NCBI RefSeq assembly: GCF_964204645.1
Contig: NC_134035.1
Location: forward strand, 4,154,001-4,218,000
DNA from: Tubulanus polymorphus
Taxonomy: Eukaryota; Animalia; Nemertea
Direction of reading: 5' to 3'
DNA: 64,000 nucleotides
Shown here: one piece after another, positions 1-64,000 of the stretch
Layout of the letters: each line of letters opens with the position of its first letter
Position numbering within the stretch: the stretch's first letter is position 1
The notes under the pieces: model-generated
What the model was told of the DNA's origin: nothing
What the model saw: the letters and a program-made list of their open reading frames with translations, nothing else
Databases searched by the model: none
Position numbers and translations under genes: made by a program

Positions 1-276
1 ATCGGAAAGGCGATATCGCCTTATTGCAGCTATTTTATTTGTCGAAGCTTCTAAATTCTCCTATTAGAAATGCTTCGAAATTTAAGTAAATGACACTGGA
101 ATATCGTTAAAAGGCGTGTAATCTAATAAGAATAATATGCTTCTTAGAGTAGGACAATGTCGTGTATTTGAATATCAAATCTTTCTTTTATAAGTCTTTC
201 GATTTGTATAAAGTGCGTTTAAAATCGTGTACGCTTCTTAATATCATCATCGTCTATTTGTTATTCGAAATCTCAG

Positions 277-501
277 CCCATCTGCTTTATACTAAGACCC
301 GATATGCGGCCCTCAATTCGAGCGCGAATGATGAAGTATATGATTTCGATCGACCAATTCATTACGAACTGTCAAATCAATTTGTATTTGACATTGTTCG
401 GCCCGAAAGCTCTCGGTAAAACCGCCGGATATTGCTCGGGTCCTACACCTGACGTAGCTAAGATACCGCGCGTTTTACCACAGATACAGAATCCAGGATG
501 A
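277..501 (+). CDS. Possible terminal coding exon of an unidentified gene starting upstream of the window
   Basis: Open frame begins right after tctcag (PICFILRPDMRPSIRARMMKY...QIQNPG*), ends TGA TGA, with AATAAA at ~582. No family recognised. Confidence 0.25.
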   Translation, partial: PICFILRPDMRPSIRARMMKYMISIDQFITNCQINLYLTLFGPKALGKTAGYCSGPTPDVAKIPRVLPQIQNPG

Positions 502-616
502 TGAAACCTTGACGGAGAAAAACGTGATTTTTTTTCCTGTAAATATAGTTCAAACTGTGACGGAGATACTTTTTATGCGTGAATAAAAAGTTCCAAATGT
601 TTATCTCGAACTATTG

Positions 617-690
617 TAGTTTATCCAATGTTTCGACTATGTTAGTATGCCTGAAGATGGCCATGAAGATATAGTCGAAACGTTGAATAA
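617..690 (+). ncRNA. Minimal hammerhead-ribozyme motif (Penelope-type) with an inverted partial copy
   Basis: CTGAAGA(651)-T-stem II-ATAGTC-GAAAC-GTT. 617-640 is the reverse complement of the 3' half. Stems I and II are partly mismatched. Confidence 0.5.
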
Positions 691-2689
691 TCTGCGTGGT
701 CGAGCTAGGTGGTTTCGGGCGCCCGGACTCTTGCCTTCCCATTGAGGTTGCCACTTTTGTCAAGTCGAACATCGTTAAAACTTACATATTTTACATTTTA
801 TCATCCTCTCGGGCACCGTGCTTGATCTGAAAAACACCCTTGTCATTTCGTCTGGATCCCCGCATTTAAGATTTTTCTAGATTCGATTTTCTGTATACCC
901 GTCACGAACACGGACAAAGATTTTCATTCTCGTGGAGTATCACGGCGTGTGATCTATTCGGAAATGTGGTTTCAAGCCACGAGCAAGAGAGATGATTGCT
1001 CGTTTATTTTTTCAAGCTAGCTACTTCCCGCGTGTATCGGCATTAATGTGAAAATTCTCCTGTATCCCAGATCTACATGGCGCACACTCGCATACATACC
1101 ACTAGTGTCGGCATGTTGTTGTGACCGGCGGTGAGACGACGGTGTTTACCTTTGCGACAATTTAAATATAACGGAATGATGGAACAAACAGCTCGTGTAT
1201 GGATTTCGGATCCGGAACGCGCGCATTTGAAGATCGCGTACATCGTCGATAGATGGGAAAATCCTATAGTCGTGAATCGAGTATTGAAGTTTAGCAGCTT
1301 GAACTCTCAATCAACAGCTTCAGTTAATAGTTTAACTAAACAATCTCAATTTCTTATTACAAGTCATTTTCGACGATAGAATAGTTAGAAGTATATATTC
1401 GAAGTACAGTAATAAGGCATTGTAGAATTCCACTCCGAGAATAAATATTTTCTTTATTTTCGATTTATTTAAGATTTTATATCATCTTTACACCACGGAC
1501 TTAGATTGTTTCGTTAGTCAGTTATTGGTAGAGAAAGATTATTTATAGATATACGTTGAATGAATTGGAAGCTGAAGGAAGCATTTCAGACTTTTTATTC
1601 TTAGAGAGCCATTCTATATTATCTCTACAACACGGACTCGGAGTGTTTCATCAACGGTGTCTCCGAAGAGACATTCCAGGAGAAGAGTATTAGGATATAG
1701 ATGAAACGTCGAATGAATTAGAAGCCTAAGGAATCATTTCAAACGCTTTTTATTCTAAGTCATCTCTTCCTGGGGAGATAAAGTCGAAACGTTAGATCGA
1801 GAGGCAACGAGGATAAGCGTCTTGCCCGAGGACACTGCGGTTATGTACGGGGTTCCACGACCTAGCTGCCCGGAGTCGAACGCTGAAACCACTCGGCCAC
1901 ACCGCTACCCATCATCTCTACAACGCGGACTCAAGGGGCGTTCCATCAATGGTCATAGAAATCTGATGATTTCAAATTTATGCGTTACTATTAACCTTAA
2001 CGAACGTGCTTTTTGATCCGACCTCTCGAGTTCGTCTAAACAAGGTTACCTTAGAACAAAAACTCGATTTTCCCCGTTGCCCCTAAACATCGATGTCTAA
2101 CGAGGTTTTCGACCGTTATTGGAACACACTGAAAATATTGTTGCCGGCATCTCGCAATTCGGGTAATTAGCGCTTTTAAGCAATGCGACGTACACACGTC
2201 AGCCGGCTTGACTAACGAGCTTACGTTACCATTGTTCGCCCGCAAACTCGTCGTCGATTCAATAAGATTTATTCAGGTTTTTTAGAACTCGTTACTAATG
2301 CGACGTCAACTGCGCCGTAAACTGTGCACGTATTATATCAATTAAATCAGCTGCTGCTGCTGCGGCGGCCGTCGCGAGCTGGGAACGGCGTATTAAAACG
2401 CAATACCTGTATCAGTGCCGAGATGTCTTTAGTATTATCGTAATATTCATCAAATATTGTATATTCCGTGCCCCGTTATTAGTTTACAGAGCGATGAAAA
2501 CGGAGCTTTATTGCATGCATGCATGCTGCCTCTGTTTTATGGATTCGGTTACCCTTATATTTATGCGCTATATCGGTGATATTAATATTTTTAAAGTTGG
2601 TCTTTAAATGTATCTATTTACCCCAATATTATTCAAGCCAGTTAAATCCTTTTGTATTCAGTGTTTTAAATTACTTCAAATGTTATCAT

Positions 2690-2810
2690 TGTAAACCGCT
2701 TTGAAACGCACGTGTAAGGCGGTATGGAAATAAACATTATTATCATTATTATATCATTATTACTGATAACTGTTAATATTACTATTATCATCATTATCTT
2801 TATTTTTATT
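2690..2810 (+). mobile_element. L2/CR1-type LINE or SINE 3' tail
   Basis: tgtaaaccgctttga...gtaaggcggtat..aaataaa followed by an (ATT)n-like tail. Confidence 0.4.
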
Positions 2811-3736
2811 ATGAGAGACTAAACGCTGTATGATTTGCCTGCAATTAAATTCACAGGAGACTAATGTGTCGATACATTTAGGCGAACTCGGTGCGAAGAC
2901 TGATCCGCCCTAATAAATTCGCCGTATCAAAATATGTCTAAGAGAAAAAATGAAAATAAATGTAAAATCCCACATTGTTGAAAGACTAAAAAGTTTATTC
3001 GAAATACTAGAAGTATTTCGGGTGGCTACTACTGATCTTACTGATTCAATATGTCTTAGAAATATCGCTACCGCTGTTTACAGCTGTGTCTTAAAAAGGA
3101 GCAAAAAGTTGAAGCCCATAGTCTTTGGTTTTACAGCAATCGGATGTATTCAAACAAGTCTAAACTCATGTCTTTCAAAACATTATTGGCGTCGGCGGCG
3201 ACGGCTTATTGACCATATTCCAACTGTATCAAACTTTGAAATCAAATTTCCTAAATCGAAACGAAACGTTACGTCGTCGGTGGCTTTCTCGTGTCATTTC
3301 CACAATACGGCAATCACAGGTCGGTCCTATATACTGACGATGATGCCGCGCCAGATTTGCTGCGAATTTATCGAGAATTTACGAGGTTTCGTTTTGAGGA
3401 AACCGCCGGCTTCAGGTACACTGATGCCGCGGTGTTAGCGGTATAATAGAGCACGACTCGACGCCGACGCCGCTCGCGCGTCCATATGCTACGTTCTTTT
3501 GCGGTGGGTGGACACGCCGTAACGGCAGTCGTAGTAACGGTGATCGGTTGCTGTGGTCTGTTGTTACAGACACGAAATACGGCCGTTCGTCGTTCGGCTG
3601 AAACATTCACTCGACATTAAACGTATCATGCATTGATTCGGCGCATGTAATTTCTGTTTTATGGATTGAATAACACGTCACCGACAGGCGTAAAATAATT
3701 GCGAGTTGGCCGAGATATCTAGATATCTACAAGCGG

Positions 3737-4140
3737 GACCGACCGACCGACCGACCGACCGACCGACCGACCGACCGACCGACCGACCGACCGACCGACC
3801 GACCGACCGACCGACCGACCGACCGACCGACCGACCGACCGACCGACCGACCGACCGACCGACCGACCGACCGACCGACCGACCGACCGACCGACCGACC
3901 GACCGACCGACCGACCGACCGACCGACCGACCGACCGACCGACCGACCGACCGACCGACCGACCGACCGACCGACCGACCGACCGACCGACCGACCGACC
4001 GACCGACCGACCGACCGACCGACCGACCGACCGACCGACCGACCGACCGACCGACCGACCGACCGACCGACCGACCGACCGACCGACCGACCGACCGACC
4101 GACCGACCGACCGACCGACCGACCGACCGACCGACCGACC
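3737..4140. repeat. (GACC)n microsatellite, ~100 units
   Basis: Perfect tetranucleotide run. Confidence 0.98.
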
Positions 4141-4263
4141 TGCGGCTGCGGCGGCTGCGGCGGCTACTGCTGCTGCTGCGGCGGCTACTGCTGCTGCTGC
4201 TGCGGCTACTGCTGCTGCTACCCCGCTGCTACTACAGCCCCCACCACCGCCGCCGCTGCTGCT
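4141..4263. repeat. Compound (TGC/GGC/GCC)n trinucleotide repeat
   Basis: Directly abuts the GACC run. Confidence 0.9.
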
Positions 4264-5131
4264 GGTTTTATCGAACTGCTAATTTCCAACCAAACGTGTT
4301 TCTTTTCAAATTAGTCGCCGTCTAAAACAATGAAAATATGATAAATCTTCCCGAGTCTAATATTAGACAAATAATATAAGCGATTGATCCTTTAAGTCTT
4401 GCCAGCTCGCGCGCTGCCATGACAACTTTTTGTTTACCTGCCCTCGGGTGTCTTCTCTGTTTCTCCCCTCTCACTACCGGGAGAGAGGTGTTATCCTCGC
4501 GTAAAATAGTTTACGGTATTCCGCTGTCATGGCGACTGTTGTAAGTCTTGGTAATCAGTCGCGCATTGGCAGGGATGGGAAAAAAGGGCAAACTTTCGAA
4601 TGAGCAGTAAGTAATCCAGTTAGCGAGACTTATGTTCATCCAAAGCCGATTGCAAAATTCTGGAAAAAAACTCTGAATGAAATTAACGCCTAGATCTTCG
4701 AAAGGTTAACAATAGTTTTCAGGCTTGCAAAAGCTACTGTTATTTCGCGCATTTCTATCGGGAAGGTGGAGTCCAAGGGGATGATTAAAGAAATCGGAAT
4801 TTTCGCTGGTGCCTATTCAGACGATAACAAGAATAAATATTGTCGGTGATGGTCATTCAATGAACCCTATCAAGTACCATTAAGAACCATTTGAGGATAC
4901 TGCAAAATATCTCTTTGGATGGAATTTTTCTTCAAAGTAACTTTGCAAGGAGCTTTCCAAAAATGGTTCAACCTTTTTTGACGAACTTCTTCAAAGAACC
5001 TTAAGGGCTCTCCCTGGGTGGCGGCAAGGCAAGACACCCACGTAACGGTTCTACAGGTTCTAAGAGTGATGGGGTCTCGGATGAAATATTCGCAGTATTG
5101 CGGTAGTCTATATCTGTCTGATAATGTTACT

Positions 5132-5740
<609 letters not shown>

Positions 5741-6113
5741 TCGTCGTCACATCACGCGCACCGGTGTGACGTGTGACGGGTTCTATTATATTCAACTCAT
5801 GAAAGGATCACACTCACATCACGTCTGGAATTCTAATCCCGAATAGAATTATTCAACGCTCAGTTTTCATAAGCGCGATTACATTTGCGCTGAAACTAAA
5901 GTTGTATCTAACGGTCGATTTGATGGATTGGAGAAATCGGATAGAAGTAGCCCGTACACACTCTGACGTGGAACCCACTATATATACAATTCAAATAGAT
6001 TCCAAAACAAAACTAAAATCTGAACATTCGAATTATTTGAAAACTTTCAAATGAAATTATACAAGGATATCAACAACTTATCAACTACTTTACAACATCG
6101 CCTAAATAGGTCT

Positions 6114-6220
6114 AGGGGGTCCGATTGAACCAGGTAAGCCTTGAGGGCCTGGGGCGCCGGGCAGACCGTTGACCTTCATCTCACTTGTGTCCCGAGACAC
6201 CAGCCTCACCGGGGGTATTA
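6114..6220 (-). pseudogene. Orphan collagen triple-helix exon fragment
   Basis: Minus strand after ttctttag reads (N)TP-GEA-GVS-GHK-*DE-GQ[frameshift]-GLP-GAP-GPQ-GLP-GSI-GPP: Gly-X-Y periodicity, one stop at a Gly position and one frameshift. Confidence 0.75.
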
Positions 6221-6473
6221 CTAAAGAATTAGAAATAGAAGAAACGACGTCTCGGACCTTTTTCTAGGTTTGAAATTAGAGTTTAGAAATTAGATTGTTG
6301 TAGAAATTAGAATTTACAAATTCGAATTTCGACATAACTTTACAATTGATGCTAATCTATCATCGTCGTCAAGTTTGAAATCTACTTTTCAGGTATCCAA
6401 GATGTAACGATTTTTACACATATTCTTCAATATTGTCGATATTCTATTTCGGATTTCATATTCGAAAGGAAAA

Positions 6474-9400
6474 ATGTTCGGCATCAGTTCGCAGCAACTG
6501 TCGATGAACGCGTTGTTCAATTTGCTATGGCTGTGTCTCGTAGAAGCCGGTAAGTATACGCAGGATGCGCATATATATTTTATGCAACCTTCCAGCCGCT
6601 GAGCGTTCACCGGCGTGAAGAGACGCGCGCAAAGAGCTCTCGACCGAGAAATTAGGGTACAAGGACAGCGACTCGAATCTACGATTGGAGACCTACTCGG
6701 ATAAGAATGAGTTTTTGGAGGGAAGTCTGAGGCAACGCGTCATAAAGCGCAATTTAGATATAACGCGAAAATGAAAAAGCCAAAACTCGATCATAAATTA
6801 TTTCCAGCGGGAAAAGACACTCGTAGAAATGCGCTCGACTTCCATCTGTAGTTTTACGCTGTTGCAATATCCGATATCGGCATTTAGTACAATTGGCGAA
6901 TGAGAGCGCAAATCTGTTTAAATGATGCTCGGTTGGGCTTCAAACCGCTCAGTTGTACCGGGAACAGATACTGTTTTCCGGCAGTTTATTCCACTCGAGC
7001 GTCGGTTTGACAAAAAACGAGTTTTTTTTATGTCGTTCACTGTTCGCTCGAGGAACAACGAAACTTCCAGTAACAATTGGCGATGTTCGTCGATGAGTAG
7101 TCTCTATAACCTACGAGCAATCATCTCAATATTGAGATGATTGCTCGTAGCGCGTTTGCAGACTACCTCGTCTGTCTCGGAGTACCGCGGTACTGATGAC
7201 GGTATATTGCCGGTGCCAACCCTCCGATACCCAAATCGAAATACACTTTTTCCTTTTCGCTAAAAACAATACATACACATTGTTCGAAATGTCACCTGCG
7301 TCGAAGAACTGTGTAAAATCTATAGTTCGTCAATGTTATAAGAAATAATTGTTGTTTTGCTTTTCAATTTCTCATACAGTAACGAATAAATGCCTGAAGG
7401 ACGCGCAGTTTCAAGATCGCGACTGGAATATTTATTGGTGTTACGAACCGACCGTGGAATGTTGCCACAAAGATAATACGGCAACCTGTTGCGAACGCAA
7501 GTCCACTACAGATATGTAAGTTCGGTATATCTCATGACAAAAAATGTGATCGAAGACGACAGCCTTTATCGAGGCATTTTAGCCTATATTGGTGATCACC
7601 GTTGATCAAACGCTATATCCGTGTTGTGACGATACTATAACGAAAATCCCACAATAATGACGACAAAAAATAAAGTCTGAAAATGTTTCCTTGAGCTGGT
7701 AGTTTATTCGACGTTACAACTATATACTAGATAGTCATCCTCAGGAATGAATGACAATGACTCATCATATTGTGGGATTCTAGTTATTTTATTATGTCGG
7801 TGATAGCTGGAATTCCGTAGTAGCCTCAAACATGAATGGTTCCAATATATAATGTTAGATAATAGTAAAAACGCAATTATCAAAACTATCGACTCGAGAG
7901 TCGATATCGATGAAACGTGAACTGGGGCGGCTCCAGAAATGAGCGGAGGGGCTCAAGCGCAGCGAAACCCCATATCCTTCTTGGAACCGCCCCTGGTGAA
8001 ATATGTAAATAACATTATTCAATCATGCTGAAAATTTTAACGGCTGCGTTTCTACTATCGATTCACTGTCCGGATACCTTTCCGAAACCGTATTTGCAAT
8101 AAAATGTTGTTTTTTGTTTTTTTTCAGGAACACTAATCTGATATTGTGGGGATCGATTTTCGGCATCGTCGGCTTGGTCGTGTTGATTTACGCTTGTTAC
8201 AAATTTGAAAATAACTGTTGCGGTGGCGACGAGCCGTGGCAGGATCGTATGAAAAACTCGGTCTGTTGGTGAGTGTGCAGCGCTATCCGGGACATAAGCA
8301 GCCGTTCGAAAATGTGTGACCTCGTCTCCCGTATAGTCATCGCAAACTAAAGACCAGCCTAAGACCATTTTAGTTCTATTGCCAATCTAACAAGACCACT
8401 ATCTAAGACTGTTCTAAATTTCTGGGGCCGGTTGCATAGTCATGGCTTAGACTTAAGACCAGTCTAAGACCAACTAAGCTCTATAGCCAATACAACAACT
8501 TAAGACCAGTCTTAAGATTTAAGACCGCTTTTGGACTTAAGTCACGACTGTGCAACTGGCCCCTGGACTAAAGTTTCGACTATGGAACCGGCCCAGCCCA
8601 ACAGCTACGTGTATTAAGATCGGCTCGGTGAATAGTCAAATTTAAGTGATCGTTTCAAAAATCAAATTTGACTTAGACTTTGACTTTTGAAAGATTTTTG
8701 CGAACAGCATGTATATATAGGAAAGGACCCCGATAACCAGAGCCGCAGCCAACCTTTCCTGATTTTTGGTATTTTGTTACTATTTGTCCTGAGAAATACC
8801 GATATCATTTGTTTGTCGTGTATGAGAAATGTGAACGTTGTTACAGAGGGTATCATACCATTGATTACAGATTGATTTAAAAATTTCTTGAACAAACTGA
8901 ACCATTCATTCATTGATAGCACTTTAAGAGGTTGGCGGCCCTGGAAATGGGTTGACGCACTAGTATCGTTGAGTTGACAGTCTTAATGTAAAATCGTAAT
9001 TCGTCTAATATCTACTCAAACGCCAAGTGCACTAGAGTCAACCATAATTCAGTGAATATTCGCTGAATAAGAATGTTTGATTTTGATTTATTCACCTATT
9101 TCATGCTCAGAACTCTCACTTTTCGAAAAACCCGCAGTTGATAATCAAAACATGGTTTAGATAAACGCTGAAACTGGCAAACAATATCACCAACTGTGGG
9201 TTTTTATATCGCCCCCCCCCCCCCAACAACGCGTTGTGGGGAGGGGGACGTAAATTTCATCGCCTAGCTGTCTGTCCGTCCGTCAGTCCGCAGTGGCTTC
9301 CTTGCCCTCGCACCCCACCTTAACCCTTTGGCAGATTTTCCTGAAATTCAACGACCACGTTGTACTAGACGACATCAGTAACTGAATAGATTTTGGGTCC

Positions 9401-10164
9401 TGTAGGTCCACGGTCAAGCTCACAGGAAGCAGTTTTGTGATTCTCGTTTACGCGCTTTTCGTGAAATTTAGTGGATGGATCATACTAGAGACTGCCTGTA
9501 ACTGATTAGATTACGGGTCCTGTAGATCGAAGGTCAAGGTCACCGGAAGCTGTTTCGTATATTTCATTTCCGGGCTCCAACGGTTTAAGGTAACAATTTT
9601 TTAGGTGAAATTTGATGCATGGGTTATTCTAGACACTGTGGGTAACTGATAAGATTTCGGGTCCTGTAGGTCAAAGGTCGAGGGCACCACAAGCTGTTTT
9701 CTATTTTCCATTTCCTGCCTTCACAAACCATGCGCGGGCATCAGTCGTCTTCGGCGACATTCTAGTTACTAATCAAATTCTAGAATATCCTTTTTCCTGC
9801 GTTTAAGCGAGGTTCATATATGTTTTCCTGTAACATTTTCAGCGTATGTATCAGGCGTTTCAAGCATAAAACCTTCGAAAAACTTTCACGAAACGGACGC
9901 TGCGTGACCCCGGAGGCCGGAGCCAAACGACTCGCCGAAGAGGATATCGAAAACAACGGCGACCGCCACAATACGGTAAAATTGAGCAACATCCATAACG
10001 ACCCGTCGATACCGCCGGATATATCGGAGGCGCCCACATTTCCGGTGCCGCCGACGACGACGAAAAAGTTTATAAACACGGACACTTTAGAATTAGTCAA
10101 CGTGCAACGTAACAACGCTTTACCGCCGCTCAACCATCAACCATTACAGATAACAACGACATAG
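6474..10164 (+). CDS. Shisa-like (WBP1/VOPP1/TMEM92-type, six-Cys) single-pass membrane protein, ~224 aa; exons 6474-6549, 7380-7515, 8128-8268, 9843-10164
   Basis: GT-AG introns with matching phases (1,2,2). Signal peptide MFGISSQQLSMNALFNLLWLCLVEA; ectodomain C-x15-C-x6-CC-x7-CC; TM LILWGSIFGIVGLVVLIYAC; juxtamembrane Cys clusters (CC, CCVC); Pro-rich tail. Confidence 0.8.
7642..7780 (-). mobile_element. Short inverted-repeat element carrying a decayed hammerhead motif
   Basis: Ends aatcccacaata / tattgtgggattc. Minus strand reads ATTC-CTGAGGA-T-GACTAT..ATAGTT-GTAAC-GTC-GAAT. Same family as 51715-51874. Confidence 0.6.
8425..8562. mobile_element. PIF/Harbinger-like MITE nested in an older copy of the same family (~8330-8595)
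   Basis: TIRs gggccggttgcatagtc / gactgtgcaactggccc, CTG duplicated on both sides, internal taagacc repeats. Confidence 0.75.
9202..9767 (+). mobile_element. Non-autonomous Helentron/Helitron-like (HINE/DINE-1-type) element
   Basis: 5' C/G palindrome, (GTCC)n microsatellite, three ~125-bp core repeats with ggtcaaggtca, 3' hairpin gtcgtcttcggcgac then CTAG-TT. Confidence 0.65.
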
Positions 10165-11554
10165 AACTACGCACCCGCCGCCGCCCGCCGTCCACAAATA
10201 ACATTCAGATAGGTCCAGCTACCACCACAGGGACGGATCCCGAAATTTGACCAAAGGGGGGGTCAAGTGCAGTGTTTTACTAAGATATATTTTTTCTCTA
10301 TTTCAATGATAAATGCATTCATGAACATTCGTGCATTTTACCTCAGTAACCAAAACCAATCGATATGGATTTGAATTGTGGTTAGTTTCATCATTAATAT
10401 GATTGATAACACTATCAGAAAATTTTCGAACATGGAGCAGGGGGTAGAATTTCCGTACCCACTATCAACCATCAACACACTTTTACCCCTCATCCTAGTA
10501 GATTTCAACTAGTAGTTAGTAGTTTTAGATTCCCATAGATCCCACACTATACAGGACCGTCGCACAATGTCACTGAACTAAAAACTTTACATCGAAAATA
10601 GAACTAATTCTATTTCTAATAAGGGCCTAAGTTTGTAATAAGTTTTCAGTTCAATAACAATTAGTAGGATTTTGTGTTTTATTACTATGCATCTCGGGTA
10701 AACAATTTCAAGTGATTCGTACGTGAAAATGTGATCGTACTTGAAGTAGGAAAGCCCGTCGCCTTATTAAGTAGAATATCTTTTAGAGAGCATTGGCGTA
10801 ATTTATAGTTCGTTCGGGTTCATCCCAACTGCTTTTCGTTTATTTCTATTTTTACAGATAAGTCGTTACTAATGTGTAGTAGCACAAAAAAGCACCAGTA
10901 GCGCGTTAGTTCTTTACCAGACGCGATCAATTCACTTTTTGCACTTTGCTTACCAGTTGTTAGAAAAACAATAAACCAAGAACTCTTCTCTCGGCGAAAG
11001 CGTGTTTTTATATTACTAACCACCCGAAATGTTGCCTCGCGCTTACTTAACGATGTAGGCCTACACCGGGCCGTGGACTACTCTATCTATGCGAAAATAC
11101 TGGCGGATTGTGTGCGAAATAAACTCAACGCGATGGTTGAATAATCATCGTCGAAACAAACTGCTGATATATAAAACAAGCTACATAATCTATGATAGTC
11201 AGACTGCGTGAAATAAAAACTGTGAAAAAAATGAATACTGTATGTTATATAGTATTGTATATCTGTTAGCTAATATAGGAAATGCCGCCAATGATGTTAG
11301 CCGTAAAACTGTCGATACGAAAAACATTTCGACATCTGAATTCGTCCAGATATTCGACCGGCTGTCCCCGGGGTAATATAATAAAGTATACATTATCCGT
11401 CGGCGGAATAAGGATTTACAATTTGACATTTATGAATAATGTATAGTTATGTTCGACATGTGACAGGATGTTGTGCTAAGTGCAAGTGAAAGTCGCTGTA
11501 AACACGAAGGCGGGAACAATGCGAATCTGTTTACACGTGTAGATAACCACTGAG

Positions 11555-11622
11555 CTAAGTGGATGTGGTCTATTGGTTAGCTCTTTCTCGATACGAGATC
11601 CGGGTTCGATTCCCGGTCAGCC
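11555..11622 (+). mobile_element. tRNA-derived SINE head or tRNA pseudogene
   Basis: A-box-like TGGTCTATTGG and B-box GGTTCGATTCC in a T-arm (ccggg/cccgg). No intact cloverleaf. Confidence 0.5.
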
Positions 11623-12494
11623 GTCGCCTTCGTTACGTCACTACTCCCTTACGAAATTAATAAGAAAACTAAATGAATAAAAAGAATTTATTTATTGATT
11701 ATCAAAATGAGATGGGTAGTGTGTAATTAGGCCTTTTTACTTGGAGTACGGATCTGCCTCCCAGAATTCTGCAAATCATCAAATTAAAGAAATAATTTCT
11801 AGCCCTCCTTTGAATTTTCATTTTTCAATAAAAAATTTTTTGTTGTTGTCATGTCCATCTTATTATCTTCAAAAGTTTTTTTTCCATTTCTCCCATCATT
11901 TGAATCAAATTCATCACAATTTTCACTCCTTTTTTCTTGAAAAAGATCCGTACTCAGTTATCAGAAAAAGGCCTTATGAATGCACACCTCACTGCCTGTA
12001 ACCATTACTCTTCAATAAGGTAAGATTTTCACCCGCTGCCGGAGAAAGTCTACTACTCCACAAACCACTGACACACAACATGCTCGGAAAAATGGCATAA
12101 TCAGAATTATCGTTGGTCATCAGTAAGTGATCACATCATCAGTTCACTGGCCACCGCACCCTAGAGACTTTCTTTTACTACAATTATTACGTTAAGAACA
12201 GTCATGTGAATACTATGGGAAATGTTGATTAAAGAAATATAACAAACTACATTTTCATAGCAACTAACATTAAATATTTTATTTCATGCAATTGTTTTTA
12301 CATTATATATCCATACAATGGGATAAATACGTACATGTAAGTTTGTGCTTTTACATTGTACGATAATGTAAGAACAAGCCGATGTTCGGACGGTGATAGT
12401 CGCCTCACGCGGTTTCACTTCCATTCAGGTTTGCATTTCGATGTAAGCTACACCGCCGTATTTGGCATCGAAACCTAATCAAAGACAACCTTCA

Positions 12495-12691
12495 TTCTTA
12501 TTGGTTAGCGGCTTCCGCGGCGCGAAAGCTCTCGCCAATCGGCGCGCGCGTGTGCCTCTATACTCCGCTAGGTGACCGGTCTCGACGCCGTGCCCATTCG
12601 TTCTACCAGGCGCGCTATACACACACAGAACGAAGTCGTCATTCGATGGAATGTTTGCGGACTGGTAGATGACCGCGTACGGATCGTGCAC
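12495..12691 (+). promoter_or_regulatory. Putative promoter and non-coding first exon of the archaemetzincin gene
   Basis: CpG-rich, ATTGG (~12500) and CCAAT (~12535) boxes, strong donor ACG|GTAAGA at ~12692. Confidence 0.3.
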
Positions 12692-13050
12692 GGTAAGATA
12701 GCGCCGTTGAGGAGAATACGTTTGTTTGCTATTGATCTCCGGAGAGCTGTAATACATACATAGCTTCACATTATGCGCTGTTGGTAGCAGGCGCATTCGA
12801 CTACTCTACAGTGAAACCGAAACCTTATCTATCCGGGACAGAGCGCTAACGCGTCATGATATAGCCGATATGTATTGCGTTAGTGAAAGGAGATGGGAGT
12901 AGGCCTCGTGTTTGGATCGATTCAAAAAACGCGATGGAACTCGACGCAGTTGATCTAGCCTGCGTCTGATAGTTACTGATTTAGTCTAGTTCTAGCTACT
13001 GGTGAGAACCCCGTTAAATATTCTAGTCCCGGCGTAATAACTATTTTCCG

Positions 13051-14700
13051 ATGGCGTTTCTATTCGTGCCCATCGCGCCGTCGACTCACAGCGACGACGA
13101 CGACGACCGTCTGTTTCGTGCGGCCGAACGACGGCACTTCGCTTTATTCGGGAACATGAAAAAACTTCCCCCGACTGCGAGAAATTTTCTCATCAAGATG
13201 ATAGAACGCCAGCGCGATGATGATGAAAACAGTGACCACGCTTCGGTCGAGAATGTCACCAGCGCAGAGGATGCGGCGGTAGCGGACGCACCGGAGACAC
13301 CCGCCGCCGCCTCAGCTACACTTCAGACCTATTCGTCTTGGAAAGTGTTGTTAGATATGAATTTCTGTCGGAGACGATTGTCTAAACGTCGTATATCGAT
13401 AACGCTTATGAGTCGATTGACTAAGTCTGATAACGATATCGCGGATGAAATCGACGGCCAGTTCCGTATAGTTTTCACCGACGAATTGATCGGAGTTGTT
13501 CGCGGATTTCTGAGCGCGTATTTCGAAGGATCGGCGACCGAAATAATCGCCAGTTTGGATAACGTCGAGTCGTGGGCCGGAGTCCGCCCGCGGGTATCGG
13601 CCGCCACCGGTCGCCGGCAGTTACTAGCCGGCGGTATCCTGCGCAAACTGAGGCGATTTCGACCGAAGAAAAGCTCGTGTTTGGTCGGCTTGATCGACGT
13701 CGATTTGTACCCGGACGACGAGAGCGAGTCGGTGGCTGGCGAGTCGTCGTTCGAGAAGGCGTGCGCGGTGGTCAGCGTGACGTCGATCGAAAGAAGCGTT
13801 CGCCGACAGGAAGTCGAATCGGGTGACCGGGCGGAGATGATCGGGAACGCCGTTTTTATTCTGTTGAGGGTAAGCCTATGAGAGACGACCGGCTCGAGAA
13901 AATTCAAATTTCTATCTGTAATTATAAATTCTTTGCGTGGAATCATTTGCTAGTTACACGTTAGTAAAATACATGTAGCCGACAATGGCATATTTGAATA
14001 TGGAAGAAATGAAAACGAATACGCATGTATTCACCAGCTAAATAGCAAGTAGAAAATCTGATTTTCTGTAAGGTGGAAACACGAAGAAAATGAAATTTAA
14101 GCATGGTTATATATCTTATCGGGGCCGTACAGCATTTGAATTTCGGGGGAGCAGAGAAATCTGAAGAAGGGCAGTTCTATTGGATTATTACAATGATATT
14201 TGCAAAAAGGTACTTTTCCAGAATTTCGACGCTCCCGCTCGGTACGGCCCTGCTTATATTCCTCGACCTGCCCAGTCGGAAGAAAGCAACTTTATTTGAG
14301 GAGAAAACGCTTTCGTAGGTTGTAGTGTGAAAATCCATAGGCTGCGATAATACTCCAGCCAATACCGCCAACGTCGACTTCGTTGTTTATCTATTCATTT
14401 TTAAGGTATACATTTTTTCAGGTGTTGACCCACGAGATATGTCACTTGTACGGAATCGAACACTGCGTCAGTTTCCAATGCTCGATGAACGAATCGAACT
14501 CGATCAAACAAGCCGTCGCGCAGCCGTTTCTGCTGTGTCCCGTTTGTTTGAGGAAAATCTTGAAAATCTTCCGGTTCGACGTCGCCGGCCGCTATCGAAA
14601 ACTGCAAGATATCGTCGCCGATATAACGGGGCGATACCCGTCCAGATATTGGGAGTCGATACAGCGGAGTTTGACGAAGAATTTACAATTGCTTGAATGA
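13051..14700 (+). CDS. AMZ2: Archaemetzincin (peptidase M54) zinc metalloprotease; exons 13051-13869, 14422-14700
   Basis: HEICHLYGIEHC (HExxHxxGxxH), CSMNESNS Met-turn, LCPVC, VGLIDVDLYP, QLLAGGIL; phase-0 GTAAGC..TTTCAG intron. Confidence 0.92.
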
Positions 14701-15482
14701 ATTTGACGAGAATACATTTCACTTTTTTATTTTTTGTTTTTCAATGTATTTCTTCTCTTCATCGCAAAGGAGTTTTGACCCATTCTGAAGGTTTTTTAGT
14801 CCCTCATTTATATAAATAATTTGTGTTATGCTCATTTCAGAGCGTCCTTCTTACAAACCGTACACATTTGCTGGGAAATGAAACGGGAAGTTTGATTTTG
14901 ATATCGGGAATCGAAGTACAGATATAGTTGGATGGTCGGTCTAATTTAGGTATTTTTGTTTTGTCAAATTGAAGAACATACATGGAAGTTTTGGTACCGG
15001 TTGGTGTAAACAATCTACCAACCTGAACCGGTAAGAGACTTTTTCGGGTTTATTTCTGCTGGTTGTCAAATTTAATACATCCCAGATTTGGCATTAACGT
15101 TTAAGAAAGTATGCTGTCCATTTCGATACCTTAATACGTGTCTTCTGTTTATTGTGATGGACCAGGCTTAAAAAGCTTTCAGATTAATGCTTCGTAGCGA
15201 AATGCGACGCCTTAATGTGTAATGTATATAGGGACGCCGAATTCGCTAAGTGTTAGAGACGGGGTCCACTTGAAACACTTAATACTTCAGGTTCTTAACC
15301 GATAAATTCTTCAACAGTTACAGTTCCCCGAAGGAGGCTATAGAAATGGCGTTAACTCGAATCGACACACATACAAGTGTATCTTACTATACAATGGAAC
15401 CTCTATTCACCCAAAAGTTGAACTGGGGGAATTTCAACAACTCTTTTGTAGTGCGCAGTTTCTCGCTGCGAAGAATCTCGCG

Positions 15483-16571
15483 ATGAATTATAGTCTCACG
15501 ACGACTACGACGATATCAGAAACCTGTAATCGGCCGTACGCTTATAAAAACGTGCTTCTCGTCAGCGTAAAACTAGCGGGCGCTCTACCAATCAGCATCG
15601 TCGGCATCACTCTGAACGGGTTCAGCATTTCCATCATACGTCGCCAGTCGTCTGATCACATCTCGTTGTACCTGTTACGCTGTCTCGCGCTGGCCGATAT
15701 ACTCTTCCTTATTTTCAACACGATTCAGGAACCGTTGCGTTTCGTCGTGTCCTGGTTTACGCAAGGAACTCACATGTTTTGGTTTCCGTACCTGAGCTGG
15801 GGCGTGCGACCGTGGATCTATAAAACGGCTTGGATTCCGCGATATTCGGCGCAGTTGACGCGCAACTGGATAACCGTGCTGTTAGTGCTAGAACGGTGCG
15901 TTTCGCTCGCGTATCCATTTTTCGCGAGAACGCACGTTACGAAATCGAGAATAAGAACCGTTATTTGTTGTATGGTCATCGTATTCGCTATCATGTACTG
16001 CCCGTTTGTAATCGGTACTGAAATAGTCGTCAGGTACTTCGACCCTTGTAACGACGTGTACATATCGACGATCGGCCGGGCAAACGGCGAAATACGCAGC
16101 GCTTTCTACGAAGCGTTTCACTGGCTCGACCGATTCGTCGGTATTTTAGCTAAAGAACTGATCCCGGTAATTTTACTCTCGACTTGCAACTGCTATTTGA
16201 TATGGACGCTCAGAAAACTGACGGCGAAACGAAACGAGATGATCGGCGGCGAAACGACCCGACTCGACGTGAAGGCTACTAAAATCGCTATAGCTATCGT
16301 CATCCTGTTCGTCATTTGCGAGGTGCCTCCCTCGTTTCGGTCGATGTACCATTTCTTCGGCATGTTCTTACCGAATCTGCCCGTACTGACGTACACCGGC
16401 GCCGTCTACATCGCTCAAATGATGTTCAACGATCTTCTGCCGACTTTAAACTCGTCCGTCAATTTCTTCATATACTATTTGGCGAACGATAATTTTAGAG
16501 CCACCGCTAAAAAGTTATTGCTTAAGTACGCGAACCGACCGGGTCGCTTAGCGTCTCGGAAAAAACTGTAG
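15483..16571 (+). CDS. Intronless class A GPCR, FMRFamide/sex-peptide-receptor-like, copy 1 (362 aa)
   Basis: Seven hydrophobic segments; GITLN, LALAD, LERC, FVICEVP, NSSVNFFIY motifs; N-terminal NYS sequon. Confidence 0.92.
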   Translation: MNYSLTTTTTISETCNRPYAYKNVLLVSVKLAGALPISIVGITLNGFSISIIRRQSSDHISLYLLRCLALADILFLIFNTIQEPLRFVVSWFTQGTHMFWFPYLSWGVRPWIYKTAWIPRYSAQLTRNWITVLLVLERCVSLAYPFFARTHVTKSRIRTVICCMVIVFAIMYCPFVIGTEIVVRYFDPCNDVYISTIGRANGEIRSAFYEAFHWLDRFVGILAKELIPVILLSTCNCYLIWTLRKLTAKRNEMIGGETTRLDVKATKIAIAIVILFVICEVPPSFRSMYHFFGMFLPNLPVLTYTGAVYIAQMMFNDLLPTLNSSVNFFIYYLANDNFRATAKKLLLKYANRPGRLASRKKL

Positions 16572-17417
16572 ACTTTAATTGGTGATTCCAATTAATACAA
16601 ATCCATCAAAAACAACCCTTTGGAAAAGTTGCAATCAGCTTTTAATTTAGGTTGAAAAAATATCTCTAAGAAATTTCCTGACCATTCGGACTTCATCTCC
16701 AAATTCAACTCTCGGCTTCCAAATCTTCCTTATGCTTATGGTCTTCCTAAAATTCATAAACCTAATTTACCTTTAAGACCGATCATTTCTAATATCAATT
16801 CTCTATCATATCGGCTCTCCAAATATCTGGCTTAAGTACTCTCCCCCCGGCGTTGGGTACTTTTCTGATTCACAATATGGATCTTTTAGACAAACTCAAA
16901 AATCTCAAACCTAACGGCCAAAAATTTATATCTTTCGACGATGTTTCCTTGTTCACAAATATACCATTGGAACCAACTCTCAATTTCTTAAGAAGAAAAC
17001 TCCCGGACTCCAATCTTGATCTCCCAATTCCTGTAGATTGCTTACTTGAACTTTTGGAACTCTGTACTACCAATCTATATTTCCAATTACAAGACAAATT
17101 CTGTGAACACATTTTTGGTTTCGCTATGGGTAACCCATTATCCCCCATTTTGGCTTATCTTTTCCTTGATTCTTTGAATCCGAAATTCTTCCAAAGTACG
17201 CTGGCTCTAAACCTAACTTTTGGATTAGATATGTTGATGACATTGTGTGCTTAGTCTCTGATGATTTTGATCTTGCCTCTTTTATCGACTTCATCAACTC
17301 CCAATATCCATCTTTGAAATTCACTTTTGAAAGGGAACAAAATGACCAAATTCCGTTATAGATGTTCTAATTCACAATAAATATTCTCATTTGATTTTAT
17401 CAGTCTACCGTAAACCC
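16560..17417 (+). mobile_element. Decayed Penelope-like element reverse transcriptase fragment, copy 1
   Basis: [48 protein letters not shown]; several stops and frameshifts; no GIY-YIG domain seen. Confidence 0.88.
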
Positions 17418-17896
17418 GGCCTATCAACGCTGAGGAATACCTTCACTTATTTTCGTTTACAGAAAATAGACTTTAGTTTCACTGAGAACCTTAGTGTCAG
17501 TGGTATATCGCTAACGCGACCCCTGACACTAAATACCGAGTGATTAAAGTGCCGACTGAGCGCCAGTCGGCAATTTCGACGTAAAATAACGACTACGTGA
17601 CTGGGTGGGTGGTTCACGCGAGCTCTTTAAGGCAGTATACGGAGCTCCGCGAACCGGCCATTCTCATGACTGGGTGAAACTTTAGTAGGACACAACAAAA
17701 GGTGATCCAGGTGATCCATATGTAGAAATGATTTTCGGGCTAAATAAATGGCACTGGATAAGGTTCAAGTTACAAGTTTAGCGAAAATTGCTCCAATATT
17801 GTTGCCGGAGTTCACCGTCGAATATACGTGTCAATAAATATCGAATTGAGAATTGAATTTATTCCGATTCCGGCGCCTTGCATCGAGTCGTCCATC

Positions 17897-18265
17897 ATGG
17901 CTGACAAAATCGAGGGACTGGCCGAAAAATACAAACAATTCGTGTCTAAAAACCGCGACGCGACGACTCAACTGGAAAACGCGTGCCGAGTACTTTCCTA
18001 CATCATAGCCGCTAACAACGAACCCCGAATTATTTATAACGCATTAGCTGTTAATCTACAGAGGAATGTTTTTAATCTGACTGCCATTTTGACTTCCGGG
18101 TTCCACCACTCGATCCACAATTCCATCCACTTCATGCAGATATTACCCGGCCTTCATCATTTACGGTACATCGTCGTCGGAGCTGTGGTGAATTTTGCCT
18201 TTTTAACCATGACATGGGAGCCTACACAGCGCAGTTTGACGAAGAATTTACAATTGCTTGAATGA
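17897..18265 (+). pseudogene. Duplicated PEX16 exon 1 (donor mutated GT>CT) reading through intron sequence into the AMZ2 C-terminus; 122-aa chimeric ORF
   Basis: [16 protein letters not shown]...SYIIA, then intron-derived residues, ending WEPTQRSLTKNLQLLE (AMZ2 ends WESIQRSLTKNLQLLE). Confidence 0.8.
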
Positions 18266-18946
18266 ATTTGACGAGAATACATTTCACTTTTCTACTCTTT
18301 GTTTTTCAATGCATTTCTTCTCTTCATCGCGAAGGAGGTTTGACCCATTCTGAAGGTTTTTTAGTCCCTCATTTATATAAATAATTTGTGTTATGCTCAT
18401 TTCAGAGCGTCCTTCTTACAAACCGTACACATTTGCTGGGAAACGAAACGGGAGGTTTGATTTTGATATCGGAAATCGAAGTACAGATATAGTTGGATGG
18501 TCGGTCTAATTTAGGTATTTTTGTTTTGTCAAATTGAAGAACATACATGGAAGTTTTGGTACCGGTTGGTGTAAACAATCTACCAACCTGATCCGGTAAG
18601 AGACTTTTTCGGGTTTATTTCTGTTGGTTGTCAAATTCTATACATCCAAGATTTGGCATTAACGTTTAAGAACGTATGCTGTCCATTTCGATACCTTAAT
18701 ACGTGTCTTCTGTTTATTGTGATGGACCAGGCTTAAAAAGCTTTCAGATTAATGCTTCGTAGTGAAATGCGACGCCTTAATGTGTAATGCATATAGGGAC
18801 GCCGAATTCGCTAAGTGTTAGAGACGGGGTCCACTTGAAAACTTCAGGTTCTTAACCGATAAATTCTTCAACAGTTACAGTTCCCCGAAGGAGGCTATAA
18901 AAATGGCGTTAACTCGAATCGACACACATACAAGTGTGACTTACTA

Positions 18947-19117
18947 CAATAGAACCTCGATGTAACAATCTCGGACATAACGATTTATCGTTTCGTACCC
19001 AGAATCTTGTCCCAAATACGATAATTTCGATAATTTCATACTGGATATAACGAACTGACGTTGGTCGTAACGAACATTTCCTGGTCGCCTGAAGTTTGTT
19101 GTAACGAGGTTCCACTT
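18947..19117. mobile_element. Tc1/mariner-like MITE upstream of GPCR copy 2
   Basis: TA-flanked TIRs caatagaacctcgatgtaac / gttgtaacgaggttccactt. Confidence 0.65.
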
Positions 19118-19332
19118 TAAAATCATTCTTTGATTTCGCCTTATTATTTCTATCTGTGTGAAATTGTCCCGCGCTTCAAATTTCAAACAGAAACCACGCG
19201 TATAATGTATTCTTTGAAATGTATGTATATATTTAAATATGCCAAGCAGAATTATTCACCCTAAAATTGAACTGGGGGGAATTTCAACAACTCTTTTGTA
19301 GTGCGCAGTTTCTCGCTGCGAAGAATCTCGCG

Positions 19333-20427
19333 ATGAATTATAGTCTCACGACGACGACGACGACGACGATATCAGAAACCTGTAATCGGCCTTACGCTTA
19401 TAAAAACGTGCTTCTCGTCAGCGTAAAACTAGCGGGCGGTCTACCAATCAGCATCGTCGGCATCACTCTGAACGGGTTCAGCATTTCCATCATACGTCGC
19501 CAGTCGTCTGATCACATATCGTTGTATCTGTTACGCTGTCTCGCGCTGGCCGATATAGTGTTTCTCGTTTTCAACACGATTCAGGATCCGTTGCGTTTCG
19601 TCGTGTCCTGGTTCACGCAAGGAACTCACATGTTTTGGATGCTGTCCCTGAGCTGGGGCGTGCGACCGTGGATCTATAAAACGGCTTGGATTCCGCGATA
19701 TTCGGCGCAGTTGACGCGCAACTGGATAACCGTGCTGTTAGTGCTAGAACGGTGCGTTTCGCTCGCGTATCCATTTTTCGCGAGATCGCACGTTACGAAA
19801 CCGAGAATAAGAACCGTTATTTGTTGTATGGTCATCGTATTCGCTATCATGTACTGCCCGTTTGTAATCGGTACTGAAATAGTCGTCAGGTACTTCGACC
19901 CTTGTAACGACGTGTACATATCGACGATCGGCCGGGCAAAAGGCGAAATACGCAGCGGTTTCTTCGAAGCGTTTATCTGGCTCGACCGATTCGTCGGTAT
20001 TTTAGCTAAAGAACTGATCCCGGCAGTTTTACTGTTGGCTTGCAACTGCTATTTGATATGGACGCTCAGAAAACTGACGGCGAAACGAAAAGAGATGATC
20101 GTCGGCGTAACGACCCGACTCGACGTGAAGGCTACTAAAATCGCTATAGCTATCGTCGTCCTGTTCGTCATTTGCGAGGTGCCTCCCTCGTTTCGGTCGA
20201 TGTACCATTTCTTCGGCATGTTCTTACCGAATCTGCCCGTACTGACGTACACCGGCGCCGTCTACATCGCTCAAATGATGTTCAACGATCTTCTGCCGAC
20301 TTTAAACTCGTCCGTCAATTTCTTCATATACTATTTGGCGAACGATAATTTTAGAGCCACCGCTAAAAAGTTATTGCTTAAGTACGCGAACCGACCGGGT
20401 CGCTTAGCGTCTCGGAAAAAACTGTAG
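19333..20427 (+). CDS. Intronless class A GPCR, copy 2 (364 aa, the divergent copy)
   Basis: Paralog of 15483-16571 with intact ORF; first ATG at 19333. Confidence 0.92.
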   Translation: MNYSLTTTTTTTISETCNRPYAYKNVLLVSVKLAGGLPISIVGITLNGFSISIIRRQSSDHISLYLLRCLALADIVFLVFNTIQDPLRFVVSWFTQGTHMFWMLSLSWGVRPWIYKTAWIPRYSAQLTRNWITVLLVLERCVSLAYPFFARSHVTKPRIRTVICCMVIVFAIMYCPFVIGTEIVVRYFDPCNDVYISTIGRAKGEIRSGFFEAFIWLDRFVGILAKELIPAVLLLACNCYLIWTLRKLTAKRKEMIVGVTTRLDVKATKIAIAIVVLFVICEVPPSFRSMYHFFGMFLPNLPVLTYTGAVYIAQMMFNDLLPTLNSSVNFFIYYLANDNFRATAKKLLLKYANRPGRLASRKKL

Positions 20428-21178
20428 ACTTTAATTGGTGATTCCAATTAATACAAATCCATCAAAAACAACCCTTTGGAAAAGTTGCAATCAGCTTTTA
20501 ATTTAGGTTGAAAAAATATCATAAACCTTATTCACCTTTTAGACCGATCATTTCTAATATCAATTCTCCATCATATCGGCTCTCCAAATATCTGGCTTAA
20601 GTACTCTCCCCGGCGTTGGGTACTTTTTCTGATTCACAATATGGATCTTTTAGACAAACTCAAAAATCTCAAACCTAATGGCCAAAAGTTTTTATCTTTC
20701 GACGATGTTTCCTTGTTTACAAATATACCATTGGAACCAACTCTCAATTTCTTAAGAAGAAAACTCCCGGACTCCAATCTTGATCTCCCAATTCCTGTAG
20801 ATTGCTTACTTGAACTTTTGGAACTCTGTACTACCAATCTATATTTCCAATTACAAGACAAATTCTATGAACAAATTTTTGGTTTCGCTATCGGGTAACC
20901 CATTATCCCCCATTTTGGCTAATCTTTTCCTTGATTCTTTGAATCCGAAATTCTTCCAAAGTACGCTGGCTCTAAACCTAACTTTTGCGCTTAGATATGT
21001 TGATGACATTCTGTGCTTCTGATGATTTTGATCTTACCTCTTTTATCGACTTCATCAACTCCCAATACCCAACTTGAAATTCACTTTTGAAAGGGAACAA
21101 AATGACCAAATTCCGTTTTTAGATGTTCTAATTCACAATAAATATTCTCATTTGATTTTCTCAGTCTACCGTAAACCC
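20416..21178 (+). mobile_element. Decayed Penelope-like RT fragment, copy 2
   Basis: Same RT motifs; internal ~90-bp deletion removes most of YGLPKIH. Confidence 0.85.
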
Positions 21179-21636
21179 GGCCTATCAACGCTGAGGAATA
21201 CCTTCACTTATTTTCGTTTACAGAAAATAGACTTTAGTTGCACTGAGAACCTTAGTGCCAGTGGTATATCGCTAACGCGACCCCTGACACTAAGTACCGA
21301 GTGGTTAAAGTGCCGACTGAGCGCCAGTCGGCAATTTCGACGTAAAATAACGAATACGTGACTGGGTGGGTGGTTCACGCGAGCTCTTTAAGGCAGTATA
21401 CGGAGCTCTGCGAACCGGCCATTGTCATGACTGGGTGAAACTTTAGTAGGACACAACAAAAGGTGATCCATATGTAGAAATGATTTTCGGGCTAAATAAA
21501 TGGCACTGGATAAGGTTCAAGTTACAAGTTTAGCGAAAATTGCTCCAATATTGTTGCCGGAGTTCACCGTCGAATATACGTGTCAATAAATATCGAATTG
21601 AGAATTGAATTTATTCCGATTCCGGCGCCTTGCATC

Positions 21637-22005
21637 ATGGCTGACAAAATCGAGGGACTGGCCGAAAAATACAAACAATTCGTGTCTAAAAACCGCGACG
21701 CGACGACTCAACTGGAAAACGCGTGCCGAGTACTTTCCTACATCATAGCCGGTAACAACGAACCCCGAATTATTTATAACGCATTAGCTGTTAATCTACA
21801 GAGGAATGTTTTTAATCTGACTGCCATTTTGACTTCCGGGTTCCACCACTCGATCCACAATTCCATCCACTTCATGCAGATATTACCCGGCCTTCATCAT
21901 TTACAGTACATCGTCCTCGGAGCTGTGGTGAATTTTGCCTTTTTAACCATGACGCGGGAGCTTACACAGCGCAGTTTGACGAAGAATTTACAATTGCTTG
22001 AATGA
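21637..22005 (+). pseudogene. Duplicated PEX16 exon 1 (donor intact at 21752) and second 122-aa PEX16::AMZ2 chimeric ORF
   Basis: Same structure as 17897-18265; ends RELTQRSLTKNLQLLE. Confidence 0.8.
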
Positions 22006-22793
22006 ATTTGACGAGAATACATTTCACTTTTTTATTTTTTGTTTTTCAATGTATTTCTTCTCTTCATCGCAAAGGAGTTTTGACCCATTCTGAAGGTTTT
22101 TTAGTCCCTCATTTATATAAATAATTTGTGTTATGCTCATTTCAGAGCGTCCTTCTTACAAACCGTACACATTTGCTGGGAGATGAAACGGGAAGTTTGA
22201 TTTTGATATCGGGAATCGAAGTACAGATATAGTTGGATGGTCGGTCTAATTTAGGTATTTTTGTTTTGTCAAATTGAAGAACATACATGGAAGTTTTGGT
22301 ACCGGTTGGTGTAAACAATCTACCAACCTGAACCGGTAAGAGACTTTTTCGGGTTAATTTCTGCTGGTTGTCAAATTTAATACAAAAATATCCCAGATTT
22401 GGCATTAACGTTTAAGAAAGTATGCTGTCCATTTCGATACCTTAATACGTGTCTTCTATTTATTGTGATGGACCAGGCTTAAAAAGCTTTCAGATTAATG
22501 CTTCGTAGCGAAATGCGACGCCTTAATGTTTAATGTATATAGGGACGCCGAATTCGCTAAGTGTTAGAGACGGGGTCCACTTGAAACACTTTATACTTCA
22601 GGTTCTTAACCGAGAAATTCTTCAACAGTTACAGTTCCCCGAAGGAGGCTATAGAAATGGCGTTAACTCGAATCGACACACATACAAGTGTATCTTACTA
22701 TACAATGGAACCTCTATTCACCCAAAAGTTGAACTGGGGGAATTTCAACAACTCTTTTGTAGTGCGCAGTTTCTCGCTGCGAAGAATCTCGCG

Positions 22794-23882
22794 ATGAATT
22801 ATAGTCTCACGACGACTACGACGATATCAGGAACCTGTAATCGGCCGTACGCTTATAAAAACGTGCTTCTCGTCAGCGTAAAACTAGCGGGCGCTCTACC
22901 AATCAGCATCGTCGGCATCACTCTGAACGGGTTCAGCATTTCCATCATACGTCGCCAGTCGTCTGATCACATCTCGTTGTATCTGTTACGCTGTCTCGCG
23001 CTGGCCGATATACTCTTCCTTGTGTTCAACACGATTCAGGAACCGTTGCGTTTCGTCGTGTCCTGGTTTACGCAAGGAACTCACATGTTTTGGTTTCCGT
23101 ACCTGAGCTGGGGCGTGCGACCGTGGATCTATAAAACGGCTTGGATTCCGCGATATTCGGCGCAGTTGACGCGCAACTGGATAACCGTGCTGTTAGTGCT
23201 AGAACGGTGCGTTTCGCTCGCGTATCCATTTTTCGCGAGAACGCACGTTACGAAATCGAGAATAAGAACCGTTATTTGTTGTTTGGTCATCGTATTCGCT
23301 ATCATGTACTGCCCGTTTGTAATCGGTACTGAAATAGTCGTCAGGTACTTCGACCCTTGTAACGACGTGTACATATCGACGATCGGCCGGGCAAACGGCG
23401 AAATACGCAGCGCTTTCTACGAAGCGTTTCACTGGCTCGACCGATTCGTCGGTATTTTAGCTAAAGAACTGATCCCGGTAATTTTACTCTCGACTTGCAA
23501 CTGCTATTTGATATGGACGCTCAGAAAACTGACGGCGAAACGAAACGAGATGATCGGCGGCGAAACGACCCGACTCGACGTGAAGGCTACTAAAATCGCT
23601 ATAGCTATCGTCGTCCTGTTCGTCATTTGCGAGGTGCCTCCCTCGTTTCGGTCGATGTACCATTTCTTCGGCATGTTCTTACCGAATCTGCCCGTACTGA
23701 CGTACACCGGCGCCGTCTACATCGCTCAAATGATGTTCAACGATCTTCTGCCGACTTTAAACTCGTCCGTCAATTTCTTCATATACTATTTGGCGAACGA
23801 TAATTTTAGAGCCACCGCTAAAAAGTTATTGCTTAAGTACGCGAACCGACCGGGTCGCTTAGCGTCTCGGAAAAAACTGTAG
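22794..23882 (+). CDS. Intronless class A GPCR, copy 3 (362 aa)
   Basis: About 4 aa differences from copy 1; start assigned by homology to copies 1 and 2. Confidence 0.92.
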   Translation: MNYSLTTTTTISGTCNRPYAYKNVLLVSVKLAGALPISIVGITLNGFSISIIRRQSSDHISLYLLRCLALADILFLVFNTIQEPLRFVVSWFTQGTHMFWFPYLSWGVRPWIYKTAWIPRYSAQLTRNWITVLLVLERCVSLAYPFFARTHVTKSRIRTVICCLVIVFAIMYCPFVIGTEIVVRYFDPCNDVYISTIGRANGEIRSAFYEAFHWLDRFVGILAKELIPVILLSTCNCYLIWTLRKLTAKRNEMIGGETTRLDVKATKIAIAIVVLFVICEVPPSFRSMYHFFGMFLPNLPVLTYTGAVYIAQMMFNDLLPTLNSSVNFFIYYLANDNFRATAKKLLLKYANRPGRLASRKKL

Positions 23883-24729
23883 ACTTTAATTGGTGATTCC
23901 AATTTATACAAATCCATCAAAAACTACCCTTTGGAAAAGATGCAATCAGCTTTTAATTTAGGTTTAAAAAACATCCCTAAGAAATTTCCTGACCATTCGG
24001 ATTTCATCTCCAAATTCAACTCTCGGCTTCCAAATCTTCCTTATGCTTATGGTCTTACTAAAATTCATAAACCTAATTCACCTTTAAGACCGATCATTTC
24101 TAATATCAATTCTCTATCATATCGGCTCTCCAAATATCTGGCTTAAGTACTCTCCCCGGCGTTGGGTACTTTTTCTGATTCACAATATGGATCTTTTAGA
24201 CAAACTCAAAAATCTCAAACCTAATGGCCAAAAATTTATATCTTTCGACGATGTTTCCTTGTTCACAAATATACCATTGGAACCAACTCTCAATTTCTTA
24301 AGAACAAAACTCCCGGACTCCAATCTTGATCTCCCAATTCCTGTAGATTGCTTGCTTGAACTTTTGGAACTCTGTACTACCAATCTATATTTCCAATTAC
24401 AAGACAAATTCTATGAACAAATTTTTGGTTTCGCTATCGGGTAACCCATTATCCCCCATTTTGGATAATCTTTTCCTTGATTCTTTGAATCCGAAATTCT
24501 TCCAAAGTACGCTGGCTCTAAACCTAACTTTTGGATTAGATATGTTGATGACATTGTGTGCTTAGTCTCTGATGATTTTGATCTTACCTCTTTTATCGAC
24601 TTCATCAACTCCCAATACCCAACTTTGAAATTCAGTTTTGAAAGGGAACAAAATGACCAAATTCCGTTTTTAGATGCTCTAATCCACAATAAATATTCTC
24701 ATTTGATTTTATCAGTCTACCGTAAACCT
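23871..24729 (+). mobile_element. Decayed Penelope-like RT fragment, copy 3
   Basis: Same RT motifs; lacks the two 5' stop codons shared by copies 1 and 2. Confidence 0.85.
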
Positions 24730-25208
24730 GGCCTATCAACGCTGAGGCATACCTTCACTTATTTTCGTTTACAGAAAATAGACTTTAGTTTCACTGAGAA
24801 CCTTAGTGCCAGTGGTATATCGCTAACGCGACCCCTGACACTAAGTACCGAGTGATTAAAGTGCCGACTGAGCGCCAGTCGGCAATTTCGACGTAAAATA
24901 ACGACTACGGAACTGGGTGGGTGGTTCACGGAAGCTCTTTAAGGCAGTATACGGAGCTCCGCGAACCGGCCATTGTCATGACTGGGTGAAACTTTAGTAG
25001 GACACAACAAAAGGTGATCCAGGTGATCCATATGTAGAAATGATTTTCGGGCTAAATAAATGGCACTGGATAAGGTTCAAGTTACAAGTTTAGAGAAAAT
25101 TGCTCCAATATTGTTGCCGGAGTTCACCGTCGAATATACGTGTCAATAAATATCGAATTGAGAATTGAATTTATTCCGATTCCGACGCCTTGCATCGAGT
25201 CGTCCATC

Positions 25209-28200
25209 ATGGCAGACAAAATCGAGGAACTGGCCGAAAAATACAAACAATTCGTGTCTAAAAACCGCGACGCGACGACTCAACTGGAAAACGCGTGCCG
25301 AGTACTTTCCTACATCATAGCCGGTAACAACGAACCCCGAATTATTTATAACGCATTACCTGTTAATCTACAGAGGAATGCTTTTAATCTGACTGCCATT
25401 TTGACTTCCGGGTTCCACCACTCGATCCACCAATTCCATCCACTTCATGCAGATATTACCCGGCCTTCATCATTTACAGTACATCGTCGTCGGAGCTCTG
25501 ATGAATTTTGCCTTTTTAACCGTGACATGTATCCTAAAAATTAAATGATACAGGGAGGGGGTCATTCATAGAAGTATTTAGGCAAGGGGGTTATTTAAAA
25601 AAAAGTACTACAGAGAGGGCGTACATGGGGGTTTGAAAATGCCCGGAAATCAAGCGTACTACACACCTTATGCACGGCCCCTAACCTTTTGAACTGCTAG
25701 CTTAGCTAGCTAAGCACAAACAATTAGGTTATCACGGACGGTAATATCTGAGAGAATTGACACATTTTCGTCAAATTCTTTGGTAGTCTATTGAAAAGGA
25801 AACATACAAACGAAAATGGTGTCAGTTTTCCTTCCTCGTCAGCGCTTGCTTTTTAACATGAGGCGTTTGAAAGAAGTGTCTTTGCTGTTGCAGTGATGCG
25901 CGCAGCCAGCAAGATTCGAACCCACTACTGACTCAGTGTATAATATAACAGCTTTATCCTAATTTGATTTGGCAACATCAGAAAATTATGTTTCCTTTTA
26001 GCACAAAATATAAGATGTATATATTTTTTACAGGGCGGTTCGATTCGTCTCCACTGCTCTCAGAACTCGTTTATTCAGCGTCGAATCTGTTGGTTTTGAT
26101 GAATGATGGTATTTTACGACACACGGCAAATATATTACCCAAAATGGTCAGTATCACTTGTAGCAAGAAATCAGACCTTACTGAAAATAGGCAACTCCGC
26201 AGTTGGCAGTAAGAATTTAGCTCTTGTGAATCGTTCCATCTGTCTGTTATAATGAGGGTTTGTCTATTATGAACAGGGTTCTAGGAAATTTTGAATGCCA
26301 GGGTCTAGAGGACAGAAGAAAGAATAGGCATTTTTGAGATAAAGCAGCTATGTCCTAGGGTACTAGCGGGGTCCTGCTTTCGGCATATTTTCTAAGAAGA
26401 TGATCAGAAAATATATAATTTTCAAAAGGATGAGTGTCAAATTTACAGGTTTTAGTGATCTTTGCCTTGACGAAAAGGGCCACCTCAATGGAAAGCAGGG
26501 GTCTGAACCCTGACACCAGCCCCTAAATCCGCCCCGGTAGCTGTCTGTTGTAATTATTGTCTGTCTGTTATAATTCTAGGGTCTGTCGAGAGCGCGTATT
26601 GAAACGTGGCTTACCGTTATCGAATATATGGAGGTGTTCGTAGAAATGGCCGCCGAAAAAATTGCTGGCAACGTCGGAAAATGGATCCTTATCACTTGCA
26701 TTCACATCACTAAGTAAGTTGAATCTTCACGATACCACGACCCCACTGGTATTGCTAATTTGTAATTGTTTGCTTATTGTATCATAGGGCGGCGATGCGT
26801 TTCGTGTTGTTGCTGAAACACAAATGCGGAATTCAGTCGAGTCCGCCTATATCACCGATGGATAGAGAAGGTGAAATGAAGAAGGTCTGTATCTCATACG
26901 GCGATGGTTCCTACCGACTTGTTTATTTCATAGGGATATTATGGGTCATTTAATTGATTAACGCAATTGCAATACTGTTATGCTATTGCTATCTATTCTG
27001 CTATTTTTTAAGTGTAAAAAGTAAAGTAGATGTAAACAAAATGCTTAAAGTTCATGTATTATAGAAGTAAATTGAAAAAAAGGCAAATTTGCGTACAAGG
27101 CAGGGTTTTGATTATTCAGATTTTTGGGGTGGCCACTTACCTGGAAATCGGTGAATAAGTAAAGAAGGGAAATTTTTTTTTCTTTAAAAAAGTCAGCGAA
27201 AAGTCGAGGAATTTTGTAAAAGCAAAGCTAAAAGTCAGGGAAATTTGTTAAGATCGCTAGATCACGAATAAAATCAAACAGTTTCCGTCTATGTCTTACA
27301 TATTTGATAGTGTTAACTGATTGGATTCTTAGCAGATCGAGTCAGGGAAAACAACGTGTATGTTAGAGAATAGTCAGGGAAAAAGCAAGGCAAATAAAAT
27401 AGTGTCCATCCTTGTAAGTACGTAATAAATGAATGACCCTTTGATTATTTTCTTTCAGACCGTTGAATCGAAATTGCTGCCCTTCGCCGAAGCACGGAAA
27501 GAAACGGCATTTACGTTAAAACATTCCGGTCGTGTTGTTCGCACGTTAGAATCAGGTAATTCTCTCATCATTCCATGAGTCTTTCCTTCAATTCACTTTA
27601 CATTGAGTGTTAAATTCAAAACAGCGATTTTACCAGCTGGAAGCCACGTTCCTCCCTCGCAGGGATTTGAACCTGACGGCATCATAGGACTCGACCACAT
27701 TCCTATCTGATGGCATCGTTAGACTGCAATGGTACTAACCCCTGCCCTAGTAGACCTGTCCTCCCTCACAGGAATTTGAACCTGATGACATCGTGAGACT
27801 TGGCTACGTTAAGAACCCCTGCGATAGAAGACCCATCCTCCCTCGGCAGGGATTTTCATACCTGAAAATCTATGACTATCACAGGATGAAAACCCCTGCC
27901 TTTGCAGGGATTTCAATCTGTTGGCTTCGTTAGAGTTTGTCACAGCAATACAAATCCTTGTAGACGAGCTGTACATCCAGCTCTTCATTCATGTTCACTG
28001 ATTATATTTGCTTGTTATTTCATTAGCGCCACCTATTGGCTATCGTACGTGGAAGTTGCCAAATGATCCGGAACGCAACAGTTTAGAAACGGAACACAAA
28101 CTGGAACTCGAGTCGCCGTTGACAACTGATCGCGTTGTTGCCGAAAGCCTACACATAACACGTCCTCTAATACACTGTATCCTTTAACGTCGAAAGAATT

Positions 28201-30699
28201 GAGAAATAATCAGTTTTGAGTTTAAGGGGTTTTATGGCGGTTTTTACTGACAGACTAGTGATTAATAATCCATAAATGTTTGAGTTAAATCTGATTTTGC
28301 AATGTTTCTGATTACATGTGTGTATTTTTCTATTGACTTGATGAATGAACAGTATTAAGTATGTACGCGTACGGCCGACATTCTTGGAAACCGTGGCTTC
28401 TTTCGGCCGGCATTGACTTGACTAGGTAGGTAAATTGTAAAAACTTATTCAAAAAACTTCGATTTCGTCGATTCTTAACTCAGTGTAATATTTACAGTCC
28501 CGACGCTAGAACGCTAGCAAAAAGGCACAATTTATTGAATTGGCAGAAAATTCTTTTAGAAGTTCTTTATTTTTCCCAAAACTATGTATCAACCTGCCAT
28601 CATGTTTTATATTATCATAAATCCAGTCTTGCCGTAAGGTAGAATTCGATCTAGTCCCGCGCCCCGCTGCTTAGCCGTCCGTCTGTTAGTCTACGCTGTA
28701 CCTTCATGTCGTTATTCTTGTTTATTTTCGTACGTAGTCTGTTGATGACGGAGAAACGAGACAAATTGTTGAAACACGAGAAAGTCGAAGTGCGTCGACG
28801 ATCGTTCATGTTTCTCTATTACCTGCTACGATCGCCGTTTTATGATCAAGTTTCCAAGTAAGTCAGTTTTTTGAGACGTAAGGGTTGATGGTTTTTTTTT
28901 GTCAAGGGTCGGAGAAATTTCAGGGAATTCTGAATTCCTCGATCTCTGCGTCATATCGAATTTTGTGCGAGTTCATAGTTCCAGGGTTCATAGCAGTCCT
29001 TGATTGAAAGTCACGGAATGGGTCAATTCAAGGCCTTGAAAGTCATGGAATGGCCTCCAAATACCTTGAATCATGGTCATGGTCCGTGAATAGCATCTGC
29101 TTTACCACGGCTATTCATTTTGTAGCTTTTGATCCCATACATAATCTATTCTATAGGCGCCGCCTACATTATATTAGATCTGTAAATTTTAATGTTTGGT
29201 CTAGTAGTACTCCAGAACGATCAGCGGAAAACTGGGGCCGTTTTAAGCGATCGTTTCAGTTCAGTCGAGTACATTTCGAATCAGACAGATTTTCATTACA
29301 GTATGGAATGAAACTGGTCATGGAGGCTATGAACCCTGGAGTTGTCACTTGATTTCCTGGGGCCGGTTTCAAGGACCGAGTACCAAAGTTATCCCTGGGG
29401 ATAAATCCTCAATCTGGGTGACATCCACTATAGTAACAATGAGAAACCACGGTTCTAACTGACGAATTTCAAAATGATATTCCCAGGGACTATTTTTCTT
29501 CCATATCTATGAAAGCCAGCCCTGATCTTTAAGAACCCTGTGTCGGTTTCACTGCAGATCGTAATCAAGCATCATAATCTAATTCTACGCTATTATTTTA
29601 CAGAGCCAGAATCAACATTTTACTGCGACTGTTATCAGATAACGTACCCCTAGTCGGTCTCATGTTGAGTAAGTACAACCGCATAAAGCATGATCCAGCA
29701 GAAAAAAATTCTGCATTCAATTATGATTTGTTTTATTAATCAATTGTCCCGGACGTGGACTTAATGAAATTTTCATTTATTTTGGAATCATTTTGTTTTG
29801 CGAATGTTACACATATACGTAGACAGAAGACTCCGCTCAGGTCACATCCGACTAACTCGGTCAAATATTACAGAAATGATTGTCTGACACTAAAGCATGA
29901 GGTGTTTACAGTGAAACTGGCTGAAGTCATCATTGTAGTCAGGACGATCATTATCTTGTTGACTTCATTCCAAATGACTAGTTGAAAAATTAAGTCGAGT
30001 GAAAAAACTCTTTAGAGTAAAGTTAGATGGTATTATCCAAGTTGAATAGTATTATCCGAGCTAAATAGTATTGTCCAAGTTAAATACAGTCAACCCCTGA
30101 TATTACCGCCCTTCGATATACTGCAACCCCCCGCCTACCGCCAGGTTTTCTCAATGTACATCTCTATACAAATACATAGTTAAACACCCCCGATATACCG
30201 CCACCCCACCTACTGCCAGGTTTTCTCAATGTACATCTCTATACAAATACATTGTAAAACACCCCCGATATACCGCCACCCCCACCTACTGTCAAGGTTT
30301 TCTCAATGTACATCTCTATACAAATACATTGTAAAACACCCCCGATATACCGCCACCCCCACCTACTGTCAAGGTTTTCTCAATGTACATCTCTATACAA
30401 ATACATTGTAAAACACCCCCGATATGCTGCCATACTCTCTATACCGCCAAAATTGTTCTGCGCCCATGTAGGTGGTAAATTGGGGGTTGACTGTATTATT
30501 ATCCACCTCACGAACTGAAAAGATTCGACTTCGGCGGAGTCTATTGTTATCGTGTATTACGGGCGGCGCTTGCCGCAGTGGTCAATAAAGAAATACTGCG
30601 AGCGAAAAAATGAAAAATCTATTTTCGTAATTTTCAGGACCGTTTCTCGAATACCTCCCGCAATGGCAAAGAATGTATTTCTATGTGTGGGCGTTGTAA
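25209..30699 (+). CDS. PEX16: Peroxisomal biogenesis factor 16; exons 25209-25323, 26034-26146, 26580-26713, 26788-26884, 27459-27555, 28027-28176, 28353-28425, 28738-28857, 29604-29668, 30638-30699
   Basis: Spliced translation has [90 protein letters not shown]; all intron phases are consistent. Confidence 0.95.
27650..27925 (-). repeat. Degenerate tandem repeats with B-box-like motifs (tRNA/SINE-derived)
   Basis: Repeated ctccctcgcagggatttgaacctga; reverse complement contains GGTTCAAATCC. Confidence 0.4.
28177..28352 (+). other. Probable U12-type (minor spliceosome) GT-AG intron in PEX16
   Basis: 5' site GTATCCTTT; branch-like TTCTATTGAC ~16 nt before the AG; no polypyrimidine tract. Confidence 0.75.
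28982..29338. mobile_element. MITE with hAT-like CAGGG termini
   Basis: TIRs cagggttcatagc / gctatgaaccctg; no clear TSD. Confidence 0.55.
30087..30493. mobile_element. Tc1/mariner-like MITE containing four 77-bp tandem repeats
   Basis: TA|cagtcaacccc ... ggggttgactg|TA. Confidence 0.75.
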
Positions 30700-31087
30700 A
30701 TCACGAGTACGATACGCGCGACGAGACGCATTGCGGATACCACGTTGCTGTAGCGTCATTACCGGATTTATATCGAGCCCCGCGCGAACCCCCGGACATC
30801 AAAATTACTGACTCGCACAACACCGGACGGTGTTCATTATTATTGTCGCATGATTTTTACGTTATCATACTTTATGTTATGAACGGTTCTTTTTTTTTCG
30901 TGCAGCTTTTTTAATCTGCTGTCTGTACCCACCCCACACGACCTTACTTATACCGATCGTCAAAACTTCATCGGATTTTCTGTCCGCGCTGAAGGCATTT
31001 TCTACAGTAGAACCCTCCTTTTTTGGGGTCGATAAGATTAATGAGGAATCCGTATTAAACGTCGTATTCTACATACATTTTGTAATA

Positions 31088-31322
31088 CAGTAGAACTCGC
31101 TTAATTCGGATCACCTGGGACTGGAAAATTTTGTCCGAATTAAACAATATCTGAATTATGTGCTCTCATTTGAATAGAAACTAGAGAGGACTTGAATTTA
31201 GTCCGGTATAAGTAGAAATCCGAATAAAACCGATCCGAATTTAGCCAGTTACTCTGTATATATCTAGTCCAAATTAGTTCAAAATCCAGATTAATCTCGT
31301 CTGAATTAAGTGGGTTCGGCTG
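31088..31322. mobile_element. Tc1/mariner-like MITE
   Basis: TA|cagtagaactcgcttaattc ... gaattaagtgggttcggctg|TA. Confidence 0.65.
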
Positions 31323-33628
31323 TACTTCAATTTGAAATTGAATTACAATTTTAAACCGTCAGACCCACTGGCGGAAATCTGATCCCCATGCATTGAAAAT
31401 AGGACTTCATCCATGCATTGAAGATGGGGCTTCACCTATCGGATTGGTCCGGATACAGGCAGCAAATTGATACCTGCACGAACTGTGACTCGGGTCGTCG
31501 TCACTTTCATATCGCATGATCTAACATAATTGTGGAATGAAATAAATTTACTGGTTTTGATATTGCTTGTAAAAATAAATAAATGAATTTTATTAGCGCA
31601 CCAATGGAAATGAATGAACTTGGCAGCATTGTGTACAACAGATGAACAATTAACTCGGGGTCCAGTTCGGCAGTTGTGAGTTGTGTTAAGATTTGACTCG
31701 GAGATAACTCATTGAAAATGAACTTCAGTGAACCCCCGATATACTGCCCTCCCATATGCCGCCATACTCTGTATATGGCCAAAATCGTTCTGCGCCGATG
31801 TGGGATGTAGATCCTGGGTTAAATGAGATTTAACCTTGGATATGACTCTAAACTTACAACTGTCTTTGGAACTGGATCCATTTATTCAATGAAATCACAC
31901 CCTTCCCGGACAAATTTGGACCAAGCATTTTTGCGGGGTAATGTTAGTTTGTTTTTGGTATTGATTTTGATATACTATTTAGCTGTTCTAAGTTAAGCCG
32001 GTATTTCGAATAAAGTTCATGAAAATCAAATTTGAATCCAATTCGAGTTGGATAGGTTTCACTCGGGTAAAAATATATGAAGAATATGTGCCAAAAATTG
32101 GACTCGAAAAAATCTTGAATTGTACATTTATACTTTACTGTACTGAATTGTGATCATGTAAGTTAAAAAATAAATATATTTTCGAATGAAAATTTAGAAA
32201 ACAAATAATTAATCGATAAACGCGACATAAAGCAGTAAGATGATTATGTAAATAATAAATACTTGAAAAGATATTTTCCTCTTCGATTAATTTGATCACC
32301 AAGATCAAAATCTTCGCGAATACCGCATGAAGACTCGGTCTGCCGATCAGCCAGTTCTGATGTACTGGAAAAACTAATGGATACTGCCCCCACCCCACCG
32401 CAACCAGAAGAAATGCAGATTTCCAGTTTCGTGAATGGTCGAGTAAAAAAACGCGGATTGTCCCCTCCCGATTCCGTAAATGCAAGGCCGTACGCCTGGA
32501 ATTCTTCAAGACCAGTTCTATACCCTCTGCCGGAGCCATCCGTATACTCCATTCAAAAAGTAAAATTTCGCCAAAAAAAACATCTAATTTCTAGATACCG
32601 TATATAGGTAAGACTTGAAAACTATTTACCCTACGATTTGAAAACTATCAAAACCAAAAATTTTGTTCAAGGTTCTTGAATGGAATAGCCTTGAATTTGA
32701 GCAAAATGCTGAAAAGTCTTTGAAAACACCTTGAGTTTTGAGAAATTGGCAATTTCAAAATGTTAAAGTTTTAGACCTAGTTAGTAGACCTAGGCCTTAT
32801 ACACACAGATTCCACCGAATTAACAGTTTACCGAGATAAACAGTACAGTGTACTGATTTAGGAGTCTATTGTAATTGGGATATCGAAGTGATGCATACTC
32901 CTCGAAATTTGAAGTTTTCTCCTTTAGAATTGAATTCTGGAATGACTGATCTGTGGGGACCCTGATATAAGAATTAAAACATTTGTGATAAACCTCTACG
33001 ACTTCGTAATCATATTCCCGACGTGCTGAAATAGAGGCTGCCGCGCGTGTGATAATGAGAGCGATTTGTTAATTAGCTCTCGGCCGGTTGCCCTTGTTAT
33101 CTTGTTTATCATCCACGACACACGCGCCGGCTCGTTAAATCTCAACCGACACCTTCCTCAGTCGACGCTTTTAATTGCCCGGGTTTACCAGCTGTCCACC
33201 CGACCTCTTATCATCTCGGCGTTGTCTGTTATGTGCAGCCGTGCACGTTCGACGCGGTTGTTGCTGCTGCCGCTGTTGTGCGCGCGCTTTCCCCGAGCAC
33301 GCCAAAGGTTGCGCGAAAACCCCCCGAAGCCAGTTCCCCCGAACGGGTTGCGCAAATAAACAACGACAATAAAATTAATTGCTGTACACCTGTTTGCCGA
33401 GCGTTATTGCGCGATTAATAAGCTACTGTTTGAGAATCGAAGCTAGGAGGATTTTCTCGATAACCGAGATATAAATGCGTTGATAAACGAAGTAAAAAAT
33501 ATACGTTAAATCGTAACCATAACTGCGCGCTTTGTCGGGATGACTAGCTACCTTTCTGGTTCGAACCTGGTTTAAACGACCTCGGCTGGAACATTCCTCG
33601 GTTATTACAAACCTAGACTGGGTCCTAA

Positions 33629-33882
33629 GGGCCAGTTCCATAGTCATGGCTTAGACCTAGGACCGTTTTAAGACCAACTTAGTTCTATAGCTAATCTAAC
33701 AAACGTATGACCACCAGTCACAAAATTTAAGACCACTTTTGGTCTTAGTCTTGATTATGTGAGGGCTTAGACTTAAGACCGTTCTAAGACCTACTTAGTT
33801 CTATAGCCAATCTAACAACTTATGACCAGTCACAAGATTTAAGACCACTTTTGGTCTTAAGTCTTGATTATGGAACCGGTCC
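33629..33882. mobile_element. PIF/Harbinger-like MITE (same family as 8425-8562), internally duplicated
   Basis: gggccagttccatagtcatggcttagac ... gattatggaaccggtcc. Confidence 0.7.
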
Positions 33883-36800
33883 TGAAGTTTATTGTAACGA
33901 GCTTCTGCAGTATATAATTAGTCTCTAGTGAATACAAAGGGTTTTCTTCCTCAATATAGATTTAAAATTAGTTTGTTGTCGATCTCATTGCTTTTACTAA
34001 TCTGCAAATTTTGCGACTATTCTTGGCAACTTTTGAGTGAAATTCTGTGCAATTTTTTGCGGTAAAATAAATATCTATCTGAACTGGTAACTATTTCGAT
34101 ATCTGATGGGTTGCCTTTGATGAACGTTATCGTGAATACGTCACAGTTCTTAGGTGGTCATCATAATGTTAAAGAGCTTTTCCCGTGTGTTTTGTTTTCA
34201 GGGCAGGCGACGTATAGAATATAGAAAATATTTGAAAAAAACGACCGTTATTTGCACGCGTGTCGTGACGCATTTTGCTCGATTTTGATTGGTCGATTGG
34301 TCGTCGCGCACGCCGCGTGCAGACGGAACGAGCGAGGCGGCAACATCTAAAATTGGATTATCGAATCTCCAAAAACACCGAAATTCGACGCGAAAAATGT
34401 AAGTTTCGTAAAATCTTCGATTCTCGGTTGTTCGTCGACGATTCGTGACAAAAGGTCGCGAGCGAGCTGGAACCAAGTTCGCTCGCATTTTTTGTCGACG
34501 GTGACCAAACCTTCAAGAAGTCTAAGCTCGGCTGAATGATTTACTGTTATGTCCACGCGTGCCTGTAGCTTCGACTTAATTTGGGAATTTAAATGATAAT
34601 TGAAGATGATTGAGAGTGATTGTTTTTGAAATGAAATGCATATGAGCGCTGGCCACGCAGCAATGGCCATTCCGACGCTGATTGATGGCGAGTCATCTAG
34701 ACTGGCCAATGTGTAGCCATGGATGCATTGTTTATATACGTCCATTGTATAACCTACTAAGAAATTAATTAATATGATCGACTTTTATATTCATATTCAC
34801 GTTTATACCGAAGTTAATATTCTATAGATTTTGATTATTAGATTAATCATAAGTGATCAGATATTCATCTGGTATCGTCGGGGTTGAGTTAAAATTCGAT
34901 TCGTGGCACTGATGCGGCTCTTGAAAAAGTCGGTACAGAACCAACCGAAAACTCTTCTTCCCCAGCCTTCTCTATCTCTCTTCTAATGCGTTCTATACGC
35001 ATATATGTATGTATTATTAGTAGAATATTTGCGCCGCACGGGGCCGAACCCCATACGGAGCTAATTTAACGAGCCATCGAGCAAAAAATAACACATGCAT
35101 CTTTTTGAAGTTTTTCGGGCCTGGCGCAACTGCTAGTACATACGCGGCAGTTGCCGTTCGAGCGCTCGAAACCCGGGATCGTGTTGCGGGTTCCCGGTGA
35201 GTTTGTGCGCTGCTCCCGCCAGCTCTTCGTGGTTATAATTGGAGTTTTAAGTTTGTTTTTGTCCGTTTAATTGGATTTGTTCTCATCCGAAGGCGTGTTG
35301 AGTGCGCGCTAGCCGTACATTACACGCGGGCTACGCGCGCACGCATATTGTCGGTGCGTTCTATTGTAAAAATATTTTTTACTACTACGAAAAAGTAAAC
35401 AATCTGTACGTACGGAACCCGTTTCTGATCGATCAATTCAGAAAACTGCAACTATTTTCGATTTCCCTTATTCCCAAATCGGCGACGGTTTATTTTAAGA
35501 ATGTCTTTGGTTCAAGGTTGGTTATCAACTCGTCAGTTGTAGCTAGGGGCCAGTGTTGCATACTTATGGCTTAAAGGTTTAAGCCTGTCTAAGACCAATT
35601 TAGCTCTTAGAGCCCATCTTACTACTCAAGACCTGTATTAAGATAAGGAATTTTTGCGGATTTTCTTTGATTATCAAATCGTTAAGCCGTAGTCAGGAAT
35701 TTTCAAGGCTTATAGTTCATTCCAAAAAAGTGAAACCCATATAGGGCCCTTCGAGCCTGGGGGCTGCGGTATTCCAGGGAAGTGTGATGAGACATCACAC
35801 TTCCCTGGGTATTCTAAGTAGCAAGCACTGCACGCGACTAAAATAGGCCACCAAGCTAAAGTTTGAGTTGACTGAGAACCAGTGTTCAGCGCGGTGATCG
35901 GTCTGGTTTGTTGACTGGTATACCGGGATCATTCTTTCTTAGCTATTTTAGCTAGCGAGAAATTTTGAAGTGTCCCAAGAACAGAACACCGAATTCTAAG
36001 GGAAAATGTTGTGTTTGCTGATATTCACAAAAATGGGAATAAAAGTAAGAATTCAATACCGAAGAAAGCTCGTAAATTCATCATTGTTTTGACAGATCAC
36101 CGTTTTCGGAAATGATTTCCGTCAATTTTTTGAATTGTTTAATAACGTTAGAGCCGAGATCTAATCGCGCACCGAGATCTCTCCGGCTCGGTTGTTTGTA
36201 TGTGTATCTATTGCGCATTTTTATTCGTATATCGGATCGTATTTCATTTTCAATAGAAAACGCCATCGCGCCGATGACGGAACTGTTTACAAGCGAAGCT
36301 CCGATAACCAGATATCAACGTATATCGATTTTGGCACGAGATTTCTGTCTCTCTCTCTCTCCAACGAAACATGCCTTACACTCCGTATACGACCCTTTGG
36401 CTCGTCGTCGGTGATTTTAATCGGGTTTGATTAGGTCAGCTGTTGAACGTAGTTCGTCCTATTTTCCCTAGCGAACCGCGGCTCGTCTTTACCCCGACGA
36501 TGACTCGGTTATCGGTACCAACATCCGTCGTAAGGAATTATATTAAAATCTAATTAAAACAGTCTCCCTTGTTGTTCAACTGAGTGGCGATACGATGGCC
36601 GATATCTACAATAGAATAAGCTTATACGTACTAATATGTTTTTTCATCGAATAGCCAATCGAAAGCCAAGTGAGTGACTAGTGGAATAGCCACACTCAAA
36701 CGACGAGTATAGATAATCTTTATTATTTCATAAATCACACTATGTAGAACTTTTAAAAGCTGAATATTTATTCAGAAAATTGAAAAATGAAGGGCAGATA

Positions 36801-38246
36801 TTTAAATGAGTTTTAGCTTTTAGTAAAAAGAATACGCCATCAGATTCAATACTCAGTTTAGCCACTGTACAGTTTTTTTTTCACGGGTTCGGCAGTTTCT
36901 TTTGGTCAAAGTTTCCGTGGCCAGCGCAGTGTTGGCTCAAGGGATACAAAAAGAAACTTTACTAGAACTGCCCGAAACCGCGTCCATCATTTTGGCAAAT
37001 ATTGCCGAACTTTCTTCGGTCGAATTTAGGGGGTCTAGACCCCTGCGGCTTCCCATTGAGGTTGCCCTATTCGTTAAGACGGAGGCGAAAACCTATATAT
37101 TTGACACACCGCTTGGAAATTGCATCTTTCGGGTGTAGCCTATTTCTTCAAAAAATATCTAACAACGAGGCAGGGACCCAACCATTGGCCATCACCGTGG
37201 CTGCTTTACCAGAGATTTCTTTTCTTCTGGACCCCGGCCTTGCAATTTTCCATGATCCACCGCTGCTGATGATGCATCCTTCGCGCATAATTACACGTAT
37301 TGTTGTGTAAGTTCGGCCTATCGCAATCGAACACACACAACCGATCCATCAACCCTATAGCGAACAGCGCTGATTGGCGGTTTTCGACTCGACGCGGCGC
37401 CGCGCGATCCGGCGCTCTCTCTCACTACACGTCGGTGTTGCCTGTTTAAAAACCCATCGACCGGCGATAAACTAATTAGGCGTCGGTTTGTAACTGATTT
37501 CAAGCACTTGTTAACAACCGGTAAATCGAATCGTATTATAAATAATCCCGCGGTCTCTTCGACTGTGAGGGAGAACTAATCAGACCGAAGTCATATCGGA
37601 AACTTTTTGTAAACGGGCGCGACTTTCGACCGGCCTCGCCGTACGGATCGAACTGTATGATATCGAGCGTTTTGTAAGGATCTCATTTCGAAATTCTCGA
37701 AATTCGGTCGTGTTTTTATAATTGTCGTCTTTTGGGTCAATTTTTGGAAACATCTTTCGCGTGAGCCAGGCTGTACCGTACGACGCGTATCCGGATGGTT
37801 TACTCGTGGTGTTAGGATTTGGTCTCGAAATTCGCGAACTCGGTCGTAAAGTGACTTAGGCATAGGAGAGTTCGAATCGGGCGTGCTCTATCTGTTTAAT
37901 AGCGTATTCATCGCTGTTGTCTCGGATTCTATTTAGAAATTCGCGAACTCGCCGGTCTTAAAGTGACTTTAACATAGACAAGTAAACTTGGAACTTTTTT
38001 GCGAGTCGGCCGTTCTGTGTCTGTTAATGGCATATCAATAGCTGTTGCGGGATTTTATTTAAAGATTCTGGGAATTCGGTCGGAATTAAACCTTGTAGCT
38101 CGGGGAGACCCCGTGCGATTATGGGGCATTTACGGTTTTAGCGAGTTGAAGGATAAGCAACGACGGTGGATGAATTACACTTGTTTACGTTCAGGAGAAC
38201 ATCGATACGTTTTGTAACACGGCGCGCTGCGATATAACGGATTCAG

Positions 38247-41200
38247 ATGGAGTCGAGCCTGTCGGCCGATGCGTCGTTATTTTACAACAAAAACAACAAC
38301 AACGCCGCCGCCGCCGTCATCGACGCGGTGAAATCCGGCCAGTGCTGCGTCGTACAGGCCGGCGGCGGTCCGGTGCAGCTGGTGGTCGACCCGACCCGCC
38401 CGCCGCTGCTGCCCCCGGGCGCGGCTCTTAACCAGCACACGATCGACGAAATACTGGGCACGCGGAAACCGGACGCTAACTCGATACTGGGTAAGTAACC
38501 GATTTTGATGATGCGGGTTTTATTATGATACCCATGTTCAGTTTGAATTTTTGGGGGTTTACTGACTGCGAATACTGTTTGAGATTATAGTTTCCACTCA
38601 TTCATTAATAAGCCTAGTCCCACAAATACTCTCAAAATCAAAATATGATTTCTTGTTCATTTTCGATTAAACTACTATTTTCGATGTCAAATTACTCTCA
38701 TTTTGGATGGAAACTATTAGAATTAGAAATATCAGGTATAGCCTGGTCTGGATTTATGATCCATTTGAAGTATAGGAACTTCATTTTCCTTAGATTTTAG
38801 TATGGTGGAAAAAAGTTACGAATTTGTTGGCTAGAAATTAACTTACTATATCATCGTATTGGTACCCAACGAATTCATAAATTCAACATCATTTTGTCCT
38901 TAATAACATAACTTTGTTGTACGAAATCGAAGAAAAAGATCATTTGATCAAATGCACGATTTACCGTGTATTCATTTACCGCCCGAGAATCTGAGCCTAT
39001 GATTATCCGTTGTTCACGTGGCCTCCGTCCAATGTATGCGTCAGTCGGAATATTCTAGGCCTATAATACACGATACTGGCTGCCTGTTAGAAATAATTAA
39101 ACATTACACGTCGTAATGTAAGCATTCGAAAACGATATCGTATACAAAATGAATACAATGTTTAGCATCGTTTTAAGACGGCGCGGATTTGTTATCGGTA
39201 TTTGTTGTTATTTCTTATCAATTTTAATTTGTGTTGTTGGTTAGGAATCTCTCGTTGTTAGTCGAGAAAATATGGCGCTCTGTAGTTAGATAATGATAAT
39301 ATTATCAGCATATAGTGCTGGGCCAGCGTAGACCTCGACCGGGATTTTCGGTATTCGTGGTGGACGGTTTTTTTCAGAACTTCAGAGATTTATGAGAATG
39401 ATTGTTTTTCCGTCTGCAAGTAAATACGATACACAATTCCTGGGGCCAGTTGCTCAAAAGTTGGTTAGAGTTAACCAGTGGATGATGTCATATTGGCAAT
39501 TAAAAGTCCATTGTTACTATGGTATTTATCCACCGGTTATCTTTAACCACACTTTTGATGGTCCCTGATTGAAATAGTTGCATAGGTTAAGATATACTGT
39601 TTTTTTTCGCCCACAATTATGCGAAACAAAATTCAGATTGAAATCGTACCCATTTAGTTGTATAGGTATATAGGTTGAAATTCCACGTTTTAGCGATTGA
39701 AAATGAACTTATTTATTAGACATCATTGAACGGAGAAAATCTGTTGACCCGAGCCGGCATTGAAATGTATTTACCTTAGTCATTTCATCCTTCATTTTTA
39801 CAGATAAAAAGATGCTCGACGCCGAAGAGGAGACCAGTTTGTCGAGCATATCTGAAAAGTTCTGCGACGGAGGCAGCGGTGCGTCCGTCGCCGCCGCCGA
39901 GCTGTGCGACGTCAAACCGGACTCGTTACTGGACGCCGACTCGGACAAGTGTTCGGACTGCGTCATACAGCGCAAGAAACGTCGCAATCGCACGACTTTT
40001 ACCAGTTTCCAACTGGAGGAAATGGAGCGAATTTTCCAGAAGACCCACTACCCGGACGTGTATACGCGCGAACAGCTCGCTCTCAGATGCGACCTGACCG
40101 AGGCGAGAGTTCAGGTAACTGAAACCCGCACCCGAAACCCCTCTTATCTTCCTAGGAATATGTTGGCTTTAATGATTACTCCCGATACCTAGAATTTGAT
40201 ACACTAAATCAAGAAGAATTGACCTAATTGGGTGCCGATTAAACACGTCACTGGTTCTGAACCAATTCAGTTTCATTTAATTCCCAATTGAAACCCCAAT
40301 ATTTTTATTTCAATCCAATACGTTTTTATTTCTTTTTTATTCATTTATTTATTTCCTGAATAATTTACATAAATGAATTCCCGATTCACAAAATGACAAT
40401 AGTTGTATATACATATATAAACCGATGTAAAATAACAGCAGGTCAGCCAGAGAAAAGCAGAGGCATCCTAAAATCATAAACACATAAAATATTTTGAAAT
40501 TATTTGAAAGCCTATTTCCTGTATTCACCGCGAAATTTGTTTACGTGTAGAATACTTAACAATTAGAAATATTTCAAATAATTTTGAAAGTTCACTCCGG
40601 ATACAAGCGACGAGTTTCGTTGCGGTAATCCTCGTAAAAAAAAATCGTATCTCACTTATTCCTAAGGTCGAAATTAAAACCCTCGGAACTGTTCCGCGAT
40701 TCACCTAATACTCGATGCGCCGGAAAATTGAATTAAGTTCTAGTTAATAGTGAAACCGGTATAGTTGATTGGGGGCTAACTTGCCTGTTAATTAAATCTA
40801 TCAAACTCGAAATTAGCTACAAGGAAGCGTTCGTGTCGGAGTACGTGTGTGTGTATACCGCGATTTGTTCTATCATAGAAAGGCGCGAAAACGTGCATCG
40901 TATTATGCGCGCTCGAAAACCTATACCAGGCTTCGAGCATCTGTAGCTGTAGGCTACTCGGGCGCGCTTCCTCGTAATACTACTATTCCGTAAAATCAGT
41001 AACCGGGAGAATGATTTAACATATCGCCGGAGAATGCGTACGAAGCCAAATCGAATTTGTAAACTGACTCGTTAAAAAGCGGACCTGTAATACGTGTTAA
41101 GATGATGAATGCGTTGATTCGATGGGTATAAAATAGGGCGTGTATTTGATGACGATATAAAGTGGACCTTTACGTCGAAAAGCTACATTTGAAATGCATC

Positions 41201-43360
41201 TTTTTAACCTAATTATCTTTCCCGATATTGATATTGATTACCGTTGATTTCAATTGCGGGTAGAGCGAGAACTTTTATCACAGGCTTTCACTATTTGGAT
41301 ATTTCTGAAACAAAACCCAGATTCATTTAAAGAAAATACGTAGCTGCACTAACAATCAATATGCACAATGGAACAATTCATATATAGTTCTTGTTTCGGT
41401 TCGGGTCCGATTTCAAGGCCATTCAAAAACACATCCATCAAAAACACAGCTTATCATTGCATATTAACATTACATCCTCGAGCAAACTTCCAGGTCTGCC
41501 AAACTTACTTCCTAAAAGATTTCAATTATAGTTAATGAATCATTAAACGTAAACGTTATCTTATAACTTTTTCTAAGATACCCCTGTAGGAAGGACAACA
41601 TTTCGAAATGTGCAGTTATTTCAAACTGCTGGCGACGATTTTTTAAGGCATCGTTTTAGAATATCATCTTCAGCCGTAGTTATGGAGTATCGACGATCGT
41701 AACATTGACGGTTCATGAGGTGTAAAATGTATCTTTTCGTTGTTGTTATCTGAAGCGAATACAGTTGCGAACTTCGGTTTGCCCGCACCGGCTCTCTATA
41801 CGGCGCGGCGGTTAACTGTCATCGGTTACGCTGATAACAGGATCGATGAAGCCGAGAGAGGGAGAGGGAAAGAGAGAGGGTATTTGAGAATCTATATACG
41901 CCTGCTTTTCTCGGGGCATCGTTCCCCGAGTTTATCTCCGATGATGTTCGAACGCGCACAACTCACACACAGGTGCTTCGCCGAGAAGAGCGAAGGTGAT
42001 TTTAATTAGTGCCACTTTACGGAGAGAATAGCTAAGTCATTAACGCGCCGCGCTCGTTCTCGGCTGTTATACACGGGGAAAGCTTCTTAAAGTTTCCACA
42101 TGCGCGAAATCGCGAAACATCCGAACGCAGAACAAGAAACATTTTACGTTAAAACCATGAATATTGACACATTTTTGATAGTTCCTCAGATAAAACTCTA
42201 TCTTCAGTGAAAAATTCTACATTGTTTCTCAAAGCAATGAAAAAGTTACAGCCAATCAGATAAAATTACCAATTTTGGGCGCCTTCCTAAAAGTGACGCC
42301 GAGATGTTGCAGCCGAGAAAAATGAAATAAACGCCATCAGAAAATAGAAATTGTCACCTTTCTAACGATATATAACTTAAATTGTAGTGGCAAAAGGGGG
42401 ATAGACGACAATTGATCGCGCCAAAGGTTTTATTATAAAAACTGTTAAAATCTGTCTGTACAATCTGTACAATACGGGACCCGCGGACCGCCTCAAAATG
42501 GCGCCTGGTAACTGAAAACTTCCCTATTATATACGCCCGACCGATCGAGTATATCCGTCCAATGCCTTCCAATGAATTCTTCTCTTTTTTATGTTGTCGT
42601 TAGGTTTGGTTTCAAAATCGACGGGCGAAATGGCGAAAACGGGAACGATTCGGACAGTTGCAGAACATGCGGGCGATGGCCGGTTCACCGCCTTACGATC
42701 AGATCCCGATACCGTGTCCCGTCACGTATCCGCAGGTAAGCAGGTCGAGTTTCATTCAAACTCGGGGTAATCGTCCAAATGACGATTACTCACAGTTTCG
42801 GGGTAACTTTTGATTTGGAGTCGAGAGGACGCAAGGATTCATTGGGGCCGGTTGATGATTCCAAAGCAGAGTTCACCGGTCTCGGCCTATTTTGGTTTTA
42901 CAGCCCTGGCAGCAGAATTGAATGGAAAAATAGCCTTTCTCATGTCAAACTACTTGCCTGAAATACGGGTACAATGTTTAATACATTAATAAATTACTTT
43001 TGATTTCAGATGCAGAATCCGTGGAATACAAAGGTATCGATGCCCGCTCAGTATAACGGGGCTGGTTCGTGTATGACCCCTCATAACAACATGCCCGCTT
43101 TCATGGGACTGGCACAAAACGGTATAATGCCCGCGTCACTAGGGGGCGCCACGTGCGTGGTGCCGCCGCCGCCCCAGACGCATCCGGGATACGGGCGCCA
43201 ATTGGACACTTTTCCACCGACAGTCGAAGGCTGCGTGGACACTGGTCGTAGGAGTTCCAGTATAGCTACATTGCGACTGAAAGCTCGTGAACACAGCGTG
43301 GCTATGGGCATCTTACCGACTCTCAGAGACTCGGTAGTGACGTCGCAGCATTTTAACTAG
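38247..43360 (+). CDS. ALX: Aristaless-like (Alx/Cart1 family) PRD-class homeobox transcription factor; exons 38247-38490, 39804-40114, 42604-42735, 43010-43360
   Basis: [47 protein letters not shown]|[18 protein letters not shown] (Q50, intron at helix-3 position 46/47); [19 protein letters not shown]; phases consistent. Confidence 0.93.
39443..39564. mobile_element. PIF/Harbinger-like palindromic MITE in Alx intron 1
   Basis: CTG|gggccagttgctcaaaagttggttagag ... ctttaaccacacttttgatggtcc|CTG. Confidence 0.6.
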
Positions 43361-45632
43361 CGTCGTAGAATTGAATCTGTGGTATCCGGGGAGGTGGTAG
43401 CGAGGGGTACCGGCGTATCGGCTATCCCGTAAGATGGAGACACTGGAATCTTGTGTGCACTGTCATAGAAATGTTAAGCCGTGACCAGTATGATGTGTAA
43501 AAACCAAGATGTAGACCACAGACGTAAACTTGATCAAAGTTCATTTTCGGTAAACTTCGATTTCAATTTTCGGTCTTCCAATCCAAAAATCAGGCAGATC
43601 ACAAGATCACTAGATGAACTCGGAATAATTTTCAGAGTTCATATGTGGCACGACTTTCGTTCGCCGTACAAAGAATTTGAGAAGACTATCGTCGTTAGAT
43701 TCAAAAGAAATTTAGTTAAAAGCAGGATCGAGCGTTTACGTCGTACTGTACACTGGCGACACCTGGCGGATTCTGGTGAAATTCCGCTTGCCGCAGTCCG
43801 GTACGCGATGGAGTTAGCTGTGTCCCTTTACGTTAGGATCGAATGCGATTGAAGAATGTAGCATCCGGCCCAAGTGTGCTTACTACCAGCTGCCCACTGA
43901 TTCAACTTGAAGACGTCTCGGTCAGATGTTTGTGTGTGTGGTGATTCCCGGATTTTAAACACGTTTACTACTAACGGCACAAAAAGAGACAAAGTCTTCC
44001 AAGAGTTCACGCGTAGATGGTGATTATACTGACGTAGCGTATTAGGTTCACGGGTCTTTATGAATATTTCAGAAATAAAAATTAATATCAATACAATATG
44101 CGTGTGTATATATTATGTTTGCAATGAAAGTTGAAAGAAAGTTGATATAAATGTGTAAAATGAATGTTTGCCTATTGGTGTTCTTATTTTGAGGTTATTT
44201 TCGATGGATTCGGGCGCGATATTGAAATGTCGGCTGGACGTTCACCCAGATCTGCAACTGGAATTCATAATCGATGGATGGGTTTAAAAGTTCTTTACGA
44301 CCGGGCTTAGTGCACGTTGCCGTCAACCCTCTGATGAATGCCCGCCATTTTCTCATAGTTGAATTTGCAACGCCTGGTACATCTTGATGTATCTTGAAAC
44401 GGTTGAAGCTGATGTACAAAACTGCCCCTCGATACAGTTCAACGTTTTCCGCGCAGCGTCACGATTGCTTTGTAGAAAGATACGCCGCGGTTCAGCATTC
44501 GTTTCTTTCGTACACCACGGAGAATATAAGGATGTTGGATAGTTCGTTTTACACTCAAACGTGGGGAATAGATAAAATAATTATTGAAACCCACTAGATA
44601 TACAAATTAAAAAGATTGAGAACAGAACTGATTTATGGAGAATGAAAATGAAAAATTAAAAGATCGTTTCGAACTCTTGCTATATTGCTCAATATTGGTT
44701 TGCAAAGAAATTTAAACGGAGATAATAATCCATATTCATTAAACGGCCTTAGCCTAAAGATAAACCTTTTTAAAGTTCCAGGCGCCATGTTCTTGGGTAC
44801 CCGCCGGGTTCGCATTACTGAATTTATACCCCCTAGAGTAGATGCATTCGTCGATATGATACAATCAGACTTTAATAGGAAATTAGATTATACAGGCAAC
44901 AATATTGTGACGGGGTATCGCGTCACGCCTATACACTGTCTAAAAAGTGACTGTTATGTCATTGTGTTTGACAGGCCCCGCGGACGTGCACCGATAAATA
45001 CACCGCTCGACGGCGAAACATACAATTTCCAACTTTGAAAATCGAGAAGGATTTACTTAAAATGATTTTAACGCACGTTTTCCTGCCAAAAACAATATTA
45101 CGATTTCAAACGGAAATGATCCATTTGTGTCGGCGATGAAAAATAACTTTGAGCCACAAGCTACATTCACTTATCTTTATCGACATTGTTCACAAATAAC
45201 ATTAGGCAAAACTGTTTCGCTTTTAAGTTTATCTAAACATACCCGAGGGAAACTGGTGAAAGATTGTATGTTGTTTGTTTGTTCGTTGTTTTTTTTAAAT
45301 AGGGAATTGTCCCTTATTTATCTATTTAATCGATCGAATTTGATTTTGTTAAGTTATTCGGTGTTCCCGCCACACTTCACCCAGTCCTGGCAGTATATGG
45401 TTGTCTCCACAGAGATCTCCGTCGCTCTACGATCCTGGCGTAACCAACCGCCGGACATCAGACACTAGATCAGTTCTTGGTGAACGAAACAGGGGTTTGA
45501 TTTTTGAGATTTGGAATTTACTCTACGGGTTTAAGATCATGTCGTCCATTTTCTTATTATGTTTTTCGGGTCGAAGGTTGTTTTCGACCCGAAGACAACG
45601 TTGCGTCCTCGGGTTCCGATTCCGAGCGAGCC

Positions 45633-45848
45633 CAGGGGCGGATCCAGCCGGTGATGGCGGTGGCGAAGCTCATTAAAGGGGGGGGGGGTTGGGGTTCCTC
45701 CCAAAAAATTTGAAAAACAACTCTTTTCCCTTGTATGTTTTAAATGCATTCTGGACCTGTTAGATAAGGTGCTAGTAGAAAATATGTTATTCAGATTTTT
45801 CTGACTATTTTCTGGAATACAGTGGAATACAGCTTGGATCCGCCCCTG
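45633..45848. mobile_element. MITE with CAGGGGCGGATCCA TIRs (relatives near 7922, 10228, 48060)
   Basis: caggggcggatcca ... tggatccgcccctg. Confidence 0.65.
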
Positions 45849-47138
45849 AATTGCTTAATACGTCGGCGCGTTCGAGCCGATTTTCAATTTCGTTAACAAA
45901 ACAAATCTTCTTCACGGCTGCTGCGTTTTAAACGTGACGAAAAACGACTAATTAAACGGATAAGATAGCGCGAGACCCGGCGGCGAAACGACCGGCGGGT
46001 TACGTTCATCACAACACGACGACGGACGCGCTATCGGTTTCTACTCGTGCGAGATATGCGCAGAGAAACCGTCGACGTTAACGGCAGCAACATAGCGATT
46101 AAGAATCCGTAGTAAAACCCCATTTATAATTAACTGAAGTTTTAGGCTCGTCGGAGGCGACGCGATTCGGCGATCGTTGTTCCTCCGTTCGGCGGATTAA
46201 TGTTTGGACATTAAACGCTTCCGCGAACGTAAACCATATAGTCCTTTTATTGTGTAACATTCTCACGCATGTTAGTTCTGAAGAATTTTCTTTTTTTCTG
46301 CAGGCGTAGCCTATCTTGGAAGTATCTGTAGATTGCCATGATTACATTCGATTTATTCCTAATGATTTATTTATTCCTGATGATATTTGTATATTTACTC
46401 TACTCGATGAAAACCATTTTCGCTTGACAGGTTTCTGTTTTCTATATTTTATCAGTTCGATGCGAAAAATTGGATTATGAAAAGAAAATGATTTCAATTT
46501 CTTGCGAAAAATAGTGTTTAGTACTTTATTCGGGTGTCGGGGGCGGGTCCAGCCTAGCGCTACTACTGCTTGAGCGGTACTCACGTTTGTAAAGCGCTAT
46601 TCTATTTTTCAAGTTCTGGTAGATGTTATCAAAATGGTCATTGAATAATCTTTCTTGGGTATGGGTAATCGTTCGTCAAAATGCTACATTTTCTGGATGG
46701 AAAGAGGGATAGATTTGATGCCTGAAATGTGCCCGGATTGCATCTTAGAGCCCTAACAATTCCAAATCTTCGATTATATAGGCGCCCTCCGACAACCGGT
46801 CAGTACTCAGAAACAGGTTAGCTCTGCCACTGTGGTTCTATATGAAAGTCATGCAGGTTTTAGTCGCTCGTAGCTCATATTTCTAACTCGCGTGAACAAT
46901 AACGTTAATTCTCAATATTGGCGCGCAGCTAATTGAATCGACGAAAATAGGATCGGGATTTGGCGGTGGATTAATCGTAGGCCATGTTAGTGGATTGATG
47001 ACGTGTTTTGTAACGCGGCGATACATAACTGACTCAATGGGGCGATGAGTAATACATAGATTATTCGCGCAATTTGGGCCATCTTCAAGGCGACAGAATT
47101 GTATGCCAGTTAACCACATCTTAATGAACACTTTCAGT

Positions 47139-47173
47139 ATTCCTGAAGATGACTATAAGTCGAAACGTAGAAT
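47139..47173 (+). ncRNA. Intact minimal type-I hammerhead ribozyme motif
   Basis: ATTC-CTGAAGA-T-GACT-ata-AGTC-GAAAC-GTA-GAAT: full core, 4-bp stems I and II, palindromic ACGT stem III. Confidence 0.7.
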
Positions 47174-50100
47174 CAATCAATTATTATTAGCTTTAAGGAA
47201 ACTTTTCGCACTTCATCTCTCTCGTTATATCAGTGTTCGATTCTCAATTTCTATATCAGTTCTTTCGAACATAAGGACACAATGCCCTGTAGCCAGTTCA
47301 GTTGCAGTTAAAACTCGTTGAGTGTGAGGATAAGGTCATTTTCATTAAATTACTCACAGTTACCGTTGAACTGGGTCCTGAGTGGTCGGAACGGTCAGCC
47401 AAGCCATTATATCGGACCGGTTATATAGGTTTTTACACCAGAAACCAGGGCTATAATTCTCACGCGGAAAGAACGGGCTGAATTAACCATTGATGAAACG
47501 CTCTGAGTATTGTAACGACGATATACAAAATATCCCTCAAATAGTGAAGAAAAAAAAACACTTTCCCAATGGTTTGTATTCGACGTTTAGAATTTCGACT
47601 CAAAAATTTTTATTCCTTGTAGTTAGGTTAGTAGACGGTTTCTGTCGTCTCTCCCGCAATGTGCGGCACGATGGCATTTTTAAGCCGCCGGCAGTGTCGT
47701 AGTATATTCTCTGATGGGTTAGAAGAGATTTACTGCCACCGTTTCCCATTCGCAGCGCGGCGGGTGAATTGTCTTTATGGCTGAACTCGGATATACGTCA
47801 AAATATTACATCATGCATATTTGATTACCTATATCGGCCACGTCATCGCCGGCGAGTCGGCGCTATTGAAATCGAGCCGTAGATTGACAAAAAATTCAAA
47901 AGTTCTCTGCGGTTTCGATTGGTTAGAAAACTGCTGCCGGCCTAATTCAGAAATACACTCAGCTGTGTTTGATCTTATCGTAAAAAATAAACTAGTTTAT
48001 ACGTCCATGTAAATGTCGCAGTACATATTTTGAGAGGGCATCTATCCTACCGTTACAAACACGGGCGCGGGTCCAGGGGGTCTCGTGGGCTTTGCATGAA
48101 TAAGACCCTCAAATGTTTTATGAGTTGCCCTTTTCATGCCCTTTTCATGAAGTAATGTTCACCGCCTTGTCAATATGGAATCGTTCAGTTTTCTAAACCT
48201 GAAACTTCTTCTAAACTTCTAAACTTCTGATCTGAGGATTTGTATCTAATCCATTCAGGAATTTTCAACGTCGAGACTTTTATCGCTAATACGCCTCCGA
48301 AATATGTTTTTTAGATAGTTATCAGAAAATGCCTTTAAACGCGTCACAATATCTACAAAAATAGACCTAGGATCCACCCCGAAATAATGACATCATTCTG
48401 AATGGGGTGATCATGTGAAAGTTCGCCTCGTCTGTTGCGCAAGCTTTTACGAATACGAACTACGAAATTGACAATCGGCTGATGCGGAATAGCTATAGAA
48501 TGTAGCAGAACACAAAATAACTGTTTTGCGTTCAACAACGCCCGAAATAGCACCGCTTTAATTTGGAATGATATCCGAAACCGCGCCGAAATCGTTACGT
48601 TCTCCGATATACCCGTCAAAGCGATCGGGAAGCATTTCATAGCTACCTTTAATCGACATTTCCAGTTGACCCCTCGGGCTCCGCTTTTGTATCAACTCAA
48701 TTGTATCGTTGATATTCGATAGAGTTTCTGTTTATTCTTTTGAATTTTCAAACGAACACCGAATCCAAATGTTAAAACGTGTCAACAACACGGTTCGCAG
48801 TATTTGTGAGCGAGCGCGATCGTTTTTCCTGTTTTCGATCGCTTTGATTTCACGTCAGTCACACCGAGCGCGGTCTAAAAATACGTTTATAGAGAGAAAC
48901 TCTCGATTCTTCAAAATGGAAAATATACGCGAAAATGTGCGCGCGAGAAAATCCCTCGTTTTAACTGAGAGAAGGGTTATCATATATTTTTTAGACCATC
49001 GGCGTCTAAGCTTTCATCAATTATCAGCCGTAGAAATGAAAACAGAATTTTTTTTCTTATTTTTAAAGGATTTCTGCTGAAGATCCGCTAAACCCTGAAA
49101 TGTTGCTAGTTGCTCTTTTTTGAATTGAATTTTACTGCTTTATCATATGTTAACGTATAAACCGTATAACGTATACACCCTAAAAAATGCCTCCAAATGA
49201 GCCCCGAGACCCCAAAACTGAGGCTCGTAAATCCGCCCCTGTTTAGAAAAAATCGGTACCAAAAAGAACGAACGTTGTTGTTGTCGTCGTTTTTTTGCAC
49301 GGTCGAATCGTCTACGATTTCGGTCAGCAGACGAGACGTTGCGGGATGTTTCGCGCTACTCATGTTTCTCCCGACGCGATCATAGCGCCGTTCGCGCACG
49401 TAACGGTCATAAAACCGAATCAAATGATACACTACAATCGCAAATCAAAAAGGACACGCGTCGCTATATTTGCCTAACAACAACTAAAACCTCGTCGTAA
49501 ATTTGATGCGCGGTTTATTGGATAAAAACCGGCCATTATCGCGACTATTCGCGAGACATCGATATGCATCGGTTTTGACATGCGTCGGCTGCCGGTGATC
49601 GCTTTATCGCGCGCATTATCGGTCGCATCTGTGCGGTCAGTCTTACGTGCTTCTATTCCCCGATCGCGGCTCGTATATTGCGCCGTATTAATCCTGATGA
49701 TGACATATTTTCGATGATGTCGAATGTAAGTCGACAATTATCCTTTACATCCGTAAATACAGCAGGTCGCCGGTGTGTATACATGACGGCGCGGTTGATG
49801 GGCAGTCGAGAAAGGGTTTCCGATTGCACGTCGCGCGCGGTATGGATCGTGTGTGTTCGTGTAGTTTTTTTTTTCGTACCTAATAATTCTTCGTATTTAG
49901 CTTTCTCCGCGAGAACTCCGATAAAACGCGTTTACAGCATTCAGTAAAACGTTCGATTCGTCGATATTGGCTTTTATTTCGAATCAAGTTTATTATACAG
50001 AACTTTTTAAAGCGATGCCGCTTATTGATAGCAGTTATAGTGAAATGGATTTTTTCTTTTCATCGAATCGCGCCGAGGCCATTTAGACTCGGTTATAGAT

Positions 50101-50230
50101 GCATTCAAGGTGAAACGAATTCGAAATGTCACCGAACCGAACGTATTTATAATCTACGATTTATCTGATTCCGAAATTTCTACCTTTTTTCCTGAATTAA
50201 TATCATTAAAATCGTTGATAAGAATATTTA

Positions 50231-50585
50231 CTAGCTCCGATGATCACTAGTGGAACTGGCTCCGATGATTACTAGTGGAACTGGCTCCGATGATCACTAG
50301 TGGAACTGGCTCCGATGATTACTAGTGGAACTGGCTCCGATGATCACTAGTGGAACTGGCTCCGATGATTACTAGTGGTACTTGCTCCGATGATCACTAT
50401 AGTGTAACTGGCTCCGATGATCACTCGTGGAACTGGCTCCCATGATCACTAGTGGAACTGGCTCCGATGATCACTAGTGGAACTGGCTCCGATGATCACT
50501 AGTGGAACTGGCTCCGATGATCACTAGTGGAACTGGCTCCGATGATCACTAGTGGAACTGGCTCCGATGATTACTCGTGGAACTG
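50231..50585. repeat. 25-bp minisatellite, ~14 copies (ctggctccgatgatcactagtggaa)
   Basis: Head-to-tail units without spacers. Confidence 0.97.
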
Positions 50586-51714
50586 AAACTAAGAAAACTG
50601 TTAAGCCGTCGTCAGAATTTCGACGCTTTATTTAGTTTGACGTGGCAGCGCCTCGAGTTCTTAAAACACCGCGCGCGTATCGTATCTAGGTGAATTGAAT
50701 TCGAATATGTCCCTTCCCGTTTCGGAAAAAGGCTTTTAAAGAAAACGATGCCAGTCGCCGACGTCAATCTATGTGTGGGCACTATCAGTCGACGTGTTAA
50801 TCCCGGCTTTTTCATCCCCCCAAAGTCGATAAATGCAATTTCGAATGATTCGAATTGAAGCTGAATACTAAAATTAAATTGACTCCAGTTTAAAACGGCC
50901 GTCTTTTCCCCGTTGACCTGCATTTCTTGAAATAGATCCTTAGAATGGGACTTCACGCTCTAAATCGATGTTATCATTGTGCGTATCTATAGCCAGTGTT
51001 TTACGGCTCTAGAGTATTAGATGTACATCATTATGTGTCTGTATATAAGGTCAGTTCGAAATGTCATCTTCCGTTTCCGTTGGAAAAAAATGAATGTATC
51101 TGCGTTAACACGCTGGTCACACCGGTAAAGATCTTAAGATCAGACAGAGATTACAAAATGTCTTCGCAAACGTTTTCGAGCAAGATTTGCGTAGAAACGC
51201 GTTGCGATCAATAGCTTACATTTTTATTGAAAAAGGAAACTATTATGTGGAGTAATCCGGAATCCGCTAGTTTTTTTATGTTAGTGCCTCGACACTTGAG
51301 TTGATGGATCTATATTTCCATATACCGTATCAGGGCTATCGCATTTGAATTTAAGGGGGTAGAGAAACCCGAAAAAGGACAGGATAAAACAACAATATTC
51401 TGGGGGCGAGCAACTACCCCCTGATCCCTGCTAAATACCGCCCTGGTTATGAAATATTGTCTCATGTTCCCGTTGTTTATGACGGTCGTTGTACGCTGGT
51501 TTGTATTTTCACTGATTTCTATCCACAATTTTTAAGTTTAATTCATTATGACCATCGTTAAAACCCCCTGTTTCGCCCCCGGCAGGTGTGGTGGGTCTGT
51601 AAGGGACACTCAATCGAAAAATCAAACGAAATTTACCAACCAAATTAATAAATAACGGAGACAATCCCTATTTTAAGATCAAAACACTATGGATCTGCGT
51701 TGACGCGATGTAGA

Positions 51715-51874
51715 GAGAATCCCACAATAATAACGAACAAAATGATATAAAATTCGAAATCTGACTGAAGATGACTATTAGAATATAGTCGAAACGTTGA
51801 ATAAAACTACTATCTCAAAAAGAGAAACATTTTCGGACTTTATATCATTTTTACGTTATTATTGTGGGATTCTC
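51715..51874 (+). mobile_element. 160-bp inverted-repeat element enclosing a hammerhead core
   Basis: ~46-bp inverted arms (first 21 bp perfect, gagaatcccacaataataacg); CTGAAGA-T-GACTAT..ATAGTC-GAAAC-GTT at 51765-51798. Confidence 0.7.
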
Positions 51875-54330
51875 AATATGTCAAATTCCATAAATTTTGC
51901 TATAGATTTAAAAAAAGTCGACACATCCCTTTGTTAAGAGTGCTGTAAATTATAGATACATTGTGGTTTTCAATATTCAGCTCTGTTTCTCTTGTTTTAG
52001 ATGTTGGATGAATATTGCATATATACAAATGTGATACGGAAATGGATTTTAAACGCACTGCCGCTGTATCGATGTCGTGTATTTTTTCCTCTTCAGTTGT
52101 GTTTATGGGTGAGTAGTGAATATCCTTCTTTTTCTGACGGTCCTCGGGGCTTGAATTTTCCAAAGGTTGCCCCATGTCATGATCGGTCTGGTCCTCGGCT
52201 GTTCTCGTAAAGTCCAAGATAACACTGGAAACCATTCGTATGAAGCATATAAAAAAACAGTACAAAACACTGGTTCTGACAAAAATATTTTGAAATGTGT
52301 TTCATTTTTATTAAATCTTGTTACAAGTAGTTGTTGTAGTAGTAGTTTTCACAAAATAATGCAGAAAACGCAATCATCGTGTTTCTAATATAAGCGACGA
52401 TTACGTTATTACACATCGAAAAAATTACTTCAGGATCGAGTTACTATTAATGTACTAAGGCGATATTCTAAATTGAAAAAAAAACAACAACAACAAAAAA
52501 CCGATTACGACTTGGTTCTAGTCGATACCGCGATATTTTGAATTATCGAAGATAGCAATAGATCGCGTGTGGTTGATTTTTGTTCGACCACGTGTATACC
52601 GAATGCAGTGTGATCGCATCCGTTTTAATTTGTCGTTCTGTTTCGGGATAGTGAAGCCGAGCTCTCTGTATTATAGCTGCGTTATATAATTGATTGTATC
52701 AGATTTAAAGACAATCGCGTGAAATTGAACCTCACGCGCTTTTGTGAAAATTAGCTGCGGTTTTTGAGAGATGTTATCACGACAAGACATCGAGAGGTTG
52801 AATGACATCCGAGTTAGCGAACGAAACACGGCTTGTATCTGGATCTGGGCGAAGCTTAGATTTTTAGATTTCCCGCGCCAGATTCCTGTGCCGAGCATTT
52901 TTGAGGGGTAGTTCTATTTTCTATTTCAAGACAAAGAGCACTCTTTTTCACCGTGAAAAGGGGCACTTTCCTATTGAAAAAGGACATATCTTAAATATGA
53001 TTATATCGATAACCTAATCTTTAACAACATCTATAATTCTAAGATTTGAATGTTGTTTAATATTTATCTCCAACATTCGTCAGTTACTTATTTTATTGAC
53101 TAATTGATTTATTAAGTAATTGGACAATTTTACGGAATGATTACTTTTCATTTTCCACCAAAAATAATTGTAACCAAATTTCGAAAAATCTTGACCCGAA
53201 TTTTCACACACTGACTTTTTTAAGGGCACTTTTTTAGGGGGTCCGTTCGCTACTCCGAACTCCCACTCCCCTCTGCACTGGCCTGCGCTTTTAAGCTTCG
53301 ATCGCGAGCGACTATTAGTTACGTTTACTGGAATCGCGGTCGATCAGAGAGCATCGTTCAAAATCGCTTCATCAAATACAAACGGTGCGATCACACCTTT
53401 TAGAGCCGGGTTTGAGTAAACATTTTCAGGAACTATTTTCGATCTTCGAATGGCTGACTCGTTACGATCATACGACTTGAAAGCAGGAATCATATTGACC
53501 TAATAAGTTCGCGATGAACGTCAATGAGGATTTTATCGAACTTTTAAGTTTTTAGAGAGAATATAGTTTCGTAAGCGATATTTTGTTGTTGGCTGACAAT
53601 TTAGAAAAAAGGAATCAAAACATCATACACCACCCTTATGAATAGTAAATAGTAAAGACCCTATTGATTGATACGTAACGACTATGAAGCAATGATATAG
53701 TGCTGTAAATGTAGTGCTAAGATAGGACGGTGAAATGAAATGATCTAATTCTATAACAATACGACACAAGGAGGAGGATCGTTGTTTACCGAGTTACGTG
53801 ATACATAAACGATATTGAAATTTGTTGACGAAATAGACTTAAGTCTGAAATGGAAGTTTGGCCAATTTAAGCTCTGGCGATATAATAACAAGTATATACA
53901 CCGCGTATTGGAAAGATTTACATTTAAACTCGTCGATCTTAGTATTCAACTTCCAGCTCCGGGTCGTTAGTTGTTCGGAATGCCTTCATTTGGAATTGAT
54001 CTCGTGAAAATAATCCCGTAAACATAACCTATTCATAATCCATTAGATTATTCGGATATCTGATTTGATATTGAAATCTCTAAAATTTTCACGCAGAAAA
54101 AAATTCAATAAAAACCAATGACAAGGTAATGAACATCCTTCGCCTCCTAAAACGAGCTCGTGAATATACGCGCGTTGATATTCAGGTTCGGACGCACAAC
54201 AGAAAGTCGGTGGTGTTCGAAAATAAACTATTACTAAAACGAAGTATTTTTTTAGTGAAACGAGTGTCGCGCGCGCCGTCGTCATTTACCCGGCGCCAAG
54301 TCTTTCACTGTCTCGTGTGTCGCGCCCGAT

Positions 54331-55311
54331 TCACGACTGGCTTCGTCGCTTCACGTGGAGCCACGTCGACAGCAGCGGACATTTCGATCCCGGGCAAACG
54401 TTTCGTATTTGTCGATCTTGCATTTGAGGTCCGCGTTTCGACGGACAGCGCGGTCCCGGGCAGAACACGTCCGAATCGGAGCCGCCGAAGTTCGGCGCCG
54501 CTTGCCGTTGAAGCTGTTGGTAAAATTGGCCGCCTTCGTCTCCGAATTCCGATTGATCTGAAATGTATAATAATAACGATTCGTTAGTCGATGTACGTGT
54601 AAGATTTATACGCAATTGTAAATTTGCGAACCTGTCCTGTCGGGACATACTCGAGCCCAAAGGCTGTACCGATAAGGGATGCCCTGGAAAAGAGATCATA
54701 GAAGTAGGCATAAAAATGCCTCTCGTTGGTTGTGAAGACGATAGCCCTAGCCGTAGACAAAGAATGTATATAGTTAATAGGAAAGTTAAGCACGACCGGA
54801 TCGCGGATCAAATGAATTTTTCGTTGATTTTTACGGCGCTTAATTCTCAATTCAAGTTTACAGATTTTCATTAAGTAGTCAGACAAATAGAAAACGATTT
54901 AGAATATGCAATGTTTGTAAATTTGCAAACCTGATTTACAAACCCTCGATATGGCATCCCCTATAGCCTAAAGCCTATACCTATGATAAGGGGGTGCCTT
55001 GGATAAGATAAGAATCTTGGATAAGATAAGAATCTACATGGTTAGGAGAGAAAGTCGTAACCAGATCAAATCACTTTATCGTTGAATGTCAATTCAAGTT
55101 TTAGGCATGTTCGTCTATTCATAGAAATACGAATACGAACAATAGTGAATCGTTTATCCATAGATTCGAACGGGATAGATCGGAATTTACGATGGTTTCT
55201 TCGAAAACTTGCTTCTCGATTGCAGGGCCCTCTCCTTACCACGGTAACGCCCTAACCTGAGGTCACCACCAGGAAACAAAATATAATCGATGCTAACTTA
55301 AAAAAATACAT
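54331..55311 (-). CDS. Candidate secreted peptide (neuropeptide- or toxin-like) precursor, 93 aa; exons 55311-55257 and 54557-54331
   Basis: Signal-like MYFFKLASIIFCFLVVTS, phase-1 intron (CAG|GTTAGG ... TTTCAG), then DQSEFGDEGG...VFCPGPRCPS-KR...RQIR-NVCPGSKCPLLSTWLHV-KRR-SQS*. The second exon is better supported than the first. Confidence 0.55.
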
Positions 55312-55865
55312 CCTTTAAGGTTTTTCCTTGGTGAGCAGTTTTCTGCTGCGACTACGTACGTTAGAACCTCGATGAAATAATTAATACGTTTTATTATCAA
55401 TTCTTTGATGTTGTATCGTGTATTTTTTCTTGACGCCAGCTAAAAACTTCAGCATTGCGTATATATTTCACTTCTGGCTATCATGATACATGCCATGTTG
55501 GAAACCGAAACGCGAGACCTGTATCGATGCTGTGAATGTGCGCGCATCACGTTCACGCGTTGTGCCGGATTAAATTCGTTTAATTATCACACCGGCGCGC
55601 ACAACAACAAAACTTATCTGCCGTAATATCGTAATTCCGTCGCGAAGTTTTCGTTCGTGTTTACCGGGCGTGCGGTGCATCGCCATGGAAGTATCGGTAA
55701 ATATGAAAACTTTATTGCGAGCTTGGACGCAAACTCAATACGCTTGAAGACAATGCAGAATTGGAAAAACAAACGTAGCGTGAGAATAAACGTGAATTAG
55801 TTCAGTATTTCTAATGAATCCTCCGGCATTTTTACACCTGGCATTATTACCTATTACCAAATGAG

Positions 55866-56192
55866 TTTTGGATTTGGCTCCTGAAAGTTGAGTCGAAACG
55901 CCTTTGCTCTCTTAGTTTTGGAAATGGCCCATAGAAGTAAGTCTAAACGCCATTGCTCTCTTAAGGTTTGGAAATGGCTCCTGAAATTGATTCTAAGCAT
56001 CACGTCTCTCTTAGCATGGCTCATAGAATTAAGTCGAAACGTCACTAACTTTTTATTTTTGAAAAGGGCTTTTAGAATTGCGTCGAAACGTCTAAATATC
56101 CAGAGTTTTGAACATGGCTCATAGGATTAAGTCGAAACGTCACGACCGTCTTAGCTTTGAAAAAGACTCTGAGAATTGAGCCGAAATGTCAC
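55866..56192 (+). repeat. ~46-bp degenerate tandem repeat (~7 units) resembling decayed hammerhead units
   Basis: Consensus ~tttgaa(c/a)atGGCTC-n8-GAGTC-GAAAC-GTC. Confidence 0.6.
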
Positions 56193-57029
56193 TATTGCAT
56201 GTGATTAGTTGTTCTCAATGTGGACACTGCTCATCTGACTTGTAGTTAAATACGTACATGTATATATTATCTTAATAGAATGATACACTTCAAATATAAA
56301 TCAATTGCTTTAGATGTTTTGTGTATAATATGCAATGCGTTTATCGAGTGCTGTAGAATTACGATTTGTGATCGTATTTCAACTTGAAGTCGAACTATCG
56401 CTGAGTTGGATTTTTCCGTCGAAGACCAAAGCAAACTGAATATGGCCTCGCGGGCGCGTTTCTCTGAAGTTCAAAACGTTGCCAACGAAAACCAAATATT
56501 CTGATTAAGGGAGTATTATATATTTAGTTATAAAATTTCCATGGGTGTCGACCCGGGTAAATGAAAATGTTCGCTTCACTCGCCGCAGGGTGGCTAGAGT
56601 AGATGTCAATATATTGCGCGATTGAACATGAACGCGCGCGATGTTTCAAACAGGCGAAAACACCTTTCCCGAGATGGAAGCACTAGACTCGTGTGAAAAC
56701 AGCTGAAATGTGTTTTTAAGTGTCAAATGGTCGGAATGAATCATCTCCTATATCGATTGAATATTGCGCGCCAGTAATGTAGATATCGCCGCCGGTGCGA
56801 AGTTCAAAAATAATGCGCCCACGCGGTGAAGGTCTTCGAATTTTCTCACATAATTTATAGCCCTAGTTTTAATATAATAGTGATGATAATGATAATATCT
56901 ATTTCATCACTTATCAAAAAGAATAACAAATCTATTTGTTTTTCCCGTTGTTTTTACGCATTACCAGACATTTACATCGATTGATGTTCAATTAAAATCT
57001 TACGAAATTATGACTTTTTATCTTAAAAA

Positions 57030-57392
57030 CCTTGAAATTGTACACTATCAGGCACCTTCATATCTTAGTGAATTAATAACCGCGTACCCTGCGCAACAAA
57101 CCAGACATTCTACAGAAATTAGATTCTTTGAACCATTGATGAGTACAGAGTTTCACGGTATATAAGATCTTTTTGTGTCTTGTGCTCGTCGTCTATATAT
57201 GGGGCATCAGGGCTACGTATCAGCTTTTTTTAGTATGAGATCATCGGTAAAAAATTTCGATTCAGAGAATTCTATCATTACAGATTTCACTAATTGTGTC
57301 AATTTTATATGGTTTTTGTTGTAAAGAGCTTCGAATTGATTTTTAAACTGAAGCGCTTTAAAGAAATGAAATAGTATTATCATCATCATTAC
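57030..57392 (+). mobile_element. L2/CR1 LINE 3' fragment
   Basis: Translates to HYQAPSYLSELI..TRHS..G; followed by a tgtaaagagc...aagcgcttta tail and (ATC/ATT)n. Confidence 0.5.
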
Positions 57393-59956
57393 TTTTTGAC
57401 AAGAGAGCTGAGCAAAATTCGGCAAAAATGATAAATTTCTAGTTAGAAGAGGATAGAGTTTCATGTAAAGAAAATATGAATACATAGGAAAAGAATTTAG
57501 CTTACAAGGTAACCTGGGGACATAACTATTAACTCATATTGTTTTCAGGGATACTAATGCTTTTCAGAAAATAACAATGCCCTGGAAAATCAAATCGATT
57601 TCATAAATGTAGAATTCATTATTTCTAGCATATTCAACCAATTTAGCAAATTCTAACTAGTTCTTTGGGGCGATCGAAATAAATTTGTTTTAGATTGTAT
57701 GATTGTGTAAGAAATGTATAATTGGTGGTATTCAGTAAGGATATATCGATCGTAGTGTTGTTCCCCGAGCGACTCAGAACAGGCGTAGTTGCGTTTCCTT
57801 TTTAAATCCGTATTCATTCAACTTCAAAAAGATGATAAAAAGCTTTTTTATTTCATTCAACGTTTGAGCATAAATCACATAACAGTATCCGCACCCATTG
57901 CGATTCAGTCCAGAAAGTAATTTGACGATATATATATACGATATATATATATATACGATATATATGGCCTATATTGATGACCTTGGAATTGACAGCGTCC
58001 AGATTTAGAAATGATGGATGATCACTGCTGGTGCTATTACTATACGTCGTATCTAGTCTCATGGTCATGTAATTACGAGATAAGGAGAAAGCGGACAATG
58101 TTATTTAGTGGGCGTGATGATTTTGACGACGCCGGAGCCCGCCATGAGACGCGCGCGCGTAAAGCAAGTTGGACAGGATTGAGTGTTTTTTTTTTAATGA
58201 AAAGTTGAGCTCCTCAATCGGCAAAATATTCATTCAAATCGTTCATCGATGACAGCGCATTGCGACAAAGACTTGCACCGTGAGTCAAAACGAACGTCAT
58301 TTCGGTAGCAAATAACGCGAGGGATTTTTTCGAGCGATTTACGAGCGTCGTGTGGAGGCCCCCGGTGGAGTGACGCCAAACGGTCACGCGTTATATTTGC
58401 TAACGTCTATTTGCGCGCATAAAAGTAATTCGACATTATAAGAATGACGACCGTGTCTGTATTAGTAAAGTTAATTAATTACCGCGTTTGCTCAGCGAGA
58501 AACCACGGTATCCCAGCGGAATCCTGAAAATTATGAGTTCATTGTTTCTATTCGCAAACGGCATATCTGTATAGGTTGCTATGTTTAACCGCGGTCCGCG
58601 CGTTGTCGGTAACTGAAATTCCCCGGTGGCCGCTTACGCCGGGGAAAAGTGACCCGAAGGTCTCGAGCGTCTACGCCGTCGTCCATTAGCGGCGAATCCC
58701 AGCGCGACCGGCGAATCAAATTGTCGGGGGGTTGACTGGCGTTCGTCCGATTCTATTTGCCACATCGACCGCGCGCGTTACAGTAAAACAAGCACTCGTG
58801 TCGACATTTCACGCGCGAATTACGCAAATTGATGTCGACCGTAAAAACATTTTCAACGATGTTACCTCCGTCGAGCCGCTCGAGTAGTTAGGGTTACGAC
58901 GTAAGGATGATAATTCGCGGCTAGTCGAGAGGGAGAGGTGGGAAGGCGGAGAAAGGGTTGAGCGAGTCTTCGCATTGTTCAGATTTGAGACTATCCATGC
59001 GAAAAACGGTCGCCCGTCTCACACGTCGATTCAAACCCGAGGCAACAATTCGTTTGAGTGGAAAATAATTTTTCTCGTCGCCAACTCGTGTGTGGGGTGG
59101 AATGCGAATATGATATAAAGCGGGGGAAAACGGAGGTTTATTTCTGTCGTAATTTTCATTTTGAAGTATAGATTCGTGGAGGAGTCGTTCGACCCGCGTC
59201 GAGTCGGTTCGAGAGTAACAAGATTTTGGCGAAAAATCTCACTTCACTCATCGTCTATAGAGCCGCGATCGAGTGCTTTTGGCACCGAACGACCGTTCAC
59301 GTCTGATGGTGCCAAATGAAATGAAACCGTACTTTTTTGACGCGGATAAAATTTGGCCCAACCAATAACGTCGGAGCCAAATTTCAGCACGGGTCAGATT
59401 AGCCCGTTACGTTGGACCAGATTCGAGCCAAATTCTAACGCGGGTCAGATTACCCCGTTCCTCGCTTGCCACGGTATCGTTTTCATAGCATATGAAAAGC
59501 TTAATTACACACATAGGACCTATCACGCGCCGTGATTTAGTGATTCGATTTGGAAACGTTTTTCCAATCAGGTGATCTGATTAATCGAAAAATTGCATTG
59601 CCGCGTTTAAACTAATGTAATATATTCACCCCGTCGTCGGTAAACTAGATACTGATTGTCATAGACAAACGCAGAACTATTGTTTTCTATTTGACGTTTC
59701 ATATCTATTTATTAATTTCCGTTTTGAGGAAATGGATGCGGTTTTTATTATCAGTCAGAAAAAGCTGTACTCGCCCAATTGATTGAAAGTTTTGCCTATT
59801 TGGACCGCGAAATGTGAATTCCATGCTTCCGCGTTCGCGGCATGTTCAAAATGGCAAATGTTACCGTAATTCTTTTCAAAGAATTTTGTTGCACTGTGCT
59901 CAACAGGTTGCGATGATGGTATTTTCTAATGGACAAGCTGCGCATGCCTTGAATGC

Positions 59957-60315
59957 CTTAGACTGGTCTTAAGTTGTTATATTGGTTATGGAACCAAATG
60001 AGGTCTTAAGCTGTTAGATTGGCTATACAGAACCAAAATGAGCTTAGACTGGTTTTAAGTTGTTAGATTATATGGAACCAAATGGGCTTACACTGGTCTT
60101 AGGTTTTTAGATTTTTTATAGAAACAAAATGAGCTTAGACTGCTTTTAAGTCGTTAGATTGGTAACAGAACCAAAATGAGCTTAGACCGGTCTTAAGTGC
60201 TAGGTGAACTTAGACTGGGTTTAAGTTCGTAGATTTGTTGTAAAACCACAATGATCTTAGACTGGTTTTAAGTTTTTAGATTTGCTAAAGAACCAAAAAC
60301 TGGTCCTAAGCCGGA
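59957..60315 (-). repeat. Tandem array (~8 x ~41 bp) of the internal unit of the Harbinger-like MITE family
   Basis: Repeated cttagactggtcttaagttgttagattgg..gaacc, reverse complement of the MITE core at 8450-8520. Confidence 0.7.
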
Positions 60316-63244
60316 ACCAGCGGCTTCCCGCAAGTGTCACAAGGCAGTAGATTAAGCGTGAATTTCGTTTTTGCTATATTTACTGTCCGCGAAAAACTGC
60401 AACCATTTCAGAGGCGCGCACCGAACGATTCCTCGCGGGACGAGTTGTCGTCAGTCTGTTCGGGTCATGAAATAGTAATTCGGTTGGAAGTGACGATACG
60501 GCACAATCGGGTCCCCGGGGGGTGTCTTAAGACGATCGAGTCACTCCAACGCATCGCATCAAGCGAGCGCGCGCGCGATCAACATAACACTTAAAATCTG
60601 TCACGCGTCGTGATATGAACACTCGAATATAACTCACAGCGGAATGCAATCTGAAACGATGGCCGAACTTTCGAGAAAAAAACTTTCATGAAATATGGAT
60701 AAAAATCACGGTCCGCAGGTGCATTCGGCGACCGGTTCCGTCGCGTTTTCGAAGCTCTAGATTCCGAACACGTTCGCTTTCAACGCGTTATTCGGAACGG
60801 TCCTGGTGGGATTAGAGCGACGTTCTGCTGCGCGGCTTTACTCGTATCAACTCTGCTCTTTTTTCGGCAATCGGCTGAAACGTACCCGGAGCACGTGCCT
60901 CGAGTTAACGAGTACTCTCCGTGTTCGAAAGTGTGTGGCAAGCGAGGATTCCGCTTGAATCAGCCAGGTGGCGCTATCGTGCATTGGACACTACATAATT
61001 TATTCATATGCATGTATTTCTACATCCTTTATACAATTAGTATTGTCAGGATGAATAAGGATATCTTATAATGCTGGATTTCCTCTCAGATTCAATTCGG
61101 TAAAATCGATCCATAACTTTTGAAATTCTAGGTCAATAATGAAGCTGATGAATCTGAGTTCATCATAAGACATTATATTCCGATGTTCGCGCCATGCGCG
61201 GAGGCTAAAATGATATTTATGATTTTCTTTTTAGAATTAAGATAAAAATTTCAATCGAAAATCGATATCCATTTCACTCCAACCATAAGAATGGCGTATA
61301 GGGGCAAAATTGATGAATGATAATTATGGAGGATGTAAGTCATCTAGTGGCATAGCTGGTGACATGGGGTATTTATTAATTACGCAAACGATTCTAAGAT
61401 AGGATAGTTCATGAGTAGGAATGTTTATGCACAACACGCTTCAGTCGCCTCGTTGTTTTTTCTCTATCATACGTGGAGGCTTCTCGTGATCTTCGCGTGT
61501 AATTGTTACGGGAGATATAACCGTATACCGGACACTTAATCAAAGGCCGAAAAATCGAGTGAGTTACTGATGGCTAATAAGCAGTTCTTGACCGATAGCC
61601 TTTATAGTATAGTCTCCGATAGCTAGTGGCGTATTGACGCAATCCGCGCCGCTAATGACAGATAGCTGCGTCATCGCGTATACTCAGTTGCCCGGCCAGA
61701 CGACTTCGTGCGCGCGGGACGGGACGCGGTATTAGGGCGGATGATTGGAAATTGATTCCCGTTTTATCCCCATCGCGATTCTCGGCCGATAAAAGCCACA
61801 CGAAATGATTAGTAGCTTTTCTTCGGCGAGTTATGAATAACGTCGTCCGTAAGTTAAAAGGACAGACAGACAGACGGTCGTTCGGTCGGTGATGTTCGGT
61901 CGATTCCGGCTGTACTCGGGAATTCATCTTCCGATCGGCGAATAACAAAGATAATAGTTGAATGATGATAATCGATAATCTAATTAACGATTCAAAAATG
62001 ATGATTTGATGATGATAATCAAATGAAACGTTCACGAGAAAGGTATGCGCGATCGGAAATGTTCGGCCGATTCCGTATGTACTCGGGAATTCCTTGCGTC
62101 AAATTTCTGGGTTGTCTGTTTTATAGGCTAAGTGTTACATCTAAGTATTCTGTCATATTTCACGAATATTGATTCGCGTTCAAAGAAGTAAAGAGCTCGA
62201 AGCGTCGGTATAAATCTATAAACGATACTGTCCACACAAATACCTATTAGATTCGGCGTCTACTCAATCTATGCCACAACCGATCGACGCTTACTGTTTT
62301 TATTGGTCGAAAGTTTCGAAAAGTGATTCGTAATTTCTTTCTTAGTTTTACGAAGTAAACGGGTACTTATAGACCGTCTAACTTCAACAACATAGAATTA
62401 GAACATAGAATTTTAGCTTCCACGTAAACGACACGCGCTTCTGTATATTTTCCGTTTAAAAGTTTCCTATTGACCATAAATATTTTTGATGCTCAAATAG
62501 AAAATCGTCCCTCTTTTCTATTTCATTGATTGATTTATATAGTTTATTGGCTTCGATCGGTTGATTTTGATATCGATTTGAGGTGAACTTTATGTCCCTC
62601 ATAATATTATAAACCCACCACACCTGCCGGGAACGGAATTGAGGATTTTACAAACTAGCTATTTTTACCTTATTCGGATTCTGCTAGCAAGAGTTCCGCG
62701 CAGGCGGAATGGCGCCATCAGCCGTTATTAATTGAATTAGGAGACCATAACCATATAGTGATCAAACAAGGCCATAAAATAAAAGATCATGACCCTAGCG
62801 ATCAAACAAGGCCATGAAATTTCGATATTGTTCTCGGTGAAAACGGGCATAATTTCTGGCGCGCGCGAGTGTAATCCGATCGTGGAGTAATGTTCAATAA
62901 TATTCAATAGAATACGAGCGCATTATCTATAGCGAGTTTTAAACGCGGGCAAACACCGTTAATCGACATCGAGTTGAAACCGAACGCCCTTTAATGCAAT
63001 CGTAAACAATCGGACCTGATTGGATACACTGCTCGAACGGATACACTTGCATCCCGGTCGGCACGTTTATCGTCGCGGTGAATCGAACACCGCGGCGGTG
63101 GCTGTCTATCGTTTTCGGTTGAAATTGTCGACGAATTCCGGATATAAAATGAAAAACAAAAGCAACAATACTAATCTAATCTACAAACTCGATCTCGATG
63201 ATGGCGAGTCCTTCATCGCGAACTCTGCGAACCCGTGGAGTAAA

Positions 63245-63460
63245 ATTAATAATAATAATAATTATCATTATAATTACTATCATAGCAATGATAATTATAA
63301 TAATGATATTACAATGGTATTCTTCGATATTTCTATGGCGTCTGTTTCATTCAAAAAATGTTCGATTAGTGAAAGCAGCATCTGCAGTCCATACGCTTTA
63401 CAGAATAATGATAATAATAACAATAATAATGATAATAATGATAATAGTAATAATAATTCA
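63245..63460. repeat. Two (AAT)n-rich low-complexity blocks
   Basis: Degenerate AAT/GAT runs at 63245-63310 and 63403-63460. Confidence 0.8.
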
Positions 63461-64000
63461 TGATACACAGATCGAATTCTCCACAAACGCCCCTAATACG
63501 CTAATACACGAAGAACTTTATTATTGCAAATATTTTTCCTACTGGTCTTGTTTTCGAATAACATTCGCCTTTCTTCGAACGAAAGATTCTCGATCGATAT
63601 TAAAAATGTCTCTCGTCCCGTTTCTTGGCTATTTTTAGCCCTCGATTCGGAAGCCCGTTTGAACATTTTCTAGGAAACGATTTTCCGCTTTGGAGCTCGT
63701 CTTCTTTTCGATTCTCTTTTTTTGCAATCCAGTCCGATCGAAACTGATCTAATTCGTTCGACGAACGAAATTACTTCTGATTTAACCCGACGACGCGCGA
63801 TATATTGAACTAACCGCGTTTTAGACAGAGTGGGCGATCGCGGCGTTTAAGCCTAACGCGCACGACGCGCCAGGCAAACACGGAAACAAGACACGTGGAC
63901 ATGTTTCCGAGCGTTTCCGAGCGCCGCGTGTGTAGGGCTTTACGAAATCGGCAGTTATTTTGGAGGAAAAAAAAACATTCTTCGCGGTCTCGAACCCTAC

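Follow-up and report, generated by a model that had tools for sequence, protein, structure and literature searches.

On the minus strand of the window (the 64-kb stretch of Tubulanus polymorphus DNA analysed here) lies a candidate two-exon gene, absent from the annotation, that would encode a secreted precursor with two copies of a CPGxxCP motif between basic cleavage sites. We put the probability that it is a real gene at about 0.4. The model is internally consistent at the level of sequence: the A ahead of the start codon, the signal-like 18-mer, the phase-1 intron, the branch point, the acceptor, the basic sites and the codon score all fit one reading. We infer transcription, splicing, secretion and processing from these features, and the gene interpretation of the earlier note on this DNA can be neither confirmed nor dismissed.

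All features of the candidate are given on the minus strand. Exon 1 (55257-55311), read directly from the letters, comprises 55 nt, that is, an ATG-initiated run of 18 codons plus one base, and ends in phase 1. Its translation, MYFFKLASIIFCFLVVTS, is a hydrophobic, signal-like 18-mer in which a hydrophobicity scan finds a core of nine residues with a mean Kyte-Doolittle value of 3.18. The n-region contains a Lys, and V-x-S precedes the junction; an A at position -3 gives the ATG a good Kozak-type context. The candidate intron (54558-55256) is 699 nt long, and its phase-1 position falls just after the signal-like 18-mer. A perfect CTAAC branch-point consensus, also read directly, occupies 54583-54587, 26 nt ahead of the acceptor AG, and is followed by a T-rich tract and the acceptor TTTCAG (tttcag/AT). 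The phases agree across the intron, where the split codon G/AT reads Asp.

The terminal coding exon 2 (54331-54557) consists of two bases, 74 codons and a TGA stop codon (54333-54331), and the modelled product of both exons has 93 residues. An acidic, Gln-rich spacer comes first, followed by the first motif copy, CPGPRCP (54442-54462, in the context VF-CPGPRCP-S), with KR (54438-54433) directly after the Ser, and then by a 10-residue linker ending in RQIR (54414-54403). The second copy, CPGSKCP (54376-54396), is preceded by NV and followed by eight residues (LLSTWLHV), KRR (54351-54343) and three further residues. Exon 2 holds four Cys in all and ends 15 residues past the last of them. KR, RQIR and KRR all stand in the motif frame, and the motifs are thus bounded by the dibasic and R-x-x-R sites of secreted prohormones; as 10 of the 74 residues are basic, chance alone would give about 1.3 adjacent basic pairs. 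The main elements described in the earlier note, namely the two motif copies with their basic sites on a minus-strand exon, the 55-bp ATG exon some 700 bp upstream with a hydrophobic 18-mer and matching phase 1, and the good TTTCAG acceptor, were all found where it had placed them, and the CTAAC branch point, which it had missed, adds to the acceptor.

Codon usage in three GPCR ORFs of the window served as the training set for a score that was applied to the motif frame and to 230 stop-free stretches. At 0.175 per codon, the motif frame is the best of the six frames and lies in the top 4% of the 230 stretches, but the score is partly a G+C effect (other G+C islands reach 0.17) and only the comparison between frames was used. 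The GC3 of the motif frame is 0.61, compared with 0.59-0.62 in the three GPCR ORFs. Signal-like ATG mini-exons of equal hydrophobicity with a phase-1 GT occur five times in 128 kb-strand (about 0.04 per kb-strand), which gives an expectation of about 0.03 in 699 nt, and exon 1 is the sole one within 5.4 kb upstream of exon 2. About 3% of open stretches of similar size contain an internal repeat matching at five of seven positions, and two Cys are seen in exon 2 alone. The DNA pattern of a single CPGxxCP is common, with 140 places in the 268-Mb genome as against 153 for a reversed control; at any one locus, two in-frame copies at a spacing of 66 nt are rare. Multiplying the measured rates by the odds of two conserved Cys, of basic pairs following them and of a usable acceptor, we arrive at a rough estimate, to the order of one per 268-Mb genome, for comparable loci arising by chance. 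Many hidden peptide genes have been proposed in this genome, and a choice among many trials must therefore be reckoned with.

The weaker points of the model lie at the donor and the 3' end. The donor of exon 1, CAG/GTTAGG, whose last exon base is 55257, has a T at +3, and a competing GTAAGG, which the earlier note had considered the stronger donor, is indeed present 17 nt downstream (55234-55239, GT at 55239-55238; read directly). It is unusable for the ATG of exon 1 because the frame reaches a TAG at 55254-55252. In the proposed donor, seven of nine positions can presumably pair with U1, at least as many as in its rival. At the other end, a possible 3' untranslated region (53914-54330) contains weak variants of the polyadenylation signal only (ACTAAA at 54256 and AATGAA at 53990). 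Neither AATAAA nor ATTAAA occurs in the 1218 nt after the stop codon, where about two would be expected by chance (background, 1.6 per kb-strand); in the GPCR genes of the window, the first polyadenylation signal likewise lies 700-800 nt out. The candidate intron has repeats of its own: within 54600-55135 lie two diverged copies of a 250-300-nt unit, with three repeat families spaced 242-299 nt apart. An 18-nt sequence is duplicated perfectly in tandem at 54998-55035, and a dispersed repeat, short at about 40-60 nt, lies at about 54691-54743.

Contigs from four sequencing runs of the species, here numbered X1 to X4, bear on the locus. In X1-X3, depth is even over the intron, the flanks and intergenic DNA as well as the exons, and of the 33 contig ends listed, 11 coincide with a GATC or GANTC site; such sites fill about 4% of positions. 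Because of these contig ends and the even cover of intron and intergenic DNA, X1-X3 are restriction-ligation (Hi-C-like) DNA libraries. A contig break at 54555-54559 in X1 and X2 was examined as a splice branch and rejected, as a GATC site at 54555-54558 coincides with the predicted acceptor. The 2015 run X4 is the only RNA-like run of the species and was taken to be RNA by guess; it has no contig on 52900-58800. For the junction 55257^54557, which the earlier note had proposed to check with RNA-seq reads, this sole RNA-like run gives a mild negative that leaves absence unproven. One 744-letter contig of X1 matches only 54101-54559 and then continues with 285 letters unlike the reference; a ligation chimera or a structural variant of that sample may explain it.

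The DNA runs also show the variation around the candidate. Each of the three yields a single contig at exon 2, over 54279-54475, and no variant is listed between 53914 and 54576 in any of them. The X3 contig has at least 12 differences in 908 bp to either side of this variant-free block, the flanks differ by 1-5%, and a second haplotype shows 4-5% divergence over the intron and the upstream region. For two haplotypes at about 1% diversity, the probability of an identical 660-bp block is near 0.13. The block is suggestive as weak evidence and fits a regulatory element equally well; low polymorphism was rejected as support for the gene, since it is not significant given coalescent variance.

The window is part of a 14-Mb contig, and within it the candidate lies about 11 kb beyond the last exon of a homeobox gene and is convergent with it. 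This gene was recognized by an OAR motif (PF03826, 38.6 bits) at 43247-43300 on the plus strand, and twelve other OAR matches occur in the genome. Paired-like homeobox proteins, Alx among them, carry this motif at their C-terminus, and the gene is presumably the Alx of the earlier note. Farther away, three tandem, intronless Srw-type seven-transmembrane ORFs lie on the plus strand at 15483-16571, 19267-20427 and 22533-23882 (362, 386 and 449 aa; E values of 1e-15 to 3e-17). Downstream AATAAA signals follow the first and third ORFs at matching spacing, and the duplication therefore included the 3' flank. Any link of the candidate to these GPCRs, 30 kb away, is pure speculation.

Methylated animal genomes are usually depleted in CpG, and the whole window has a marked CpG excess, with an observed/expected ratio of 1.42 for CpG and 0.99 for GpC. 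The earlier description of exon 2 as CpG-rich is therefore correct but not distinctive, as the window shares this property; what differs is G+C, at 0.58 in the exon versus 0.42 for the window, and the rise begins exactly at the acceptor. Elsewhere in the window, G+C reaches up to 0.75 at 3706-4314 (plus strand), a region open in several frames, one of which matches the Pfam PT disordered repeat (E 5e-36). The regions 52900-53200 and 55850-56050 are dispersed or satellite-like repeats with a contig depth of 800-2000 versus about 30 elsewhere; many of their contigs run on into unlike sequence, and 55850-56050 is made of tandem units of about 60 nt. Some 6.0-6.4 kb past the end of the window (L002 6014-6361, minus strand), in the orientation of the candidate, there is an ORF with a signal-peptide-like start and then an acidic stretch; it has no Pfam match and no homologue in the word-indexed protein collection.

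How else can the block be read? A serious possibility, although short of an even chance, is that it is a G+C-rich non-coding island, for example regulatory DNA in the gene-poor region flanking the paired-like homeobox gene, in which the ORF is due to chance, a 21-nt repeat happens to read CPGxxCP, and the ATG mini-exon is coincidental. The repeat invites this reading at the DNA level. The two motif cores of 21 nt lie at a spacing of 66 nt and share 17 of 21 bases; within their C, P, G, C and P codons all 15 bases are identical, five synonymous positions included; the flanks align at a near-random level, and the cores contain the palindrome CCCGGG. Five identical synonymous positions would be unexpected for an old repeat kept at the protein level alone, and the identity of the codons appears better explained by a very local duplication or by conservation at the DNA level. 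A minus-strand second frame and a plus-strand ORF of 152 aa are also open over the block; since three of the six frames are open, openness alone means little. High G+C continues for about 70 nt past the stop codon of exon 2, and similar G+C islands at 58-62 kb have no long ORF, as expected of regulatory DNA near a developmental gene such as the one marked by the OAR motif at 43247-43300. An island would also agree with the lack of an RNA contig, of a homologue and of a polyadenylation signal in our searches, and the chance estimate of about one such locus per genome, rough as it is, leaves room for it. Against it stand the motif frame, which has the best codon score of the six, the rise in G+C, whose start falls precisely on a good acceptor preceded by a branch point, and the strongly hydrophobic, right-phase ATG mini-exon 699 nt upstream, where about 0.03 are expected. 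The block matches no Rfam family, and we know of no transcription-factor site of this 21-nt form, which we also count against an island.

It is improbable, in our view, that the block is transcribed in some other way, as an exon of a non-coding RNA, in the other open minus-strand frame, or behind a different, non-secretory upstream exon. The second minus frame, open from the acceptor to 54352, speaks for this idea. Of the six bases that differ between the repeat copies, three are synonymous in the second frame and none in the motif frame. Its score, however, is 0.086 per codon versus 0.175, and it is Arg-rich, like CG-rich DNA read out of frame. The same frame (54352-54557) holds F-N-G-K-R-R-R, a textbook amidation and cleavage site, which shows how easily CG-rich DNA yields prohormone-like text. 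Exon 1 also leaves openings for another transcript, in that it contains two phase-0 GT sites, at 55270 and 55267, and the GTAAGG donor would turn its ATG frame into a dead end of 19 codons. Yet no other signal-like exon lies within 5.4 kb, and the unspliced alternative, an ORF of 126 aa, has no signal peptide and starts within the dispersed repeat.

Homology searches with the candidate were conducted exon by exon. The 1.5-kb locus is single copy apart from the short dispersed repeat in its intron: no second copy or paralogue of exon 2 was found in the 268-Mb genome, and there was no second locus with two spaced CPGxxCP copies among the matches listed (100 of 140). A HMMER pass of exon 2 over 1.84 billion representative proteins returned four matches (E values of 8e-6 to 6e-4), all rejected as spurious because they are piled-up weak matches to long, internally repetitive proteins. 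The word-indexed protein collection gave nothing for exon 2 and nothing for a neighbouring signal-peptide ORF that served as the positive control, and its negative therefore carries no weight. Pfam, Rfam and the ESM Atlas yielded no match for the candidate, and the CPGxxCP motif appeared in no searchable paper. In the accessible text of the supplementary lists of Thiel et al. 2021 (PMC8557429), the motif and six other short strings of the model were absent, and none of the 72 proneuropeptide groups, as given there, matched a precursor of this kind. The earlier view that CPGxxCP belongs to no named family thus holds for the protein collections, Pfam, the papers and the accessible part of the nemertean lists. 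The orthologues or paralogues with conserved Cys loops, which the earlier note hoped to see, were found neither in the animal's own genome nor in the two protein collections or the Atlas.

If the candidate gene is real, its product might pass through the following steps. The 18-residue signal peptide would be removed by signal peptidase after V-T-S, and each C-x4-C pair would oxidise to a ring of six residues built on a Pro-Gly turn; Arg or Lys stands ahead of the second Cys and Pro behind it. Prohormone convertases would cut at KR, RQIR and KRR, and a carboxypeptidase would trim the basic residues. Two products are predicted, both without an amide: a piece of about 40 residues from the N-terminal part, up to CPGPRCPS, and a 17-mer from the C-terminal part that begins with NVCPGSKCP. 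At nemertean monobasic sites, a second basic residue usually lies 3-6 places upstream (PMC8557429), a rule that RQIR fits. The 22-mer with a possible pyroglutamate proposed in the earlier note would need a cut after QLQR; because QLQR has no basic residue 3-6 places upstream, the first product is more likely to be the whole 40-residue piece. On sequence, the peptides could act either as neuronal or endocrine signals or as secreted defence or toxin peptides. Rather unlikely, but worth stating, is the further reading that the candidate is the single-copy founder of an undescribed C-P-G-x-[R/K]-C-P disulfide-ring family in a palaeonemertean, whose two rings would serve as orphan-receptor signals or as defence peptides.

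Several known peptide systems share parts of this layout. Vasopressin and oxytocin have a six-residue C-x4-C ring with Pro directly after the second Cys, and the candidate too would have such a ring with Pro behind it. It differs in having no Gly amidation signal, two copies rather than one and unrelated ring residues; its motifs stand 32 and 54 residues past the predicted end of the signal peptide instead of adjoining it, and it lacks a neurophysin domain (no Pfam match, and only four Cys in the exon). Kinship with the vasotocin paralogues of T. polymorphus was rejected for the lack of this domain. Urotensin II and CGRP/amylin, which are released by cleavage at basic residues, also form a C-x4-C ring, and ring size is all that they have in common with the candidate, no sequence similarity having been found. 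The candidate has neither the F-W-K core of urotensin II nor a ring at the extreme C-terminus, and, in contrast to calcitonin/CGRP, it has no long amidated helix, with nine residues and no Gly between the second ring and KRR. The modelled precursor also resembles those of the conotoxin type in its order of parts: a signal peptide (putative in the candidate), then an acidic pro-region, then a basic site and a small disulfide peptide. Conotoxins show position-specific conservation of Cys codons, and in the candidate the Cys codons are likewise identical between the copies, whereas the loop residues vary. Unlike conotoxin-type precursors, the candidate would have one disulfide per peptide and belongs to no gene family or cluster, and a sequence search gave no match to nemertean toxin families.

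The nearest analogy lies within the phylum. Thiel et al. 2021 screened the transcriptomes of 13 nemerteans, T. polymorphus included, and reported several lineage-restricted proneuropeptides: ND peptide, PSLamide, WWS, DMF, AGEamide, GGRWamide and GxGH (PMC8557429). As modelled for the candidate, a signal peptide opens each of these short precursors and basic sites flank the peptides; they have no relatives outside the phylum. Unlike the candidate, they have support from transcripts, from orthologues of several species and, in part, from mass spectra (PMC8557429). By analogy, they set a precedent that such genes exist and are overlooked.

The locus shows how far sequence alone reaches in calling a gene of this kind. 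If the candidate is real, it would add a lineage-restricted disulfide-ring precursor to the nemertean peptide repertoire, one missed by a transcriptome screen that included T. polymorphus itself, and its two peptides, short and easy to synthesise, would be available as ligands for assays of receptors or toxicity. Such an addition would be useful and unsurprising: taxon-restricted small secreted peptides are already known in Nemertea, and the candidate would represent a new family within a well-known kind.
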